Source: a virus (lineage: Duplodnaviria > Caudoviricetes). Taken from it: a stretch of DNA of 64,000 nucleotides. The position numbers were made by a program, and so were the translations under genes. The stretch spans positions 62,257 through 126,256 of IMG/VR virus record IMGVR_UViG_3300026187_001862; one strand, 5' to 3'. The notes under the pieces are model-generated. The model saw only the letters and a list, made by a program, of their open reading frames with translations. It did not search any database and was not told the origin of the DNA. Positions 1 through 64,000 of the stretch are shown here, one piece after another. Position 1 is the stretch's first letter. Each line of letters begins with the position of its first letter.

Positions 1-279
1 TATAATACTAGTTTTTTTGTATTTTACTTTGCAATCATAATCTAATAGACGTTTTCCGCCCATCGGATCTGGCATTTTATCTTCTGGCCACATAAATGAA
101 CAAGTGACCCAATGTCTATCAATCTTAGGTCCTTCTGCCAATTCACCTTCTGGCCAATTAGCGTATACATATAAATCTAAATGATCTAACACTCTTTCAA
201 AGTCTTTAAGAACGTTAAACGCTGTATTAGAATCATATATAGATTCGATATTTTTAATTATGTCTAGTGAGTCGTACAT
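1..279 (-). CDS. hypothetical phage protein, 3'-truncated by window edge
   Basis: Manual translation MYDSLDIIKNIESIYDSNTAFNVLKDFERVLD...MPDPMGGKRLLDYDCKV is open to position 1; GATAAATA late-type motif upstream (305-312). Confidence 0.75.
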   Translation of the reverse strand, partial: MYDSLDIIKNIESIYDSNTAFNVLKDFERVLDHLDLYVYANWPEGELAEGPKIDRHWVTCSFMWPEDKMPDPMGGKRLLDYDCKVKYKKTSII

Positions 280-376
280 TGGTTAACCTATTGTCTATTA
301 GTATTATTTATCTGAAAGGGATACTTATATTTTTTTAAAAGAAAGATAAAGTATGTGTTTTTAAAGTGTGTAGTCG

Positions 377-384
377 TATAAATA
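377..384 (+). promoter_or_regulatory. T4-type late promoter TATAAATA upstream of phoH
   Basis: Exact TATAAATA, then a GTAGGG...CCCTAC hairpin and an AGGAGG RBS. Confidence 0.6.
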
Positions 385-453
385 CTTTTGTAGGGCAACT
401 GAGTTCTACGGAACACAAACTACCCTACTCCACATCCAAAAGGAGGATCTTTA

Positions 454-1173
454 ATGGGTGCAAAGAAAAAAGCACAATCACGTGCAAGTCAAAACTATTC
501 AAACGTAGTAAATTTTAATAATCATCAAAAAAAACAATCAGTTACAATACTTCCTAGAAATAAATCACAAGAATCATATGTGGTTAAACTGTTAGACGAT
601 TCTAAAGACATAGTATTTGGAATTGGTCCTGCAGGCACAGGCAAAACATTACTTGCAGTTCAGGTCGCAGTTAAATTGTTTAAGGAAGGTAAAGTTGACA
701 AGATTATTGTAACTAGACCAGCTGTGTCAGTTGACGAAGATCTTGGGTTTTTACCAGGAACGCTAGAACAAAAAATGGCTCCATGGACAAGACCGATATT
801 TGATGTGCTGCGTGAATATTTTGACGCAAGACAAATTGAAGGTATGATAGAAGAAGGTATAATTGAAATCGCTCCATTAGCTTATATGCGTGGACGTACC
901 TTTAAAAATGCATTTATTTTAGCTGATGAAATGCAAAATGCTACGCAAAATCAAATGAAAATGCTACTAACACGTTTAGGTGAAGGTAGTCAGATGTGTG
1001 TAACAGGAGATTTAGCTCAAGCAGATAGGTTAAAAGATAACGGACTTATCGATTTCACTAATCGTTTAACAAACTCAGACTCATCGTACATTGACATAGT
1101 CAACTTTGGCCAAGGAGATATAGAAAGACATCAAGCCGTAAAAGAAGTTCTTAAAGTTTATGGTGATGAATAA
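454..1173 (+). CDS. phoH: PhoH-like ATPase
   Basis: GPAGTGKT Walker A, LGFLPG, YMRGRTF, DEMQN, GDLAQ motifs. Confidence 0.95.
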   Translation: MGAKKKAQSRASQNYSNVVNFNNHQKKQSVTILPRNKSQESYVVKLLDDSKDIVFGIGPAGTGKTLLAVQVAVKLFKEGKVDKIIVTRPAVSVDEDLGFLPGTLEQKMAPWTRPIFDVLREYFDARQIEGMIEEGIIEIAPLAYMRGRTFKNAFILADEMQNATQNQMKMLLTRLGEGSQMCVTGDLAQADRLKDNGLIDFTNRLTNSDSSYIDIVNFGQGDIERHQAVKEVLKVYGDE

Positions 1174-1588
1174 CAACACCTGACTTTTTAAGAAAATCTA
1201 TGCCCTGTGTACTACGATATTCATTTTTGTAGTACACAGTGGCTATTCCGCTTTGATAGATTAGTTTAGCACAATCTATGCAAGGTGCGTGTGTAATAAA
1301 AATAGTTGCCCCTTCACCACTTTCAGAAGATCGGGCAAGTTTAGCAATCGTATTTGATTCTGCATGAAGCACTTCCTTTTTACTTTTAGTAATGGTGTTC
1401 CCCCATTCATCCTCACCATCCCATTCTTCACAGCAATTATCCCATCCACTAGGCATACCATTGTAGCCAATACTGATAATGCGATCATCCTTTACAACAA
1501 TCGCACCTACTTGTAAACGCTTTGCTGAACTTAGTTGTGCAAAACGTTCAGCAACGTCCATATATGCATTTATAAACTTACTTTTCAT
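1151..1588 (-). CDS. dCMP deaminase
   Basis: GYNG, HAESN, PCIDC zinc-deaminase motifs. Confidence 0.92.
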   Translation of the reverse strand: MKSKFINAYMDVAERFAQLSSAKRLQVGAIVVKDDRIISIGYNGMPSGWDNCCEEWDGEDEWGNTITKSKKEVLHAESNTIAKLARSSESGEGATIFITHAPCIDCAKLIYQSGIATVYYKNEYRSTQGIDFLKKSGVVIHHHKL

Positions 1589-2330
1589 TTAACTTAAATT
1601 CCTTTATCAAAAGCAACAAATACTCTGCCCATAAAACATGACCTTCTTCGGTTGGATGTTTAGTGAACTTTTTATAATTATAAGGACTGTTGTCTAACCA
1701 ATCCCAAGTTTTTTGTGCAAGGTCTATTTTTTCAGAAAACCAAGATTTAAAACTAGCATCATTTTTATAACGAGAAAGCATAGGTTCAAAAACACAGCCA
1801 CTAATAGGACCATACGTTATAGGCCATTCAACTTTACATTTTTGTGATATTATTTCACACCAAATTTTACGAGTAAAAAATTTATTATTATGTAAAGTTG
1901 TTTCTGGATAAAAATTTGTAAAATTTCTACTAACAATAAGTTGAACATTATTTGGAAGTAATTTTGATAAAAAATCTATACGATCAACTGTGCTTTGTTC
2001 AATCATTTTAAACTTATTATCAATGTCGTTTGTTAGAATTTGATATCTGTGCCACTCTCTGCCTGTTTCAGTTAATCCAAGAATAATAATAATTTTATTA
2101 TATTTTTTTGCATCAATATTTTTTAATTCTTGACTCAATCGATCTAGCATATCGAAATTACTACAACCACATACACTATTATTAATAAGACTAAAATCTA
2201 GTTTTTTTGCTAGTATAGATGCATAGGTGTCTTGAATTCGATTTTTTAAACTATCTCCCCATGACCAGCTGTCACCTAAGACTAATAAGAGATTGTTAGG
2301 ATCATAATTAAGTGTATAACGATCTTCCAT
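1578..2330 (-). CDS. SGNH/GDSL hydrolase-like protein
   Basis: GDSWSWG block I and C-terminal HPTEEGH; very AT-rich. Confidence 0.65.
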   Translation of the reverse strand: MEDRYTLNYDPNNLLLVLGDSWSWGDSLKNRIQDTYASILAKKLDFSLINNSVCGCSNFDMLDRLSQELKNIDAKKYNKIIIILGLTETGREWHRYQILTNDIDNKFKMIEQSTVDRIDFLSKLLPNNVQLIVSRNFTNFYPETTLHNNKFFTRKIWCEIISQKCKVEWPITYGPISGCVFEPMLSRYKNDASFKSWFSEKIDLAQKTWDWLDNSPYNYKKFTKHPTEEGHVLWAEYLLLLIKEFKLNEK

Positions 2331-2587
2331 TACTGTTTATTCTTTGGTTGTATTCCGTAATAGCGTTGCATCTTTAGTGCTTTCATTTTTACTTGGTATT
2401 CTTTTAGTGCTTTACCTTTTAACGGTTTTTGCCTTGTTTGGTTGAGCTTACCAGCTTCTTCTAATTTGTTATTGTGTTCTTGTTGTAATAAAGTTTTTTG
2501 ATACTCGTCTAATTTTTTATTTCCTTTACGACCTTTCCCTTTAAAAAACTTTTGTTTTCCTGAATAAGGATCAGTAATTCTCCCCAT
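2330..2587 (-). CDS. basic hypothetical protein
   Basis: ORF abutting its neighbours. Confidence 0.6.
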   Translation of the reverse strand: MGRITDPYSGKQKFFKGKGRKGNKKLDEYQKTLLQQEHNNKLEEAGKLNQTRQKPLKGKALKEYQVKMKALKMQRYYGIQPKNKQ

Positions 2588-2813
2588 TTTTTCCTTTCTT
2601 TAACAAATATAGAAGATACTCGTGTTGAGTATATATTAAGTTCCAGCTACGTCCTTTAATTGGAGGACGTCCCATATCGTCATATGTAATTTCAAGCAGC
2701 ACATATTTTTTAAACCATATTAGCTTTTTACTAAAACTGCTGCGTACAGGCCACCACGCAAACTTTTCATGTGCAGTTTCTACTTGATCAAAGTATGCAC
2801 TTATATGTTTCAT
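2571..2813 (-). CDS. hypothetical protein
   Basis: ATGA overlap with the upstream gene; FAWWPV motif. Confidence 0.65.
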   Translation of the reverse strand: MKHISAYFDQVETAHEKFAWWPVRSSFSKKLIWFKKYVLLEITYDDMGRPPIKGRSWNLIYTQHEYLLYLLKKGKNGENY

Positions 2814-3028
2814 CTAATGCCTAGTACTGCTAATATAATAGGCAAACCAAAAAGTAAGAATGCTGCAAGATAAAAATTATACTTGAGACGCTGTACCTCT
2901 CTTTCAAGTTTCAAAATTTTAAATGCTGCACCTTCTACATAACGTTCCCAATCATCCATTTGCATTGTTTTACGAGCAACTTCTTTTGCTTCTTTTTGTA
3001 GTTCATAATCTTCGTCATTATTAAACAT
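2810..3028 (-). CDS. hypothetical membrane protein
   Basis: Likely start MFNNDE just after the thyA stop; C-terminal hydrophobic helix. Confidence 0.6.
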   Translation of the reverse strand: MFNNDEDYELQKEAKEVARKTMQMDDWERYVEGAAFKILKLEREVQRLKYNFYLAAFLLFGLPIILAVLGIR

Positions 3029-3029
3029 A

Positions 3030-3896
3030 TTATACCGCCATCGGTGCTTTGATACTATCCATAGGATCATATCTAATTAATTCATAATCAGTAGGTTTTG
3101 TGTTTACTAATTCTTCTAAATTAGCAAACTGGGGCATTAATAATTCTGGTAATTCTCTAGGTTGTCTAGTAATTTGCTCTTTAACTTGTTCCATATGATT
3201 TTGATAAATATGACAATCACCACCTGTCCATACGAAATCACCAACCTTAAGATTTAATAGTTGTGCAAACATGTGAGTAAGTAGACTGTAACTAGCAATA
3301 TTAAAAGGAACACCTAAAAACATATCTGCACTACGTTGATACAATTGACAACTTAGTTCTCCGTCTTGTATATGAAATTGGAATAATGTATGACAAGGCG
3401 GTAAAGCCATTACATTTACACGATCTGCATTCCAAGCACTTACAATATGTCTACGACTTTCTGGGTTGTAATACATATTTTCTAGTACTTCTGCAATCTG
3501 ATCAACAAAACCAAGTTGTGCATCCCACTTGCGCCATTGATGACCATATACAGGACCTAGGTCTTTAGTAGTATCGTCGTTAATGTATCCTAAATCTTTA
3601 CCTTGTGCATCTGCGTTAGCAGTCCAAATAGTAGTTTTACCTACAAGTTCTTCTCTAGGCTTACCATAATGTATTTCTGCTAGTCTGCGTTCATCACTAG
3701 ATCCTTCTAGCATCCAAAGTAGTTCACTTACTACACTACGCCAAGCAAGTTTTTTAGTTGTAACAGCAGGAAATCCTTTGCGCAAATCAAAACGCATTTG
3801 ATAGCCAAAAACACCACGTGTTCCTACACCTGTTCTATCATTACGATCCTTGCCGTTTTCTAATATGTGTTCTAATGCGTCAAGATATTGTTTCAT
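3030..3896 (-). CDS. thyA: thymidylate synthase
   Basis: DRTGVGT, LGPVYG, MALPPCH, YQRSAD, GVPFN motifs. Confidence 0.97.
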   Translation of the reverse strand: MKQYLDALEHILENGKDRNDRTGVGTRGVFGYQMRFDLRKGFPAVTTKKLAWRSVVSELLWMLEGSSDERRLAEIHYGKPREELVGKTTIWTANADAQGKDLGYINDDTTKDLGPVYGHQWRKWDAQLGFVDQIAEVLENMYYNPESRRHIVSAWNADRVNVMALPPCHTLFQFHIQDGELSCQLYQRSADMFLGVPFNIASYSLLTHMFAQLLNLKVGDFVWTGGDCHIYQNHMEQVKEQITRQPRELPELLMPQFANLEELVNTKPTDYELIRYDPMDSIKAPMAV

Positions 3897-4381
3897 TTAC
3901 GTTTTTTCCAAATTTGAAATGTTACTTCTGGGTGTTTTTCTTCCCAGTCTAGTTCAAACAATGTAGCAATTTTTCCTAAAGGTAAGAAAGTATCACAATC
4001 GTATTCACCTGGAATACGGCTTAGATAAAATTCATCAATAATGCCTAGTGTTTGTTCGATAATGTTCGGGCCACCAATAATCCAAGTAATTAAACCTGGA
4101 TTGTTATCTGCGTATAATCCTATTTGATGTTTAAGATCACCGTTAATATAATCATGGGCGCCTGTATATTCATTGGAACGAGTAGTTACAAGTACATTTT
4201 GTCTATTTGGTAAGGGACGAGGCATATGGGGATCGTCCCAAGTAGTAGACCCCATTACAACAATATGTCCTGCTGTATTTTCCTTAAACCATTTTAAGTC
4301 TGTTGAATTGTTAGGCCACGGTAGTGTACCATCTTTGCTTACGCCGCCTGTGTCATCACAAGCTAAGATTGCTCTAATCAA
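3893..4381 (-). CDS. folA: dihydrofolate reductase
   Basis: LPW..DLKWFK, VVMGSTTW, PLPNR, IIGG; coupled to thyA. Confidence 0.93.
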   Translation of the reverse strand: MIRAILACDDTGGVSKDGTLPWPNNSTDLKWFKENTAGHIVVMGSTTWDDPHMPRPLPNRQNVLVTTRSNEYTGAHDYINGDLKHQIGLYADNNPGLITWIIGGPNIIEQTLGIIDEFYLSRIPGEYDCDTFLPLGKIATLFELDWEEKHPEVTFQIWKKRK

Positions 4382-4729
4382 TTATAAGTCTCCTTCTCCG
4401 GGTTCCGGTGACAACATTTCTAGTTTTCCTTCTACATCTTCCCAATCAACTGCATCTGGTAGTGAACCTTTTGATTCTGTAATTACAGGCCAAATGTCTG
4501 AATATTTTTCATTTATTTCGATCCATTTTATTCGCTCAGGTTCTTCTAACTCGTGGTCAGCTACAATTGCATCAATCGGACATTCTGGAACACATACTCC
4601 GCAATCTATGCATTCGTTTGGATTAATTACTAAAAAATTTTCACCTTCGTAAAAACAGTCTACAGGACAGACTTCAACACAGTCTGTATGTTTACATTTT
4701 ATACAATTTTCTGTTACTAGATATGTCAC
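4382..4729 (-). CDS. fdxA: 7Fe ferredoxin (FdxA type)
   Basis: [18 protein letters not shown] and [12 protein letters not shown]. Confidence 0.93.
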
Positions 4730-5643
4730 TATAACCTCGCTAATCTAATAAGCGTTGCCGCTAAGTTAATCTCAGGGTCAACCACTAGTGTGTGATCAAC
4801 CATCCCTTGTTTGATTGTTAGTACTGCTTGGTCTTGTTTTTCTTCTTCACCAAACAGTGTAATGTTGTCGTACAACCAACGATACACTTCTTCCATTTCT
4901 TCTGGACGAATAGCACCACATAGTAGCTTACGTGCTTCTTGAATTTTGCCTGCTTTAAACAACTCAACCATATCAAGTTTCCAGTCGCTTTCGCCTGTGT
5001 CACCTTCATTGGGTTTGTTCAACACACCGTCAACTGAATTCATTTGTACAGTGTTGATACACTTACGCAAGTCTGGATATGTTGCTTTTACGTATGTATC
5101 AAGCGTATCCAAATCAGGAGTAACACCTTCGCTGATAAGAATTTCAGCAACTCTAGCCGTGAATTCAGTTTGGTCAATCTTAGCAATGTGGAAACCTTGA
5201 CACCTACTGTGCAAAGCGGGTATAACACGATTTGGATAGTTACAAGTAAGAATGAAACGAGCAGTAGTATGATACTCCTCCATAACCCCACGGAGAGCTG
5301 CTTGAGCGTTTGGTGATAAGTAATCTGCTTCATCTAGTAATACAACCTTAAAGTCCCCAAATGGGATCATTTGTACAAAGTTTACAATTTTATCACGCAC
5401 ATCATCTACTGAGTTTGTCCGCGATGCATTAATCTCTAGAATGTCTAGATCATTTACTTCAAGCTCGTTAAATAATAACTTAGCAAGAGTAGTTTTACCA
5501 ATCCCAGCATTGCCACTAAAAAGCAAGTGCGGAATAGTTTTATCTTTGATCCATGTTTTGACTTGATTTTTTTGTGCTTCATCTCTAAATACATATCCAT
5601 CTACTGTTTTAGGACGATACTTTTCTACCCATAATTCTTTCAT
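4729..5643 (-). CDS. clamp loader subunit (RFC/gp44-like AAA+)
   Basis: [22 protein letters not shown] motifs. Confidence 0.93.
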
Positions 5644-6521
5644 TTGCTTTCCTCAAAACTATTTACAGTGTTCAAAAATCCTTGTAGTCCAAAAAGGTTT
5701 TTTTGTTGTGCTTCTTGTAAGCTCATTCCTCTACCTAGCAGGTAAGAAGACATAGGACTTTCTAATCCCTTACGAGCATTTTTCCATAGTTGAATTTTTA
5801 TAGTTTTAATTTCATCCCAACTTACATCTTTGTTTTTAATTCGCATTATAGTATTAACTTCTTCTTTATCAATGATATGATCATTAAACAATATGTGTTT
5901 AATAAGAATCATATCTGTTAGCAACCAAACAACATAATTTATATCATAGCCTACCTTACTGTCAACAGTTGGATAGTAATCATTATACATACTCCAATTA
6001 TTTTTCTTGTCGACATGTTCTTGGCTACTACCTTCAAATTTTTGACTCCAATTGCATTCTACACTAGGAATACAATTCCAAAAATTTTCATAAGACAACC
6101 GTGCCTGCTGCCAAAAGTTTAATCCATTGCCAGGAACACAAATAAAATCATAATACTTAGAAAATAATTCTTGATTTGTGATACTAATTTTGTCAAACTT
6201 AATTGCTGCTAGATGTTTAATAGCATGTGAAAATTCATTTTGTTTTAAATACTTAGGACGAAGTAGCATTGCAGCATAATTAGCAAGTATTGCTGATGCT
6301 TGCTCTTGCATTAATCCTTTATCATAAGTTATTGATAATACTTCGTCATTATTAGGAAAAGCGAAGAAAGGATTAATCTGTACTTTGTGTGAATAAAAAA
6401 GTATACTGTCTCGATCACTATTTTCTTTGTTTGTTTCAGTTAAGTAACTACCTACAACTGCTTCAAAGACAGGATTGTTATGTTCTAGTTGAACATTAAA
6501 TTGGTGATCAAGTTTTTGCAT
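5640..6521 (-). CDS. putative Pol-beta-superfamily nucleotidyltransferase
   Basis: VVGSYL...NSDRD resembles the GS...DxD motif. Confidence 0.45.
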   Translation of the reverse strand: MQKLDHQFNVQLEHNNPVFEAVVGSYLTETNKENSDRDSILFYSHKVQINPFFAFPNNDEVLSITYDKGLMQEQASAILANYAAMLLRPKYLKQNEFSHAIKHLAAIKFDKISITNQELFSKYYDFICVPGNGLNFWQQARLSYENFWNCIPSVECNWSQKFEGSSQEHVDKKNNWSMYNDYYPTVDSKVGYDINYVVWLLTDMILIKHILFNDHIIDKEEVNTIMRIKNKDVSWDEIKTIKIQLWKNARKGLESPMSSYLLGRGMSLQEAQQKNLFGLQGFLNTVNSFEESK

Positions 6522-7045
6522 TAAGATAACCCTAATTCTTTATAGGCCATTTGCACACCTTTTGCTTGGAAGTATGCATCAGCTAATGCGTTGTGTAAAT
6601 CTTTTTGTATACCTTTTCTAGGGTCACTTTTGCACATGCTAAAAAGTGTGCGGCTATCTCGTACTTGCCAAAAGTTCCAAGGAATATTTTTCTTGTTTTG
6701 TCTAAGCATGTCTTCAAGAATAGTAATATCAAATCCATAACCGTGACCCCAAAGTACATCAACACCATTTATCCATTTAGGCAATGTATATAAAAAGTCT
6801 ATTACGGGTGTTCTGTCGTCTTCTCCAAATGCTTCTTCTTGCGCTTTTGGATCTTGGTTACTCCACCAAGCAAGTGTGTCTTCGCTAACATCTCTATCTT
6901 GACTGTCAAATTCTAATTTAAAATAAAACTCACTATGAGGTTCAGAGTTGTCGTAAGGATTAAATTTTACACCACCTACTGTTAAAACGCTTGCTTTAGG
7001 TGTAGTATGCAGCGTTTCTAAATCGATCATTCCGTGAGTAGCCAT
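6521..7045 (-). CDS. DEDDh 3'-5' exonuclease
   Basis: MIDLET, FDITIL, RDSRT, HNALADA motifs. Confidence 0.88.
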   Translation of the reverse strand: MATHGMIDLETLHTTPKASVLTVGGVKFNPYDNSEPHSEFYFKLEFDSQDRDVSEDTLAWWSNQDPKAQEEAFGEDDRTPVIDFLYTLPKWINGVDVLWGHGYGFDITILEDMLRQNKKNIPWNFWQVRDSRTLFSMCKSDPRKGIQKDLHNALADAYFQAKGVQMAYKELGLS

Positions 7046-7047
7046 AG

Positions 7048-7209
7048 TTAGCCCTTCCTATTTTCTTGTCCAATGCCTGAGATGATAAGGAATACATAAA
7101 GAATAGGCCATGCCCATCCTGTTAAGAATCCTGTGATATGTAGTGCCATTAATGCAATGCCTGTAAGTCCTGTTGTACCTACGCCTGCTGTTTGTGGTGT
7201 AATTTTCAT
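7048..7209 (-). CDS. small membrane protein (53 aa, not in ORF track)
   Basis: MKITPQTAGVGTTGLTGIALMALHITGFLTGWAWPILYVFLIISGIGQENRKG; AAGGAG RBS. Confidence 0.75.
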   Translation of the reverse strand: MKITPQTAGVGTTGLTGIALMALHITGFLTGWAWPILYVFLIISGIGQENRKG

Positions 7210-7213
7210 GAAA

Positions 7214-7261
7214 ACTCCTTAGCTTTATACATATTATAACGTATAAATGCTAAGGAGTCAA
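7214..7261 (-). promoter_or_regulatory. sigma70-type promoter whose spacer pairs with the downstream RBS
   Basis: TTGACT-17-TATAAT; arms 7241-7258 and 7214-7230 are complementary and include AAGGAG. Confidence 0.75.
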
Positions 7262-7268
7262 GTAGTTT

Positions 7269-7619
7269 TTATATAAATTTATCTAACTTAGGGGGTTGCC
7301 AGCCTTCTGGCTTTAGAACTTTGCCATCTTCACGTTTGCGTACCTTGCCTGTGTCTGGATCGATCTTTGCAAAGTTTGTGTCCATTACTTCTTTCCATGC
7401 ACCTTCCCCGTCCCAACCTGCGGCACGAATAGCACCCATGGTAACAACAAGAATATCTACTAGTGCGTCTAACTGTTCTACTTTGTCGTTATCTAGGATA
7501 GCTTCTTCTAGTTCATCTGTTTCTTCACGGATCAAATCAAGATACATTTTATAGTTTGCTTCTGATGGCTCTTGATCACACGCTGTTTGAAACGTGTCAA
7601 TATCTTTAAATGGATTCAT
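7269..7619 (-). CDS. MazG-like NTP pyrophosphohydrolase
   Basis: EETDEL, DALVDILVV, NFAK, DGKVLKP motifs. Confidence 0.88.
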   Translation of the reverse strand: MNPFKDIDTFQTACDQEPSEANYKMYLDLIREETDELEEAILDNDKVEQLDALVDILVVTMGAIRAAGWDGEGAWKEVMDTNFAKIDPDTGKVRKREDGKVLKPEGWQPPKLDKFI

Positions 7620-8023
7620 TACTGACTCACAAAAGCTGAAGGATCTATAGTTGCATGTTCACCGTCACTATATTCTGCGCCAATTTGAACACTTTCGGGT
7701 TTTTCATCCGAGTATGCTAAAATACTTTCAGTTTCTACCATACGTATTTCTATTTCACCTTCTTCTGTTTCTAATTTAATACTACGTGTCCAGCGACCGT
7801 GTTCTATAAGAATCCATTCTCCAACTTCATAAGGATCTCTATTTCTAGGTCCTTTAGAATATATTTTTGCCCAACGTGGATAAATTCCTCTAGTTTTACC
7901 GTCATCGTTGCCTAAAATTATTCCACCCTTAGTAGTTTGCTCACCAAAATACATATCAGTTACTAAAACTCTATCACCAATTGCTTTTGGAGTTCCTTTA
8001 ATACTATTAATGTTTTGAGACAT
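7619..8023 (-). CDS. GroES-like co-chaperonin
   Basis: AIGDRVLV, TKGGIIL mobile-loop motif. Confidence 0.85.
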   Translation of the reverse strand: MSQNINSIKGTPKAIGDRVLVTDMYFGEQTTKGGIILGNDDGKTRGIYPRWAKIYSKGPRNRDPYEVGEWILIEHGRWTRSIKLETEEGEIEIRMVETESILAYSDEKPESVQIGAEYSDGEHATIDPSAFVSQ

Positions 8024-8430
8024 TATTCACCTTTTCTTACAAAATTTCCGTCTGCGTCTTCTATCCATTCATCTTGTGCTTCAGCTTCATCGAACATTTC
8101 TTGTTCTTCAGTAGTTAACTCAACTTTTGGTTCTACTTTTTTTGTAGTTTTTTTAGCTGGTTTCTCTTCAACTACTGATTCTTGAACTTCTTCTGTTGGC
8201 GTAGGTGCTGGCTTGCCACTAGATTGTTTTACTGATCCAACCTGATCGTAATATTCTTTAATTAGATCTTCACGCTTTTTTACAATTTGTCCGCCTGGTC
8301 CCAAACGATCACCTCGGGCGTTTACTTTTGCATTACCAACAGCCGGAGTTAGTTCATTCTTTTTCATTAATAGATCCATGTCAACGGCTTTACCTCGCAT
8401 GCTTCTATATGTTTTTCTACCTTTGGCCAT
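8023..8430 (-). CDS. hypothetical protein
   Basis: VGNAKVNARGDRLGPGG motif; RBS and CGATAAATA (8458-8466) upstream. Confidence 0.75.
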   Translation of the reverse strand: MAKGRKTYRSMRGKAVDMDLLMKKNELTPAVGNAKVNARGDRLGPGGQIVKKREDLIKEYYDQVGSVKQSSGKPAPTPTEEVQESVVEEKPAKKTTKKVEPKVELTTEEQEMFDEAEAQDEWIEDADGNFVRKGE

Positions 8431-8460
8431 TTTGCCTTCTCCTATTATATACGTATATAT

Positions 8461-8982
8461 TTATCGTAAAAACTCTCGCCAATCCAGGTCAAACTGGATT
8501 GAATTTATTTTATGTACACCTATTATGTATAATACATAACTTGCTACACTTGATCCTCTGCCTACACCCCATACAATGTCATTCTCACGCATAAAGTCTA
8601 CAAGATATACCATATAGCGTAATAAGTCTAATAAACCTTTTTCTTCATACGCAATAAATTCTTCATCAATTCTATCAACTTCTTTGTGTGTTTGACATCT
8701 TTGTTCTACCCATGAATATATGTCCATGTTCTTATATTCTTCAGGCATAAACCATTCACCTTGACATACACCGTCAAAAGTCTTTTGATCTACATCTAGT
8801 GGAATATATTTCTGCAATGGACCCATACCTTGTTCTTCCATTGCACTATTGAATTTTTCTATTTCATCAGTAGGTTCACACAAAACCACATGAATTTTAT
8901 CTGTTTGGCCAGAATAAATCATATCGATAAGATCACGATTAGAGAATCTTGGTATACCTAGTTCGTCAGTTTTCATAAGCAT
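8461..8982 (-). CDS. DNA polymerase III alpha (DnaE)-like fragment
   Basis: GVGRGSSVASYVLYIIGV...DLDWREFL matches the DnaE GRGS...FERFL region; only 173 aa. Confidence 0.85.
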   Translation of the reverse strand: MLMKTDELGIPRFSNRDLIDMIYSGQTDKIHVVLCEPTDEIEKFNSAMEEQGMGPLQKYIPLDVDQKTFDGVCQGEWFMPEEYKNMDIYSWVEQRCQTHKEVDRIDEEFIAYEEKGLLDLLRYMVYLVDFMRENDIVWGVGRGSSVASYVLYIIGVHKINSIQFDLDWREFLR

Positions 8983-8991
8983 ATATGTATT

Positions 8992-9228
8992 TTACGATAC
9001 ATTTATAAGATTGTCAAGATCAGAATTGCCTTGATTTTGTTCTTGCTGTAATTTTTTTTGTTCTTGTCGTTTTTCTTCTAAAGCAATTTTATATGTGTCA
9101 AGAGCAAGAATAATTTGATGTCTAGTCTGTTCGTTAGAAGTAATATGATAAACTCTGTTAAGTTTAAAGATTTTTTCTTCCAACTCAGACTCGGATAATT
9201 GGTTAGCATCGTTAATCAACGGGTGCAT
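8992..9228 (-). CDS. hypothetical protein
   Basis: Coupled ORF, coiled-coil-like. Confidence 0.7.
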   Translation of the reverse strand: MHPLINDANQLSESELEEKIFKLNRVYHITSNEQTRHQIILALDTYKIALEEKRQEQKKLQQEQNQGNSDLDNLINVS

Positions 9229-9809
9229 TAAGGTTCAAACCTTCCTAAGTATTCTCCAAACACATAAGAATTGCCGCCATCATACGACCAAAAGTCTACG
9301 ATTATTGGATTAGTTGGACTGTCTACTAAAAAGTTTGCTGGCCAATTTGGAGATTTATAAATTGTTGCTCCGCCTAGGGCTGAAAAATTTACAGTTACAG
9401 GCTCACCTTCTGTACCAAAAAACTGTAATCTAAATTTGGCTACCCTGTCACCATCTGCTGGGAAATTTGATAATGTTAAACTTATAGTTGTTCCGGCTGC
9501 TTCTTCAGCAAATCTAATACTTTGATACATTCCGTTAGTAAAACTAATTTCTTGTTCTGATGAAACATTACCGACAGAGGAAAAGGATTCGGTGCTTGCA
9601 TTAAGTGTGCCATTTGTAAGAAGTGTACCGTTAAAGTTATTCTCGGCATTTAGTTTTGCAGTGCTATCTTCTAGTGTAGTAATTTCTGTAGCGGCAGTTG
9701 TTAATCCATCTTTAATGATTTGGAAATTATCACGAAACCCTTGAGTATCGTTATCTACCCCGGCTACCGGATATGCTGCGTCAATTGTTGTTGCTACTAT
9801 ATTGCTCAT
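9228..9809 (-). CDS. virion structural protein
   Basis: YPVAGVDNDTQGFRDNF N-terminal motif; CGATAAATA upstream (9828-9836). Confidence 0.65.
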   Translation of the reverse strand: MSNIVATTIDAAYPVAGVDNDTQGFRDNFQIIKDGLTTAATEITTLEDSTAKLNAENNFNGTLLTNGTLNASTESFSSVGNVSSEQEISFTNGMYQSIRFAEEAAGTTISLTLSNFPADGDRVAKFRLQFFGTEGEPVTVNFSALGGATIYKSPNWPANFLVDSPTNPIIVDFWSYDGGNSYVFGEYLGRFEP

Positions 9810-9856
9810 GATGTTTCCTCTTTGTATTATTTATCGTATAGTGCTTCTATTATAAT

Positions 9857-10384
9857 TTATTCTGAAGTAAGTTTTTTCCATTTATCTACTGAAATCTCTT
9901 TTCTTTCAGAAAGAATTTTTCTATAAGCAGCAAATTCTGCATCCATTTGTTTTTTTGAATAATAGCGTTCAAACATTGGTTGCCAATTTCTGCAATTAGA
10001 ATGTGTAGTAATTACGTGTGGACCGTATTCTGTAACGTAGTCGTTGTATTTTTCAAATTTAATAATTTCAAAGTCAACTTTTGTAAAACTAATCTGTTCA
10101 AGAAACAATCCTGAATGACTTTTAGTCCAATCATCGCCTTTGTTCATATTTTCTGTATGTTTAATTGCAGACTGTAATCTTGAATAAGGATTCCTAATAA
10201 CAAGTATTTTATTTTTAGATTCAGAATTTAGCCATTCTCCTACGTTACCTGAAGAACTTAATTTACGTTTTCCTGATGAATCTGGTTCTGTTAAATAGTT
10301 CAATCCAAAGTAATTGTACATACTAAAGTGTCCACTTCTCGGAGCACATAATACGCTATAATTTTCGGTAGATCGTAAAAACAT
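9857..10384 (-). CDS. sulfotransferase-like protein
   Basis: APRSG and RNPYSRLQS resemble the PAPS-binding motifs. Confidence 0.55.
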   Translation of the reverse strand: MFLRSTENYSVLCAPRSGHFSMYNYFGLNYLTEPDSSGKRKLSSSGNVGEWLNSESKNKILVIRNPYSRLQSAIKHTENMNKGDDWTKSHSGLFLEQISFTKVDFEIIKFEKYNDYVTEYGPHVITTHSNCRNWQPMFERYYSKKQMDAEFAAYRKILSERKEISVDKWKKLTSE

Positions 10385-10395
10385 GTTTTAAATCC

Positions 10396-13300
10396 TTATT
10401 CATTAAATTGATAATTTGCAAATAATATAAAAGTTTCATTTTCTTTATCATTTGCAGACTTTACAATATATCTATCTATGTCGTAGTTAAGTTTTTTAGG
10501 ATCAAAATTGTATCCGTTAAGATTTCTAATTATGTCTGCTGCATATCCTGGTTTACAATAGCATAACGGTATTGCAGGAATGTAATCTAATTCTTGTAAA
10601 CCTACTTGCGGAGTTCTCATCCACAAAGGCAAGTAGCTTCTTTTAGTTTTTCCAATAGTTGATATGTTATCTCTCATATTATCTAAGCTACTAATATATT
10701 TCAAATTATCTTTACTTTGACTTATATTAATTGCATTAGAATCTACTTTTATTGTGTTTATAGGTTGAGGTTGTATTTTATAAGGCTCTGAATCTGTTAT
10801 TTGTAATTCAATCGTTACATTATCGGTACTACGGATTACTATTTCAAAATCGCTTTCATCTGCATCAACTGATAATGTTTGATCTTTAGTTTCTATTACA
10901 ATTTCGCTATTATCTATTTGTATAAATTTTACTGTATTTCTTCCGTAAATAGGTAGTGCATCATATCCTGCTCCTGTTTTAGTAACATCATCTTTTGTAT
11001 TATAAAGCATACTGTCTACTGTAATTTTTTTAGTAGTGTTTATTTTAAAAGATTTTGCTGTTGTTCCTTTTGAAGCATTAGCAGGATCTATTACAGGAAT
11101 ATAAACTACTTCATAGATAACATCATTTGTGCCTGGCAATTTTGCAAAAGCAGATTGTAAACTTCCTAGAATATATTTCTTTCTTTTGTGATTTTTTGCA
11201 GCAGCTGAAACAAAATTGTTTATATCCTTTGCTTCTATTCCAGAGTACACTAAAAGTTCTAAATCAGTTTGTATTCCAAATTCAGGGTCTTGAGGTCTAT
11301 AGATTTTCTCTGGCTCAAATATATCTGAATTGCTAGTAAAAGATTGCAAATAGCTTCTTTCTGTTTCTTTTAGCATAGGTTTCATATATATTTTAGTATA
11401 CTTTGTATTATCATTATCCTCTACAACTAAAACAAATTCTCTTGTTAGAGTAGCGTAATTAAATCTGTCTCTTGCTTGTACCGTAAACTTAAATTGTCTA
11501 TCAAATGACGTATCTCCCGGAAATACACCATCCCAAGTTGCATCACCGTCGAAATATGTTAAACCTGAGCCATCTGAATTTTGATATTGTCTAGGAACAC
11601 CTATAATTTCCCCGTCATATGTAAGAGACATCCCATTTGGCAGTTTACCGCTTACAATTGAATATATCATTTTTGTATCAGGTACTGTACTTTCAGCCTT
11701 AACACTTAATGTGCTTTGTAAGTTTGCTGCAATAGTACCTAAATCACTATCGGTAATCCAAGCAATAGTACTATCTATTTCACCAATTGTTTTAAGTTCA
11801 AAGGTTTTTATTGAGCTTGGTATATCTACTTCGTCCCTATTTGATATAACAATATTTTTACTGAAAAAGTCCTTTTGGAATAATGCAATACCTATATTTC
11901 TTCCTTGATTTAGATTGCTTTGTAAATTAATATCTAATTCGATTCGATCTTCATTATCTCTTATTAAATCTATTCTAAAGTCTGAACTGTCGGCACCTTT
12001 AAAAAATTGACTTATATTTTGCTTAATTCTTGTTAAACTTGTACTAGGTAGTTTAACATTCCAAACTCTGTCATCTTTAGCTGTAATATAAACCGGCCCG
12101 CCATATTCTCTTTGTATTGCCTGCCTAGTTACTGTGAGCCTATTAGATAAACTTAATTCTTCTAATGTCTCTGCAACTTGTGTCCATTTTGCACCTTCAA
12201 ATATTATTTGCTGATTACCATTAGCATCTAAAATAAAATCTCCGTCGCCGTCTATCTGTGCTTCAGTAGTATGTGCTTCAACACATTTATATATAAATCC
12301 ATTACCACCTAAGTTTTCGTCGTATATAACATAGTCGTCTACAAAATAACTTTCGCCTATTTCAATATTACTAGGTGCATAATAAGGAAATATTGGATTA
12401 TTCTGCGGACTGATTTGAACAACATCATATTCGATGTAAGGAACAATACTTCCAATTGTGTATTTTTCTGTTTCTGAGAATTTTAATGTTCTATTTTTAT
12501 ATTTTTCTTTTTCTTTTAATCCTAATCTATTAGCAAAAAAATAAGACTGGCCTGTTTTTGCTGTTTGAGAAACAACTAAACTTATTTCAGGAGCCAATGT
12601 TTCATCTAAAAATATTACATCATAGTCTGTATTAGAATCATCTACGTTTATAACATTATACAATCTATTTTTTATTAAAATTTGTCTGCCTCTCAGTGCT
12701 AACAAGTCGTTAACGCCGTCATCTAACCCTGTTAAATCAGTTTTATAAATTTTAAAACTAGAATTTCCTAATAAAACATCTTCATAATATGTTCCAAATA
12801 TTTCTACAGTTTCTAAATCAAAAGTTAGTCTTGTTGCACGTAGTGTAAATTTATGATCTTTTACTACAGCAGGTTGGTATGGCAAATAGCCTGTAATTGT
12901 TCCTGTAGAATAATCTAAATTTAATCCTGTAGGTAAAACACTAGGTGTACCGTCATTGTTTATATCTTCTAGTGTATAACGTACAATGCCTTCCAGTTGA
13001 TCGTTTTCAATAGTTTCGATTGGTAAAATTACAAAATTATCTGCTCTTTTATAACCTAAATTATTAGGTGTAAGCCATACTGGTGTTCTTACATTTGTTG
13101 CATCCGATGTAAATACGCCAGTACCTGCATGCATTAGAGTGTTATCAGATTTTAAATAATCATCACCGACAAGATATATTTTAAACTCTCTTGTGGTAAA
13201 AGTGTCACCGTCTGTTACAGTTACTCTGAAAGGATAGTATCTATTAAGTTTTTTTGGCTGGTTAGTAGTTGTATTAAAATCAAAGACTTCACTATCGTAA

Positions 13301-13917
13301 AAATAACTTCCGTAACCATTATTAGACAATGCTGCAAAATCTATAGGCAAATTTCCGTATGGTGCTGCATCGTATCCACCTCGTTCTGTTCGCTGATCTA
13401 ATGCTAATAAAGGCTCAACTATTCCGGTAAGTCTACCATCTTCAGTTAAAGATATACCGGGCGGTAATTGGCCATCTCCTTCTGCAATAAAATATTCTAA
13501 CTCGTCTCCTGCAGAAATATCAGGATCTGTTGCTATTAATTGATAGTCTATTATTGAGTTATCGAGTATAAAAAGTTGTTCATTTGATCCTACTGGTAAC
13601 AATCCTTCATTTGTTAACCAAATTGGTTCATCTGGTCCACTTACAACAATTTCTAAAGTTCTATCTTCAAATATATCTTCATGATATACACGTATTGTAA
13701 ATTTATATGACGTGTCTCTAATAACTTCGTATGCAGTTCCTACTATGTATAATCCTTCTAGTCTACACCCACGAGGTAAAGAACCCGAAATTAATTCAGC
13801 ACTAGGATTTTGTAAATAAGAAACTAAAGGTAAGCGAATGCTTACTGTAGATCTTTCTATTAAAGTTGTAATTTTGTATCCAGTACCAACTGTCCAAATA
13901 CTGCCAGGTTCTGCCAT
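10396..13917 (-). CDS. large baseplate/structural protein with Ig-like repeats
   Basis: Repeated G.LP.G..L...G.I.G Ig/cadherin-like motifs; late motif at 13940-13948; tail-gene context. Confidence 0.7.
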   Translation of the reverse strand: MAEPGSIWTVGTGYKITTLIERSTVSIRLPLVSYLQNPSAELISGSLPRGCRLEGLYIVGTAYEVIRDTSYKFTIRVYHEDIFEDRTLEIVVSGPDEPIWLTNEGLLPVGSNEQLFILDNSIIDYQLIATDPDISAGDELEYFIAEGDGQLPPGISLTEDGRLTGIVEPLLALDQRTERGGYDAAPYGNLPIDFAALSNNGYGSYFYDSEVFDFNTTTNQPKKLNRYYPFRVTVTDGDTFTTREFKIYLVGDDYLKSDNTLMHAGTGVFTSDATNVRTPVWLTPNNLGYKRADNFVILPIETIENDQLEGIVRYTLEDINNDGTPSVLPTGLNLDYSTGTITGYLPYQPAVVKDHKFTLRATRLTFDLETVEIFGTYYEDVLLGNSSFKIYKTDLTGLDDGVNDLLALRGRQILIKNRLYNVINVDDSNTDYDVIFLDETLAPEISLVVSQTAKTGQSYFFANRLGLKEKEKYKNRTLKFSETEKYTIGSIVPYIEYDVVQISPQNNPIFPYYAPSNIEIGESYFVDDYVIYDENLGGNGFIYKCVEAHTTEAQIDGDGDFILDANGNQQIIFEGAKWTQVAETLEELSLSNRLTVTRQAIQREYGGPVYITAKDDRVWNVKLPSTSLTRIKQNISQFFKGADSSDFRIDLIRDNEDRIELDINLQSNLNQGRNIGIALFQKDFFSKNIVISNRDEVDIPSSIKTFELKTIGEIDSTIAWITDSDLGTIAANLQSTLSVKAESTVPDTKMIYSIVSGKLPNGMSLTYDGEIIGVPRQYQNSDGSGLTYFDGDATWDGVFPGDTSFDRQFKFTVQARDRFNYATLTREFVLVVEDNDNTKYTKIYMKPMLKETERSYLQSFTSNSDIFEPEKIYRPQDPEFGIQTDLELLVYSGIEAKDINNFVSAAAKNHKRKKYILGSLQSAFAKLPGTNDVIYEVVYIPVIDPANASKGTTAKSFKINTTKKITVDSMLYNTKDDVTKTGAGYDALPIYGRNTVKFIQIDNSEIVIETKDQTLSVDADESDFEIVIRSTDNVTIELQITDSEPYKIQPQPINTIKVDSNAINISQSKDNLKYISSLDNMRDNISTIGKTKRSYLPLWMRTPQVGLQELDYIPAIPLCYCKPGYAADIIRNLNGYNFDPKKLNYDIDRYIVKSANDKENETFILFANYQFNE

Positions 13918-13952
13918 ATTGTTTTTCCTTTTGTAACAGTATTTATCGAGCG

Positions 13953-14681
13953 TTAATCTGCGATTGCGCCTAGATCAATTGTCCTTGGATCAGGAAGTGG
14001 GAATGTTCCAAAATCTACATCAGCATCTTCAATAAGCCAATCGATAATACCGTTTACTGTTCTTCCCATTTCTCCAAAATCAAAATAATTGTCAAAATAA
14101 GGTGCAATAGTAGAAGGATCGTAGCCATTTATTAAACCTGTGACATTACCTATAAGATTACCTGTAAAAGTATTTGCTTGAATGTTGTTAGCACTTAAAA
14201 TATTATGAGCATCTGCATCCAAATCGCCACCTAGAGTAGGGTCTGTGTCTTGTATTACTCTAGTAGTCTTTGTATTATCGATCCTCATAATTTTTGCAAC
14301 AGGATCTATACTAGTTGATAAACCAACACCTGCATATAATTTAAATCTATCGGTTGTAGATAATGTCATCTCTTGACGATTATTAGATTCTACTATTATT
14401 TCGTTAAATGACTCTGTTATATTTGATATTTGTATTTCTCCAGTAGGAGTAGCTTCTATACCAATTCCGTCGCCTGCACTAATACTTTTTAATTTAATAT
14501 CATAGTTAACAATATTATCAAAAATACCCTCGCCAGATCCTAAATTAGTAACTGTTGTTTTTTCATTATCACGAAGATCAAGATCTTCAAAGTTTGCATT
14601 AACTTTTATAAATGCTTCACGGAGATCATCTCCTGTTCCGTCATTTGCTATTTGCCCTATGTTAATTAATTCTATAGCCAT
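13953..14681 (-). CDS. baseplate/tail-fibre protein with gp9/gp10-like N-terminus
   Basis: INIGQIANDGTGDDLREAFIKVNANF. Confidence 0.7.
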   Translation of the reverse strand: MAIELINIGQIANDGTGDDLREAFIKVNANFEDLDLRDNEKTTVTNLGSGEGIFDNIVNYDIKLKSISAGDGIGIEATPTGEIQISNITESFNEIIVESNNRQEMTLSTTDRFKLYAGVGLSTSIDPVAKIMRIDNTKTTRVIQDTDPTLGGDLDADAHNILSANNIQANTFTGNLIGNVTGLINGYDPSTIAPYFDNYFDFGEMGRTVNGIIDWLIEDADVDFGTFPLPDPRTIDLGAIAD

Positions 14682-14692
14682 TTATATCTCCG

Positions 14693-17230
14693 TTATAGAT
14701 TTGCTAGTACCCATGCTTTAAATGCAGCATAGTCTCCAGCGCCATCTTGTAATGCTGTTTTTAGATCTTCAATACTTACATAACCTGGTATAGTCCCAGT
14801 TAGTGCATCAACAAGAACAGTTGAATCGTCTGCAAAAACAGAACCTATCACATCAAATTTGTCGCCTTCTTGTAAAGCACTATCTGCAAGAGCACCTTGT
14901 GCTGATGTTGCAGCATCGATAATACCGTAACCTGCAAGCGTTGAAGGTGTTGACGTAAGATCGCCAAATGCTACACTAGTTAAATATCCAGCGCCTGCAT
15001 GATCTCCCCATCCGTGTGCTGTATCCCAATTAGTGCTATCTTGTATATTTGCTTTAGGTATAATCCCATTTACACTATCTACAAGTAATGTTGAATCGTC
15101 TGCAAAAATACTACCTTTAATGTCACCAGTTATGACGCCATTTACTGTAAATGAAGTACCTACAGTTCCATTAATATTAATTGTATCTGAAGTTAAGTTA
15201 ATAGAATTATTAGTACCTTGAGGCCTAATTGTAATTGCATTATTAGACCCAACTGCTGTTGTAATTTGTATACTGTCGTCTGCTGTAATATTATTTGCAA
15301 TAAGAGCACTTGCAAAACTTACAGTACCGTTTATTGTTGTTGTAATTCCTGCCCTACCAATATTAACAGCAGTAGCATTAGTTCCACCTATATCAAGTTC
15401 AGCCGAGTTGTCGATATCACCTGATAGATTAAATGTTGCGCCTGTAACTGTAACTCCTGATAAATCTAAAGTTGAACCAGTATTAATATCTATAGTGTTA
15501 GTACCATTACCGATAGTTACTGTTCCACTTGTGCTTGTTCCGATGTTAATAGCACCCGAAGCAGCACCAATTATACTAGTTGTACCTGTTGTTGCAATTT
15601 GTATATTACCAGAACTATCATTATAGCTTACACTGCCAAACGATCCGCCCAAAGATATTGTGCCGCCATCTGATGGATTGATTTGTCCACCAATTATAAT
15701 TGGAAGATCTGCGGTTGTAGCATTTATAGAGTTATTAACAGCATCTACTATAACTGTACTATCATCGGCAAATACAGAACCTGTCATGTCACCAATCAAG
15801 TAACCTGTCACTATGCCTACTACAGGTCCTGTGTGTGTACCTGCAGAATCACCAGTTAGGTCACCTGTTACATCGCCAGTTACATTACCTGTAAGCGCAC
15901 CTTCAAAACGAGTTGTTGCAGAAACAATGTTCCCATTTAAATTATTTGTTTCTGTAGTAAAATAACTATCAGCTTCACTCCAAACAAAAGATACGTTAGG
16001 ATTGGTACCACGATCGATCTCAATTCCTGCTGTTCCTAATGATACTCCTGCACCAGTTTCACCATCATTAAGTGTAATAATATTATCAGTGATGGTTGTA
16101 TTAGTTGTTTCTACACTAGTAGTCGAACCTTGTACTGTTAGGTTTCCTACAACAATTACATTATCTTCAAATGTTGCTGTACCTGTTACATTTGGTGCTA
16201 CAATTTTTCCGGCAACGCCGTCTATAATAACTGTACTGTTATCCGATACAACAGAACCAGTAAGGTCGCCTACAAATCCGCCACTAGCTGTAATAGGTTC
16301 TGAAACATCACCTAGTAATCTAATTTTATTTGCATCAATATTAACTTCACCGTCTGCTAGTGCTGGAGAAATGTTAATAAGTTCTTGTAATAATGATCCA
16401 TTAGTTGTTAGTACAAGTCCACCTACACCTGTTATACTATCTTGAATGGTTAATCCGACTGCTTGAGCACCACTAAAAACAAATGTTCCGTTAACATCCA
16501 CATTTGTAACTGTTAAGTCACCAACAACAATTTCATTAGATTGAGTAAAATCGTTTTGTATATCACCAACAACAAGTCCTGCTACTCCATCGATTATAAC
16601 GGTAGAATCGTCAGCAACAACACTACCTTTAAGATCTGAAACAAAAGGTTCTGAACCGAATAACGTACCTAGAGTGTCATCTAAATCAGCAGTTCTTAAA
16701 TATCCAACATCGTCTGTAAATTCAGATAAAAATTGAGGAGCGCCTTGTAGTGCTGCATAAGTTATTTTACCTGTATCATAATCAAAAACAACACTTCCGG
16801 TTGTATCAACAAGATTACCGGCTAATTGCTGAACTCTAATTTTATTAAATTTAAAATCGTCACTTCCTATATTTTGCGATCCGTTATCAGTAGGAATAAT
16901 ATCACCACTTATATTAATACCTTCAACATCGATATTACCAATATCGCTCAACGGTCTAAATTCTATGCCGGTGCCTGCCGCATTAACTTTTACAAAATAA
17001 TTTGCAGAGCCTGTAAAATTGTCTGGAGTGTCTACTAGATCAGAAAATTCAACAGGAGCAACAGTATTACCTCTAACAAGAAGTTCTTGTGTGCTTATTG
17101 TACCAGCTGATGTAATATCGTTAACACTTGTTATGCTACTGTTAGTTAAATCAAGATTATCTCCGTCTGGCAATTCTTTAATTTTATTACCATCTGTTGT
17201 GTCTAGTATTAGTGGAAATCTATTTGCCAT
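14693..17230 (-). CDS. tail fibre protein
   Basis: G/T/D-rich; five GSV(F/V)ADDST-type repeats; late motif at 17255-17263. Confidence 0.75.
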   Translation of the reverse strand: MANRFPLILDTTDGNKIKELPDGDNLDLTNSSITSVNDITSAGTISTQELLVRGNTVAPVEFSDLVDTPDNFTGSANYFVKVNAAGTGIEFRPLSDIGNIDVEGINISGDIIPTDNGSQNIGSDDFKFNKIRVQQLAGNLVDTTGSVVFDYDTGKITYAALQGAPQFLSEFTDDVGYLRTADLDDTLGTLFGSEPFVSDLKGSVVADDSTVIIDGVAGLVVGDIQNDFTQSNEIVVGDLTVTNVDVNGTFVFSGAQAVGLTIQDSITGVGGLVLTTNGSLLQELINISPALADGEVNIDANKIRLLGDVSEPITASGGFVGDLTGSVVSDNSTVIIDGVAGKIVAPNVTGTATFEDNVIVVGNLTVQGSTTSVETTNTTITDNIITLNDGETGAGVSLGTAGIEIDRGTNPNVSFVWSEADSYFTTETNNLNGNIVSATTRFEGALTGNVTGDVTGDLTGDSAGTHTGPVVGIVTGYLIGDMTGSVFADDSTVIVDAVNNSINATTADLPIIIGGQINPSDGGTISLGGSFGSVSYNDSSGNIQIATTGTTSIIGAASGAINIGTSTSGTVTIGNGTNTIDINTGSTLDLSGVTVTGATFNLSGDIDNSAELDIGGTNATAVNIGRAGITTTINGTVSFASALIANNITADDSIQITTAVGSNNAITIRPQGTNNSINLTSDTININGTVGTSFTVNGVITGDIKGSIFADDSTLLVDSVNGIIPKANIQDSTNWDTAHGWGDHAGAGYLTSVAFGDLTSTPSTLAGYGIIDAATSAQGALADSALQEGDKFDVIGSVFADDSTVLVDALTGTIPGYVSIEDLKTALQDGAGDYAAFKAWVLANL

Positions 17231-17270
17231 TCTTATAAATCCTGTTATTTAATATATTTATCGTATCTGC

Positions 17271-18212
17271 TTAAAGCGCCGCTATCCTAGTTTGGAAGTC
17301 TGTAAAATCTACACTTGCTGCTACTTCTGTTTTAAGTGTTGCCAAGTCAATTGTTTCAGAAACAATATAATCAGTTCCTGCAACTGCTGCTGTAATATTG
17401 CCTGCGCCGTCTGCTTTTACAATACCGTTGACAGCACCTACTATAGGATCTGTTTCTGTAAATGTAGTTAAGTAACCTGCAACACTATGGTCTCCCCAGC
17501 TGTACGCTGTGTCCCAATTTGCACTATCTTCTACTACTGCTTTAGGTATAACGCTATTTACTGCGTCAACTAATAGTGTACTATCGTCGCCAAACACGCT
17601 ACCTTTGACATCACCTGTAATATTACCCGAAACGTTACCAGTTACATCGCCAGTTACACCTTCTGCTGCTACAATATTTCTATTTGCATTAATTACTTGT
17701 CCCGCGCCTGCAGAAAGATCTAAATTTGCTGATGCTACAATTTGAATAGGTCCTGGACCAGTAGAGCCACCATTTGCAATAGTTAGAAATCCATCATATG
17801 CTGCCATCCAATTTTGGTTTCTGAGTGTTCCGTAATAATCTCCAACAATTTGCGAATTAACACCATCTACAAGTAGTGTTGAATCGTCGCCAAATACACT
17901 GCCTACAGTATCTTGTACTTCTGCAGGTGCGCCACCATTTACAAGTAATGCGCCTCCTGCTGTAACTTCGATTCTAGCACCATTTAAGTAGATAAAGTCT
18001 GCAACATGTAAGTCTGCCCACGCTTTATCTGCACTACCTAAATTTATAGTACCGTTAGTGTTTGGCAAAACATCTGTTGTTGCTCCGGAAGGATTTCCTA
18101 AAGCAAGATATAATTCATCAAAGTTATCGTTGACTTTGTCGAATGCTGTGCGTAGCGGATCTCCGTCGCCCTTATTTGGACTTGTTCCTAAATCAATTAT
18201 TTGTTTTGCCAT
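17271..18212 (-). CDS. tail fibre protein with gp9/gp10-like N-terminus
   Basis: Likely start MAKQIIDLG; GDGDPLRTAFDKVNDNFDELY; two GSVFGDDST repeats. Confidence 0.75.
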   Translation of the reverse strand: MAKQIIDLGTSPNKGDGDPLRTAFDKVNDNFDELYLALGNPSGATTDVLPNTNGTINLGSADKAWADLHVADFIYLNGARIEVTAGGALLVNGGAPAEVQDTVGSVFGDDSTLLVDGVNSQIVGDYYGTLRNQNWMAAYDGFLTIANGGSTGPGPIQIVASANLDLSAGAGQVINANRNIVAAEGVTGDVTGNVSGNITGDVKGSVFGDDSTLLVDAVNSVIPKAVVEDSANWDTAYSWGDHSVAGYLTTFTETDPIVGAVNGIVKADGAGNITAAVAGTDYIVSETIDLATLKTEVAASVDFTDFQTRIAAL

Positions 18213-18339
18213 TTGGTGCTCCAAGTTGTACTCTTAATTTTCCAGCAGTTGCAACAACACGTCTTGGCTGCGGGTTTTTATTGTCTACAGAAGCTTTTGC
18301 TCCTTTTTGAATCAATTTATCTATGTTTTTATTTTCCAT
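18193..18339 (-). CDS. small protein (48 aa, not in ORF track)
   Basis: TAATG-coupled to the 2644-aa gene: MENKNIDKLIQKGAKASVDNKNPQPRRVVATAGKLRVQLGAPNGKTNN. Confidence 0.55.
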   Translation of the reverse strand: MENKNIDKLIQKGAKASVDNKNPQPRRVVATAGKLRVQLGAPNGKTNN

Positions 18340-21300
18340 TAGTGCTTCCCTACAACCACTTCAACAATTCCTCTATCCTGATCAGTTTTTTCGCTTATTG
18401 CTTTACCGATAACAGTTCCAACGCCTGGGGAGTTATTCACTATTGCATAACCTGGTACTGCACTTGTAACCAGCATGTCGCCTTTCTTTACAGTGCCAAT
18501 AACTTTACATGGTACTCTACCTTGTAGTGCTAGTCCTACAACGTGATCACCTTCCAATGCACTGTTCATCAAGTGTGCTGGGTTAGTTGTAACAACACCT
18601 GCTACACTTGTTTGTCCTTTAGCAGTACATACAGTAACTTCTGCATCACCACCAAACACTAGCACTGTTCCTGGTTCGTAATCAGCATCACCTAAGTAGT
18701 TTTCTGCCAAGTCAGCATAATATGCTTCAGTAGCAGTACCATGGAATGTTGTTGCATATACGTTTGCATATTTTAGTGATGAACTACCAATATCATAGGT
18801 ATTATCTGTATCAGGTAATGCACCTGACGAACTAAATGTCATCGGAGATACACTTGAACTTGTAGCACTATCAGCAGTAATTATTGCAATTTCACCTACA
18901 AGTGATTTACCAGTATTAGCACCAATACCTATACCTGTTGATGCTGCGCCTTTTTCGCCTGGTGCTTCGATAAAACTAGAATAAATCCAATCTACACCTA
19001 AATTGCTTTCGCCATTAAAGTTTGACAAACCTTGTAGTGTACTTTCTGCTACACCTGTTGCACCAATATTAACACTTCCTGAAATTTCTAAATCAGGAAA
19101 TGTAGGAGCTACATATCCAGGATCAGCAGGTGCACCTACAGCAGGAGAACCGCCAGCAGCTCTTAGTATTTCACCTTGCGAAGGAGTTTTGAAAATTACA
19201 GTTGTACCATCTAGCGATAGTACTTCGTAACTTGCATTACCACCTAGTATAAGTGAGTTAACTTGTATACTGCCATCTGCATCTGTTTTAACAATGCTGT
19301 TAACTTCACCTGAAACACTTACATTCGAAATACCATAAGTACCTTCACCAGTTTTAATTAATGCCTCGCCTGGATCATCTAGTGTTGTTAATTCAGTTAT
19401 AAAGTCCGCATCTCCTAGGCCACCGCCTTCTGAAATAACTGTGCTAAATGGAATTTGATCTATGTCATTATCTGAACTATCACCACTCCAGTTTCCTAAC
19501 ACAGTACCGTCATTTATTCTTTGTATTTTTTCTAATGGTAGCTGGCCGTTGTCTATGCTTACCCAACCATCAGTAGTTGTAAATATTCTTTCATCAAATG
19601 CAACAACACCTAAATCATTTTGTGTAATGCCTGTAGCACTTCCTCTTGTAGTTGCACTATTCAAGTTAAGTTTACTTTGAGAAATATTTGCTACACCATT
19701 TACATCGTCATTTACAATAGAGTTTGGTTTTAATTGGAAATTTAGAGTTGTATATCTATCTGTTACAACTCCAAATCCGTCTATAGTAACTTCTTTATTT
19801 GTTAACAGTTCTATATCACTAGCCGGACTTTCAACACCGTTTACCCATTCGTCAACAGGTCCGTCTACTACTAAACCTTCAGCACCTCCTGATACTAATA
19901 GTACATCAGGATCAGGCGAACTTCCAATCGGTTTACCGTCACTAAATGTACCGGTAAGAGGTGTAAATGTTATTTCAATTAAATCACCTTCATATCCTTC
20001 TACATTTTGTACATCTACGATTGTTCCTGTAGCACCTGTAACACTACCTGTAATTGTATCTCCTCGTTCAAAGGGTCCACTTACTATGCTGCTTAATAAT
20101 ACATAGATTTTTTTATACTCTGTTGATACTAATAATTGGTTAGCACCAAAGCTTTGATATTGTAAACTTCTTAGATCTTTAATTTCGTCACTTAAACCAC
20201 GACCGTCATCAACATATTTTTTAGTTGCAGCATCTGATTCAGAATTAGGTGCTTTTAGGTTTGTAATTGTGTTACCTGCTGCGTTTAAATCGTCTGTCAT
20301 TGGAACAGCACCGTTAGGAGCAAGTACACCTGGACCTAATTTGTTTGAAACAGGAGTACCGTTTACATCGTAACCTAGTCTTCTGTTAACATAACCACGT
20401 ACAGCAAGTTCTGTCGGAACAGTATCTGATGCATTATCTGTCATTGCTGTATCTGTTGAGAATTCAGTAATAACAACACCACGTTTAAAACCTAGTCCAT
20501 CAACATCTGAAAGTGCAAGTGACGCACTAAATGTAACTGTACCAGTACCTTGGTCAACGCTAAAGAATCTACCAACTCTAAAGATACCGTTTTGGTCTGT
20601 ACTTACATAGAACACACGACCTTTACCACGTTCGTCAACTTCTTTTGCTTGATCTTTTGAGGCTGGTTCACCAAAAATAACTGTAGGATAATTGGATTCA
20701 TTAAACCCGCCCGATCCAACATCTAAGAAGTCATGTGATGTAGCACGACAAGTTGAAATATTAACTGTTACTGTTCCTTCAGCACCAGCTTTTAGACCTG
20801 CTCTAATTGTTACAGTTTCTGACCCTAATACAACAGGAGAGCCTAACCCCTCTTCTAATCCGCCTGGATTAGAATAATCTTCTAAATTAATACTGTCGAT
20901 TACTTCAATGTCGACAATTACATATTCATTGTCTTCGGCTAACGGAACTTCTGTATTAGTTCCATCTACTCCTCTTGCATTATACACATAAAACTTTTTA
21001 CCACTCCATGTAAATATAGGAGCTTCTTGTAAGTTTTCCACTGTCCAACCAATCGGTCTATTAGCTTCAGGAGTTCTAGCATTATTATTCAATCTAGAAA
21101 TTTCATTATCATCTAGTGTTGGTTGTACTGCAAGAACTCTGTCTCCAATTGTGCCGCCTTTGGTTGTTCCTAATCCTGCTAAAGGAATTTCTTGGGCTTT
21201 TGCACTATCTATAATCAATCTAATATAATCATATGAACTATCAAAACCTGATTGTAATTGATCATTTTCTAATTCATTGCCTAGACTATCTGATGTTAAG

Positions 21301-24300
21301 AAACTAATACTTCTATAAACAAAGTCTGGATTTTCGTTAAAGATAACAGCAGTACTTGGACGAATTGTAAGAATATCTGGTCTTGCAAAGTCTGAAATAG
21401 TATGAGTTTGGTTTCTTCTATAGTTAATTCTATCACCAAATCCTACATCCTCTAATAACCCATCTGTACTAAACTGTGAGTCACTAGTTGAGAAATTTAG
21501 TTTGTAAACTTTACCACTATACATTGGGCTATTAGAATCTACAAACGGAGATCCTGTTATTGTTGCGCCTGTTACAGATCCGCCATCAACTTCAGTAATT
21601 GTAATAAATGCATCATTTTCAATTGTGCCGCCGCCTAAATACAATCCGTCAACTTCCATAGTGTCGCCAACTGTATAATTACTGCCAGGATTGTTTATCT
21701 CTATACTGTAACCATCTCTAATAGTTTTGTATAAAGTAAATGTAACACCTGCTGCTAAACCGTTATCTAAAACTTCGTTCTTAAATGGAATATCACCGCC
21801 TAAATATCTTATTCTTCCTATATGAGCGGCTGTTGGTGCAACATTTGCAACTTCATAACGTGCAAAAGCAGGACGATCAGGGTGATATATATCAAATTCT
21901 GATCTATTGCTAGGAAGTTCTTTAAAGTCATAAGCATATAAGAATAGATTTAATTTTTCGTTAGCATAACCTGTGCTATCTACTCTTATAGGTATGCTAT
22001 CCGAGCCTAATGCTATTGCAGTAGAATCTCCTGTAATTGGGCCAGTAACTACTAGTTCGTTTGTTGTATCAAAAGCACCTGAAGTATCTTTTAAATATAT
22101 TACTGATTCTCCGATAGGAACAGCTACGCTATCTCCTAGTTGACTCGTATCTTTAGATACAGTACCTGTAGCATTTGTTATGTTTTGTGTTATTATTTCG
22201 CCTTCTTCTAGTATAATCGGACCTGCAAGTTCTAAAATTACGTTAGCACTAAATGTTTTTGCACTTTCAACCATGTCTTGTGCAAGTGCAATACTGTCTG
22301 GAATTTCGTTTGGATCTGATCCTTCAGCAACTAGACCGTATTCACCATAACAGCTTGAGCCTGTTAGCGATCTAATCTCTGATCCATTTTTAGCATAGTA
22401 ACTGGTCCAACAATAGTACGTAAACATACTAACCATTTCTGATAGCGCACCGTTTACACAAACTAGACCATAACCTTTATCATTAATTTGAGTAAAGTCG
22501 TTACCTAGCATACTTCTGTTACCAGCTGTTTGCAATGTAATTGGAATAGGCGAACTTAAATCGTCGAGATCTACTCCTGTAGATAATTCACTAGTTAGTC
22601 CTGCAAATCCTTGACCGTCATTTGAGCCCGGTGACAATATTAGTTCTGCTGTTCCTAGTTCTTTATCGTACTGTGTGACTGCGTTAATCTGGAAGCGTCT
22701 ACCATCAATATAAAATACACTTGGAGTTTCTGGTCTTCTAACAAATAATCCTTGTGGTTCTAATGCACTACCTAAACTCTGTATGCTTAATCTAAATGCA
22801 TCACCGTCTACTCTTTCAACAACTTGAACTGCTGAGTTACCTACGAATGCATCAACAAATAATCCTCCTCGGAATGCTTGTTTGTTAATACTTGCGGCAA
22901 AACCTGTACCAGTTTGACAATAAGGTGATTTAGTAAGTACTTGCCCTTCAGGATCAAGTACCATCTGGAAACCGCCGTGTCCTTGTCCAGTAATGTTACG
23001 TAGAATAGTAGCATCATTCATTAGGAACACATCCATTTCTGTGTTTCTTAATGGCGGATTATAATCATCATTAAATGCAAATACAACTGTTTCAATCAAG
23101 TTATATACAACATTTTGTGGTCCGTCTATTTGTCTCCAAAAATTAGCTATTTCAACTGCATTAAATGTATTACCCGATGTGTGTTCTGTTGTTGGAGTAT
23201 AATAACGATCTTCACCTCCAATAAAATATTTTACTACGTTACCTAATCTATATAGTGTAGAAGCAGTCCATTCTGCTGGATCGCCGTCGCCGTTAAATCC
23301 ATCATATGCATAATCTAAGTTAACACCAGGATTTGGCGCTGATCCACTCGGGCCATATAGTGTAGTTGGTTCTACACCTCTAATAATATCGTCTGCAAGG
23401 GTAAATATATGACGGATGCCATCTATTGTTTCTTCTGTTTGGCTTCCATCTACCGGTAATGCACCTACATAATACTCACCTTGTGCTTCTAAAGAAAATT
23501 CGTTGCCACCATTACGCAAGTCATTCACTAAAGCATCTACAATTAAGCCTGTGTCTCTAGAACATTTTGTTCTTGAATATAAGCCGATTAGTGCCGGATA
23601 GGTTGTTTCTATGTAGTTTACAACTTGTTCTTGAATAAACTCTCTGTTGTCAATTAACGCTAGTGCTGCCGTTTCCCAATCGCCAACGTTTTCGTAACCA
23701 GCACCTACGTTTTTAAGTTTATTAGGCTTTAATAGATAATGATTACCAAAATAACCGTCTACTTCGTCTGAAATAGGATTAGTATATTGTACACCATTTG
23801 GAACTGTTACTACTGTAAAGCTGTATGCTGCTGCGCCATTGTTACCTAAAGCAGCATCTTGTACTGAAACAATTTCATTTGCTTGAAAATCTTTACCAGC
23901 ATTAGTTACTGTTACATCTGTAACAGCCCCTGTTCCATCTACTGTAATTTCAAATATTGCATCGCTGCCTAATTTGTTTGTAGAATAGTCTACATCGGTT
24001 ACAGTGTAAGTACCTGCTGGTCTTAGTGCATCTGCACTAGCAGTAAAGTCTATAGTTTCAATACTTGATTTACCTAATACAAGACCATCAAATACTGCAT
24101 CTCTATAAAAGAAAAGACTTGCATATCGTGATTGCGATATGCGGTCTTTTGGACGTATTATAGTTCTTCTAAATTCGTCACCTTTGATAGAAACGTTTGG
24201 CGGAACACGTATGGGAAAATCTTCTTCGTATATACCAGATTCAACTCTAATAGTGACTTGAGTTTCATTGACAATATTACCATATTCTAAAGGCTCGCCT

Positions 24301-26273
24301 TCTTCAAATTCAATAGGTTTCAGCAGTTGTATTTCAATTTCGTCAGTCTCAATTACACTAACCGGTCTTGTTCCTGCTTCATACTTATAGTCGATTATTC
24401 TACCAATAGCACCTGAATTTTTACCTCGTACTACTTTACCTGGAATAATATCTGTATTTCCTGGATTAGCTTGATCTATAAATCCAAAGTTACCGTTACT
24501 GATGTTAATTTTGTAATTTGTAGTGCCGTCAACAATTTGAGGAGCATCTAGTACGCCGTTTTCAATAACTTCTAAAATAATATCAAACTTAGCTGCAATA
24601 GATTCGTCTGCTAAACTGTCAGGTATAACAGCAACATCTATAAATTGTTCTACTCTATCTTGATAAGTTGTTGGAACAGCAGTGTTAGTGAGAATATAAT
24701 CTCTAACTAGTACTTTAGCATATTCTATGCCAGCAACAGTGTATGCTTTTTGTGAACCGATTGCTTTTTGTGCGCTTACATTTGAATAATATCTTAAACC
24801 TGCATAGCGGGATAGATAGTTAGCGTTATTTCCTAGCAATGCATCAAGACTAACACTATCTAGTATTAATTGTACATCTCGCTGACATATTTCTTTGTCA
24901 TAATTATCTGCAAAAGAAGGGTATAGTGCATCTATATAACCTGTGACTTCTTTTGCAACAAACTCTTTATTTTCAACTATAAGAGTTCTTGCATTTGATC
25001 TTCCCGAAATAGGACTTGTTATACCTGCAGTAACAATAGATCCTTCATTTTCGCCAGTATTATATGTCATAGTCTGCATATAAGGACCTGGTTCTTTTGG
25101 AGCAGACAACATTATTTCTTCTGCTTTTTGTGCAGCAGCATTTATTGTTTTATATGCATACGCAGGATTTCTGCCTTCTTTTCCTACTGGAGTATAAGTT
25201 TGTCTGTCGTCTCCTGATGCAGCACTAACATAAATGTTAACTTTACTAGATGCTGCGGCATTATCAACATAAAGTTTTGTTGCTGCCTGCAGGTCATCTG
25301 GACCAAATGGTAAACCTGTACCAATTAATTCGCCAGGATGATCATATAAATTTAACGGTCCTGTCATTGTATCGCCTTGACGACGAACAATACTCTTACG
25401 CGGTAACGCTACATTAGATAACCAATTACCTTCTAAACTATCGTCATAAGCAGCATCGAGTAAAGTAAATACTCCTGAACCGCCACTTAATAATATTCTA
25501 TTATTACCAGCAATAGCGTCATCTTCTGTAGCAAATAACCCTATATCGTTATCATTAGCAATACCTATATAATATGTTGTTCCGGTCACAACACCAAAAG
25601 GATCGTCTCCTGTGCTGTTAAAAATAAAAGGAGCACCTGTGTAAGCTTCTGATAGTCCATGACTATTTGCTCTAAAATAACCTGCTGTAAGTCCGTCAGC
25701 TGTTATTGTATAGATATCAGTACTAGCAGGTTCGTCACCAACTCTTAAGCCACCGCCTGCAACTGCCTTTTCTTGATAGTTTCTGTCAGCATAGTTTTTA
25801 TTAATTACTAATGCACCAATATCTAAATTTGTTCCGTGTACATCGTTAAAAAGGTTAATTGCGTCTTGGGAAACAGTAACGTTTGCAATAGGTTGAGTTG
25901 CTGCATCTAAAGGTCCACTTAGAGTAGGTTCTGGGTCATTTGACAGTTTAGATACTAATTGTTTTACAATTAATTTTCCGTCAATCGAAAAATCAAATCC
26001 GATAGTATCGTTAGATCCGTCTAAAGCATTATCAGAAGCAAATTCTAATAAGTTTAGTCCACTGCCGTCTGAACGTACAACAGGAATTTTATTTTCATTG
26101 CCTTCATAATTGTTAGGAGTATCACTTAGGTCTGTAAACGATATTTGTCCACCTATACCAAATACAGCGTATAGTTCTTGGAAGTTTTCATTTACTTTAC
26201 GAAACGATTCGCGAATACTATCGCCTGTGCCGTCATTACCTTCTACGCCAATATCAACCTGTTGTCTTGCCAT
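18339..26273 (-). CDS. giant tail/baseplate structural protein (2644 aa) with C-terminal intramolecular-chaperone-like domain
   Basis: N-terminal GNDGTGDSIRESFRKVNENFQELY; AATK.YVD motifs; C-terminal ADLAENY...LQGRVPCKV...KGDMLV...GTVIGKA. Confidence 0.8.
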   Translation of the reverse strand: MARQQVDIGVEGNDGTGDSIRESFRKVNENFQELYAVFGIGGQISFTDLSDTPNNYEGNENKIPVVRSDGSGLNLLEFASDNALDGSNDTIGFDFSIDGKLIVKQLVSKLSNDPEPTLSGPLDAATQPIANVTVSQDAINLFNDVHGTNLDIGALVINKNYADRNYQEKAVAGGGLRVGDEPASTDIYTITADGLTAGYFRANSHGLSEAYTGAPFIFNSTGDDPFGVVTGTTYYIGIANDNDIGLFATEDDAIAGNNRILLSGGSGVFTLLDAAYDDSLEGNWLSNVALPRKSIVRRQGDTMTGPLNLYDHPGELIGTGLPFGPDDLQAATKLYVDNAAASSKVNIYVSAASGDDRQTYTPVGKEGRNPAYAYKTINAAAQKAEEIMLSAPKEPGPYMQTMTYNTGENEGSIVTAGITSPISGRSNARTLIVENKEFVAKEVTGYIDALYPSFADNYDKEICQRDVQLILDSVSLDALLGNNANYLSRYAGLRYYSNVSAQKAIGSQKAYTVAGIEYAKVLVRDYILTNTAVPTTYQDRVEQFIDVAVIPDSLADESIAAKFDIILEVIENGVLDAPQIVDGTTNYKINISNGNFGFIDQANPGNTDIIPGKVVRGKNSGAIGRIIDYKYEAGTRPVSVIETDEIEIQLLKPIEFEEGEPLEYGNIVNETQVTIRVESGIYEEDFPIRVPPNVSIKGDEFRRTIIRPKDRISQSRYASLFFYRDAVFDGLVLGKSSIETIDFTASADALRPAGTYTVTDVDYSTNKLGSDAIFEITVDGTGAVTDVTVTNAGKDFQANEIVSVQDAALGNNGAAAYSFTVVTVPNGVQYTNPISDEVDGYFGNHYLLKPNKLKNVGAGYENVGDWETAALALIDNREFIQEQVVNYIETTYPALIGLYSRTKCSRDTGLIVDALVNDLRNGGNEFSLEAQGEYYVGALPVDGSQTEETIDGIRHIFTLADDIIRGVEPTTLYGPSGSAPNPGVNLDYAYDGFNGDGDPAEWTASTLYRLGNVVKYFIGGEDRYYTPTTEHTSGNTFNAVEIANFWRQIDGPQNVVYNLIETVVFAFNDDYNPPLRNTEMDVFLMNDATILRNITGQGHGGFQMVLDPEGQVLTKSPYCQTGTGFAASINKQAFRGGLFVDAFVGNSAVQVVERVDGDAFRLSIQSLGSALEPQGLFVRRPETPSVFYIDGRRFQINAVTQYDKELGTAELILSPGSNDGQGFAGLTSELSTGVDLDDLSSPIPITLQTAGNRSMLGNDFTQINDKGYGLVCVNGALSEMVSMFTYYCWTSYYAKNGSEIRSLTGSSCYGEYGLVAEGSDPNEIPDSIALAQDMVESAKTFSANVILELAGPIILEEGEIITQNITNATGTVSKDTSQLGDSVAVPIGESVIYLKDTSGAFDTTNELVVTGPITGDSTAIALGSDSIPIRVDSTGYANEKLNLFLYAYDFKELPSNRSEFDIYHPDRPAFARYEVANVAPTAAHIGRIRYLGGDIPFKNEVLDNGLAAGVTFTLYKTIRDGYSIEINNPGSNYTVGDTMEVDGLYLGGGTIENDAFITITEVDGGSVTGATITGSPFVDSNSPMYSGKVYKLNFSTSDSQFSTDGLLEDVGFGDRINYRRNQTHTISDFARPDILTIRPSTAVIFNENPDFVYRSISFLTSDSLGNELENDQLQSGFDSSYDYIRLIIDSAKAQEIPLAGLGTTKGGTIGDRVLAVQPTLDDNEISRLNNNARTPEANRPIGWTVENLQEAPIFTWSGKKFYVYNARGVDGTNTEVPLAEDNEYVIVDIEVIDSINLEDYSNPGGLEEGLGSPVVLGSETVTIRAGLKAGAEGTVTVNISTCRATSHDFLDVGSGGFNESNYPTVIFGEPASKDQAKEVDERGKGRVFYVSTDQNGIFRVGRFFSVDQGTGTVTFSASLALSDVDGLGFKRGVVITEFSTDTAMTDNASDTVPTELAVRGYVNRRLGYDVNGTPVSNKLGPGVLAPNGAVPMTDDLNAAGNTITNLKAPNSESDAATKKYVDDGRGLSDEIKDLRSLQYQSFGANQLLVSTEYKKIYVLLSSIVSGPFERGDTITGSVTGATGTIVDVQNVEGYEGDLIEITFTPLTGTFSDGKPIGSSPDPDVLLVSGGAEGLVVDGPVDEWVNGVESPASDIELLTNKEVTIDGFGVVTDRYTTLNFQLKPNSIVNDDVNGVANISQSKLNLNSATTRGSATGITQNDLGVVAFDERIFTTTDGWVSIDNGQLPLEKIQRINDGTVLGNWSGDSSDNDIDQIPFSTVISEGGGLGDADFITELTTLDDPGEALIKTGEGTYGISNVSVSGEVNSIVKTDADGSIQVNSLILGGNASYEVLSLDGTTVIFKTPSQGEILRAAGGSPAVGAPADPGYVAPTFPDLEISGSVNIGATGVAESTLQGLSNFNGESNLGVDWIYSSFIEAPGEKGAASTGIGIGANTGKSLVGEIAIITADSATSSSVSPMTFSSSGALPDTDNTYDIGSSSLKYANVYATTFHGTATEAYYADLAENYLGDADYEPGTVLVFGGDAEVTVCTAKGQTSVAGVVTTNPAHLMNSALEGDHVVGLALQGRVPCKVIGTVKKGDMLVTSAVPGYAIVNNSPGVGTVIGKAISEKTDQDRGIVEVVVGKH

Positions 26274-26286
26274 TTAATTTGCTCCG

Positions 26287-26646
26287 TTAAATTTGTGGAA
26301 TACTATCCATATCAAAGTTTACACTAACACCACAACCGCACGACGATTGGGCATTAGGATTTTTTATTTCAAAAGTTGAACCTACTAAACTGCGTGTATA
26401 GTCAACTGTTGTTCCTATCAAAAACATAAGTGAGTGTTTGCCTATTACAAAACTGCAATTGTTGTCAGTTTTAATAACTTCGTCGCCTTCTTCAAGCTCT
26501 TCAGGGGACTGCATCATTCCCCATTCATACTCAAAACCTGCACAACCTCCGCCTTTGATGTTTAAACTAATTGCATAACACGAATTTTCCTCACATAGTA
26601 AATCAATTTGTGCTTTTGCAGCATCAGTAAGTGTACAGATACTCAT
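26287..26646 (-). CDS. iscA: A-type Fe-S carrier (IscA/SufA/HesB)
   Basis: GGGCAGFEY and NPNAQSSCGCG. Confidence 0.92.
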   Translation of the reverse strand: MSICTLTDAAKAQIDLLCEENSCYAISLNIKGGGCAGFEYEWGMMQSPEELEEGDEVIKTDNNCSFVIGKHSLMFLIGTTVDYTRSLVGSTFEIKNPNAQSSCGCGVSVNFDMDSIPQI

Positions 26647-26707
26647 GTTTTTTCCTTTCTTAATACTATTTATGATATAATTTTATAATCTTAATGTAAA
26701 TATAATT

Positions 26708-26995
26708 ATGTTCATAAAAGAATATAAAAAACAAACGCGGCACGTTAGAACTAGTAAAACGGGCAAAGAACACACCTACAAGCGTGAATTGACTATGTGT
26801 GTGTTTCGTTGCGACAGTTGTGATGAAGAGTTTGAACGTGCAAGAGGCAGCATGGATCCTAAGCGTCTAAACAACAACTATTTTCACGTATGTTCAAACT
26901 GTGATGCTAAAGTGTTTGCTCAAAAGAAAGGCGTGGAACGCAAACAAGTTTGGAATCTCCACGCCAGTTCAGATATACCTATAAGTAAATTATAG
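26708..26995 (+). CDS. zinc-finger protein
   Basis: CDSC...CSNC; ATG is 5 nt after GTAAATA. Confidence 0.75.
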   Translation: MFIKEYKKQTRHVRTSKTGKEHTYKRELTMCVFRCDSCDEEFERARGSMDPKRLNNNYFHVCSNCDAKVFAQKKGVERKQVWNLHASSDIPISKL

Positions 26996-28231
26996 GTTTT
27001 TCCAAGTAAATGCTCCAAAGAACATTTCATCCTCGCTCATCTGTCCCCAAGGTACTTCTCTGCTTGGGTCAGGATTCATTGGATTGTCCGCTGAGTTATC
27101 AAACCATCCTTCTACGTGTAACCTCGTACCTTGTGGTAGAAACTTAGGTTCACGCCAAGTGTACGAAAGTTGCCAAGCATATTCATAACGTGGAATATCA
27201 ATAAGTTCTTCTACTTCACCGTCTGGATAATATGCTGTTGCTCTCATTGCTTTACCGCGGAAATGCATATGCGGTAAAAATGTATGCAACATTACATCAT
27301 TCTTTAGTACAACATCAGCTTCTTGTTTGAAGTTAGGATCGTATGGCGGAATAGGTGTCCACGTGTTAGGGAATATACAAGCACAGTCGCCTGCCATTCT
27401 TTCTTCTGGCACTACACCTTCGTCGTGGAAGTATAGTCCAATTCGTGCTTTGTCAGTACGTGCTGTACCGTCTGGTGTGTAATGTAGTTGTAAGTTTACT
27501 TGTGATCCTGCACGTAATAATCCGCCAGTGTTTTCATCATAGTAGTCAGGGTCGCCGCCAGGAACATAAGCACTAATACTAGCATAATCCATATTCTGTT
27601 GTTCGCCTCCTTGTGTACCCAACAAGTTCATATTACGTTCACCAGGCACTGACACTGAGTTTAACATATGGTGCATAACAGTAGGTTCTGAAGGTAAAAA
27701 CTCTGAACCACGTAACCAACGATCTTCTGTGAGTCCTAGGTCAACTCCTACATAACGATATGGTATTGCTGATGGCCCTGCAGGTATTTCTTGTGCAGGT
27801 ACTTCAACAATCATATCAGGTTCACCGTGTACCCATTCTGAATCAGGGTATACTGTTTGTGTTAAAGGATCTATTACACCTTCAACTGGTGCGCCTGCAT
27901 CAACCCAATCTACAAGAGTTTTCATTTCATCATCACTTAATGTTCTGTGATTGATGATAGTGTCTCTATACTTGGGATTGATTTGTCCAGGTGGCATACG
28001 TTTTGATACAATAGCTTCTTTGATTGCAGGAGCAAATGCCTGTACTACTTGATAGTTGCTCATTGCCCACGGTGCTATGCCATTTTCTCTGTGGCACATT
28101 TGACACTGCTCTATTAGAATAGGTGCAACATCACGTACATAGTCTACGTCTTGTGCTCGTGCTGCTAATGCTACTAGTCCTAGTACACTTGTCAACAGCA
28201 CCACAAAACTTGTGTGTAAAATTTTAATCAT
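26990..28231 (-). CDS. exported cytochrome c-copper type II (PHM/DBH-like) monooxygenase fusion
   Basis: Signal peptide, CQMCH, RMPP, MHHM, LHY, PHMH, DEM. Confidence 0.8.
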   Translation of the reverse strand: MIKILHTSFVVLLTSVLGLVALAARAQDVDYVRDVAPILIEQCQMCHRENGIAPWAMSNYQVVQAFAPAIKEAIVSKRMPPGQINPKYRDTIINHRTLSDDEMKTLVDWVDAGAPVEGVIDPLTQTVYPDSEWVHGEPDMIVEVPAQEIPAGPSAIPYRYVGVDLGLTEDRWLRGSEFLPSEPTVMHHMLNSVSVPGERNMNLLGTQGGEQQNMDYASISAYVPGGDPDYYDENTGGLLRAGSQVNLQLHYTPDGTARTDKARIGLYFHDEGVVPEERMAGDCACIFPNTWTPIPPYDPNFKQEADVVLKNDVMLHTFLPHMHFRGKAMRATAYYPDGEVEELIDIPRYEYAWQLSYTWREPKFLPQGTRLHVEGWFDNSADNPMNPDPSREVPWGQMSEDEMFFGAFTWKNL

Positions 28232-28592
28232 TAGATATCTCCTTGATGTATTTCGCCATCAAAATAATTTCTTCATCGCTTAGTGTTGCTGCTTGTCCAA
28301 ACATAATACCGCTCATATCTCCACGATACACTCCTGCTTTGTAATCTTGTAGTGCTTCAACAATATGATCTTCTTCAAGAAAACTTAGACCAGGAAAGCC
28401 TGGCTTGCCTTGTGCTTTGTTACCGTGACAAGCGGCACACGTATTCCATTTTGCTTTTACTGAACTAAAATCCACTTCTTGTGCATATAGAGTTCTTGCT
28501 CCTAATAATACTACCAATTGGAATATTAAAAGTGCTACAAATATTATTGCACTTCCCCATAAACCTTGTCTTGCTTGTTTTACTGTAGGCAT
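28224..28592 (-). CDS. class I cytochrome c (c553/c4-like)
   Basis: N-terminal hydrophobic segment, CAACHG, distal Met region IMFGQA. Confidence 0.88.
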   Translation of the reverse strand: MPTVKQARQGLWGSAIIFVALLIFQLVVLLGARTLYAQEVDFSSVKAKWNTCAACHGNKAQGKPGFPGLSFLEEDHIVEALQDYKAGVYRGDMSGIMFGQAATLSDEEIILMAKYIKEISND

Positions 28593-29866
28593 TAATCATC
28601 TCCTGTGATGTTACGTTGCTCTAATAGTTTGTTGTATCCTTCTTCATCTAAATGAGTAATAGCAAGCCAAGCGTGAGTCATCTCATCGCCTGTGCGTGAA
28701 CCACCCATTACCCACATATCGGGATCAGGATTGTTTTTGTTGTCAGCAGTGTTGTCATACCATTGCTTGAGAATAATAACTGCGCCCGCAGGTATTAGTG
28801 GTGCTACATCAGGAGCATACAAATGACTGTGATGCCAGGTTGCGCTCCAATTAGAGATTTGACTTACTGGTTCTGTTCTACCAGTTTCAGGATAAAAAAT
28901 CTCTAAACTTGCTGCGTTCATACGCAGATGTCCGTGCGGTTGAAAACTATCTAAACGCACAGGATGGTCGAAAGTGTGGAAACCTTGTGTCATTTGATAA
29001 CCATTGGGCGGGATAACCAAATCGTCCTGATTGCCTAAGCGGTATAAACTCAAGTCCTGCTTGTATTTCAATTGTTGGCTTTCCTCTTCTGTGTATAACC
29101 ACAGTCCAATTTCTACCACATTGTCTTTGATCATTCCGCCTGGTGCCATTGCGCCAAGTCCACCTGGGAACATATGAATGTCCCACGATACTTGTGCGTT
29201 TGCTGGTAGTGTGCGACAGACTCCCTCTGGAACAATCTCTCCCCACTTTCCCATAGCATACTCCGTGAGCATACCTTCACGTCCTTCTGCTGTAATAATA
29301 GAGGAGTTTGCGTGATGTACAACTGCTTTTGCATCACCACGTGGTTTAACTTGTACTGCTTTGATACAACGATCTTCTGTAAGTCCGCTTGGTACTAAGT
29401 GTTTGTGCCAAAGATCGTTTCCGTTTGCTGGTATGTCTATTGCTACACTTGGAATTACAGCATCAGGAGGTCCAAAGTCACCTTCAAAGTTCCAAGCATC
29501 TGGATCACGTAAATCTGCAGACTGTACTACTGTATCTGCATCACCATAAGGTGCGCCTGCGTTAACCCATGCAACAACTGTGTCTATTTCATCTTGCGAT
29601 AAACGCCAGTCGCCTTGTAGGTCTTGTATACCTATGCCGTGATCATAAGCATAAGGAGGCATTTCTCTGTTTGCAACTCTCATTTGTATAAGAGGTGCCC
29701 ACGGACGTACTTGTTCGTACGTTTCAAAACTCATTGGTCCAATGCCACCTTGACGATGACACACTACACAATTGTTGTTGATTATTTTTGCTACTTCGTC
29801 AGTATAGGTTTGCGCTGCTGACATCAGCGGGAATAGCAAAGCAAGTGCTGCGATAATGTGTTTCAT
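28592..29866 (-). CDS. exported cytochrome c-copper type II monooxygenase fusion (paralog)
   Basis: Signal peptide, CVVCH, EMPP, VHHA, IHM, PHGH, DEM. Confidence 0.8.
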   Translation of the reverse strand: MKHIIAALALLFPLMSAAQTYTDEVAKIINNNCVVCHRQGGIGPMSFETYEQVRPWAPLIQMRVANREMPPYAYDHGIGIQDLQGDWRLSQDEIDTVVAWVNAGAPYGDADTVVQSADLRDPDAWNFEGDFGPPDAVIPSVAIDIPANGNDLWHKHLVPSGLTEDRCIKAVQVKPRGDAKAVVHHANSSIITAEGREGMLTEYAMGKWGEIVPEGVCRTLPANAQVSWDIHMFPGGLGAMAPGGMIKDNVVEIGLWLYTEEESQQLKYKQDLSLYRLGNQDDLVIPPNGYQMTQGFHTFDHPVRLDSFQPHGHLRMNAASLEIFYPETGRTEPVSQISNWSATWHHSHLYAPDVAPLIPAGAVIILKQWYDNTADNKNNPDPDMWVMGGSRTGDEMTHAWLAITHLDEEGYNKLLEQRNITGDD

Positions 29867-29952
29867 ACAAATTCTCCTGAGAACAATTAATATTTAAACA
29901 CATTATCTGCAAAATGCAACCTATTCTAGTGCAATGTTACAATTTATTACAA

Positions 29953-30117
29953 TTACTCTGCTTTCCAGATTGTCCAAGCACCATACGCAATAGCGCCATA
30001 AGCTACTAGAGCAGCGATTGGTTTGAAGATAAGAAACGCAACGCCTGCGCCTACAAGTATAGCACCGTCGAGTGTTGTACGTTCTTTGAGTCTTGCATTA
30101 ATCCATTTTTGAACCAT
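29953..30117 (-). CDS. small two-helix membrane protein
   Basis: Start MVQKW with AGGAG RBS; TATAAATA at 30139-30146. Confidence 0.7.
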   Translation of the reverse strand: MVQKWINARLKERTTLDGAILVGAGVAFLIFKPIAALVAYGAIAYGAWTIWKAE

Positions 30118-30176
30118 TTTTAATCTCCTTCTGTACAATATTTATATAAGTAATTGTTCCTATAGGAGGAATAATT

Positions 30177-30512
30177 ATGACTATTGAATTAGTAATTGGA
30201 GCTGTGATCGTTGCAGCCGTGGTTGCTTACTTTCTATTTAGGCAACCCGCCCAGGAAAATCCTGTAGTTGAAGCAGTTAATACTGTAACTAAAGAACCTG
30301 AGCCCGCGAAAGTAGAAACAGTTGTTGAAGTTGACGCAAAGACTGTAAAAGTCACTAAGGCGAGTTTGTCAAAATTAACTAAGCAAGGCTTAGAAGATTT
30401 GGCAAAAGCAAATTATGGTGTTGACTTAGACAAGCGTAAAAAGAAAGATGAATTAGTTAAAGAAGTACTTGGTCTTGCAAAGGCCGAAAAGGCAGCTCTT
30501 AAGAAGGCCTAA
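30177..30512 (+). CDS. membrane-anchored protein with Rho-N/HeH-like C-terminus
   Basis: N-terminal TM helix; LSKLTKQGLEDLAK...KKKDELV; AGGAGG RBS. Confidence 0.65.
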   Translation: MTIELVIGAVIVAAVVAYFLFRQPAQENPVVEAVNTVTKEPEPAKVETVVEVDAKTVKVTKASLSKLTKQGLEDLAKANYGVDLDKRKKKDELVKEVLGLAKAEKAALKKA

Positions 30513-30786
30513 TAGATTTTCTTAACTGTTCAATTGCAGTCTCACAGCGAGTCAGCTTGCGTTCTAGGACGTTTATAGCTGCTCGCTGTTTTCTTGATTG
30601 TTCTTCCAACGAGCGTACATATTCCACAGTAGGAATTTCTTGTTGAGTTCCATCTTCTGAAATCATAGTAAAACGATCAACACCTTGTGCTTTAAGTCCG
30701 CCAGTTACTCTGTTAGGGTTTTTATTAGATGATGATTGGGTCTGGGCTGGTTGCTTCCTGCCATACATTTGATTCAAATAGCTCAT
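30499..30786 (-). CDS. hypothetical coiled-coil protein
   Basis: Start MSYLNQMYG after TATAAATA (30804-30811) and GGAG. Confidence 0.7.
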   Translation of the reverse strand: MSYLNQMYGRKQPAQTQSSSNKNPNRVTGGLKAQGVDRFTMISEDGTQQEIPTVEYVRSLEEQSRKQRAAINVLERKLTRCETAIEQLRKSIRPS

Positions 30787-31852
30787 TATTACTCTCCATA
30801 TAGTATTTATATAGCTCAATACTTGCTAGATTCTTGCACTTGCTCTCGCACATAATATCTGCATAATCTAGGAAGCTCAATGCCCAATCGTTAACAAGTT
30901 GATTAGGATAGAAGTCACTGTGTGCTCTTAGCTTTGCTTTCTTGTAGCCTGCTTCTAATAGTGCTGGCATATCAGGCATAGTATCGTGTGCAAAGTCTGT
31001 TGGTAGCCATTCGTTTCTACTATAGCTGTAGTGTATTACAGGACGTACACCGCGCCACGAATCGATTATGTGAGCAAATCTATCGTCGGTGGGTTGAATG
31101 TATTCACCTTCACGGCACCAGTGATGGTGTATGTCAAGAACGAGTGCGCAGTGGTCGACAAGTTCGAGGCTGTGTTCGAGTCCCCACTTGTTTTCGTCGT
31201 TTTCGATCGTGATAGCGTTTCTTGCTTCGGGCGAGAGTCTTTGTAAGACGTCGATGATGCCTTGTGGACCTTTTCTACCCGATATGTGTACATTACACTT
31301 AAAGTCTTGGAATTGTTTGCCGTAACCCATCCATCTGATGACATCCACATGGTACTCAAACTCCTCTATTGATCTTTCGACGATGTCTTTACTATCTGAA
31401 GCAAGGACTGTAAATTGGCCTGGGTGCATTGAGAGCCTAACATCCAACTGTCTGGCTCGCTCTCCAACTTTTGCGAACTCTTTTTCACAGTACGCAACCA
31501 CATCAGGACGGCGCCAAAAATAACACCAAGTAGGCTCGGTATAAACAGGAAGTACATCACTACCCAATCGGACCATTCTAAGCTGAGGGGGAAGATTTCC
31601 AACATACTCTATAAGTCTCCCATAGGACGCTATGTTATGGACCATAATGTCCCACAAGCGTTCTTCAGCAACATCTACAGTTTGCCTGTTGAGCCACTGT
31701 ACTGTTGTGCTACGAGTATTTAGTGGGCGTTGAATTTCTTCTAGTACTTTCTTTTTCTGTGTCTGATCAGCATCCATAAATTTACAGGCAAAGCCTATAC
31801 GTTTTTGTGTAGATTTCATAAAGTCACCACAGGTTGTAAATTTTAAGTCCAT
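30725..31852 (-). CDS. uvsE: UV-damage endonuclease
   Basis: RIGFACK, RLSMHPGQF, ENDE, LDIHH, AHSD motifs. Confidence 0.93.
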   Translation of the reverse strand: MDLKFTTCGDFMKSTQKRIGFACKFMDADQTQKKKVLEEIQRPLNTRSTTVQWLNRQTVDVAEERLWDIMVHNIASYGRLIEYVGNLPPQLRMVRLGSDVLPVYTEPTWCYFWRRPDVVAYCEKEFAKVGERARQLDVRLSMHPGQFTVLASDSKDIVERSIEEFEYHVDVIRWMGYGKQFQDFKCNVHISGRKGPQGIIDVLQRLSPEARNAITIENDENKWGLEHSLELVDHCALVLDIHHHWCREGEYIQPTDDRFAHIIDSWRGVRPVIHYSYSRNEWLPTDFAHDTMPDMPALLEAGYKKAKLRAHSDFYPNQLVNDWALSFLDYADIMCESKCKNLASIELYKYYMESNNELFESNVWQEATSPDPIII

Positions 31853-31870
31853 AGTATTATAGTAACACCT

Positions 31871-32743
31871 TTATTGCCAATTGTCAATCACCCATTTATC
31901 TTTACAGTTGTGCGGATTTGGGTCTCCATGAAATACTGCTACACTTGTTCCATCTTTTATTACAGGATCTCCATTAACTGCAAAGTCTCTTTGTCCTTTT
32001 GGTTTATTATCAAACCTTGGTTTGCCGCGCATTTCCCACTTATAACTTTGTATCCATTCGTCTGGCCAAAAATTAAAATTTTGTGTTATACAAACTCTAA
32101 TCCAATCTTGGTCACCTGGATAGCGTTTCATAATACTTTGTGAATTGTTTATAAAGTTTGTCCAAACTTCTGAATGTTGCCCTGTGTTTAATCTAAAAAC
32201 ACTTGAATTAAACTTTTGATAATTTTTAATTACAAATCTATTAAAGTCTCTAATAATATAAAACTTACCTGGATCGTGTGTAAATAGATAATCAATATTA
32301 TCAAATATAATTACATCTAGATCAAAAAATAATATTGTACCTTTAATAGACAAGTTAGGATTAAAAAACATCGGCTTATACCACCATCCTTTTAAAGGAT
32401 GATCTGGTAATGGCTCAATTCTAATCTCTTCATTTATGCCTTCAGAATTTTCTGTAAAGCAAACAAATTCATAATCAATGGTTAAATTTCTTTTGACCAT
32501 TGTATGTAGCTTGTTTACATAATCTGCATTATACTTGTCGCCGTATTTTAAACAAACTACATAATTTTGGAACGGTGTTCTAGTAGGAGGTTGAGGTGCA
32601 GGTATAGGTCTTTTGACTTCTTTTATTGGTTCTACAATTTTCTGAGGATGAGTGCTTGCACCTATTTGCTTGAGAGCTTTCTCCTTTGCTTTACGGATTT
32701 TTCGCTGCTCTTTTGTTTCGCCTTCTATGTACTTTTTAACCAA
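31871..32743 (-). CDS. GT-A fold glycosyltransferase-like protein
   Basis: WWYK, FDLDVII (DxD), NSSV, GDQDW, VFHG.PNP; TTG start inferred. Confidence 0.7.
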   Translation of the reverse strand: MVKKYIEGETKEQRKIRKAKEKALKQIGASTHPQKIVEPIKEVKRPIPAPQPPTRTPFQNYVVCLKYGDKYNADYVNKLHTMVKRNLTIDYEFVCFTENSEGINEEIRIEPLPDHPLKGWWYKPMFFNPNLSIKGTILFFDLDVIIFDNIDYLFTHDPGKFYIIRDFNRFVIKNYQKFNSSVFRLNTGQHSEVWTNFINNSQSIMKRYPGDQDWIRVCITQNFNFWPDEWIQSYKWEMRGKPRFDNKPKGQRDFAVNGDPVIKDGTSVAVFHGDPNPHNCKDKWVIDNWQ

Positions 32744-32745
32744 AA

Positions 32746-33195
32746 CTAAGCCTCGTAGATTGCTGAATTTGCTCCGTGTTCTGCGCACTCTACTCGCACA
32801 CAGTAACAACGATTGTCTGTTGCCTCACGTATAAGAGCATCTGCAAAGTTAAATGCGTGTTCTGCAAACTTCTCTGCACCAACACCGTCAAATACTTTAA
32901 TCTCTGCAAGACCTTTTTCTTCTAGTTCTAGTAAATCGTCTAGCATTGGATCTGCAGAATCTACAACTAATTTGTGATCAAAATTATCTTCTAGCCAAGC
33001 CTTTAAGGGCTTTAAGCCACCAAAGTCTACAGCCCAGTTTTTATCATCTAAATGATCACATCCAAATGTAAATGTAAATGCTAGACTGTATCCGTGTAGC
33101 AAATGACAGTGTGAATGATCTGCGTTGGGTTGACGAAACACTGCTGATAGTCCAATATTGTGTCCGTAGTGTTTTGTACTTAGATGTCTTGCCAT
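32746..33195 (-). CDS. queD: 6-carboxytetrahydropterin synthase
   Basis: CHLLHGY, VDFGGLK, FDH, EHGANSA; AGGAG RBS before MARHLSTK. Confidence 0.9.
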   Translation of the reverse strand: MARHLSTKHYGHNIGLSAVFRQPNADHSHCHLLHGYSLAFTFTFGCDHLDDKNWAVDFGGLKPLKAWLEDNFDHKLVVDSADPMLDDLLELEEKGLAEIKVFDGVGAEKFAEHAFNFADALIREATDNRCYCVRVECAEHGANSAIYEA

Positions 33196-33200
33196 ATATA

Positions 33201-33262
33201 TTTCTCCTATTAAATATGTAGCGGCAGAGTTAGAAGGGTTGACGCCAAGACCTGTTGTATTC
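33201..33262 (-). promoter_or_regulatory. candidate riboswitch (preQ1-II-like pseudoknot) in queD leader
   Basis: GGCG/UGCC stem whose loop CUUCUA can pair with SD UAGGAG; promoter TTGACA-17-TATAAT at 33272-33300. Confidence 0.45.
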
Positions 33263-33265
33263 ATA

Positions 33266-33862
33266 CTATGTATTATAATATATGTTACTTATGTTGTCAA
33301 CCTTTACATTTGATTTCTTCCAGGCTTTGGGTCGTGTCCAACCATCTTCTTGATATATTGTAAATTTAATTTGTGGGAAATTCTCAAAGATTTTTGCAAT
33401 TTGGTAGATCCAATATGTAGGATCTACTGCCCTTTTATTAGATATGCTATAGTTTGCAGTGTCTTTATATATATTGTTTGTTTTTCCGTCTATACCATAT
33501 AGATCAAAACCTACCATATTTACTTCATTTGTAGTTGTTTTCAATGCTCCTAATAATGTAGCATAAGGTCCACTACCCCAATGTTTAGGTAAGTCTAGTC
33601 GTTCGAATCCAGCATATGGCAAGCTAGGAACTTCTCTAAGTCTTTTAGTATTAAATTTTGAAAATAAATCAGGGCGGGTAAAAACTAAACTGTCATAATT
33701 TGCATTAGCATCAAGTGCTTCTTGTATCATTCTTTTATCAACACAAACAAGATAGTCGACATAATAATCTCTATAGATAGCGTTACATCCTACCTTTTTT
33801 GTGTTAATAGAATTTATGTCGATACTTTTTCGACTCTCGCCGTTGCCTATTACTAAAATCAT
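33266..33862 (-). CDS. Rossmann-like protein resembling sialyltransferase/MptE families
   Basis: VIGNGESR, GCNAIYRD, VGFDL motifs. Confidence 0.55.
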   Translation of the reverse strand: MILVIGNGESRKSIDINSINTKKVGCNAIYRDYYVDYLVCVDKRMIQEALDANANYDSLVFTRPDLFSKFNTKRLREVPSLPYAGFERLDLPKHWGSGPYATLLGALKTTTNEVNMVGFDLYGIDGKTNNIYKDTANYSISNKRAVDPTYWIYQIAKIFENFPQIKFTIYQEDGWTRPKAWKKSNVKVDNISNIYYNT

Positions 33863-34158
33863 AAATCTTTGATGTCTTTTTTTATAGAATCAAGTTCTTT
33901 ATTTACGTTTTTGAATTTTTCTAGAGTTCTACCTAGTATATGAGTAACACTGCCTATAGTGTGTAATGCCCACCACCACCATATTACTGACATAGCAAAC
34001 ATTACTACACCGCCTGTTACTATTAATTTATGATAAATGGTTTCTAGTCCAAATAGTTCAATTAAAAATAATGCTGCTAGAAACGTTATTGGTAAAATTG
34101 TAGCTATCCAAGCCCACAGTTTAATTTCTTTTATTTTTTTGGTGTGAAAGTCCTTCAT
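33859..34158 (-). CDS. two-TM membrane protein
   Basis: Two hydrophobic helices and a charged tail; late motif at 34185-34192. Confidence 0.7.
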   Translation of the reverse strand: MKDFHTKKIKEIKLWAWIATILPITFLAALFLIELFGLETIYHKLIVTGGVVMFAMSVIWWWWALHTIGSVTHILGRTLEKFKNVNKELDSIKKDIKDL

Positions 34159-34221
34159 TGCCTATCTCCTTTGCCTTATACAAATATTTATGGTTTAATT
34201 TGTAAACAAAAAATTGTTAGT

Positions 34222-35094
34222 TTATGAAGAGATAAGGCCAAATGTTTTCCATTCGCCCGGTGTACCGTCTTTTATACACACCCAACCTATATAACCAGTA
34301 GGTTTAGGATCACTGTGCCATACTATGTCACCTTGTTTAAAAGTACCTTCAGTCGGTTTATTGTCTGAAACTGTAAACTTTTTATCTTGAAATCTAAGAC
34401 CGCCTCTGACATCTAAATCTATATCTGACGGACTATTTTTAGTATTAACTCCCAGTCTGCCCATTACAGTTGTTCTTGTGCCTTCGCGACCAATATCAAT
34501 ATTTCCGCTTGGACCAATAACAATTCTAGGAGTATTATCTGTTACTACTTTTAATGTGTCTGTGGTAAATGTACCTATACGAGTGTATGTATCTTCAACA
34601 TCTATAATAAACTCTGATTCTAAACTTACAACACTAATACTAGCATTTGGTGCATCTGTACCAAATCCTAAGCGCATAGAATCTGAGTTATAATGGATAT
34701 AGCCATCAATAACTAGGTCGCCGCTAGTACGAAGATTTTCTAAAGTGCCAACACTAGTTAAATTTGAATTTCTTACACTACTACCTAATTCATTAGCAGA
34801 CAACACTACTCTGTTGCCTATCATATAGTTTTGACCATTGCCTAAATCAATACTTTCACTAGTCCATATACGGTCTGGATTTGCTCTGTATATTAGTTGT
34901 TTGCTAGGCCCTTCGCCTGTCCATTGTACGCCTTTACCGTATATTCCTGCTTCGCCAGCAGCATTAAAGTCTATAGATGTAAGACTCTGCATACGTACAT
35001 CATTGTTTGATAATGCAGTATTTAGAATATCGTGTAAAGAATCAGCAACTCCTTGAATTGCGTTATTTAAATCAGCAGTGTTTATTTCAGGCAT
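34222..35094 (-). CDS. virion/tail-fibre-like protein
   Basis: Start MPEINTAD after GGAG and late motif; SNLTSVGTL, RLGFGTDAP, GDIVW...GWVC...GEWKTFG. Confidence 0.7.
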   Translation of the reverse strand: MPEINTADLNNAIQGVADSLHDILNTALSNNDVRMQSLTSIDFNAAGEAGIYGKGVQWTGEGPSKQLIYRANPDRIWTSESIDLGNGQNYMIGNRVVLSANELGSSVRNSNLTSVGTLENLRTSGDLVIDGYIHYNSDSMRLGFGTDAPNASISVVSLESEFIIDVEDTYTRIGTFTTDTLKVVTDNTPRIVIGPSGNIDIGREGTRTTVMGRLGVNTKNSPSDIDLDVRGGLRFQDKKFTVSDNKPTEGTFKQGDIVWHSDPKPTGYIGWVCIKDGTPGEWKTFGLISS

Positions 35095-35120
35095 GTGATA
35101 ATCTCCGTATACAATATTTA

Positions 35121-36398
35121 TCAAGAAACCTTGAGAAGTACTGTATCTAGATTACATCTTCCATTAAGTTTAGTGTCAGTTGTATTGATTTCGTCTAAAA
35201 ACTTGCGCAATGCAACTTTACCTGCGCCTTTAAACTCTTTTAACTGTTCGTCGGGCTTGCGTAGAGTCTTTTGTACACTTAAATTTTCGTCAAATCCGAT
35301 AATAGTAGTACCTTTTACACTTAAACCTGTACCATCTCTTGCAAGTCCTTTAGGATCAATAATTTCTGCAACATACTTTCCAAGTTTACGTGTTTTGATA
35401 TTGAATACCCATAATTCATTTGCACCTACAACGTCAACTGGGTTGACACTAGCTAGGTTATACTTTGGATCTGCTTTACAGAATTTAAGTTTAGAAACAA
35501 CTTTATCAGCACTACGTGGTTTTGCTTTACGCGGTTTACGATTGGCTTTTGCTTGATCAATAATAAAGTCTAACGCACTGTTAAGATCTTCAATTGCAGT
35601 ACGGAACTTTTTAATGTCTGCTTTCTTAAGATGTGCATAGCCTTCTTTTAGTTGTGCCCACATGTCTTGATCATGTTCGCTCATCTTCTTTAATTGTCCA
35701 GCAGTAGGCATACGTTCTAGGTCGTCGTAATCTGCAAGAACGCCGTCATAAAAGCTCTTCATTTTACGTGCATGTGCTTGGCTAGGCTGTAGTTTTTGGA
35801 AATGCTTCTTAAAATCAAATGCTTTTGGATCAAAACTATCAGAGTCTTCAACCCAGGTTTCTAACCAAACGTCAATATCTTCCACCATATCAATAGACTG
35901 ATCTCTAATACGTTCTTGGATAGTAGGAATATAGACGTTTGCCTTTTCTTTTTCTTCTTCTTTCTTTTCTTCTACTATCTTGCTGCCTACTTCTATCAAT
36001 TTAGCAATTTGTTTTTTTACAAATACGCTAGCAGGTTTTAGATCTCCCATTGTGCCAGCAAGACTTTCCCAATATTCTGCTTCTTTAGGATTGAAATCAG
36101 GCATTCCAAGGTTTAGAAGTTTACAACTAATAGCAAGAGTATGATTAGCACCTGGTGCTTTCTTAGCGGCAACGATATCTTCTTTGGTGTATCCATTATC
36201 TTTCATCCAAGTAAAAATATCTACTTGTATATCAGATGCTTTAAACTCTTGGTAAATCTCATATCGAGCAGATTGCACAAAGCGATGATATGTTTGACCA
36301 TCCCATTCTTCCCAACCGTCAAAGCTGAATAATGCTTGACCTGTTTTTCTACGAACGGGTGCTCTTTTCTTTTTCTTTGCTACTTTGGGAAGTGCCAT
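35121..36398 (-). CDS. hypothetical phage protein
   Basis: 425-aa ORF with AGGAG RBS and TTGACT-17-TATACT promoter. Confidence 0.8.
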   Translation of the reverse strand: MALPKVAKKKKRAPVRRKTGQALFSFDGWEEWDGQTYHRFVQSARYEIYQEFKASDIQVDIFTWMKDNGYTKEDIVAAKKAPGANHTLAISCKLLNLGMPDFNPKEAEYWESLAGTMGDLKPASVFVKKQIAKLIEVGSKIVEEKKEEEKEKANVYIPTIQERIRDQSIDMVEDIDVWLETWVEDSDSFDPKAFDFKKHFQKLQPSQAHARKMKSFYDGVLADYDDLERMPTAGQLKKMSEHDQDMWAQLKEGYAHLKKADIKKFRTAIEDLNSALDFIIDQAKANRKPRKAKPRSADKVVSKLKFCKADPKYNLASVNPVDVVGANELWVFNIKTRKLGKYVAEIIDPKGLARDGTGLSVKGTTIIGFDENLSVQKTLRKPDEQLKEFKGAGKVALRKFLDEINTTDTKLNGRCNLDTVLLKVS

Positions 36399-36439
36399 AT
36401 GTCTCTCCTAACAGTTATTTTGCTAGTATATATGTTTGT

Positions 36440-36847
36440 TTATGAAAAGTCAAGTACTTTTGACTCGTCTTTAGTCCAATAGACTTTCTCAATTCCGTAA
36501 TTCTCAATTACATTTTCACAGCCTTCGCATGGTTTCGCAAGCCCGTATACCCAGCCCTTAGACGATATACAAGGTCGTTTAACACGTACTATGTGTAACT
36601 CGCACCGTTTAAGTTGCTCTGCTGTAATCAAGCGTAGTGCGCTTTGTATAGCGTCTACTTCGGCATGTCTGTAACGTTGATCATTGCGATATCCTTGTGT
36701 AAGCATTAGAGGATGAGTTTTAGGTTGGTTAGTACCAGTTGCAATTAGATGTCGCTTATACACAATGCCAGCAGCCATAGGAACACGTTGCCCATAGCCG
36801 CCAGATTCAATTGCAAGGCGAGTAAGAATTTTTGTGATTCTAGACAT
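36440..36847 (-). CDS. zinc-dependent deaminase (CDA/TadA superfamily)
   Basis: HAEVDAI...KPCEGC. Confidence 0.82.
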   Translation of the reverse strand: MSRITKILTRLAIESGGYGQRVPMAAGIVYKRHLIATGTNQPKTHPLMLTQGYRNDQRYRHAEVDAIQSALRLITAEQLKRCELHIVRVKRPCISSKGWVYGLAKPCEGCENVIENYGIEKVYWTKDESKVLDFS

Positions 36848-37449
36848 TAGTCCCAGAGGCTCTCATAGTATTTTCCAAACAATCTAAATCCGTTGCTCAT
36901 ACGTTCTTGATGTGCTTTTCTACCTTCGTCGTCTACGTTAATATGATAGCCACTAAACGCTTTAGTTTCATCTTCTACCCATTCACCGTAGTATTGCTCT
37001 TCCCAGTCCTCTGACTTGCTAGCAAAAGCAAAGATCATTTCGTCCATAACCCAGTCCCAACGTGCAAAATGTGTATCATCAGTACCATATTCATCTTGTT
37101 CTTTTGGACGAAGATCCTTTGGACAGTCGTCTGGATCAACATAAGGAGCACCGTGCTTGGTTTCTTTGAGTTGTATCAGCATAGGCAACACAATATGTGC
37201 AAGGGTATGGTCCATGCTCCAAGTGTCCCAACGGTCAATACGTACCTTTACTTTCTGTGTACGTCTATCAAACCAAGCCCAGTTAAACACGTTGTACACA
37301 CTTTGTACAGCGTCTTCTAGTTTCTCCAAGAAGTTTTCAAAACGACTCTGTTCAGTTGGCCAATCTATGATGCCATACTTCTTGTCCATATAATGTGTGT
37401 GAATACGACAAGTTAGTCTGTTTGGATAGTTAGAAATTTTAATCTTCAT
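36847..37449 (-). CDS. hypothetical protein
   Basis: Coupled ORF; WSMDHTLA..., LFGKYY.SLWD. Confidence 0.75.
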   Translation of the reverse strand: MKIKISNYPNRLTCRIHTHYMDKKYGIIDWPTEQSRFENFLEKLEDAVQSVYNVFNWAWFDRRTQKVKVRIDRWDTWSMDHTLAHIVLPMLIQLKETKHGAPYVDPDDCPKDLRPKEQDEYGTDDTHFARWDWVMDEMIFAFASKSEDWEEQYYGEWVEDETKAFSGYHINVDDEGRKAHQERMSNGFRLFGKYYESLWD

Positions 37450-37642
37450 AATAATCTACCACCATTACCATTTCTGGTTTGTCAGGATGTTGGAATGTTT
37501 TTGCAAACTCCATTGCTTCATGTGCATCTTCAAACAGTTCAGGTTGCAAGTCCCAACAGTGTTCTGTTTGCTTTGTAACATAAATCCAATCGTCTTTGCC
37601 GTCAAGACACACCATCACTGCGTACACGCTTCTTCTCCTCAT
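37439..37642 (-). CDS. hypothetical protein
   Basis: Fills the gap between coupled genes. Confidence 0.6.
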   Translation of the reverse strand: MRRRSVYAVMVCLDGKDDWIYVTKQTEHCWDLQPELFEDAHEAMEFAKTFQHPDKPEMVMVVDYYED

Positions 37643-37874
37643 AATCATGCACAAGCATAGTTAGCTCATCTATCTTATTGCCAGTCTCTATTACTTCAGG
37701 ACATTTAGTTGCAAGCAAATCTAAGTCATAACGTCTTGGATAGTGTCGCAAGCATCTACGTGCATTGTTTCTAACTTCCTTAGGCACACGAGGTGTTTTC
37801 TTAGGATCGCACAAGTCTAATAAAAACTGTTCTGTATTTACTATACTGCTAAATCTTTCACAAGGTAATGTCAT
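37602..37874 (-). CDS. hypothetical protein
   Basis: TPRVPKEVR...LRHYP; ATGA overlap. Confidence 0.7.
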   Translation of the reverse strand: MTLPCERFSSIVNTEQFLLDLCDPKKTPRVPKEVRNNARRCLRHYPRRYDLDLLATKCPEVIETGNKIDELTMLVHDYEEKKRVRSDGVS

Positions 37875-38251
37875 GCTAGATCCGTTATCAGTTTATAGTT
37901 GTCCCACGCTTTCTGTTGTGCAGGATTCATTTCGTTTTCAGGTACAAAGCACTCTAGCCAGTAGTAAGGCATACGGGGAGAATGAGCACCAAACTGCCGC
38001 GGTTGATGTATTTTACCGTTGTCATACAGTCTTATGGCCATACGTCTAAAGTCGTCGTACTCGTCTGCGAAGTCTGCCCATTCAGGATCGCTCATTCCGC
38101 CGTAGATGTATCCTTCCCAAATAGCATTCCAATGGTTATCGTTGTGTGGATCAAAATCTGTTCTTGCTACAATTACAAGTACTTCCTCTTCATCTACTAC
38201 ACCTGTGTATATATCTCGCATACAGCGAGAAAGACTTAGTCCTACTTTCAT
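37871..38251 (-). CDS. hypothetical protein
   Basis: Start MKVGLSLSRC by ATGA overlap; GKIHQPR. Confidence 0.7.
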   Translation of the reverse strand: MKVGLSLSRCMRDIYTGVVDEEEVLVIVARTDFDPHNDNHWNAIWEGYIYGGMSDPEWADFADEYDDFRRMAIRLYDNGKIHQPRQFGAHSPRMPYYWLECFVPENEMNPAQQKAWDNYKLITDLA

Positions 38252-38490
38252 TGATTTGTATACCCCGGCCATTGTTTAGCAAATTCATTTGCGTGAATTT
38301 CGCTTTCAAAATAAAATGTATGCTCGTAAACATTTGTCCACGTAGTCATACTCCAAGACTCACGAGGTATGCGTCTGCGACACCAATCTTTACCTTTCCA
38401 GTCTAGATCACTGTGTAAACGTACTGCATAACCCGGAAGCCAGCGTTGTTTATATTCAAATACTTCCTGTGGTGTCATTTTAACACTCAT
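38248..38490 (-). CDS. hypothetical protein
   Basis: Coupled ORF. Confidence 0.65.
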   Translation of the reverse strand: MSVKMTPQEVFEYKQRWLPGYAVRLHSDLDWKGKDWCRRRIPRESWSMTTWTNVYEHTFYFESEIHANEFAKQWPGYTNQ

Positions 38491-38525
38491 TCTCTAAATC
38501 CCAAATACACCTGGGATTTTCGTAC

Positions 38526-39836
38526 TTATAACTTTTCGTGTACTGCGAATCCTCTAAAGGTTTTGAATCGAGGAAACCGTAACGAATAAGTACCGTCTTG
38601 ATTTTGTGTAATAGCATCTGCTCTTACCTCTACTAAATTTCCGATAATGCTGTTGCGACTATTCCAGAAATCATCACGATTAGCATCAGTGAAACCACTA
38701 CCGACATTAACAGTAATTTGTCTGTCATCGTCGACTCCTTCGCATACAAACGCTCCAAGGCGCCCTTTGTTGCGACCAGTACCTTCTTCAATTTCTTTTA
38801 CCTCCAATGTTACTTCAATAAATGGCTTTGCTTTAAGCCAAGCGTGTGTGCGCTTACATTCATATGGTGCGTCAATATCTTTAATCATTACACCCTCGTA
38901 ACCACCGTCTACAGCCGCTTTATTAAGCTCTGTAAAGCGTGTTTGTCCTTCAGGGGTGTCTAGATCTACATCCTCCCAATCCAATGCTTGTACGTGCTCT
39001 AAGACGTCTTTATTTTGCTCTACCCAAACGCTAACATATTGACTTCTAACGTGTTGTGGTTTATTCCATACACCTTGTTGAAAGTTTTCTAGAGGAACTA
39101 TATCAAACAAATGTAGTACAGCATCATTTGCTTCTACATTCTCTTTGCGATGCACTTGCTTCATAAGATCTTGGAAGTTAGCACTCATTACTTCGCCATC
39201 TAGAACAAGATCATACGGAACAGGTTTCTTAGCAATTACTTGTTCAATCTCTGCAATGATGTGTCCAAAGTTGTGAAACTGTTTTCCGTTACGGCTAAAC
39301 ATTTCTACTTTGTTGCCTTGAATAACTGTAATAACACGAACACCATCTAGTTTAATTTCAATCTGCTTTTGACCTACCATTTTCTTTTCGTGCTTGGCTG
39401 AGTCGTGTGCAAGAGCGCAAGTGAACACAGGAACAGTACCTGGTGCTACTTTGTTTACAGTTTTTTCGCTTACACCACAACGTAGGTCTTTGATAAGTAT
39501 TCTGCGGTACCAACCGTTCCATTGTTCAGTTGTAGCAACACTCATTGCTAGTTCAATAGCATCACGAGCGGCGTGTCCTGTTAGTTCGCGATTTTGTAGT
39601 TTTTCTGCAAGTTCTTTAAACACAGGCCACGCAAGTCCTTGTCCAGTTAGCACGTCTGAGCGTTCTGGTACTTGCTTTACACCAAATGTTACAAGCGGAT
39701 CTAATGCCATACGCAATCCTTCAAAGAACTCTGGAAGACCTTCTTCGTGGGCGGCACGAATGATATCTTCTTTGTTAATACGACTGGAATGTGTTTCTAG
39801 TGCTCCAATAATATAGTTTGGTTGTGTTCTTACCAT
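38526..39836 (-). CDS. ATP-dependent DNA ligase
   Basis: KLDGVR, LDGE, EGVMIK, WLKAK, SLRFPRF. Confidence 0.95.
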   Translation of the reverse strand: MVRTQPNYIIGALETHSSRINKEDIIRAAHEEGLPEFFEGLRMALDPLVTFGVKQVPERSDVLTGQGLAWPVFKELAEKLQNRELTGHAARDAIELAMSVATTEQWNGWYRRILIKDLRCGVSEKTVNKVAPGTVPVFTCALAHDSAKHEKKMVGQKQIEIKLDGVRVITVIQGNKVEMFSRNGKQFHNFGHIIAEIEQVIAKKPVPYDLVLDGEVMSANFQDLMKQVHRKENVEANDAVLHLFDIVPLENFQQGVWNKPQHVRSQYVSVWVEQNKDVLEHVQALDWEDVDLDTPEGQTRFTELNKAAVDGGYEGVMIKDIDAPYECKRTHAWLKAKPFIEVTLEVKEIEEGTGRNKGRLGAFVCEGVDDDRQITVNVGSGFTDANRDDFWNSRNSIIGNLVEVRADAITQNQDGTYSLRFPRFKTFRGFAVHEKL

Positions 39837-40054
39837 TCCATCGCCCCTTCTACTTTATCTAAAATTGCTTTTGAGTGCTTGCAGGATCCTCTAAATGTAA
39901 ATCCTGGACAATCACAATCAAATCCTTTGTCGTGTAATTCTACACTGTACTCGTTGCCCTTGCTGCCTGCTACAGGCCAAACGAAGCCCACCATCCAATG
40001 GTCCTTAGACTTAAAGGAGGTGGGCTTCAAGTACTTTGCTGTGTACTTGCTCAT
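39830..40054 (-). CDS. SWIM zinc-finger protein
   Basis: CDCPGF...CKH. Confidence 0.8.
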   Translation of the reverse strand: MSKYTAKYLKPTSFKSKDHWMVGFVWPVAGSKGNEYSVELHDKGFDCDCPGFTFRGSCKHSKAILDKVEGAMEW

Positions 40055-40566
40055 ACTAAATCCTCAACGCTGATTGGCGTAAAGTTAATTTGTTCAACAC
40101 AAACACACTTGTAAGGACCTTCTGGTGAAGGATTACTGTGAATATGTCCGTGTACGTTCAACTTTGGCTCATCGCCCCATCTATGTCTTTCAGCAAGTGT
40201 AGTTGGATGCAACGGAGTGTGTGTTAAAATTAACCCTGGAACACTGTCAATCCAAAGTTGAATGTCTTTAAAGAACGGAGTAAGCATCTTTACATTATCA
40301 TGGTTACCTAGTACAAGTCTTTTCTTGCCTGGTAACTTAGTAAAGTTTTGCTCCATCCAGTCAACTTTGTCCATACCAAACAGAACGTCTCCACAGTGAA
40401 TGACAGTATCGTTTGGCTTCACAACACTTGCCCAGTTGTCTAACATGCACTCGTTCATTTGCTCTACAGAGTCAAAAGTTCTAGGCGGCTTGCCAGCGTA
40501 ATCCTTAAAGGTAAGGATTGCTTCGTGGTTAAAGTGTGTATCACTAATAACGAATATATCTGCCAT
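40051..40566 (-). CDS. metallophosphoesterase
   Basis: SDTH, GD, GNHD, HGHIH. Confidence 0.9.
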   Translation of the reverse strand: MADIFVISDTHFNHEAILTFKDYAGKPPRTFDSVEQMNECMLDNWASVVKPNDTVIHCGDVLFGMDKVDWMEQNFTKLPGKKRLVLGNHDNVKMLTPFFKDIQLWIDSVPGLILTHTPLHPTTLAERHRWGDEPKLNVHGHIHSNPSPEGPYKCVCVEQINFTPISVEDLV

Positions 40567-40602
40567 TTTGTGTGCCTATTTGTTTGCCTAATTTATGTAT
40601 AT

Positions 40603-40631
40603 ATTATAGCAAGGATTTGCTATTGTGTCAA
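40603..40631 (-). promoter_or_regulatory. sigma70-type promoter
   Basis: TTGACA-17-TATAAT with TG extended -10. Confidence 0.8.
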
Positions 40632-40664
40632 CCATTATGATCTTGTTTAAAATCAACAACTTAG

Positions 40665-40739
40665 TGGAGTGAGCGACAGGATTTGAACCTGCATAAAACG
40701 GATTTGCAATCCGTTGCCTAACCTTTCGACCACGCTCAC
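40665..40739 (-). tRNA. tRNA-Cys(GCA)
   Basis: Cloverleaf GTGAGCG...ACGGA TT GCA AA TCCGT...TTCAAAT...CGCTCAC T CCA. Confidence 0.95.
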
Positions 40740-40744
40740 ATGTT

Positions 40745-40828
40745 TGGTGGGGAAGGGAGGAATTCGCACCTCCACAGCTTTCGCGCCGAATTTACAGTCC
40801 GGTGGGCTCACTCGTGCCCAGCCTCCCC
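40745..40828 (-). tRNA. tRNA-Tyr(GTA), non-canonical D and T loops
   Basis: GGGGAGG...CCGGA CT GTA AA TTCGG, variable arm, T loop TGCGAATT, A CCA end. Confidence 0.88.
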
Positions 40829-40832
40829 AAAT

Positions 40833-40909
40833 TGGTCGGGGTAGCAGGATTTGAACCTGCGATCTTTCCGCCCCAAACGGAACGACTTACCAGACTAGCC
40901 TATACCCCG
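40833..40909 (-). tRNA. tRNA-Pro(TGG)
   Basis: CGGGGTA...TTCCG TT TGG GG CGGAA...TACCCCG A CCA. Confidence 0.95.
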
Positions 40910-40913
40910 TAAT

Positions 40914-41001
40914 TGGCATCGGTTGAGGGATTCGAACCCCCTGATTATTTCTAATCCTGGTTTTGGAGACCAGTGTACCACTCCAACTGTACCGAACCGA
41001 C
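40914..41001 (-). tRNA. tRNA-Trp(CCA) with long variable arm
   Basis: GTCGGTT...CTGGT CT CCA AA ACCAG, GATTA-GAAA-TAATC arm, GGGGG TTCGAAT CCCTC, G CCA end. Confidence 0.9.
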
Positions 41002-41023
41002 TTAAACTTTTTACTTCCTCCAT

Positions 41024-41061
41024 AAAAAAAGCCCCTAACTGAATTAACTGCTAGGGGCTTT
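41024..41061 (-). terminator. intrinsic terminator (attenuator) just upstream of the tRNA operon
   Basis: AAAGCCCCTAGC-loop-GTTAGGGGC followed by T7. Confidence 0.85.
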
Positions 41062-41081
41062 CAACGTACTAAAAAGTCACA

Positions 41082-41144
41082 TCAAGACAAACCCCTACCT
41101 CCTGGCGGGCACCAATACAAATAATTTGTTGCTGTCTTGAACAT
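41082..41144 (-). CDS. leader peptide MFKTATNYLYWCPPGGRGLS (not in ORF track)
   Basis: AAGGA RBS; codons TAT TTG TAT TGG TGC CCG CCA match the downstream tRNAs; 3' part overlaps the antiterminator. Confidence 0.8.
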   Translation of the reverse strand: MFKTATNYLYWCPPGGRGLS

Positions 41145-41171
41145 GTTAATATTCCTTCTAAGTATGTATAT

Positions 41172-41200
41172 ACTATAACTTCTTTGTATTTATATGTCAA
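41172..41200 (-). promoter_or_regulatory. dual promoter for the leader/tRNA operon
   Basis: TTGACA-17-TATAGT with an exact TATAAATA late motif inside the spacer. Confidence 0.75.
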
Positions 41201-41354
41201 CCACTTTTTCACATTTTGCTTTTGTACCGCAATGCGGACAGTGAAAAACAGCTCTGTCAATACAATATTTGTCCTCCATAGTTGCAAAAGTAAAGTAGCC
41301 TTTGCAACTACTGCAAGTTAAGTGCCAAATAATTTCCTTGACTGCTTTAAACAT
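41190..41354 (-). CDS. small zinc-ribbon protein (54 aa, not in ORF track)
   Basis: MFKAVKEIIWHLTCSSCKGYFTFATMEDKYCIDRAVFHCPHCGTKAKCEKVVDI; ATG 7 nt after ATAAATA. Confidence 0.7.
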   Translation of the reverse strand: MFKAVKEIIWHLTCSSCKGYFTFATMEDKYCIDRAVFHCPHCGTKAKCEKVVDI

Positions 41355-41374
41355 TGTAAAGTATTTATTACTAC

Positions 41375-41590
41375 TTATACAATATAATATACAAAAAGAA
41401 ATATATTTAACATAAACACCATTGTCATGCCTAAACCTACAAGTAAGAATATGATAGGATTACCGTCTGCAAAATCTCTTTGCCTTCTTTCTCCAGACGA
41501 AACTCCAAAAAATGCAGATAGAACACTCTTAATTGTTTGCCAAACACTCACAGTGTTGACTAATATTAGTAAAAGGGTTTGTGCTGTCAT
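41375..41590 (-). CDS. DUF2970-like membrane protein
   Basis: IKSVLSAFFGVSS..RRQRDF followed by a TM helix. Confidence 0.7.
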   Translation of the reverse strand: MTAQTLLLILVNTVSVWQTIKSVLSAFFGVSSGERRQRDFADGNPIIFLLVGLGMTMVFMLNIFLFVYYIV

Positions 41591-41976
41591 TATTTTTCCT
41601 TGTATCTTTCTTTGTAATCTTTTATAGCAGCTTTAATTGCATCTTCTGCCAAAACTGAACAATGTATTTTTACTGGGGGTAAGGAGAGCTCTCTAGCAAT
41701 GTCGGTGTTCTTAATCTCAGTGGCATCGTCAAGAGTTTTGCCCTTGACCCATTCTGTAAGGAGACTAGAACTAGCAATAGCACTGCCGCAACCATAGGTT
41801 TTAAATTTTGCATCTTCAATAACACCGTCATCATTTACCTTGATTTGTAATCTCATTACATCACCGCAAGCTGGAGCACCGACCATGCCAGTACCCACAC
41901 CATCAGTGTCTGGATCCCATTTGCCTACATTCCTAGGATTTTCGTAGTGATCAATTACTTTCTTGGAGTATGCCAT
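41590..41976 (-). CDS. iscU: Fe-S scaffold IscU
   Basis: MAYSKKVIDHYENPRNVG, GAPACGD, GCGSAIASSS, LPPVKIHC. Confidence 0.96.
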   Translation of the reverse strand: MAYSKKVIDHYENPRNVGKWDPDTDGVGTGMVGAPACGDVMRLQIKVNDDGVIEDAKFKTYGCGSAIASSSLLTEWVKGKTLDDATEIKNTDIARELSLPPVKIHCSVLAEDAIKAAIKDYKERYKEK

Positions 41977-42145
41977 AGATTGCTTCTCTAAAGGCAGGAT
42001 CTTTGCCAAACTGAGATGCTGCTTCTGCTCTTCTCTTAGCCAGTACTAAAGGCGAATTAGGCTTGCGCTTTTCGCGATATGCACCATGTGAGCTCATTTT
42101 AGCTCTTTTCCTAATTTTACCACTAGTCTTTAGTGTTTTTGCCAT
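41951..42145 (-). CDS. small basic protein
   Basis: GAGG RBS; K/R-rich. Confidence 0.6.
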   Translation of the reverse strand: MAKTLKTSGKIRKRAKMSSHGAYREKRKPNSPLVLAKRRAEAASQFGKDPAFREAIYGILQESN

Positions 42146-42236
42146 GAGATATCATCCTCTGTCAGTTGTTTATCTATGTATTGGAAATTGAAATATATTT
42201 ATCTTTGTCAACTACTTTTATTTCTATAACTGTATT

Positions 42237-42728
42237 TTAATAAAATTCTGTGTTTTGCCACCAAAAAACAATAGTATATCTATGACTCTTTAAAACTTTA
42301 TTTAGGCCATGTCCGATTTCTTTACCATTAAAGAACGTTAATCTGTTCTTTTTAGGTTTTATTGTAATTCCGTCTTCGGTAAAAAATTCGCCGCCGTCGA
42401 AATCATCATTTAAGTAAAGTATACTATTGAAGTCTTCGTCGTTACTTGCTCTCTGTGCTTCGTCATGTATATGCATAGGAGAAAACGAATCTATAGGCCA
42501 AGTTTGTAATTCAGCTCCTCTGCATGTTAGTTTGACTCTTAATTTTGATTCAATATATTCTGTAATGTCTGTAATTATTTGTTCATCTTCTAGAAATCTT
42601 ATATTTCTAGTTGGATAAAAATGAAAATAATGATTTCCTTCGTCTGTCATTTTTTTAAAATGAGATGCTAGTTTATTTTTATAATAATCTAGCATAAACT
42701 CAGGGTATACATCGTCAAATACATACAT
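42237..42728 (-). CDS. 2OG-Fe(II) oxygenase
   Basis: HIHD, ILYLNDDFDGGE, H...RYT. Confidence 0.85.
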   Translation of the reverse strand: MYVFDDVYPEFMLDYYKNKLASHFKKMTDEGNHYFHFYPTRNIRFLEDEQIITDITEYIESKLRVKLTCRGAELQTWPIDSFSPMHIHDEAQRASNDEDFNSILYLNDDFDGGEFFTEDGITIKPKKNRLTFFNGKEIGHGLNKVLKSHRYTIVFWWQNTEFY

Positions 42729-42931
42729 TAAAAATATTTTTCCAACATTTCTAATCTATCATTGGCAGCAGCCATTGCGTCTAATTCTTTTTGGATAGTT
42801 TCCATAATGTCCGAATGTTCACCAATTCCGACAACTTTTTGCATATAAACTTCGACATTTGTTTTGTGTAATTCTAGTTCTGCTTCTGCATGCTTCCGTG
42901 CTGCATTGATCATTTGTTCACGCAATTCCAT
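42728..42931 (-). CDS. hypothetical protein
   Basis: VGIGEHSDI motif; AGGA RBS. Confidence 0.75.
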   Translation of the reverse strand: MELREQMINAARKHAEAELELHKTNVEVYMQKVVGIGEHSDIMETIQKELDAMAAANDRLEMLEKYF

Positions 42932-42950
42932 AATCCTTTCCTATTAGTAA

Positions 42951-43026
42951 TGGTGCCGGATACAAGAGTCGAACTCGCGACCTTCTCATTACAAGTGAGC
43001 TGCTCTACCAACTGAGCTAATCCGGC
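42951..43026 (-). tRNA. tRNA-Thr(TGT)
   Basis: GCCGGAT TA GCTC AGTTGGTA GAGC...CT TGT AA...TTCGACT...ATCCGGC A CCA. Confidence 0.95.
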
Positions 43027-43059
43027 TTGTTATTTTACTTATATAATTTACAATAAGTT

Positions 43060-43704
43060 CTATTTATATTTGAATATAAAATCATTTTTTCTCACATCAA
43101 CTATTTTATATTCTAACTCGTTTAAAAAATTAAAAATCTTCTGTCTATGTAAGAAACTTTCTTGCGATCTAGTACAATGTATCTCTACCATAATTACTGG
43201 CTTGCTAAAAATGATAGTTTCTTTTGCACCTTGTAAGACTTTGTCTTCGTGTCCTTCTACATCTATTTTTATTAAATCAACATTTTGAAAATAATATGAA
43301 TCTATTGTTTTTGTTTTTACTCTAATTTGTGTATTATAATCTACTACTTGAGATCTTCCTGTAGACGCATTTGCTTGGAAAAACATTTTTTCATTTTTAT
43401 TGCTACATGCAAAATTATAACTTTCAATATTTTTACAATTAGCATTTTCAATATTTTTTAAAAAACATTCGTAAACATCTTTATGAGGTTCAAAAGATAC
43501 AACTTTTTTAAAGTATTTAGAAAACGGTATACTAAACCATCCGTAACTTGCTCCAATGTCTATGCACGTTTGTTTAGAAATTAAAAAATTTTCAACAAGA
43601 TACTGAGTTGCATTATCGTGCCATCCATCAGAATCAACTTTATTTTGACTAAAGTTAATCATAGGCAAATCTTTTTCTTGTTTTAGTATCTTCCAAGTGT
43701 TCAT
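43060..43704 (-). CDS. FkbM-family methyltransferase
   Basis: IDIGASYG, SFEP, KIDVEGHE. Confidence 0.88.
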   Translation of the reverse strand: MNTWKILKQEKDLPMINFSQNKVDSDGWHDNATQYLVENFLISKQTCIDIGASYGWFSIPFSKYFKKVVSFEPHKDVYECFLKNIENANCKNIESYNFACSNKNEKMFFQANASTGRSQVVDYNTQIRVKTKTIDSYYFQNVDLIKIDVEGHEDKVLQGAKETIIFSKPVIMVEIHCTRSQESFLHRQKIFNFLNELEYKIVDVRKNDFIFKYK

Positions 43705-43717
43705 AGCATTTTAAATT

Positions 43718-43804
43718 TGGAGTCAAGCCAGGGAATCGAACCCTGCCACAGCGGCGACTCGTGACGCCTAGTCGTGTCTATGCTGCTAGCAAACCTGCGC
43801 TGAC
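43718..43804 (-). ncRNA. tRNA-like RNA without a recognisable anticodon arm
   Basis: T arm CAGGG TTCGATT CCCTG, bulged acceptor GTCAGC/GCTTGAC, T CCA end; 4 nt downstream of tRNA-Ser. Confidence 0.65.
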
Positions 43805-43808
43805 ATAT

Positions 43809-43899
43809 TGGCGGAAGCGGTGGGATTCGAACCCACGAGACGCTATCAACGTCTGTCCGTTTAGTAGACGGGTGCTTTCGACCACTCAGCCACGCTTCC
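43809..43899 (-). tRNA. tRNA-Ser with ACT anticodon
   Basis: GGAAGCG...CCGT CT ACT AA ACGG, long variable arm AGACG/CGTCT, G73, CCA. Confidence 0.92.
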
Positions 43900-43967
43900 T
43901 AAAAAACACACTCCCAGTTTATCAGATCTGTTGCATCAGCTATACTGTATGCAGAGTGTGCTTTAAG

Positions 43968-44177
43968 TTAATATTTAAAGATATTTTTAATTAGTGCTTC
44001 CGCTTCTGGATAACTATCCATTAGTGTAACTTGATCGTCAATTTCTTGTAGTCGTTCAAGTTCTTCTTGTACTGTTAGTTCACTACGTGGAATACTTCTT
44101 TCATAGAAGGGATTATAGCTTGTAGGCAAGTATGGCTGTGTCCAACTAAAACTATAACCGTTAATGTGATCTCGCAT
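43968..44177 (-). CDS. hypothetical protein
   Basis: GAGG RBS. Confidence 0.65.
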   Translation of the reverse strand: MRDHINGYSFSWTQPYLPTSYNPFYERSIPRSELTVQEELERLQEIDDQVTLMDSYPEAEALIKNIFKY

Positions 44178-44186
44178 TGCTACCTC

Positions 44187-44651
44187 TTAGCGTTGAAATT
44201 GAAGTGTGACCCAACGGCCGTTTTCTTTAAAACGAATAGTGCTATGACTATAAACTTCTTGCTCCACACGAGTATAAGTTGTTTCGTTATAACACTGTTG
44301 CTCTTGACGATAACCTGTGATTATTTGCTGTCTTGAACCTCTCTTGTTTGCAACATCGGCACCAACAATAGCACCTAATACAGTCATAGCATCTTTGCCG
44401 CTGCCGCCACCGATTTGATTACCAATAGCGCCGCCAATAACTGCACCTAGCACTGTATCACCTGTACTTGCTTGTCCTTGAACAGTACCGTAAATTGGAA
44501 CTTCTATGGTATCACAAACACGCTCAACATCAGGTATACGTTGAACTACTGTACGGTAATGATCTTCAATTGTAGCATTAACTGCTGTTTCTGCAAACAC
44601 AGGAGTACTAGCAAGTAATGCAAGTGTTGACGCAATAATTAAATTTTTCAT
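44187..44651 (-). CDS. exported glycine-zipper 2TM protein
   Basis: Signal peptide MKNLIIAS; GAVIGGAIGNQIGGGSGKDAMTVLGAIVG; promoter at 44685-44714. Confidence 0.82.
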   Translation of the reverse strand: MKNLIIASTLALLASTPVFAETAVNATIEDHYRTVVQRIPDVERVCDTIEVPIYGTVQGQASTGDTVLGAVIGGAIGNQIGGGSGKDAMTVLGAIVGADVANKRGSRQQIITGYRQEQQCYNETTYTRVEQEVYSHSTIRFKENGRWVTLQFQR

Positions 44652-44710
44652 TTTAGATTCCCTTACTTTGTTTAACTTAATTATAGTATAGCATATATTT
44701 ATAAAGTTTG

Positions 44711-45109
44711 TCAACTGGAAAAATACCAACTTTGCTCGTATTCATCTACAATATTTACACTGTTTATGCGGTTATATCTAAAACTGCGCCATCCTTTAGC
44801 ATTTACGTCCCAAACACTTACAAGTTCTTCTCTGTTTATTTCGCGAACTTTCTTTTGACTCATTGTGTCATCTTTTGTTGCAGGTGGTTTCATATCTTCA
44901 CGCAGTGTACAGGTCATAACACGCTTGTCACCGTTAAGTTTTGTAAAATCAACTACTAGAACGTTTTGGCTTAGTATGTTCTGTAGATCCTTTCTGGTCG
45001 GAATCCCCTTGAGATTTGCTATTGTTTCGCTTACCGAAAATTCGTTCGTAGTTGTTTCTGTATTTTGTATCGTCTGCACCTTTTCTTCTTCCACTACCTT
45101 TACCTCCAT
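44711..45109 (-). CDS. WYL-like/DUF2693 Sm-fold protein
   Basis: VDFTKLNGDKRVMTCTL...VWDV..KGWRSFR; start uncertain. Confidence 0.7.
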   Translation of the reverse strand: MEVKVVEEEKVQTIQNTETTTNEFSVSETIANLKGIPTRKDLQNILSQNVLVVDFTKLNGDKRVMTCTLREDMKPPATKDDTMSQKKVREINREELVSVWDVNAKGWRSFRYNRINSVNIVDEYEQSWYFSS

Positions 45110-45125
45110 GCCACTTAGTTGTCAT
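44949..45125 (-). CDS. small basic protein overlapping the previous gene in another frame
   Basis: MTTKWHGGKGSGRRKGADDTKYRNNYERIFGK...; AGGA upstream of ATG. Confidence 0.55.
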   Translation of the reverse strand: MTTKWHGGKGSGRRKGADDTKYRNNYERIFGKRNNSKSQGDSDQKGSTEHTKPKRSSS

Positions 45126-45231
45126 CGTTTCTTCCTATTTGAGAAAACACGTACGAATAGTACAATGTTAAGCCTATACCTATAGGAGCAATCATCATTA
45201 CTGCTCCTATACCAATTACGCCTGCTGACAT
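45115..45231 (-). CDS. small membrane peptide (38 aa)
   Basis: TAATG coupling; hydrophobic. Confidence 0.5.
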   Translation of the reverse strand: MSAGVIGIGAVMMIAPIGIGLTLYYSYVFSQIGRNDDN

Positions 45232-45398
45232 TATAGTTCTTCCCAAATTCCAATAAATTCAGCTACAGCAAAGAAGAATGCCAATAGCACTACTGATCCT
45301 GTTGCGGCTGCTCCAAGACAACCTGCTAACCGCACTGCACTCTTAACTAAACTAAGATAAAAATGTTTCTTACCAGGATCTTTAGTTGCTATTTCCAT
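45231..45398 (-). CDS. small membrane protein (55 aa)
   Basis: TAATG coupling to clpP; HFYLSLVKSAVR...AEFIGIWEEL. Confidence 0.65.
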   Translation of the reverse strand: MEIATKDPGKKHFYLSLVKSAVRLAGCLGAAATGSVVLLAFFFAVAEFIGIWEEL

Positions 45399-46015
45399 TA
45401 TCTCTTCTCCACTACTTTATCTGCAAATCCGTTATCGACTGCTTCTTGTGCTGACAAGAACGTGTCAAACTTCATAGTTTCAAATAATTCTTCAAAAGTC
45501 TTACCTGTGCTGTTATGCTTAACATACAATTCTGTAAGACGCTCGTTTAATCGCTTAGACTCTTTCAAATGACGAATGTTATCTTCCATTTCCATTTCTT
45601 GGATGTGTACACTGCCTCCAGTACCTCGTGTGCCTGAGCTAACACGGTGGATCATTGTGCGGCTCTCTGGCAGTACAATACGCTTGCCTGATGTACCTGC
45701 TTGTGCTAGAAACGAGCCCATTGACGCTGCTTGTCCTGCAACAATAGTACGCACATCACATTTGATGTACTGCATAGTGTCGTAGATAGCAAGACCTGCT
45801 GTTACTGAACCGCCTGGCGAATTAATGTATAAGTTAATATCTTTGTCTGGATTTTCACTTTCAAGATAGAGCATCTGTGCCATAATCACATTAGCCATTG
45901 TATCTTCTACTGGACCGTTTAACATAATGATGCGATCCTTCATCAAACGTGAATAGATATCCCACGAACGTTCGCCGTTTGCTTCTTTTTCAACTACCAT
46001 AGGAATTAGTGGCAT
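45398..46015 (-). CDS. clpP: ClpP protease subunit
   Basis: [18 protein letters not shown] (Ser), MIH (His). Confidence 0.96.
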
Positions 46016-46016
46016 A

Positions 46017-46250
46017 TTAATATCTTCCTTTTTTAATTATAATTTCTTTTGGTCCAGCAGTGGTAAATTCCATTCCGTGTGCATTACCTACATAAACTCT
46101 ACCATTCCATCGCATATGAATCTTATTGTTTGCAATAAATGCATCAAGTGATTCATTTACACGAATGTTATCTACTTCTGCTTCAACACTTTGTTCATTG
46201 CGAGTGTTTGTAATAGTAGCATACTTTTCATACTCAATTCTACTGTTCAT
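46017..46250 (-). CDS. hypothetical protein
   Basis: Coupled ORF. Confidence 0.65.
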
Positions 46251-46521
46251 CGGTAGAACTCTGTAATGTATTGTTTAGTGTAGTTGCTAAACAAAAATTT
46301 TCTACAAGTAATTTTGTCATACTTGCCATTGCTACAGCAGCCCTTTGTTCTTCAGGCAAACTATCTAATTGTTCAAAAACATTTTTTGCCATCGCAGTAA
46401 AAATGTCGTCTTCTTTAATGCCATTTGCAGCAAAATCAAAATTAAGAGACAACTTTGATTCTTTTGCTAATTTTGCAATTTCTCTAATTGCAAGTGTGTT
46501 TTCTGTATTATCTTCAGCCAT
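46240..46521 (-). CDS. hypothetical protein, paralog of 54156-54398
   Basis: Shared LAKE and KL.VENF.L motifs. Confidence 0.7.
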   Translation of the reverse strand: MAEDNTENTLAIREIAKLAKESKLSLNFDFAANGIKEDDIFTAMAKNVFEQLDSLPEEQRAAVAMASMTKLLVENFCLATTLNNTLQSSTDEQ

Positions 46522-46531
46522 TATATTTTTC

Positions 46532-46726
46532 CTAATGTAGTGTTACTTCTTCCTCTTCGTTTGGATCAATATTAAAATAATCTAAACATATTTTTGCAAC
46601 AGGTTCAGGAATTGTTTGATTTTCTAATCCTTCGGGTATAAAAATACCTTTAAGAGCTCCAGTTTTACCACAAACTATTAATCCATAATCTTGGTCATCC
46701 AACGATGTTTCAAATTTAATGCCCAT
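46532..46726 (-). CDS. hypothetical protein
   Basis: AGGA RBS. Confidence 0.6.
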   Translation of the reverse strand: MGIKFETSLDDQDYGLIVCGKTGALKGIFIPEGLENQTIPEPVAKICLDYFNIDPNEEEEVTLH

Positions 46727-46871
46727 TTGGTTTCATTCCTTTCCGTGCAAATTCTTTTGCTCTTTTGTTTATCTCTCTTTCATTTAGTCTTGTATATGCA
46801 AGATGTTGTTTCCATTCTCGAACTAATTTTTTACTATCATTTTTCGACTTCTTTTTGGACAAATCTTCCAT
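46716..46871 (-). CDS. small basic protein (51 aa)
   Basis: Fills a gap: MEDLSKKKSKNDSKKLVREWKQHLAY... Confidence 0.45.
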   Translation of the reverse strand: MEDLSKKKSKNDSKKLVREWKQHLAYTRLNEREINKRAKEFARKGMKPNGH

Positions 46872-47256
46872 TTTTGATTTTAAAAACTCCGTCTAGTCCA
46901 GTTGAACGAATATATTGTCTACCACCATCGATCATTTTGCCTTCAATAAAAAGACAATCATGATGACTGCTTGAATAGTACCAATGATTGTCTTTGTCTT
47001 TGATCATACCAAATTCAAAGTCTTCAACAATGTCTGCATTACAAATCATCATACGATCATTCATTCTATCGTTGTACAATCCAAAGTAACGATTTCCAAA
47101 TTCAGGATGTGGTGTAGCTCTGTAGTAAATATCTACAGGACGATCGCTCGCCTTAAGATCAGTAGTACACACATACTTAACAGGAACACCGTCCTTTTCT
47201 GTATAATGTGATTCTATTTTTTCTCTATCAAATTGATAAGGGTGTTTAATATCCAT
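46837..47256 (-). CDS. hypothetical protein
   Basis: PHPEFGNRYFG and IDGGRQY motifs. Confidence 0.75.
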   Translation of the reverse strand: MDIKHPYQFDREKIESHYTEKDGVPVKYVCTTDLKASDRPVDIYYRATPHPEFGNRYFGLYNDRMNDRMMICNADIVEDFEFGMIKDKDNHWYYSSSHHDCLFIEGKMIDGGRQYIRSTGLDGVFKIKNGRFVQKEVEK

Positions 47257-47328
47257 TATTCTTCATCCCATCCTTTAATCATTAGCCAAAAAAACAATAA
47301 ACTAACTATACCTAATCCTGCAATTAAC

Positions 47329-47940
47329 TCAACTAACGTAATCATCTTTTACCTTCTTAGCAATAGTTTTATGAATACCAGGATTTACTCTCAATACGTG
47401 TGGCATCATTTCGTGTCTAATATAGTTACGAGTATAACACACATCTGCGTTGCTGTCATCCTCTAAATAAGGAACATTATGCAAATTTGCCCATAGCTCA
47501 AAATCTCGTTTGCGTGTTTGACGAAACGGACGAATTACACTGTTACGCTTGTAAGGAATAATCTTTCCTGTACCGTGCATACTTGACCATACCCATGTTT
47601 CTACACAGTCGTCTAGGTGATGGCAAGTAATCACTGGCAAGTGACGATCTGCATATACATCAATCCACTTGTATCGTTCTTCTCTCCACCATTCTTCTTT
47701 GCTCATTCCTTTAGGTTTTGTGTCTTTGGCAATACCACGGATCTGGAATGGTAGATCATACTTGTCAACATAACGTCTTACTAAATCTTCTGCTCGTTTG
47801 CCATATTCTGTTCCATGATTAAAATGGAAAACCTCTACCTCATGATTGCGACAAAGAAAATCCAATGTTGCCATTGAATCAACTCCTCCACTAACAGCGA
47901 TCATAACCTTGCGTGGAATTTTGCCTTGAACTTTAATCAT
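47329..47940 (-). CDS. tilS: TilS-like PP-loop ATPase (N-terminal domain only)
   Basis: AVSGGVDS, NHG, R..RY, HHLDD..ET, IRP, DDSN, RNYIRH. Confidence 0.85.
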   Translation of the reverse strand: MIKVQGKIPRKVMIAVSGGVDSMATLDFLCRNHEVEVFHFNHGTEYGKRAEDLVRRYVDKYDLPFQIRGIAKDTKPKGMSKEEWWREERYKWIDVYADRHLPVITCHHLDDCVETWVWSSMHGTGKIIPYKRNSVIRPFRQTRKRDFELWANLHNVPYLEDDSNADVCYTRNYIRHEMMPHVLRVNPGIHKTIAKKVKDDYVS

Positions 47941-48224
47941 TATACAACCAATCTTGTTAGTGCTACACTGTCAATACTAACTAATAGAATATAGTTTGCT
48001 AACATTCCTGTAGACTTTCTTGTGTAAGCTGCCCATGCAAAGATAGCACACTGTAAAATAAACAAAGGATATAGCAGTAGAAATGGAGGTTTAGGTACTG
48101 TAATCATCATAGTTACTGCACAAAATATACTTAAAAACCAAGCAATGATTTCTAAAACACATCGTGTAGGATTTTGCTGCCAGTCTTCTTTAATCCAATT
48201 TAATACTACGTAAATTATATTCAT
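47940..48224 (-). CDS. membrane protein
   Basis: Three hydrophobic helices. Confidence 0.7.
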   Translation of the reverse strand: MNIIYVVLNWIKEDWQQNPTRCVLEIIAWFLSIFCAVTMMITVPKPPFLLLYPLFILQCAIFAWAAYTRKSTGMLANYILLVSIDSVALTRLVV

Positions 48225-48424
48225 ACGTCACTATTATCATTCCATTTTAAAATTTCAATTTCTCCATCAGCATTTTTCTTGTGCCGTAAGAAGCCGTTTT
48301 CAATCAAGGTATCAATAGTTTTACCAGTTGCATCAATATACGTTGACTTTAGCATTAAGAAATATGTTGCAAAAGAACCTGCAAGATATGCTCCAAATAA
48401 CCACATTACATTCTCTGTAAACAT
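48221..48424 (-). CDS. membrane-anchored hypothetical protein
   Basis: Coupled ORF with N-terminal TM. Confidence 0.65.
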   Translation of the reverse strand: MFTENVMWLFGAYLAGSFATYFLMLKSTYIDATGKTIDTLIENGFLRHKKNADGEIEILKWNDNSDV

Positions 48425-48582
48425 TATGCTTTTACCGCCCTAAAATTTTCTCTGCTCCAACCTGTGTATTTGCTTGCGCTACCGTAACGCATATAACATT
48501 GAGTAATTGCGTCTTGTTCGTTAAGAGCCTTTACTAGATCAATATGTTTTTTACCTACATAGACATTGTAATAATAAAACAT
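48424..48582 (-). CDS. small protein (52 aa)
   Basis: MFYYYNVYVGKKHIDLVKAL...; TAATG coupling. Confidence 0.55.
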   Translation of the reverse strand: MFYYYNVYVGKKHIDLVKALNEQDAITQCYMRYGSASKYTGWSRENFRAVKA

Positions 48583-48584
48583 TT

Positions 48585-49430
48585 TTATACCTTATATAGT
48601 TTTACATAGTTAAGACGTGTTTCGTTTGCATCAAACAAACGATTCTTAGTCTGTGCTTTTACTTTGGCTTTGATACGCTTCATACTGCCAATCTCTTGAT
48701 CAAACTTGTTCATATAAGAAACAAGGTTGCCATCAGTAGTAACAGCAGTAAAGTTGTATGACTCCCACTGTGCGCTGTAACGCTTGTCAAGAATTTTTAT
48801 CACAGCCTCTACACTATCTTTTTCTTTACCTAAGTGCTGGCTATCACGATACTCTACACGGATTTCTTTCTTTAGTCCGCTTTCATGTTGATCACGTGCG
48901 ATAAATTCTGGAGCAAATGCAATACGACCCATACCCATAACCTTAACTTCGTCTTGCGATAGTTCTTTAACCATATCTGCTTTGAAGCCGTCCAAGTCAC
49001 CTAAACCCAACATCACATAACGCTTCATCCACTTGAGTGCTTCTTGTACGCTTGCATAGTCTGCTTCAGTGGGCTCAAACATTTCAAAGTCTGAAGGCAA
49101 CCATTGTGCATCGCTAGTGTTTAATTTCTTCTGCCAATAAAACTTAACAAGGTCTTTGTTAGGAAATTGCGTAGACGCTTCTTCAAATCTACGCAAATCT
49201 TTAATGTAAGTTTTTTTATTAATACGGTATGCCGCATATGCAACAGCAAGTGCGTCTGTAAGTTTTACAGTCTTAGGGGGAAGCGGTTTAGAATAACGAG
49301 AACGCTTCACTTCTGCATCCTCGTCTGCAAGTTCGTAAGCGAGTTCGTTACGCTTAAATTCTTGTTTACTCATGTTGCCCCAATCTTGATTTGCCCATCC
49401 AATTGGATTGTAATTTGTCGTTGCTGACAT
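48585..49430 (-). CDS. hypothetical protein with possible C-terminal OB fold
   Basis: IKAKVKAQ...ETRLNYVK tail; has its own promoter. Confidence 0.7.
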   Translation of the reverse strand: MSATTNYNPIGWANQDWGNMSKQEFKRNELAYELADEDAEVKRSRYSKPLPPKTVKLTDALAVAYAAYRINKKTYIKDLRRFEEASTQFPNKDLVKFYWQKKLNTSDAQWLPSDFEMFEPTEADYASVQEALKWMKRYVMLGLGDLDGFKADMVKELSQDEVKVMGMGRIAFAPEFIARDQHESGLKKEIRVEYRDSQHLGKEKDSVEAVIKILDKRYSAQWESYNFTAVTTDGNLVSYMNKFDQEIGSMKRIKAKVKAQTKNRLFDANETRLNYVKLYKV

Positions 49431-49433
49431 TGT

Positions 49434-49495
49434 GTGTGCCTCTGTGTTTGCCTAACTATTAATAATAGTATAGTGTCAAAGGCACACGTTGTCAA
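49434..49495 (-). promoter_or_regulatory. sigma70-type promoter with anti-RBS spacer
   Basis: TTGACA-17-TATACT; GTGTGCCTTTG pairs with CAGAGGCACAC. Confidence 0.75.
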
Positions 49496-49498
49496 CCA

Positions 49499-50515
49499 TT
49501 ATTCAAACAATTCTTCGAAGATTTCTTCATTAATTTGAGGTCTTTCCATGCCAGGATGACGAACTTTTGAATTATCTTTTGGAATCTTTTGGTATATTTC
49601 CTCAGGAACAAAGAATCGATCCATAACACCTTTAATACGTTGCCAGTCAGTTCCTAGATCATTTCCTTGGAAATCTGTAGTTACATAGTTGCCAACTTGC
49701 TTATGAAATAAGTCAAACATATCCTGCGGAGTATAGCCAAATTTCTTACACTGTGCTTCTACTATTTCTAGTTGTACTACAGGACGACAACGTTGAATAG
49801 TTTGTAGAGCACCTTTAAGAATAGGATATTCATATCCTTCGCAATCTACTTTGATTGCATCAACATTTTCAAAGTTATAACTATCTAATGTATTAACTGT
49901 TACATCATACACTTCATACTTTGTCTTTTGCTTGCGTTCTTCCGTAAGAATACAGTTGTGTCCTACATTGTTAGGATGATCTTCCATTTGGAAACTGCCA
50001 GCAACATCACCCAGTCCTACATTGTGCAAATGTACATCAGCACTCATTGTTAAACTTGCAAATGTTTTGTCAGGAAACTTATACCATCCATCTGCATGAT
50101 CAGGATCATGTTCACTCATTACTTTTTGACTGTTGTAGTAACGTCCTTTAAGTTCTACATGTTGGTTAAGTTCTACATTAGCTTGTGCTAATGCAAATGT
50201 GCTAGGGGTAGGTTCAAAGCCGTGAACTGTTTGAGCCCATGTGGCATACTCCATTGTATTGTTAGCAACATTCATTCCAACATCAACGATAGTACGAGCA
50301 TTAGGTAAGCACTTGCGTAACCATTTTAAATTTCTGCCTTGGTACGGACCGTTTTCTCTTGCAAAGCGTTGCACATATAGCGCATCATCTTTCCATACCC
50401 AATATAAACGACCCATGCGATTGTGTATTAGGTCTTTAGTAGTATCTGCCTGTAATTGAGGATATAATGTTTTAAAAAGATTTATATCCCATTCTTGCCA
50501 TTTATAATTTTTCAT
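49499..50515 (-). CDS. FkbM-family methyltransferase
   Basis: VDVGMN, GFEP, KVDCEGYE. Confidence 0.85.
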   Translation of the reverse strand: MKNYKWQEWDINLFKTLYPQLQADTTKDLIHNRMGRLYWVWKDDALYVQRFARENGPYQGRNLKWLRKCLPNARTIVDVGMNVANNTMEYATWAQTVHGFEPTPSTFALAQANVELNQHVELKGRYYNSQKVMSEHDPDHADGWYKFPDKTFASLTMSADVHLHNVGLGDVAGSFQMEDHPNNVGHNCILTEERKQKTKYEVYDVTVNTLDSYNFENVDAIKVDCEGYEYPILKGALQTIQRCRPVVQLEIVEAQCKKFGYTPQDMFDLFHKQVGNYVTTDFQGNDLGTDWQRIKGVMDRFFVPEEIYQKIPKDNSKVRHPGMERPQINEEIFEELFE

Positions 50516-51429
50516 GCCTTTTTCCATCTGTCTTTAAACTTGTCAGGATAAAAGTTAGTAGCAATTTCTGCTGCATCATTCCTAACAAGAATATCTAAGT
50601 TCGTATCATTTAGAACTGGGCTTGTACTGCTCTTAGGTTCTTTGTTATACGTACTATTATATATTTCTTCTTTGAAAGTGTCAAGTTGAATCCGGCTTAT
50701 GTTTTCTAACTTAGCTCTAAATTCTTGGAAGTAAGCATTTCGATTCCAGCGGTTACTGTTGACTTCTTGTATTGTGCAGTTTGTAACTTCTTCAAAACCG
50801 TCGTCTGTAAACTGTAGGACATTTGCACCTACATTAGCATAACGCCAAAAAGGAGCAATGTTGTTGTTTAGATTATCGCCACCATCTTTGCGCTCTGTAT
50901 TGTGTACAGTAACAACAAGACTGTGATCGACAACAAAACGAACCATGCTCAAAGGATCAATTTTGTTATTGCTTAGAATTTTATTCAGCAACAATACTTT
51001 AATATTGTTGACTTGAAAATTATGCTCGCAATGAAAGCCGCCTTCCTTGGTGTGGAACTCTTTTGTTGTGAGTCCACCTAAGCCTAACTTTTGCATTTCT
51101 AGTAGGGCACGACCTGTAATCAAATCAGCACCACTGTTGCCTGTCTTCTGTGTTGTATTTAGAACATCACTTTGTGTTTCGCGAATACAAAACCCTAGTG
51201 CATTATAGTTTTCATTACTAGCAGTCTTATATCCTTCTCCAGCACTAGATCCGCCCATAAAGTGATGTTTGAACCAATGATATTCATTTAGTTCTTCTAT
51301 GTCTTTTGTGTTCACAGCATTAGCAAACGAACGCAAATCACTTGCTAAAAAATGTAAACGCAATCCCCACTTACAAGCCCTTTCAATTTGCTTGTTTACA
51401 TCTTGATTTAAAAATTTTACGATATTCAT
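50512..51429 (-). CDS. hypothetical protein
   Basis: ATGA-coupled; HCEH motif. Confidence 0.7.
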   Translation of the reverse strand: MNIVKFLNQDVNKQIERACKWGLRLHFLASDLRSFANAVNTKDIEELNEYHWFKHHFMGGSSAGEGYKTASNENYNALGFCIRETQSDVLNTTQKTGNSGADLITGRALLEMQKLGLGGLTTKEFHTKEGGFHCEHNFQVNNIKVLLLNKILSNNKIDPLSMVRFVVDHSLVVTVHNTERKDGGDNLNNNIAPFWRYANVGANVLQFTDDGFEEVTNCTIQEVNSNRWNRNAYFQEFRAKLENISRIQLDTFKEEIYNSTYNKEPKSSTSPVLNDTNLDILVRNDAAEIATNFYPDKFKDRWKKA

Positions 51430-51830
51430 ATTGTCTCCTTCAACATCTTAACAATATTCTCATATCGATGAATATCTTCGTGTGTTGCATTATTTTTTAG
51501 CGTGTTACATTTGTTGCAGATAATCCAAAAGTTTTCAATACTGTCTACTCCGCCTTTGCTTCTGGGAATCTTATGATCAGTACTAGGAGTGTTTTCGTCT
51601 AGCTTGCCTTTGTTGTTTTTACCAATTCCGTAGTCTAGTCTACTTCCGCAACAACTACAAGCTTCTTCACACAGTGCAAGATAAGGTTCATACTCTACAC
51701 CCCATTTTTGAGAATTAGTCCATGCCCATACTACTCTTAGATCACCAGTCTCACAAACTTTGCGATATAAATCTCTAGTTAAATAAGTTCCAGGGTCGTA
51801 TTTTTTATACATCTTCCTCCTCCCACTCAA
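51426..51830 (-). CDS. HNH endonuclease
   Basis: CSCC...DHKIPRSKGG...N..IICNKCN..K. Confidence 0.88.
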   Translation of the reverse strand: MSGRRKMYKKYDPGTYLTRDLYRKVCETGDLRVVWAWTNSQKWGVEYEPYLALCEEACSCCGSRLDYGIGKNNKGKLDENTPSTDHKIPRSKGGVDSIENFWIICNKCNTLKNNATHEDIHRYENIVKMLKETI

Positions 51831-52785
51831 CTAATGGCATATCAATTTCAAATGGTTTATCAACAAGAGATGTTTGATAAGTTTTGTTATACACATCAAT
51901 CAAACCACTTGCTACTTTTTCTTTGACACCCATACCTTTGTAGTTAGTAGGATATGCTTGTACAAACTCTTCCTTGATGTCTAAATGTAGTCTGTCTGCG
52001 CTTTCAAAAAACCCTGCGCCGCAACTAAACAGATCATCAAATGTTTCTTCGTCGTATACGCCTGCCTGCTCCATAAGGTCTTTGACTTTTAAGAAGCCCA
52101 TCATGGTTGCAGTTTTAATATTCTCATTAGGCCAATATAACCGATATTTGCTTAGAACTTCGTACACTGCATCATTACCGTAATCCTCTACAGCATTATA
52201 TAAATCTGTCATGTGTGTAATTGACCCAGGGCGGCTAATTTTATAACCAGTTTCACAATTTGCTTTTTGTACCGTTTCTTCAATTGCAATAGCATCTGCG
52301 TAACCCATTTTGCAATGTTGCTCATGTATAAAATATTTTGCCATAGGTTGTTGATCAGTATTCAATGCTAGTAGCATTTCTGATTCTACATTTTCGTCAT
52401 CGCTTTCAACGTAAAACATAGGAATAGGTGCATCAGGATACATACTTACATAAGCAATTAAATGTTGCTGACCGTCTGCTAGATGATAAAACCCTGCACT
52501 ATCTTTACGTGCTTGACCTGGAGTCATCACGTAAGTTTTCCACTTACCTGCAAGTTTCTTAATATGTACAGGTTCTGGATAACGTTGACGATCATAATTA
52601 ATAAGCACATTTTCAGAACTTACCCATGCAAACTTTAGGGTAGTTTGCGGATCATCATTTTTAAGTTTGAGTTTACCTGTTCGTTGAGTTACTAAACGTG
52701 CAACTTTCTTGATAGGTACATTACGGTTTTTGCGTCCTTCTGAGGGATCAAAAGGTGCTAAGGTTAGTTTTGTTTTTGACATCAT
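51805..52785 (-). CDS. ParB/DGQHR-like domain protein
   Basis: YDRQR...LADGQQH...LN; promoter TTGACA-17-TATATT upstream. Confidence 0.65.
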   Translation of the reverse strand: MMSKTKLTLAPFDPSEGRKNRNVPIKKVARLVTQRTGKLKLKNDDPQTTLKFAWVSSENVLINYDRQRYPEPVHIKKLAGKWKTYVMTPGQARKDSAGFYHLADGQQHLIAYVSMYPDAPIPMFYVESDDENVESEMLLALNTDQQPMAKYFIHEQHCKMGYADAIAIEETVQKANCETGYKISRPGSITHMTDLYNAVEDYGNDAVYEVLSKYRLYWPNENIKTATMMGFLKVKDLMEQAGVYDEETFDDLFSCGAGFFESADRLHLDIKEEFVQAYPTNYKGMGVKEKVASGLIDVYNKTYQTSLVDKPFEIDMPLVEWEEEDV

Positions 52786-52845
52786 TACACTCCGTGTCTT
52801 TGTCGTTGCGTTATATAGTTAATATAGCATTAATAATCACATATG

Positions 52846-53313
52846 TCAACCATTAATGTCATATGTCCATTTGTATTTTCCAAGATCATTTGCTTCGCAA
52901 TATTGAATAAACAATCCTGCTTCTCTACCATGTGCTTCAATTTCCCACGGACTGTCCCAGTAACTTAAATTATTACTGACCCACTTGCCTTGCCAGCGAT
53001 GCTTTGCATTACGTGCTCCTACATAAAGCTCGCCTCTAGCATACTGTTTGACATGCACAAGTTCGTGTGCAAGAACTTCTAAAAGTCTACGTAGTTTCAT
53101 GCCTTTATGCAATTCGATTTCAAATGTTCGCGGGCGATCGTGCCACTGCTCGTCATTTGACAAACAGTATCCATATGCATCTTCTAATTTTACTAGTTTA
53201 ATATGAATATCTAGATCTTTAATTCTTGGCATTAACTTCTTGCAAACGAATTCAGTCATAGATCGTATGTGTTTCTTTTGACTTGCAGTTCCGCCAGTAA
53301 TTTTAACTTGCAT
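52846..53313 (-). CDS. zinc metallopeptidase-like protein
   Basis: LAHELVHVKQ and PWEIEA. Confidence 0.8.
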   Translation of the reverse strand: MQVKITGGTASQKKHIRSMTEFVCKKLMPRIKDLDIHIKLVKLEDAYGYCLSNDEQWHDRPRTFEIELHKGMKLRRLLEVLAHELVHVKQYARGELYVGARNAKHRWQGKWVSNNLSYWDSPWEIEAHGREAGLFIQYCEANDLGKYKWTYDING

Positions 53314-53375
53314 AGCTACTCCTACTGTTCTTGTAAATATGTATATATTATAGCAAAAATAGCTATGCTTGTCAA
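53310..53375 (-). promoter_or_regulatory. sigma70-type promoter with spacer complementary to RBS and start codon
   Basis: TTGACA-17-TATAAT; GCATAGCTATTTTT pairs with AGGAGTAGCTATGC. Confidence 0.75.
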
Positions 53376-53406
53376 GTTTTTAAAGACTAAGAAAATCAAT
53401 AACTTA

Positions 53407-53742
53407 CTAATCTTCTTGGGTTAACTCGTCATCTACAGTAGGAGTTTTATAACCCTTTAGAGCAGTATCGTCTGTTACTTTACCTAGTCTTTCATTTCTA
53501 GAATTTTTAACAAACTCTTTTAGTTTTGCTACAGATCCTGGTCCTTCCCAAACACTATTAAGTTCTTCGTTAATTTCATCTAAAGAAATAGCTGAAAGAG
53601 TATGTCCTCGTCCTATCCATTTATTTTCTATTCTATCGTAAAATTTTTCGAATAGATACTCTTGTAGTGTCTCGGCAATGAGTGAGTGATCTGAGATGTT
53701 GAATGTGCCAGAAAAAGTGTCTAGCGTTCCTGTGTTTGACAT
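53407..53742 (-). CDS. hypothetical protein
   Basis: GAGGA RBS. Confidence 0.7.
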   Translation of the reverse strand: MSNTGTLDTFSGTFNISDHSLIAETLQEYLFEKFYDRIENKWIGRGHTLSAISLDEINEELNSVWEGPGSVAKLKEFVKNSRNERLGKVTDDTALKGYKTPTVDDELTQED

Positions 53743-53751
53743 AAAGTCCTC

Positions 53752-53970
53752 TTATTGTCTGTAAGTGATCCGGCCTTTGTTAAGATCGTAGGGTGACATT
53801 TCAACCTTTACACTATCACCTAAAACCAATCTTATTCTATGTTGTCGTAACTTGCCGCCGGTGTAGCAAGTTATAACATGCTCGTTTTGAAGTTTTACCT
53901 TAAACATTTGATTCGGAAGGACGTCAATAATTTCGCCTTCAACTTCTATAATGCCATCATTCTTGGCCAT
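53752..53970 (-). CDS. infA: translation initiation factor IF-1
   Basis: IEVEG...LPN.MFKVKL...[21 protein letters not shown]. Confidence 0.95.
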
Positions 53971-54148
53971 TTGTCTCCTTCTTAGAAATGGATATTTTTC
54001 CATCTTCTGATTGTATTACTAGTGTGTCACCTTCTTTCCAACCCATTTGTTCTAAAATTTCAGGTGGTATTGTCATTAACACATTTTCTTCGTCGCCTGG
54101 AATATCTTCAAAGATATCTTCTGCTTTGTATGTTGTAATCTTTGCCAT
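53957..54148 (-). CDS. AbrB/SpoVT-like protein
   Basis: [17 protein letters not shown]. Confidence 0.75.
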
Positions 54149-54155
54149 AGTGTAT

Positions 54156-54398
54156 TTACTTCTTACCTAATAGTTTTAAATTTAATACAAAGTTTTCAAC
54201 CATTAATTTTACAATAATTGCTCCGTCTGTGAGCGGATTTCTTTCCATTTCAAGTACATGCGTTGCCATCATTGTAAAGGCTTGTTCTTCTGTAATATTA
54301 AGTTCGCTCCAATCAATTGGATCGACGCTATCACATTCTTTAGCAAGTTCAACTAAATTGCGAACTGCTTCATTGTCCACTTCAAACATTTCACTCAT
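54156..54398 (-). CDS. hypothetical protein, paralog of 46240-46521
   Basis: KLMVENFVL; promoter TTGACA-17-TACAAT. Confidence 0.7.
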   Translation of the reverse strand: MSEMFEVDNEAVRNLVELAKECDSVDPIDWSELNITEEQAFTMMATHVLEMERNPLTDGAIIVKLMVENFVLNLKLLGKK

Positions 54399-54462
54399 AA
54401 TTAAATCCTTATAATATAATTGTATTACCTTTTTATTGTTTTGTCAACCTGGTAAATACTAT

Positions 54463-54891
54463 ATGGAAGATGCGTATCGTGTTGCATTTTACGATGTTGT
54501 AAAAGAAACGCAAGCCAAAACAGGTTATGATTTACCAGAAAACCTTGAGGCTTACGTTGTAATGCTTTTGGCTCATAACATTGATCGTCCTGATTTCTTG
54601 CCTGAAGATTCTTTTGCTCAAGCATATCTAAAACTTAGCCGTCCTGCTGATTTGAGTGCAAAAGAACTTGGTGATACTTGTCTCTTTGTTACAGGTGTAT
54701 TTCCTACTTACGGTCGTAAACATGGTATTAATCGTCGCTACTATCAAGATATAGGAATTGGTTCATATGAAATGGTAGCAGAAGTAATGCACAGAGATTT
54801 ATTTTCACAATTAGCATTACATTTTGATTTTCTAAGTAATTTTATTGAAGTTGTAACCAATAACGACAAAGACATATTTAATCTTTACTAA
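54463..54891 (+). CDS. hypothetical protein
   Basis: Start MEDAY 4 nt after GTAAATA; KELGDTCLFVTGVFP motif. Confidence 0.7.
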   Translation: MEDAYRVAFYDVVKETQAKTGYDLPENLEAYVVMLLAHNIDRPDFLPEDSFAQAYLKLSRPADLSAKELGDTCLFVTGVFPTYGRKHGINRRYYQDIGIGSYEMVAEVMHRDLFSQLALHFDFLSNFIEVVTNNDKDIFNLY

Positions 54892-56215
54892 TATCAGTAA
54901 GAGTTACAAAAAGAGGACCTTTGTTAATGATGTTACGGAAATAATATCCGTTTTTCTTTTCTTCGCCTTTTGCACGAATTTCAACTAATACTTTTTTACT
55001 TTTTGGATCGCCAATTCTAATTGTAGGTTCTTGAGTGCTTGCCATTTGTGCAACAAGATTCATTCCTGCATCTTGCATCTCGTCTAATTTTTCAGCATCT
55101 AGTATATATGTGCCTTTCTTAGTTCCTGTAAACTGTTTTAGGACAACACCTTCTTCGTCTCTGCGCATCCAATATTTTAATGCAATAATTAACTTTTTAA
55201 TAAAATCATTTTCACCTTCATCTGATTGTAATTGTTGGTTTATTGCATCAACAGCAGATTCGTATGCATGTCTATATGCAGTAAAGTATTTTCCGCTATT
55301 CCATAATTCAGCAAACTTTTGTTTTGCAGGTTCAATGTCAATTATTTGTGTTCTTCCGTGTACGCCAAATAGTTCTTTGTTAATAATGTCAAATCTATCT
55401 TCTGCAGGTAGAGTAGTTCTTCCGCCGCCTACTTGGTGAATTTGTCCTGTTGATCCTGCTTTTATGCTATAACCTTTGTACTTACGTTCTGTTTCGTTAT
55501 CAAAGTTAATGTCTGTTTTTGTTTCTGTTTCGCCGCTTACACCATCACCTATGACACTGACACTATCAAACTTACCGTTTTTTTCATACATATCAGCAAA
55601 TCGACCTGATTCTCTATTAGCGTCATCAATAATATTGTTTGCAATGTTAGCAATTTTTTTGTATTGGTAAATTTTATCAAGTTGCTTAAATGCATTAAAC
55701 TGTTCTGGTTTTAAAGATACTGTAACCCTAAACTCATCTGCAATATCGCTATCTACTTCTTTTGCTTTTAGAACTAGAGTTTTTCCGTTTTCTAGTCTAT
55801 TAACAATAGGATATAAGCTATCTAGTGTAATAGGCTTGCTAGGACGAGTAATTAGTCTTGCAAATGCAGCAACAGCATGAATGCCTTCTGCTACTTCGCC
55901 TGCGTTAAAAGCGATTTGATCTTCAGATGTGCCTTTTGCAATTCTTTTAATTTCGGGTGATTTATAAATCATTTTTACTTGGATTTGATCAACGTCTTTG
56001 CCATTTTGATCTTGTCCTTTTCCAGAAATGCCGCCTTCCATACTATTAACTTGCTGCCCAGGATCTGGTTGAAAAGTGTATTGTCCGCTTTTACCCATTG
56101 CAAAAGAACTATTATTTTTTAATAACTCGTTAACAGCATCTATGTAGCCAGGTTGACTACTCATATTTGCTACACCGATAACTTCTTCGTTAAGTTTAAA
56201 ATCACGATAACGCAT
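54878..56215 (-). CDS. late hypothetical protein, possible PD-(D/E)xK nuclease fold
   Basis: KTDI...YSIK motif; late motif at 56239-56246. Confidence 0.6.
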   Translation of the reverse strand: MRYRDFKLNEEVIGVANMSSQPGYIDAVNELLKNNSSFAMGKSGQYTFQPDPGQQVNSMEGGISGKGQDQNGKDVDQIQVKMIYKSPEIKRIAKGTSEDQIAFNAGEVAEGIHAVAAFARLITRPSKPITLDSLYPIVNRLENGKTLVLKAKEVDSDIADEFRVTVSLKPEQFNAFKQLDKIYQYKKIANIANNIIDDANRESGRFADMYEKNGKFDSVSVIGDGVSGETETKTDINFDNETERKYKGYSIKAGSTGQIHQVGGGRTTLPAEDRFDIINKELFGVHGRTQIIDIEPAKQKFAELWNSGKYFTAYRHAYESAVDAINQQLQSDEGENDFIKKLIIALKYWMRRDEEGVVLKQFTGTKKGTYILDAEKLDEMQDAGMNLVAQMASTQEPTIRIGDPKSKKVLVEIRAKGEEKKNGYYFRNIINKGPLFVTLTDISKD

Positions 56216-56241
56216 TGCTTAATTCCTACTCTATAATATAT

Positions 56242-56934
56242 TTATGTAATTTTAGGAAACAACATATCTCTACAGAATACTTCTACATCTTCTTCTGGCA
56301 ATCCTAAAGATTTCATTACATTTGCTGTATGTGGATTTTGTTGTTGGTTATGACAATAATAATTCTGTGCAGTTTCTACTAAAGTACTATCTCCAAAACC
56401 GTCAAACTGCGGAACTTCTTGAAACCAAGCACGGAGATTGTCTAATGCTATTTGTATAATTGCTACTGCTTCTTCTTCTGTTTTTACATTGCCTGCGGCA
56501 AGCATTTTATCAGTAAAAATGTTGCGAGCCCATTCAGGTAGCTCACGCTGCTTCTTAGGAATAAACTCTTCTACGCTTTCTTTGTATCCATCAATCATAG
56601 GATGGTCTATTGTAGCACTTGGCGAAAAATCATGAAATGCACCAGTCATTTTATTCTTGCCTGCGATAACATCAAAACCGTATATTGGTGCATCGTTGTT
56701 TAGTTGTGGGAAGCAACACACATGCATCATCCACAAGCCTTTAGAATCACGAGCATCTACAACATCAATATGAGCCCGCCTAACACTATCATTACTCCAT
56801 ACCCGATTAATCCAACCATTATCTGGTTGATTGAATTTTGAAAGTCCCGGCTCTTCGATTTCTTGAGCATTTTCATTAAATATTCCAATAATTTCGTTTT
56901 GACACTCAATTAGCTTTTCCCAGATAAAACTCAT
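56242..56934 (-). CDS. pcyX: ferredoxin-dependent bilin reductase (PcyX type)
   Basis: RRAHIDVVD, PIYGFDVIAG, GAFHDFSP, QNYYC..QQQNPHT. Confidence 0.88.
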   Translation of the reverse strand: MSFIWEKLIECQNEIIGIFNENAQEIEEPGLSKFNQPDNGWINRVWSNDSVRRAHIDVVDARDSKGLWMMHVCCFPQLNNDAPIYGFDVIAGKNKMTGAFHDFSPSATIDHPMIDGYKESVEEFIPKKQRELPEWARNIFTDKMLAAGNVKTEEEAVAIIQIALDNLRAWFQEVPQFDGFGDSTLVETAQNYYCHNQQQNPHTANVMKSLGLPEEDVEVFCRDMLFPKIT

Positions 56935-57485
56935 ACTGTTTCTTTTGCCTCTTCCATTTGTTGAAAAAGTTTTGTTGCAAAATCAAAACAAACTTTTGCT
57001 TCATCTGCCATCGAATCGTCTAATTTTTCTCTTATTTTGTTCTTTAGTTCTTCTGTATCGCTGTCAAATTTATAATAACGGCCTGATCCTGGTACACGTT
57101 TTGCAATCATCTGTCCGCCGCTTAGGTCTCCCATATGTCTTACATATATGTGTGCCATTAATTTCTCAGGATCATCTTTTATAGTTAAGAGGTAATCCAT
57201 ATATTCTTTTACAACAGGTAGCAAGGGTGGCTGATGAGGATTAGCTTCTCCCCAAAGTTCTTGATAATCAGCATGAATACGTGGTGCCCTCCGTAATTCA
57301 GTAATGCCGTCTAGTAATCCGTGAACCATAGATAGCATTTCTAGCATATTATACTGAGGATGCTGATTAAACAAATAAGTTGCATAACGCTCATCAGTTA
57401 TGTTTCCGCCAAACATTTCTTTTACAAACGCTTGACGTTCTGCATTTTTATGATGTTTCCAGGTAAGTTCTTTTAAATTGCTCAT
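56931..57485 (-). CDS. hemO: heme oxygenase
   Basis: LKELT...H..AE, AHIYVRHMGDLSGGQ. Confidence 0.93.
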   Translation of the reverse strand: MSNLKELTWKHHKNAERQAFVKEMFGGNITDERYATYLFNQHPQYNMLEMLSMVHGLLDGITELRRAPRIHADYQELWGEANPHQPPLLPVVKEYMDYLLTIKDDPEKLMAHIYVRHMGDLSGGQMIAKRVPGSGRYYKFDSDTEELKNKIREKLDDSMADEAKVCFDFATKLFQQMEEAKETV

Positions 57486-57787
57486 TCTATCTCAATTTTA
57501 ACGTTTAATGGAAATCCATTATTTCTACTCAAACTAATAACTTCATTAGATTTCATTTCTGCTATTTCGTAATTATATGTTCCTACAACAGCAGATCCTT
57601 CATTATGAATTTGCATAGTTAAGTTTTCACTAGAAGATTGTGAATGTTGAAATACTGTTTGAAGAATATGTATAACAAAATCTATAGGTGTATGATTATC
57701 ATTAAGCATAATGACATTATACTTAGAAGGAATTTTATCTTCTATTTTGATTTTTTCGTCAATTACTACTTCTGTTTCTAAACTCAT
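57482..57787 (-). CDS. clpS: ClpS adaptor
   Basis: YNVIMLNDNHTP.DFV, IH.EG.AVVG, FPL. Confidence 0.92.
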   Translation of the reverse strand: MSLETEVVIDEKIKIEDKIPSKYNVIMLNDNHTPIDFVIHILQTVFQHSQSSSENLTMQIHNEGSAVVGTYNYEIAEMKSNEVISLSRNNGFPLNVKIEIE

Positions 57788-57800
57788 TTAGTTCTCCTTT

Positions 57801-57828
57801 AAAATGGGGGAGTATAAAACTCCCCCTA
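57801..57828 (-). terminator. GC-rich hairpin between hsp20 and clpS
   Basis: GGGGGAGT-TTTAT-ACTCCCCC followed by ATTTT. Confidence 0.55.
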
Positions 57829-57833
57829 GACAA

Positions 57834-58295
57834 TTACTTGCTGTCTAATTCGCCTTCTAATGTAAGATTAGAATTAATCTTAATTTTCTTAGGCTGTAGT
57901 TCTTCAGGAACTTCACGCTTCAAATGAATATTAAGCATACCTAGTTCAAGGCCTGCATTTTGTACTTCAACGTGATCAGCAAGTGTAAACTCTCTACGGA
58001 AGTTGCGTCCGCCGATTCCTTTGTGTAGGTAGTTTACTGTTTCATCACCTTTCGGAGATGTACCTTCTACTCTCAAAATGTTACCGTCCTTAGTAATTTC
58101 TAAGTTGTCCATACCAAAGCCTGCAACTGCAAGAGAGATCATATACTCATCTTCGTTGATTTGTGCAATGTTGTATGGAGGGTAACCGTTTGATTGCGAA
58201 TTAGCAAAAGTTCTTTCTAATTCATCAAACATTCTATCAAAGCCAATAGTTGCTCTGTGAAAGTTAGGTAGGTCTAGAGTTGTTAGTCTTGTCAT
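57834..58295 (-). CDS. small heat-shock protein (IbpA/Hsp20)
   Basis: IGFDRMF, YPPYNI, AVAGF, YLHKGI..R.F.REF.LA. Confidence 0.95.
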   Translation of the reverse strand: MTRLTTLDLPNFHRATIGFDRMFDELERTFANSQSNGYPPYNIAQINEDEYMISLAVAGFGMDNLEITKDGNILRVEGTSPKGDETVNYLHKGIGGRNFRREFTLADHVEVQNAGLELGMLNIHLKREVPEELQPKKIKINSNLTLEGELDSK

Positions 58296-58350
58296 TTTAT
58301 TTCTCCTTTTATATAAGCAAGATTAATGTATGGACCCTTTCGGCGTCCAA
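58296..58350 (-). promoter_or_regulatory. ROSE-like RNA thermometer
   Basis: UCUUGCUU-loop-AAGGAGA with bulged G, preceded by hairpin GGAC...GUCC; late motif at 58354-58361. Confidence 0.7.
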
Positions 58351-58359
58351 GTTTATTTA

Positions 58360-59502
58360 TCATTTGCCAATTGTACTTGATTCATAAATTGCATTATGAG
58401 TTTGGGTACAACGAACAAATGTTGTACACTTTGACAAGTGCTTCAATCGCACTGCCCCAGCGTATGTGCAGGTGGATCTAACACCCCCGAGGATCTCTTG
58501 TACAGTATCTGCTACGGATCCTTTGTAAGGTACTAGAACCGTCCTGCCTTCTGATGAACGATAATCTTTTAGTCCACCAAAATGCTTTTCGTTTGCGCTT
58601 TTACTACTCATTCCGTAAAATTGTACAAACTGTTTTTCTTCATAAACTGATTCATAAAACCCGTCATCAGTTTTTGTGACTTCATTAGTTTCATAAATCT
58701 TAGTGATTACTTCGCCGCCGCCTTCATCGTGTCCGGCAAGCATACCGCCAAGCATTACAAAATCGGCACCAGCTGCGAAAGCCTTAGCCACATCTCCGGG
58801 TGTAGTACAACCACCGTCAGCAATAATATGTCCGCCAAGACCGTGAGCAGCATCAGCGCACTCAATAACAGCTGAAAGCTGAGGGTACCCGACTCCAGTT
58901 TGAATCCTAGTAGTACACACAGACCCAGGTCCAATACCAACTTTAACAATATCAGCTCCGGCAAGAATCAATTCCTCCGTCATTTCGCCTGTTACTACAT
59001 TTCCGGCGATGATTACAATATGTGGATAGCGTTGTCTAAACTCACGTACAAATGTTGCAAAACGTTCTGAGTATCCGTTAGCAACATCAATACACACATA
59101 CTTTAAATTACTGTCTGCTTGTTCATATACATCACGGAACTTCATTTCGTCTCGATCTGTAATGCCAATACTCATAGCCACATAGTTAGTGCGATTATAG
59201 TCATCAGTATCAAAGAAGTCTACTAGTTCGTTAACACTATACGTTTTAACTAGACAAGTAAAAATACCTTGTCCTGCAAGTGTGTCCGCCATTTCAAATG
59301 TGCCAACACCGTCCATATTACTTGCCATAATAGGAACACCACGCCAGTGACGTTTCTCTATGTTATCGGGAAAGTCCGGTTCATAGTTGCGCCAAGTATA
59401 TCCTCTATACAAGTCTACTTCTTTGCGACTACCCAATGTGCTACGCTTAGGACGTATGAGAACATCTTTATAATCAAGTTTTATATCCTGATCAATACGC
59501 AT
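58360..59502 (-). CDS. guaC: GMP reductase
   Basis: [38 protein letters not shown]. Confidence 0.95.
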
Positions 59503-59511
59503 TTTAACCTC

Positions 59512-59775
59512 TTACTTTTTTTTCTTTTGAGTGTAACTTTGGCCTTGATCTAGTTCCATTTTTGCTAATTTTTTTAGCCATCTAGCTCGGCCAGCGGCTT
59601 TTGCTTTTTTACGTCTTAAACTAGGTTTTACAAAAAATTCACGCTCTCGAACTTCTTGTAAGACGCCGTCTTCTTGCACTTTCTTTTTGAATTTACGTAG
59701 TGCATAGTTAAAGTCTCCGTTGCGTACTTCAACTGTAAGACCTTGCTTGACTTGATTATCTCTATTCTTTCTCAA
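59512..59775 (-). CDS. rpsU: ribosomal protein bS21
   Basis: ALRKFKKKV...REREFFVKPS.RRKK.K.A. Confidence 0.9.
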   Translation of the reverse strand: MRKNRDNQVKQGLTVEVRNGDFNYALRKFKKKVQEDGVLQEVREREFFVKPSLRRKKAKAAGRARWLKKLAKMELDQGQSYTQKKKK

Positions 59776-60160
59776 AATTATCTCCTATATTTAATAGAAA
59801 GTCTAGTGTATACGTTTTATTTCTACTAATATGATTATATACTGAATCTTGGCTATTTGTCAACCAGTAAGTTTTAGACTTAGAAATAAAATATCCTAAT
59901 AGATCTCTTATATGAGGTGCTACATTGTCAACATCTATAATGACAGTTTTGGCAATATTAAAGCAATTTAATAGCCAATCTACTTCTTCTTTTTGATAGT
60001 TAGGCTTGTCATAATAATATAAATTTACATTAAAATCGACTGTTCCTAAAAAATCATACTGAAGTGCTTTTTGTATATCGCTAGACGGATATAGTACTAG
60101 CATTTGATAACTGTCGTCGTGAAGTATGTCAAAAGGCGTAATTAGATTTACTTTTGTCAA
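59762..60160 (-). CDS. hypothetical protein
   Basis: TTG start with AGGTG RBS. Confidence 0.7.
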   Translation of the reverse strand: MTKVNLITPFDILHDDSYQMLVLYPSSDIQKALQYDFLGTVDFNVNLYYYDKPNYQKEEVDWLLNCFNIAKTVIIDVDNVAPHIRDLLGYFISKSKTYWLTNSQDSVYNHISRNKTYTLDFLLNIGDNFEKE

Positions 60161-60168
60161 AATATCAC

Positions 60169-62235
60169 CTAATCTTTTTTGATCTTGTTAAACAATGTGC
60201 TTTTGGACTGTTCGGCATTTTGCGTATAACCTTCTGTTACATTATAGTTATCGCCGTTTACATCAGTTTCCCACGGAAGTGAGTTTATGAGTCCTTTTAC
60301 GTATAGATTTTTATAACGCTTTAGCGTATCATTAGGATTGTCTTCTTTCCATTGTTGTTTGTTTTGTTGAAAAACTATTTCTTTTTCTTTTTGATCATAT
60401 TCTTGAAGTCGAACTTTTTCTTCTTCAGTATACTGTTCGTCAGATACTTCTAAATTTTCTACTCCGTTGGAGGATTCAACCAATTCTTCGGAATTGCTTC
60501 CTCCTTCATCTGTGGCTCTATCATCTCCATACAATCTCTCAGTCTCTCCACTGTCATCGCTGGCTGTGTTGTTTGTGGTGTCGGTTCCGGCGTCTCCTCC
60601 GATTCCGTCTTCATCTGTCCTATTTGATTGTTCATCATTAAGTCTATGAGATTCTTCATCTACTTGTTCCTTTTCTTCCGCAGGCGGCGTAGGATCGTCA
60701 ATATTATAACCAGGGTTGTCATTGATTTTCTGCGCTCTCAGTCTTTCGTATTCTGTCCAGTCGAGCCGATGTCCCTCCTTCTGATCGTCTTTACGCTTGC
60801 GATTAAGTTCAAACGTATATTGACTTGCGATCAAAAGTAACACGGCCAATGGGTCAAACACAAAGATGATAACTAATATCACCCAGCGGACTGCTTCTTC
60901 TAGTAGGTCTTGGTCTGCTTGTTCTCCGTATACAAACTCAGCCAAATATTTAACAGGACCTACTTCTGCCTCTAGTTTTCTATACTCTGCTTGGAGAGCA
61001 TATTTTTCTTCTGTGAGTGTGTCGATTTCCGTATTAGCATTTTTAATACGGATATTCTGTTCGTCAATGGCTGCTTCTATATCAGCAGCTTTGTCTTCTT
61101 GTGCTAATTGCGCTCTTAGGCGTTCAATTAGAGTTTGTGATTGTGCAACTTGCGATTCTGCACTTTCACGTAATCTTTGTATTTCGTTTCTTGCAGTTTG
61201 TATTGCAGGAGATTCTGTTCCTCTTACATTATCGATTTGTGCAAGAATGTCTAGCTGACGTTGTTTAACGGCATCAGTTTGTTCGCCTCGAATACGCTGT
61301 ACTAATGCACCAAGACGATCTCGCTCTTGTGCAACTGTGTCTTGTGCTGTTTGACGTAGTTCACTTATTTGAACATTAATTGCAGAAACACGTTGTCTTT
61401 GTTGTTCTATCCATTCGTTAACAGCAGCTCTAGTTCTTGGTCCTACTGAGCCGTCTGCATTTGCTCCTATTGTTCTTTGTGCCTGTTGTACTTGCTCACG
61501 TTCTCCGCTTGCAATCTGTCCTTGTACTTTTACAATAGTATCTTCTATTTGTGCAATTTGTGCAAGCAAAGGTTCTACTGCACTATTATCTACACCTAGA
61601 GCACTAATGCGTTCTTCATACTCTCTTGCTTGTTGATCAAGTCTAGCAAGCTCTGCATCTAGACTTGCAAGCTGATCTTCATAAGGTTTTGTACGAGTTG
61701 CATCGCTTGCTCTTGCGTCTGCAATAATTTGGTTTTGTTGTTCAATAGCAGGTTGAACTCTTTCGTATGCTAGATCAATGCGCTCTTGCTCTTTATCAAT
61801 CTGTGACTGAATATTTGCATCTGCACCTACACCATTTGATTGTAAGTTTTGTATGCGTTCTTCTGCTCTTGCAACAATACCGTTTTGTCTAGCAATTTCT
61901 GTTGTTAAACGTTCTACTTGTGCTACACTTTCTTGACTTGCACTTGTTTGCTCAATATGTGCTTTTGATAAGAACCCAAAGATACCCATAGAGGTAATAA
62001 ACATAAGCACAACAACTGCTATACTTAGATAACTTTTTAGCCACCAAGTTGCTTGTTGCCAATATTTGTGTAGCCAAACCGCAGTAACTAATTTAGCAAC
62101 TTCTAGTGTGCCTCCCATAATCATAATAGGAAGTGCAGCCGCGGCAAAAATAGCCACAAGACCTGCTACAGAGTAATATATTGCAACGGCACTAATTGCT
62201 AATGCCGTTAGCATTGTTAAAAAAGCAAATATCAT
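60169..62235 (-). CDS. membrane-anchored coiled-coil protein with peptidoglycan-binding-like insert
   Basis: Three N-terminal TM helices, long Q/E/A coiled coil, ADGSVGPRT motif, C-terminal TM (IIFVFDPLAV). Confidence 0.75.
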   Translation of the reverse strand: MIFAFLTMLTALAISAVAIYYSVAGLVAIFAAAALPIMIMGGTLEVAKLVTAVWLHKYWQQATWWLKSYLSIAVVVLMFITSMGIFGFLSKAHIEQTSASQESVAQVERLTTEIARQNGIVARAEERIQNLQSNGVGADANIQSQIDKEQERIDLAYERVQPAIEQQNQIIADARASDATRTKPYEDQLASLDAELARLDQQAREYEERISALGVDNSAVEPLLAQIAQIEDTIVKVQGQIASGEREQVQQAQRTIGANADGSVGPRTRAAVNEWIEQQRQRVSAINVQISELRQTAQDTVAQERDRLGALVQRIRGEQTDAVKQRQLDILAQIDNVRGTESPAIQTARNEIQRLRESAESQVAQSQTLIERLRAQLAQEDKAADIEAAIDEQNIRIKNANTEIDTLTEEKYALQAEYRKLEAEVGPVKYLAEFVYGEQADQDLLEEAVRWVILVIIFVFDPLAVLLLIASQYTFELNRKRKDDQKEGHRLDWTEYERLRAQKINDNPGYNIDDPTPPAEEKEQVDEESHRLNDEQSNRTDEDGIGGDAGTDTTNNTASDDSGETERLYGDDRATDEGGSNSEELVESSNGVENLEVSDEQYTEEEKVRLQEYDQKEKEIVFQQNKQQWKEDNPNDTLKRYKNLYVKGLINSLPWETDVNGDNYNVTEGYTQNAEQSKSTLFNKIKKD

Positions 62236-62279
62236 AGTTTAATATTTAACCCCATTCGATCTCCAAATTAAACTGCAAC

Positions 62280-62807
62280 TTAATCATTCCAACGATAAAA
62301 AATATGATCGCCAATGCGGCCAATGAGTTGTAAACGTCTTGCCCAACCTGGGCTTACATAATTTGCGTGATAATGTGTTGCGCCTTCTGTGATGCCGCGA
62401 AATTCGTCATAATTCATCATCATATATGCACTCTGTTGCGCTCGGCGCCAGGCATCTGTGTCTAAAGGTGTGTCTGACTTGCCGTCACAGTACCAACTGA
62501 ATTGACATTGGTTACGAACCATAACCATAACGCTTGGATCTTTCCAGCTCGGTTTCTTTTTACCATCATAAACAACATTACAAACAGTATCTGGATACCG
62601 TTTATCTTGCACACGATTGAGAACAACATCAGCAACTGCTACTTGATCGGCAAAATTAGATCCTCTTGCTTCGTGATAGATGTTAAGTGCAAGACAGTAC
62701 TCTTGTGGATGAGCGTCTTGTGTAAAAAGTTCTTGTGCATCAGAATGTTTTGCACTTACCAAAGTGGATACTGACAGCACAAGTGCCGTAATAATATATT
62801 TTTTCAT
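62280..62807 (-). CDS. SleB-like cell wall hydrolase
   Basis: CLALNIYHEARG, VVLNRV, CQFSW, GATHYHA, IGDHIFY; signal peptide. Confidence 0.92.
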   Translation of the reverse strand: MKKYIITALVLSVSTLVSAKHSDAQELFTQDAHPQEYCLALNIYHEARGSNFADQVAVADVVLNRVQDKRYPDTVCNVVYDGKKKPSWKDPSVMVMVRNQCQFSWYCDGKSDTPLDTDAWRRAQQSAYMMMNYDEFRGITEGATHYHANYVSPGWARRLQLIGRIGDHIFYRWND

Positions 62808-62825
62808 TGATTTTCCTCTCATTAT

Positions 62826-63254
62826 TTATCGACGCATATTTGCAAGATCTTTTGCTTCATTAGTACCTCGCATAATAGGTACAGCATTAGACTTGTGCAT
62901 AGTGCCGATGCCAACGATAAGGTCTCCTGTATATTGTTGTGATTCTTTTTTGGGTGCAAATCCGTCAATAGTATTAGATAGACTTGGATATTGCTTGGTT
63001 TCGCGGTGTACAGTAGGCTTTGGTTTGTATGTTTCAAACTCTTGTTTGCGTGGTTTGTGTTCGCCGCGGACGTACGAAAGATACTGTTCGAACTGCTCGA
63101 ACTGTGCCGAATGGCAATTTTGTTGTCGCATACGTTTGTTGTATGCTCGCCATTCTTGTTCTAGTTTAAGTCTTTGATTATCAGTTAGTTTCTTAGCTTT
63201 GCGCTTTTTGTAGTTGGTCGTAGTCATATACGGCCCTACCAAATGCATCGTCAT
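62826..63254 (-). CDS. hypothetical protein
   Basis: YTG...GIGTMHKSNAVP motif. Confidence 0.8.
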   Translation of the reverse strand: MTMHLVGPYMTTTNYKKRKAKKLTDNQRLKLEQEWRAYNKRMRQQNCHSAQFEQFEQYLSYVRGEHKPRKQEFETYKPKPTVHRETKQYPSLSNTIDGFAPKKESQQYTGDLIVGIGTMHKSNAVPIMRGTNEAKDLANMRR

Positions 63255-63258
63255 AATA

Positions 63259-63317
63259 AAACTCCTGCTATTTTGTTACTGTTTATACAGTATAGCAGGA
63301 GTTTAGTAGATTGTCAA
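63259..63317 (-). promoter_or_regulatory. sigma70-type promoter with anti-RBS spacer
   Basis: TTGACA-17-TATACT; perfect 13-bp inverted repeat AAACTCCTGCTAT/ATAGCAGGAGTTT. Confidence 0.8.
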
Positions 63318-63326
63318 CTGTTTATT

Positions 63327-64000
63327 TTAAAGCCACTTAGGTTTTTTAACTTTCTTAAATGGCTTTGAGATAGCATCGCCTGCTTTCTTAGCACCATCCT
63401 CTACTTTTTTGCCAGTGTCTTTGGCTGTGTCAGCAACCTTGTCAGCGGCTTTAGTGGTTTCTTTAGCTACTGTGTTTGCTGTATCAACTACTGCTTCTTG
63501 TGCTGGCTTTGTGTCTACACTTACGCTTGCATCTAGTTCAACACCTGCAATAAGTTCAACTTCGCCACTTACACCTACAGTTACAACACCGTCATCCATA
63601 GTTGCTCCACCGCCAACATCTGCGCCAACTTGTGCGCCAACGCTAACGCCTGCACCTACTTCGCCGCCGTTACCTGAACTGTCATATGCGCCTGTGCTTG
63701 CATCAACACCAACACCTACACCTGCGTGTGCTCCTGCGTGTCCTGCAACACCGTCTTTGCCTACTTGTGCATCTGCACCTGCGTGTGCTTCTGCTTCTGC
63801 GTGTACGCCTGCTTCAGTTGTAACAGTTGTGTCGCCTACTTTGGTACTTGTGCCTGTGTGTGCTTCTGCACTTGCACCAGCTTCTGCACCTGCTTGTGCA
63901 TAGGCATTGCCGCCACTTACACCTGCTTGTGCTCCTGCTTCTACGTGAGCTTCTGCACTTGCGCCTGCTTCTACAGTTGTGTCTCCGTATGTAGAGATCG
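63327..64000 (-). CDS. Gly/Ala/Val-rich beta-repeat protein, 5'-truncated
   Basis: Frame is open to the window edge: ...VEAGASAEAHVEAGAQAGVSGG...; K/D/T/A-rich tail. Confidence 0.75.
   Translation of the reverse strand, partial: ISTYGDTTVEAGASAEAHVEAGAQAGVSGGNAYAQAGAEAGASAEAHTGTSTKVGDTTVTTEAGVHAEAEAHAGADAQVGKDGVAGHAGAHAGVGVGVDASTGAYDSSGNGGEVGAGVSVGAQVGADVGGGATMDDGVVTVGVSGEVELIAGVELDASVSVDTKPAQEAVVDTANTVAKETTKAADKVADTAKDTGKKVEDGAKKAGDAISKPFKKVKKPKWL

Follow-up and report, generated by a model that had tools for sequence, protein, structure and literature searches.

Long variable arms in bacterial tRNAs are, by the textbook rule, restricted to those for serine, leucine, tyrosine and selenocysteine (PMC7609411), and the original prediction for the phage gene described here, a tRNA-Trp(CCA) with a class II-type arm, took this restriction as established. 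It stands as a textbook statement, but many exceptions to it were found in phage and MAG contigs. The gene itself is real and conserved, and most likely specifies a tryptophan tRNA of unusual, class II-like design. Like the class II tRNAs (Ser, Leu, Tyr, Sec), it has an enlarged D loop and a variable region of at least 10 nt folding into a stem-loop (15 nt, 5-bp stem); unlike them, it carries a Trp anticodon (CCA), a Trp acceptor end and a 4-bp D stem. With bacterial tRNA-Trp of the E. coli and B. subtilis type it shares the anticodon loop CUCCAAA, G73, a weak first pair with U72, and the 7/5 arrangement of acceptor and T stems (identity elements in PMC9976931), but it differs in having a 15-nt arm rather than 4-5 nt, C8 rather than U8, a 10-nt D loop, and G1.U72 in place of A1-U72.

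Two described groups of tRNAs with mismatched bodies and anticodons invite comparison. The allo-tRNAs (Mukai et al. 2017, PMC5389517) also combine long arms with non-Ser anticodons and also occur in metagenomes and phages, but their branch is 8/4 or 9/3, their D arm is Sec-like, and that report predicts them to be Ser acceptors, whereas the present tRNA has a 7-bp acceptor stem, a 5-bp T stem and a Trp-like acceptor end. The nev-tRNAs of nematodes likewise join class II bodies to anticodons of class I amino acids, but they are eukaryotic, Leu-type bodies that change codon meaning (PMC3333845), while the phage body tracks its cognate amino acid, Trp. Phage tRNAs that escape tRNA-targeting defences resemble the present case in that the phage copies differ structurally from those of the host; the changes reported lie in the anticodon loop, and no change of the variable arm is described there (PMC10264068). 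Defences directed at tRNAs are numerous according to the abstracts surveyed, and literature searches found no paper describing arm extension as a means of phage escape. Nor did they find a description of long-armed phage tRNA-Trp, although the phage tRNA clusters in the supplement of PMC5389517 may bear on this.

Source phage and the tRNA operon

The window, meaning the whole 64-kb stretch of DNA that was analysed, is the right half of one linear IMG/VR virus record of 126,256 bp, with a GC content of about 36% and a completeness of about 34% (CheckV). PHROG scans revealed genes of a tailed phage (head protease, tail fibres, endolysin, spanin) and, on the same contig, a family B DNA polymerase, an ATP-dependent ligase, PhoH, Hsp20 and genes of 7-deazaguanine synthesis. 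The polymerase shares 43-50% identity with its counterparts in jumbo phages of Sinorhizobium, Agrobacterium, Vibrio and Escherichia; both it and the DNA ligase have only distant relatives, at less than 51% identity, and no close cultured relative of the phage was found among 50,697 phage records. The virus is an uncultured phage of aquatic bacteria. In blastn searches of the same 50,697 records nothing resembled the long-armed tRNA-Trp, the matches being limited to the class I tRNA-Trp of Brevundimonas jumbo phages, in the 3' part. The phage also encodes a ribosomal protein S21 (59512..59775), and the left end of its contig (L310:901-7486) holds a run of five radical-SAM proteins with two weak QueC-like matches.

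ARAGORN called six tRNA genes in the window, all on the minus strand, and the Rfam tRNA model matched all six. Four of them form an operon, which begins with tRNA-Trp(CCA) (40914..41001; 88 nt, CCA end encoded) and continues with tRNA-Pro(UGG) (40833..40909), tRNA-Tyr(GUA) (40745..40828) and, as the last gene, tRNA-Cys(GCA) (40665..40739). The other two specify tRNA-Thr (42951..43026) and tRNA-Ser(ACU) (43809..43899). The tRNA-Tyr is a natural class II tRNA and also has C8, as do 7 of the 36 distinct Tyr tRNAs of the loci compared; it is drawn by ARAGORN with a 4-bp D stem and an 8-nt T loop. The tRNA-Ser(ACU) has a normal class II Ser body with G1-C72, G2-C71, G73 and a 6-bp arm, and 18 further ARAGORN calls of this kind were made in related loci; A34 is unusual outside tRNA-Arg(ACG). 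Directly downstream of the operon, also on the minus strand, are genes for a metallophosphoesterase and an ATP-dependent ligase (38526..40566), preceded by a perfect consensus promoter on that strand (40631..40603). The pair recalls RNA-repair gene sets, but the ligase itself matches DNA ligase families.

The structural features named in the original prediction (anticodon CCA, a 15-nt arm, G73, G1-U72 and C8) were all borne out by ARAGORN, by Rfam and by the cloverleaf. Rfam model RF00005 matched 40917..41001 with 41.0 bits (gathering score 29, E 3.7e-6), its alignment placing 13 inserted bases in the variable region. The acceptor stem of 7 bp begins with G1.U72 and U2-A71 and is followed by C8 and G9; the D arm has a 4-bp stem and a 10-nt loop with G18G19, and A14 is present; the anticodon arm has a 5-bp stem and the loop CUCCAAA, with the anticodon at 40964..40966 (minus strand; ARAGORN, Rfam) in a loop that is invariant in the family alignment; and the T arm has a 5-bp stem, the loop UUCGAAU and, beyond it, the discriminator G73. 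The variable arm (40942..40956, minus strand) is a 5-bp stem, GAUUA/UAAUC, closed by a GAAA loop, with one unpaired A on its 3' side. Shuffling the same 15 letters gave a 5-bp hairpin in 17 of 1000 cases. U8 is near-universal in tRNAs, and the 15:48 pair would here be G:A, which together with C8 makes for an unorthodox tertiary core.

That the arm might be an assembly error had been named as a way in which the prediction could fail, and it was excluded because in contigs from two other DNA runs, neither of them marked as a possible source (X2 record 12 and X4 record 26), the arm is matched letter for letter. The same 15 letters also recur in three distinct tRNA sequences from nine IMG/VR loci. 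The RNA-library contigs of runs X19 and X20 gave no coverage of 40878..40954, and so do not bear on expression of this allele. In one of them, X19 record 2, the leader region (41052..41193) and Pro-Tyr-Cys (40663..40862) are connected by 151 letters of different sequence, as would be expected of a relative with a short allele; this is only a weak hint of co-transcription, given that DNA can occur in such libraries.

The long-armed family in phages and cells

Bodies of the same type as that in the window, with C8, a 4-bp D stem, a 10-nt D loop and a long variable arm, are here called type A. They were collected with a pattern restricted to the D loop and the anticodon loop, leaving position 8 and the arm unconstrained, which gave 91 stretches in IMG/VR and, by ARAGORN, 33 distinct tRNA-Trp; all 33 have C8, 31 being 84-89 nt long and two 78 nt. 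With loci added later, the type comprises 42 distinct phage sequences, of which all 42 have C8 and 41 the 10-nt D loop, and the variable region measures 11-20 nt in 40 and 5 nt in two. One type A tRNA-Trp, identical to that of viral contig L264, is on a 39.6-kb contig (L184) that was assigned to a Neomarinimicrobiota MAG bin but is probably of phage origin, so that the hint at a host is at most faint.

Selection of the fold is evident in the family alignment, which holds 37 of the 42 sequences, the most divergent (L084, L089, L120, L147, L247) having been dropped by eye. In it, every cell of the acceptor, D and anticodon stems is paired (100%), and pairing amounts to 95.5% of cells in the alignment as a whole; 17 of 26 pairs have changes on both sides, and the covariation score was equalled by none of 500 shuffles. 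Also conserved in type A are the T loop, G18G19, U33, the A36-A37-A38 context and the encoded CCA. The arm itself is more variable. Among the 34 distinct long variable regions, 14 form a perfect stem of 3-7 bp running from the first variable base to one base before the T stem, and these 14 have 12 different stem sequences, with compensatory changes between close relatives; 10 of the 34 pair better than 95% of their own shuffles. Another 12 are 12-nt forms with a mini-stem of only 2-3 bp; they lie in another register, which lowers pairing of the V helix to 72.7% of cells across the full alignment. In the subgroup of the window, then, the arm is truly class II-like, but in another subgroup it is no more than a long loop, and the two members with a 5-nt region show that it is dispensable. 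The best explanation, as judged from these comparisons, is that the long arm and the remodelled core (C8, a 10-nt D loop, no base on the 5' side of the arm and one A on the 3' side) evolved inside the tRNA-Trp lineage.

Long and ordinary forms occupy the same position in related phages. In 80 loci, fetched via the phosphoesterase gene that adjoins the tRNA cluster, a tRNA-Trp(CCA) was found at the same place in 52. The slot holds an ordinary class I tRNA of 74-76 nt in 43 of the 80 and the long form in nine, with both together in none; 28 have no tRNA-Trp, many of these loci being cut short. The clearest case is the pair formed by the window and locus L010, which in pairwise alignment have near-identical promoters and leaders and identical Tyr and Cys genes, the exchanged segment consisting of tRNA-Trp (88 versus 74 nt), a 21-nt spacer and tRNA-Pro. 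Long and short tRNA-Trp thus fill the same slot of near-identical operons. The spacer (41002..41022, minus strand) travels with the type A allele and is absent where the 74-nt tRNA-Trp directly follows the terminator; similar spacers are present in L001, L018 and L110. As a natural probe, such a pair of 74- and 88-nt alleles could show how the arm is tolerated or read by TrpRS, by EF-Tu, by the ribosome and by tRNA-directed defence nucleases, and it bears on why phages carry a tRNA for an amino acid with a single codon.

A search of phage tRNAs for CCA anticodons with a variable arm had been proposed as a check, and when carried out it returned not only type A but further body types. A second pattern, which required the Trp anticodon arm and the T loop with 16-30 nt between them, matched at least 117 stretches in IMG/VR and 54 in a set of one genome each from 185,579 species. 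By ARAGORN, 78 of the 84 new viral loci among the matches listed hold a long-armed tRNA-Trp(cca), as do 34 of 54 genome loci. Other body types that combine a long arm with the CCA anticodon are common, occurring on more than 100 viral contigs among the matches listed: one body has Ser/Leu-like D arms, A1-U72 and G73, and is often on contigs of 100-500 kb, while another is a canonical Trp body with an inserted hairpin, as in Collinsella. Of 60 distinct viral sequences outside type A, again among the matches listed, 42 have A-U or G.U at 1:72 and 51 have G73.

About half of the 30 long-armed CCA tRNAs taken from genome contigs are Ser-like, with G1-C72 in 14 and G2-C71 in 15. The idea that such a gene might be the sole tRNA-Trp of a cell was rejected, as a normal tRNA-Trp was also present in all five of the cellular genomes checked; the cellular long-armed copies are therefore accessory, and their presence is no proof of function. 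A full Ser-like end (G1-C72, G2-C71, G73) was seen on the cellular contigs L182, L185, L206, L216 and L225. Pelagibius and Saccharibacteria provide examples of the Ser-like form; of the genomes behind these five contigs, these two were checked, and both have a normal tRNA-Trp alongside. To judge by their acceptor ends, these Ser-like tRNAs of cellular contigs are candidates for inserting Ser at UGG.

Long variable regions also occur in other class I tRNA species of the same phage group: Cys(GCA) of 83 nt (L012:1721-1803, L019:1120-1202), Asn(GUU) of 85 nt (L031:295-379, L059:3219-3303), Ile(UAU) of 94 nt (L020:5823-5916), and a 101-nt call labelled Asp(AUC) (L037:4676-4776). The Cys, Ile and Asn species keep the discriminators proper to them, with U73 in 10/10 long-armed Cys, A73 in 7/7 Ile and G73 in 11/12 Asn tRNAs. 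The long-armed Trp, Cys, Asn and Ile tRNAs show phages departing from the arm rule again and again without giving up the cognate acceptor identity. Many uncultured phages carry the design, and no earlier description of it was found in literature searches.

Amino-acid identity and the role of the arm

The original prediction had offered a choice between a Trp tRNA shielded from host nucleases and one mischarged with Ser or Leu that recodes UGG. Acceptor ends were compared among the tRNAs of the same set of phage loci. Pair 1:72 of type A (42 distinct sequences) is G.U in 33, A-U in eight and G-C in one; G73 is invariant (42/42), and G2-C71 occurs in only seven. The 21 class I tRNA-Trp have G.U in 10 and A-U in nine, G73 in 20 and G2-C71 in five. 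In tRNA-Ser (84 sequences), the corresponding features are G1-C72 in 77, G73 in 74 and G2-C71 in 81. C11-G24 is a Ser element known from E. coli identity studies, and 11:24 is U-A in all 37 aligned type A sequences. As regards the geometry of the arm, type A has no spacer on the 5' side in 35 of 40 cases, tRNA-Ser has one base there in 54/84 and one unpaired 3' base in 61/84, and tRNA-Leu has no 5' base in 71/86 and one 3' base in 63/86, so that the type A arm (no base 5', one base 3') is closer to tRNA-Leu than to tRNA-Ser of the same loci. Since the acceptor end is like that of the 74-nt tRNA-Trp of sister phages, and since the two alleles are exchanged, the gene is best read as a Trp tRNA and not as a Ser or Leu recoder. 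The comparison indicates an arm added onto cognate identities, rather than a Ser body with a new anticodon.

As regards that choice, a working Trp tRNA is the most likely. The bacterial Trp determinants are the anticodon, G73 and the first pair (PMC9976931); the window tRNA has C34 C35 A36 and G73, with G1.U72 as its first pair against the A1-U72 of bacterial Trp identity. The preferred reading is that it is probably a functional, UGG-reading elongator charged with Trp by the host TrpRS, with a remodelled core and an arm that entails no switch of identity. Recognition by the host enzyme would rest on the CCA anticodon, on G73 and on the weak first pair R1.U72, and the tRNA would be supplied by the first gene of a Trp-Pro-Tyr-Cys operon; the long arm would leave the amino-acid identity as it was, and the allele and an ordinary 74-nt tRNA-Trp can replace one another. 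That the tRNA is charged with Trp and used by the ribosome is what we infer from the signature and the exchange. A phage-encoded synthetase or a second tRNA-Trp, which would complicate this reading, could sit beyond the contig; the TrpRS and SerRS domains (PF00579, PF00587, Pfam) had no match within it, that is, within about 34% of the genome. Recoding of UGA or UAG, including by a Hirsh-type UGA-reading tRNA-Trp, was considered and rejected, as treating TGA, TAG or TAA as sense merges no long ORFs on the 126-kb contig.

Mischarging with leucine found no support, given that G73 is an antideterminant for LeuRS in E. coli tRNA-Ser (PMC9976931), and the G73 of type A argues against Leu and Tyr identity alike. 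The serine alternative is disfavoured and quite improbable. It supposes that SerRS binds the long arm together with G73 and loads serine, with UGG then being read partly as Ser during infection, and it draws on the report that these two features are the main SerRS determinants (PMC7609411, PMC5389517), so that some serylation may occur; the window tRNA has both, its arm being 5 bp, and it shares with most tRNA-Ser the single unpaired base 3' of the arm, while some cellular CCA tRNAs with long arms are Ser-like at the acceptor end. The window tRNA, however, has none of the Ser features G1-C72, G2-C71 and C11-G24, and the same holds for type A in general, where 1:72 is R.U in 41 of 42, G2-C71 is infrequent and U11-A24 is constant. 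The 5' spacer usual in tRNA-Ser is mostly missing, many type A arms reach only 2-3 bp, the allele is exchanged with a normal tRNA-Trp in L010, and phage proteins give normal scores when UGG is read as Trp, e.g., thymidylate synthase with E 5.6e-112. Least credible is that the RNA is not used in translation at all, being a decoy, a regulatory RNA, an integration target or a decaying pseudogene. Its unorthodox core, with C8, would fit such a role, and some irregular long-armed allo-tRNAs are reported to be inactive in translation (PMC5389517), but the helices and the canonical loop positions listed above are all conserved along with the encoded CCA, the gene is first in an operon with ordinary tRNAs, and a Trp codon is present in every one of the 32 leaders described below.

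If the product is a working Trp tRNA, as preferred here, the arm may yet be non-adaptive: an insertion, neutral or compensatory, by which a core made weaker through C8 and other changes is stabilised. This has some plausibility, though it remains a minority view: the arm varies widely in length (5 to 20 nt) and sequence, C8 is found also in the class II tRNA-Tyr of the phage and of other loci, and the two arm-less members together with the weakly paired 12-nt forms show that the arm is not essential. Against it, a long region is kept in 40 of 42 type A members, with stems maintained by compensatory changes, and long arms have also arisen elsewhere, in several more class I species and at least two more body types of tRNA-Trp. 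This recurrence in several tRNA species and body types argues for recurrent selection, and the balance leans towards a putative role of the arm in protecting or marking the tRNA against a tRNA-directed nuclease, more than towards pure drift. A more elaborate version is speculative and rather unlikely as a whole: the arm and the C8 core would form a putative self-mark, by which the armed Trp, Cys, Asn and Ile tRNAs survive a nuclease of host defence or of phage-imposed host shut-off, in an operon under feedback control by a leader attenuator that reads the codons decoded by the operon's own tRNAs. Were it true, the tRNA genes of the locus would be governed by a switch that senses tRNA. The variable arm serves synthetases and nucleases as a handle, and the paired alleles raise the question of whether long-armed bodies could serve as orthogonal tRNA scaffolds.

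A candidate attenuator ahead of the operon

Ribosome-mediated attenuators such as those of trp, his and pheST combine a promoter, a short leader ORF with many regulatory codons, and mutually exclusive antiterminator and terminator structures (PMC1183508). The region upstream of the tRNA operon has the same parts, but the genes controlled would be tRNA genes, and its leader mixes codons that match the operon tRNAs. A consensus scan found a sigma-70-like promoter, TTGACA-17-TATAGT (41172..41200, minus strand; 11/12), which is conserved in relatives. It is followed on the same strand by a Shine-Dalgarno-like GAAGGA upstream of a leader ORF of 20 codons with its stop (41082..41144), the centre of which, YLYWCPP, is a run of seven codons for Tyr, Leu, Tyr, Trp, Cys, Pro and Pro. 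Six of 19 leader codons are read by the four operon tRNAs, compared with 9.0% of codons genome-wide (binomial P 0.005). Then comes a hairpin resembling an intrinsic terminator, followed by seven U (41023..41063, minus strand); it was read from the sequence and is kept in 32 distinct loci, the consensus scan having missed it because the loop is longer than the scan allows. The 3' end of the leader ORF, UAGGGGUUU, can pair with the 5' half of the terminator. By RNAfold, this antiterminator has -20.6 kcal/mol before the 3' half of the terminator exists, and the terminator -21 kcal/mol in the free RNA or with the end of the ORF masked by a ribosome at the stop codon; the short ORF with regulatory codons is thus joined to two mutually exclusive structures. 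The element is a candidate leader-peptide attenuator for tRNA genes, by which the operon would be switched on when ribosomes stall for lack of the tRNAs that it encodes.

The same architecture was found, under a strict filter, in 32 distinct leader/operon combinations, 12 of them ahead of type A and 20 ahead of class I tRNA-Trp, and at least eight further leaders were recognised by eye (L059, L060, L067, L095, L110, L125, L151, L158). A Trp codon is present in all 32, once in 27 and twice in five, and 58 of 67 non-Trp operon tRNAs have a cognate codon in their own leader; when leaders were shuffled among loci, the mean was 46.4 and the maximum 57 in 20,000 permutations that ignore relatedness. 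Some codons follow the content of the operon individually. ATA is present in all five leaders whose operon has a tRNA-Ile(UAU), against 6 of 27 others (P 0.002), and Gln codons average 3.0 against 0.89. Taken singly, tracking by Cys, Pro, Met and Tyr codons is not significant, the Glu and most of the Arg tRNAs at the distal ends of operons are unmatched by leader codons, and the Gly example fails at the codon level (GGU versus anticodon UCC). Examples of matched pairs are a Trp-Tyr operon with the leader YITYW, which has no Cys, a Trp-Pro-Cys-Arg operon with FRWCPPR, a Trp-Pro-Cys-Ser-Ile operon with SIICWPS, and the ten-tRNA operon of L110, the leader of which holds all ten amino acids. In the divergent families of L059 and L110, the complementarity between the 3' end of the leader and the 5' half of the terminator is kept, by eye, with other letters.

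The Trp codon of the leader had been put forward as favouring a working Trp tRNA. The leader ORF exists and is conserved, as is its Trp codon, which supports a decoding-competent tRNA for UGG, but neither separates charging with Trp from charging with Ser. Among Rfam families the leader gave only a sub-threshold match to sau-19 (24.5 bits against a gathering score of 80, E 0.6), and literature searches found no description of a leader-peptide attenuator ahead of tRNA genes. If the element is confirmed, classical attenuation would extend from amino-acid operons to tRNA genes. Nine loci (L006, L011, L019, L021, L038, L040, L108, L151, L158) have some 95 nt of extra sequence with long inverted ends between the terminator and tRNA-Trp; this insert may be a small mobile or structured RNA element.
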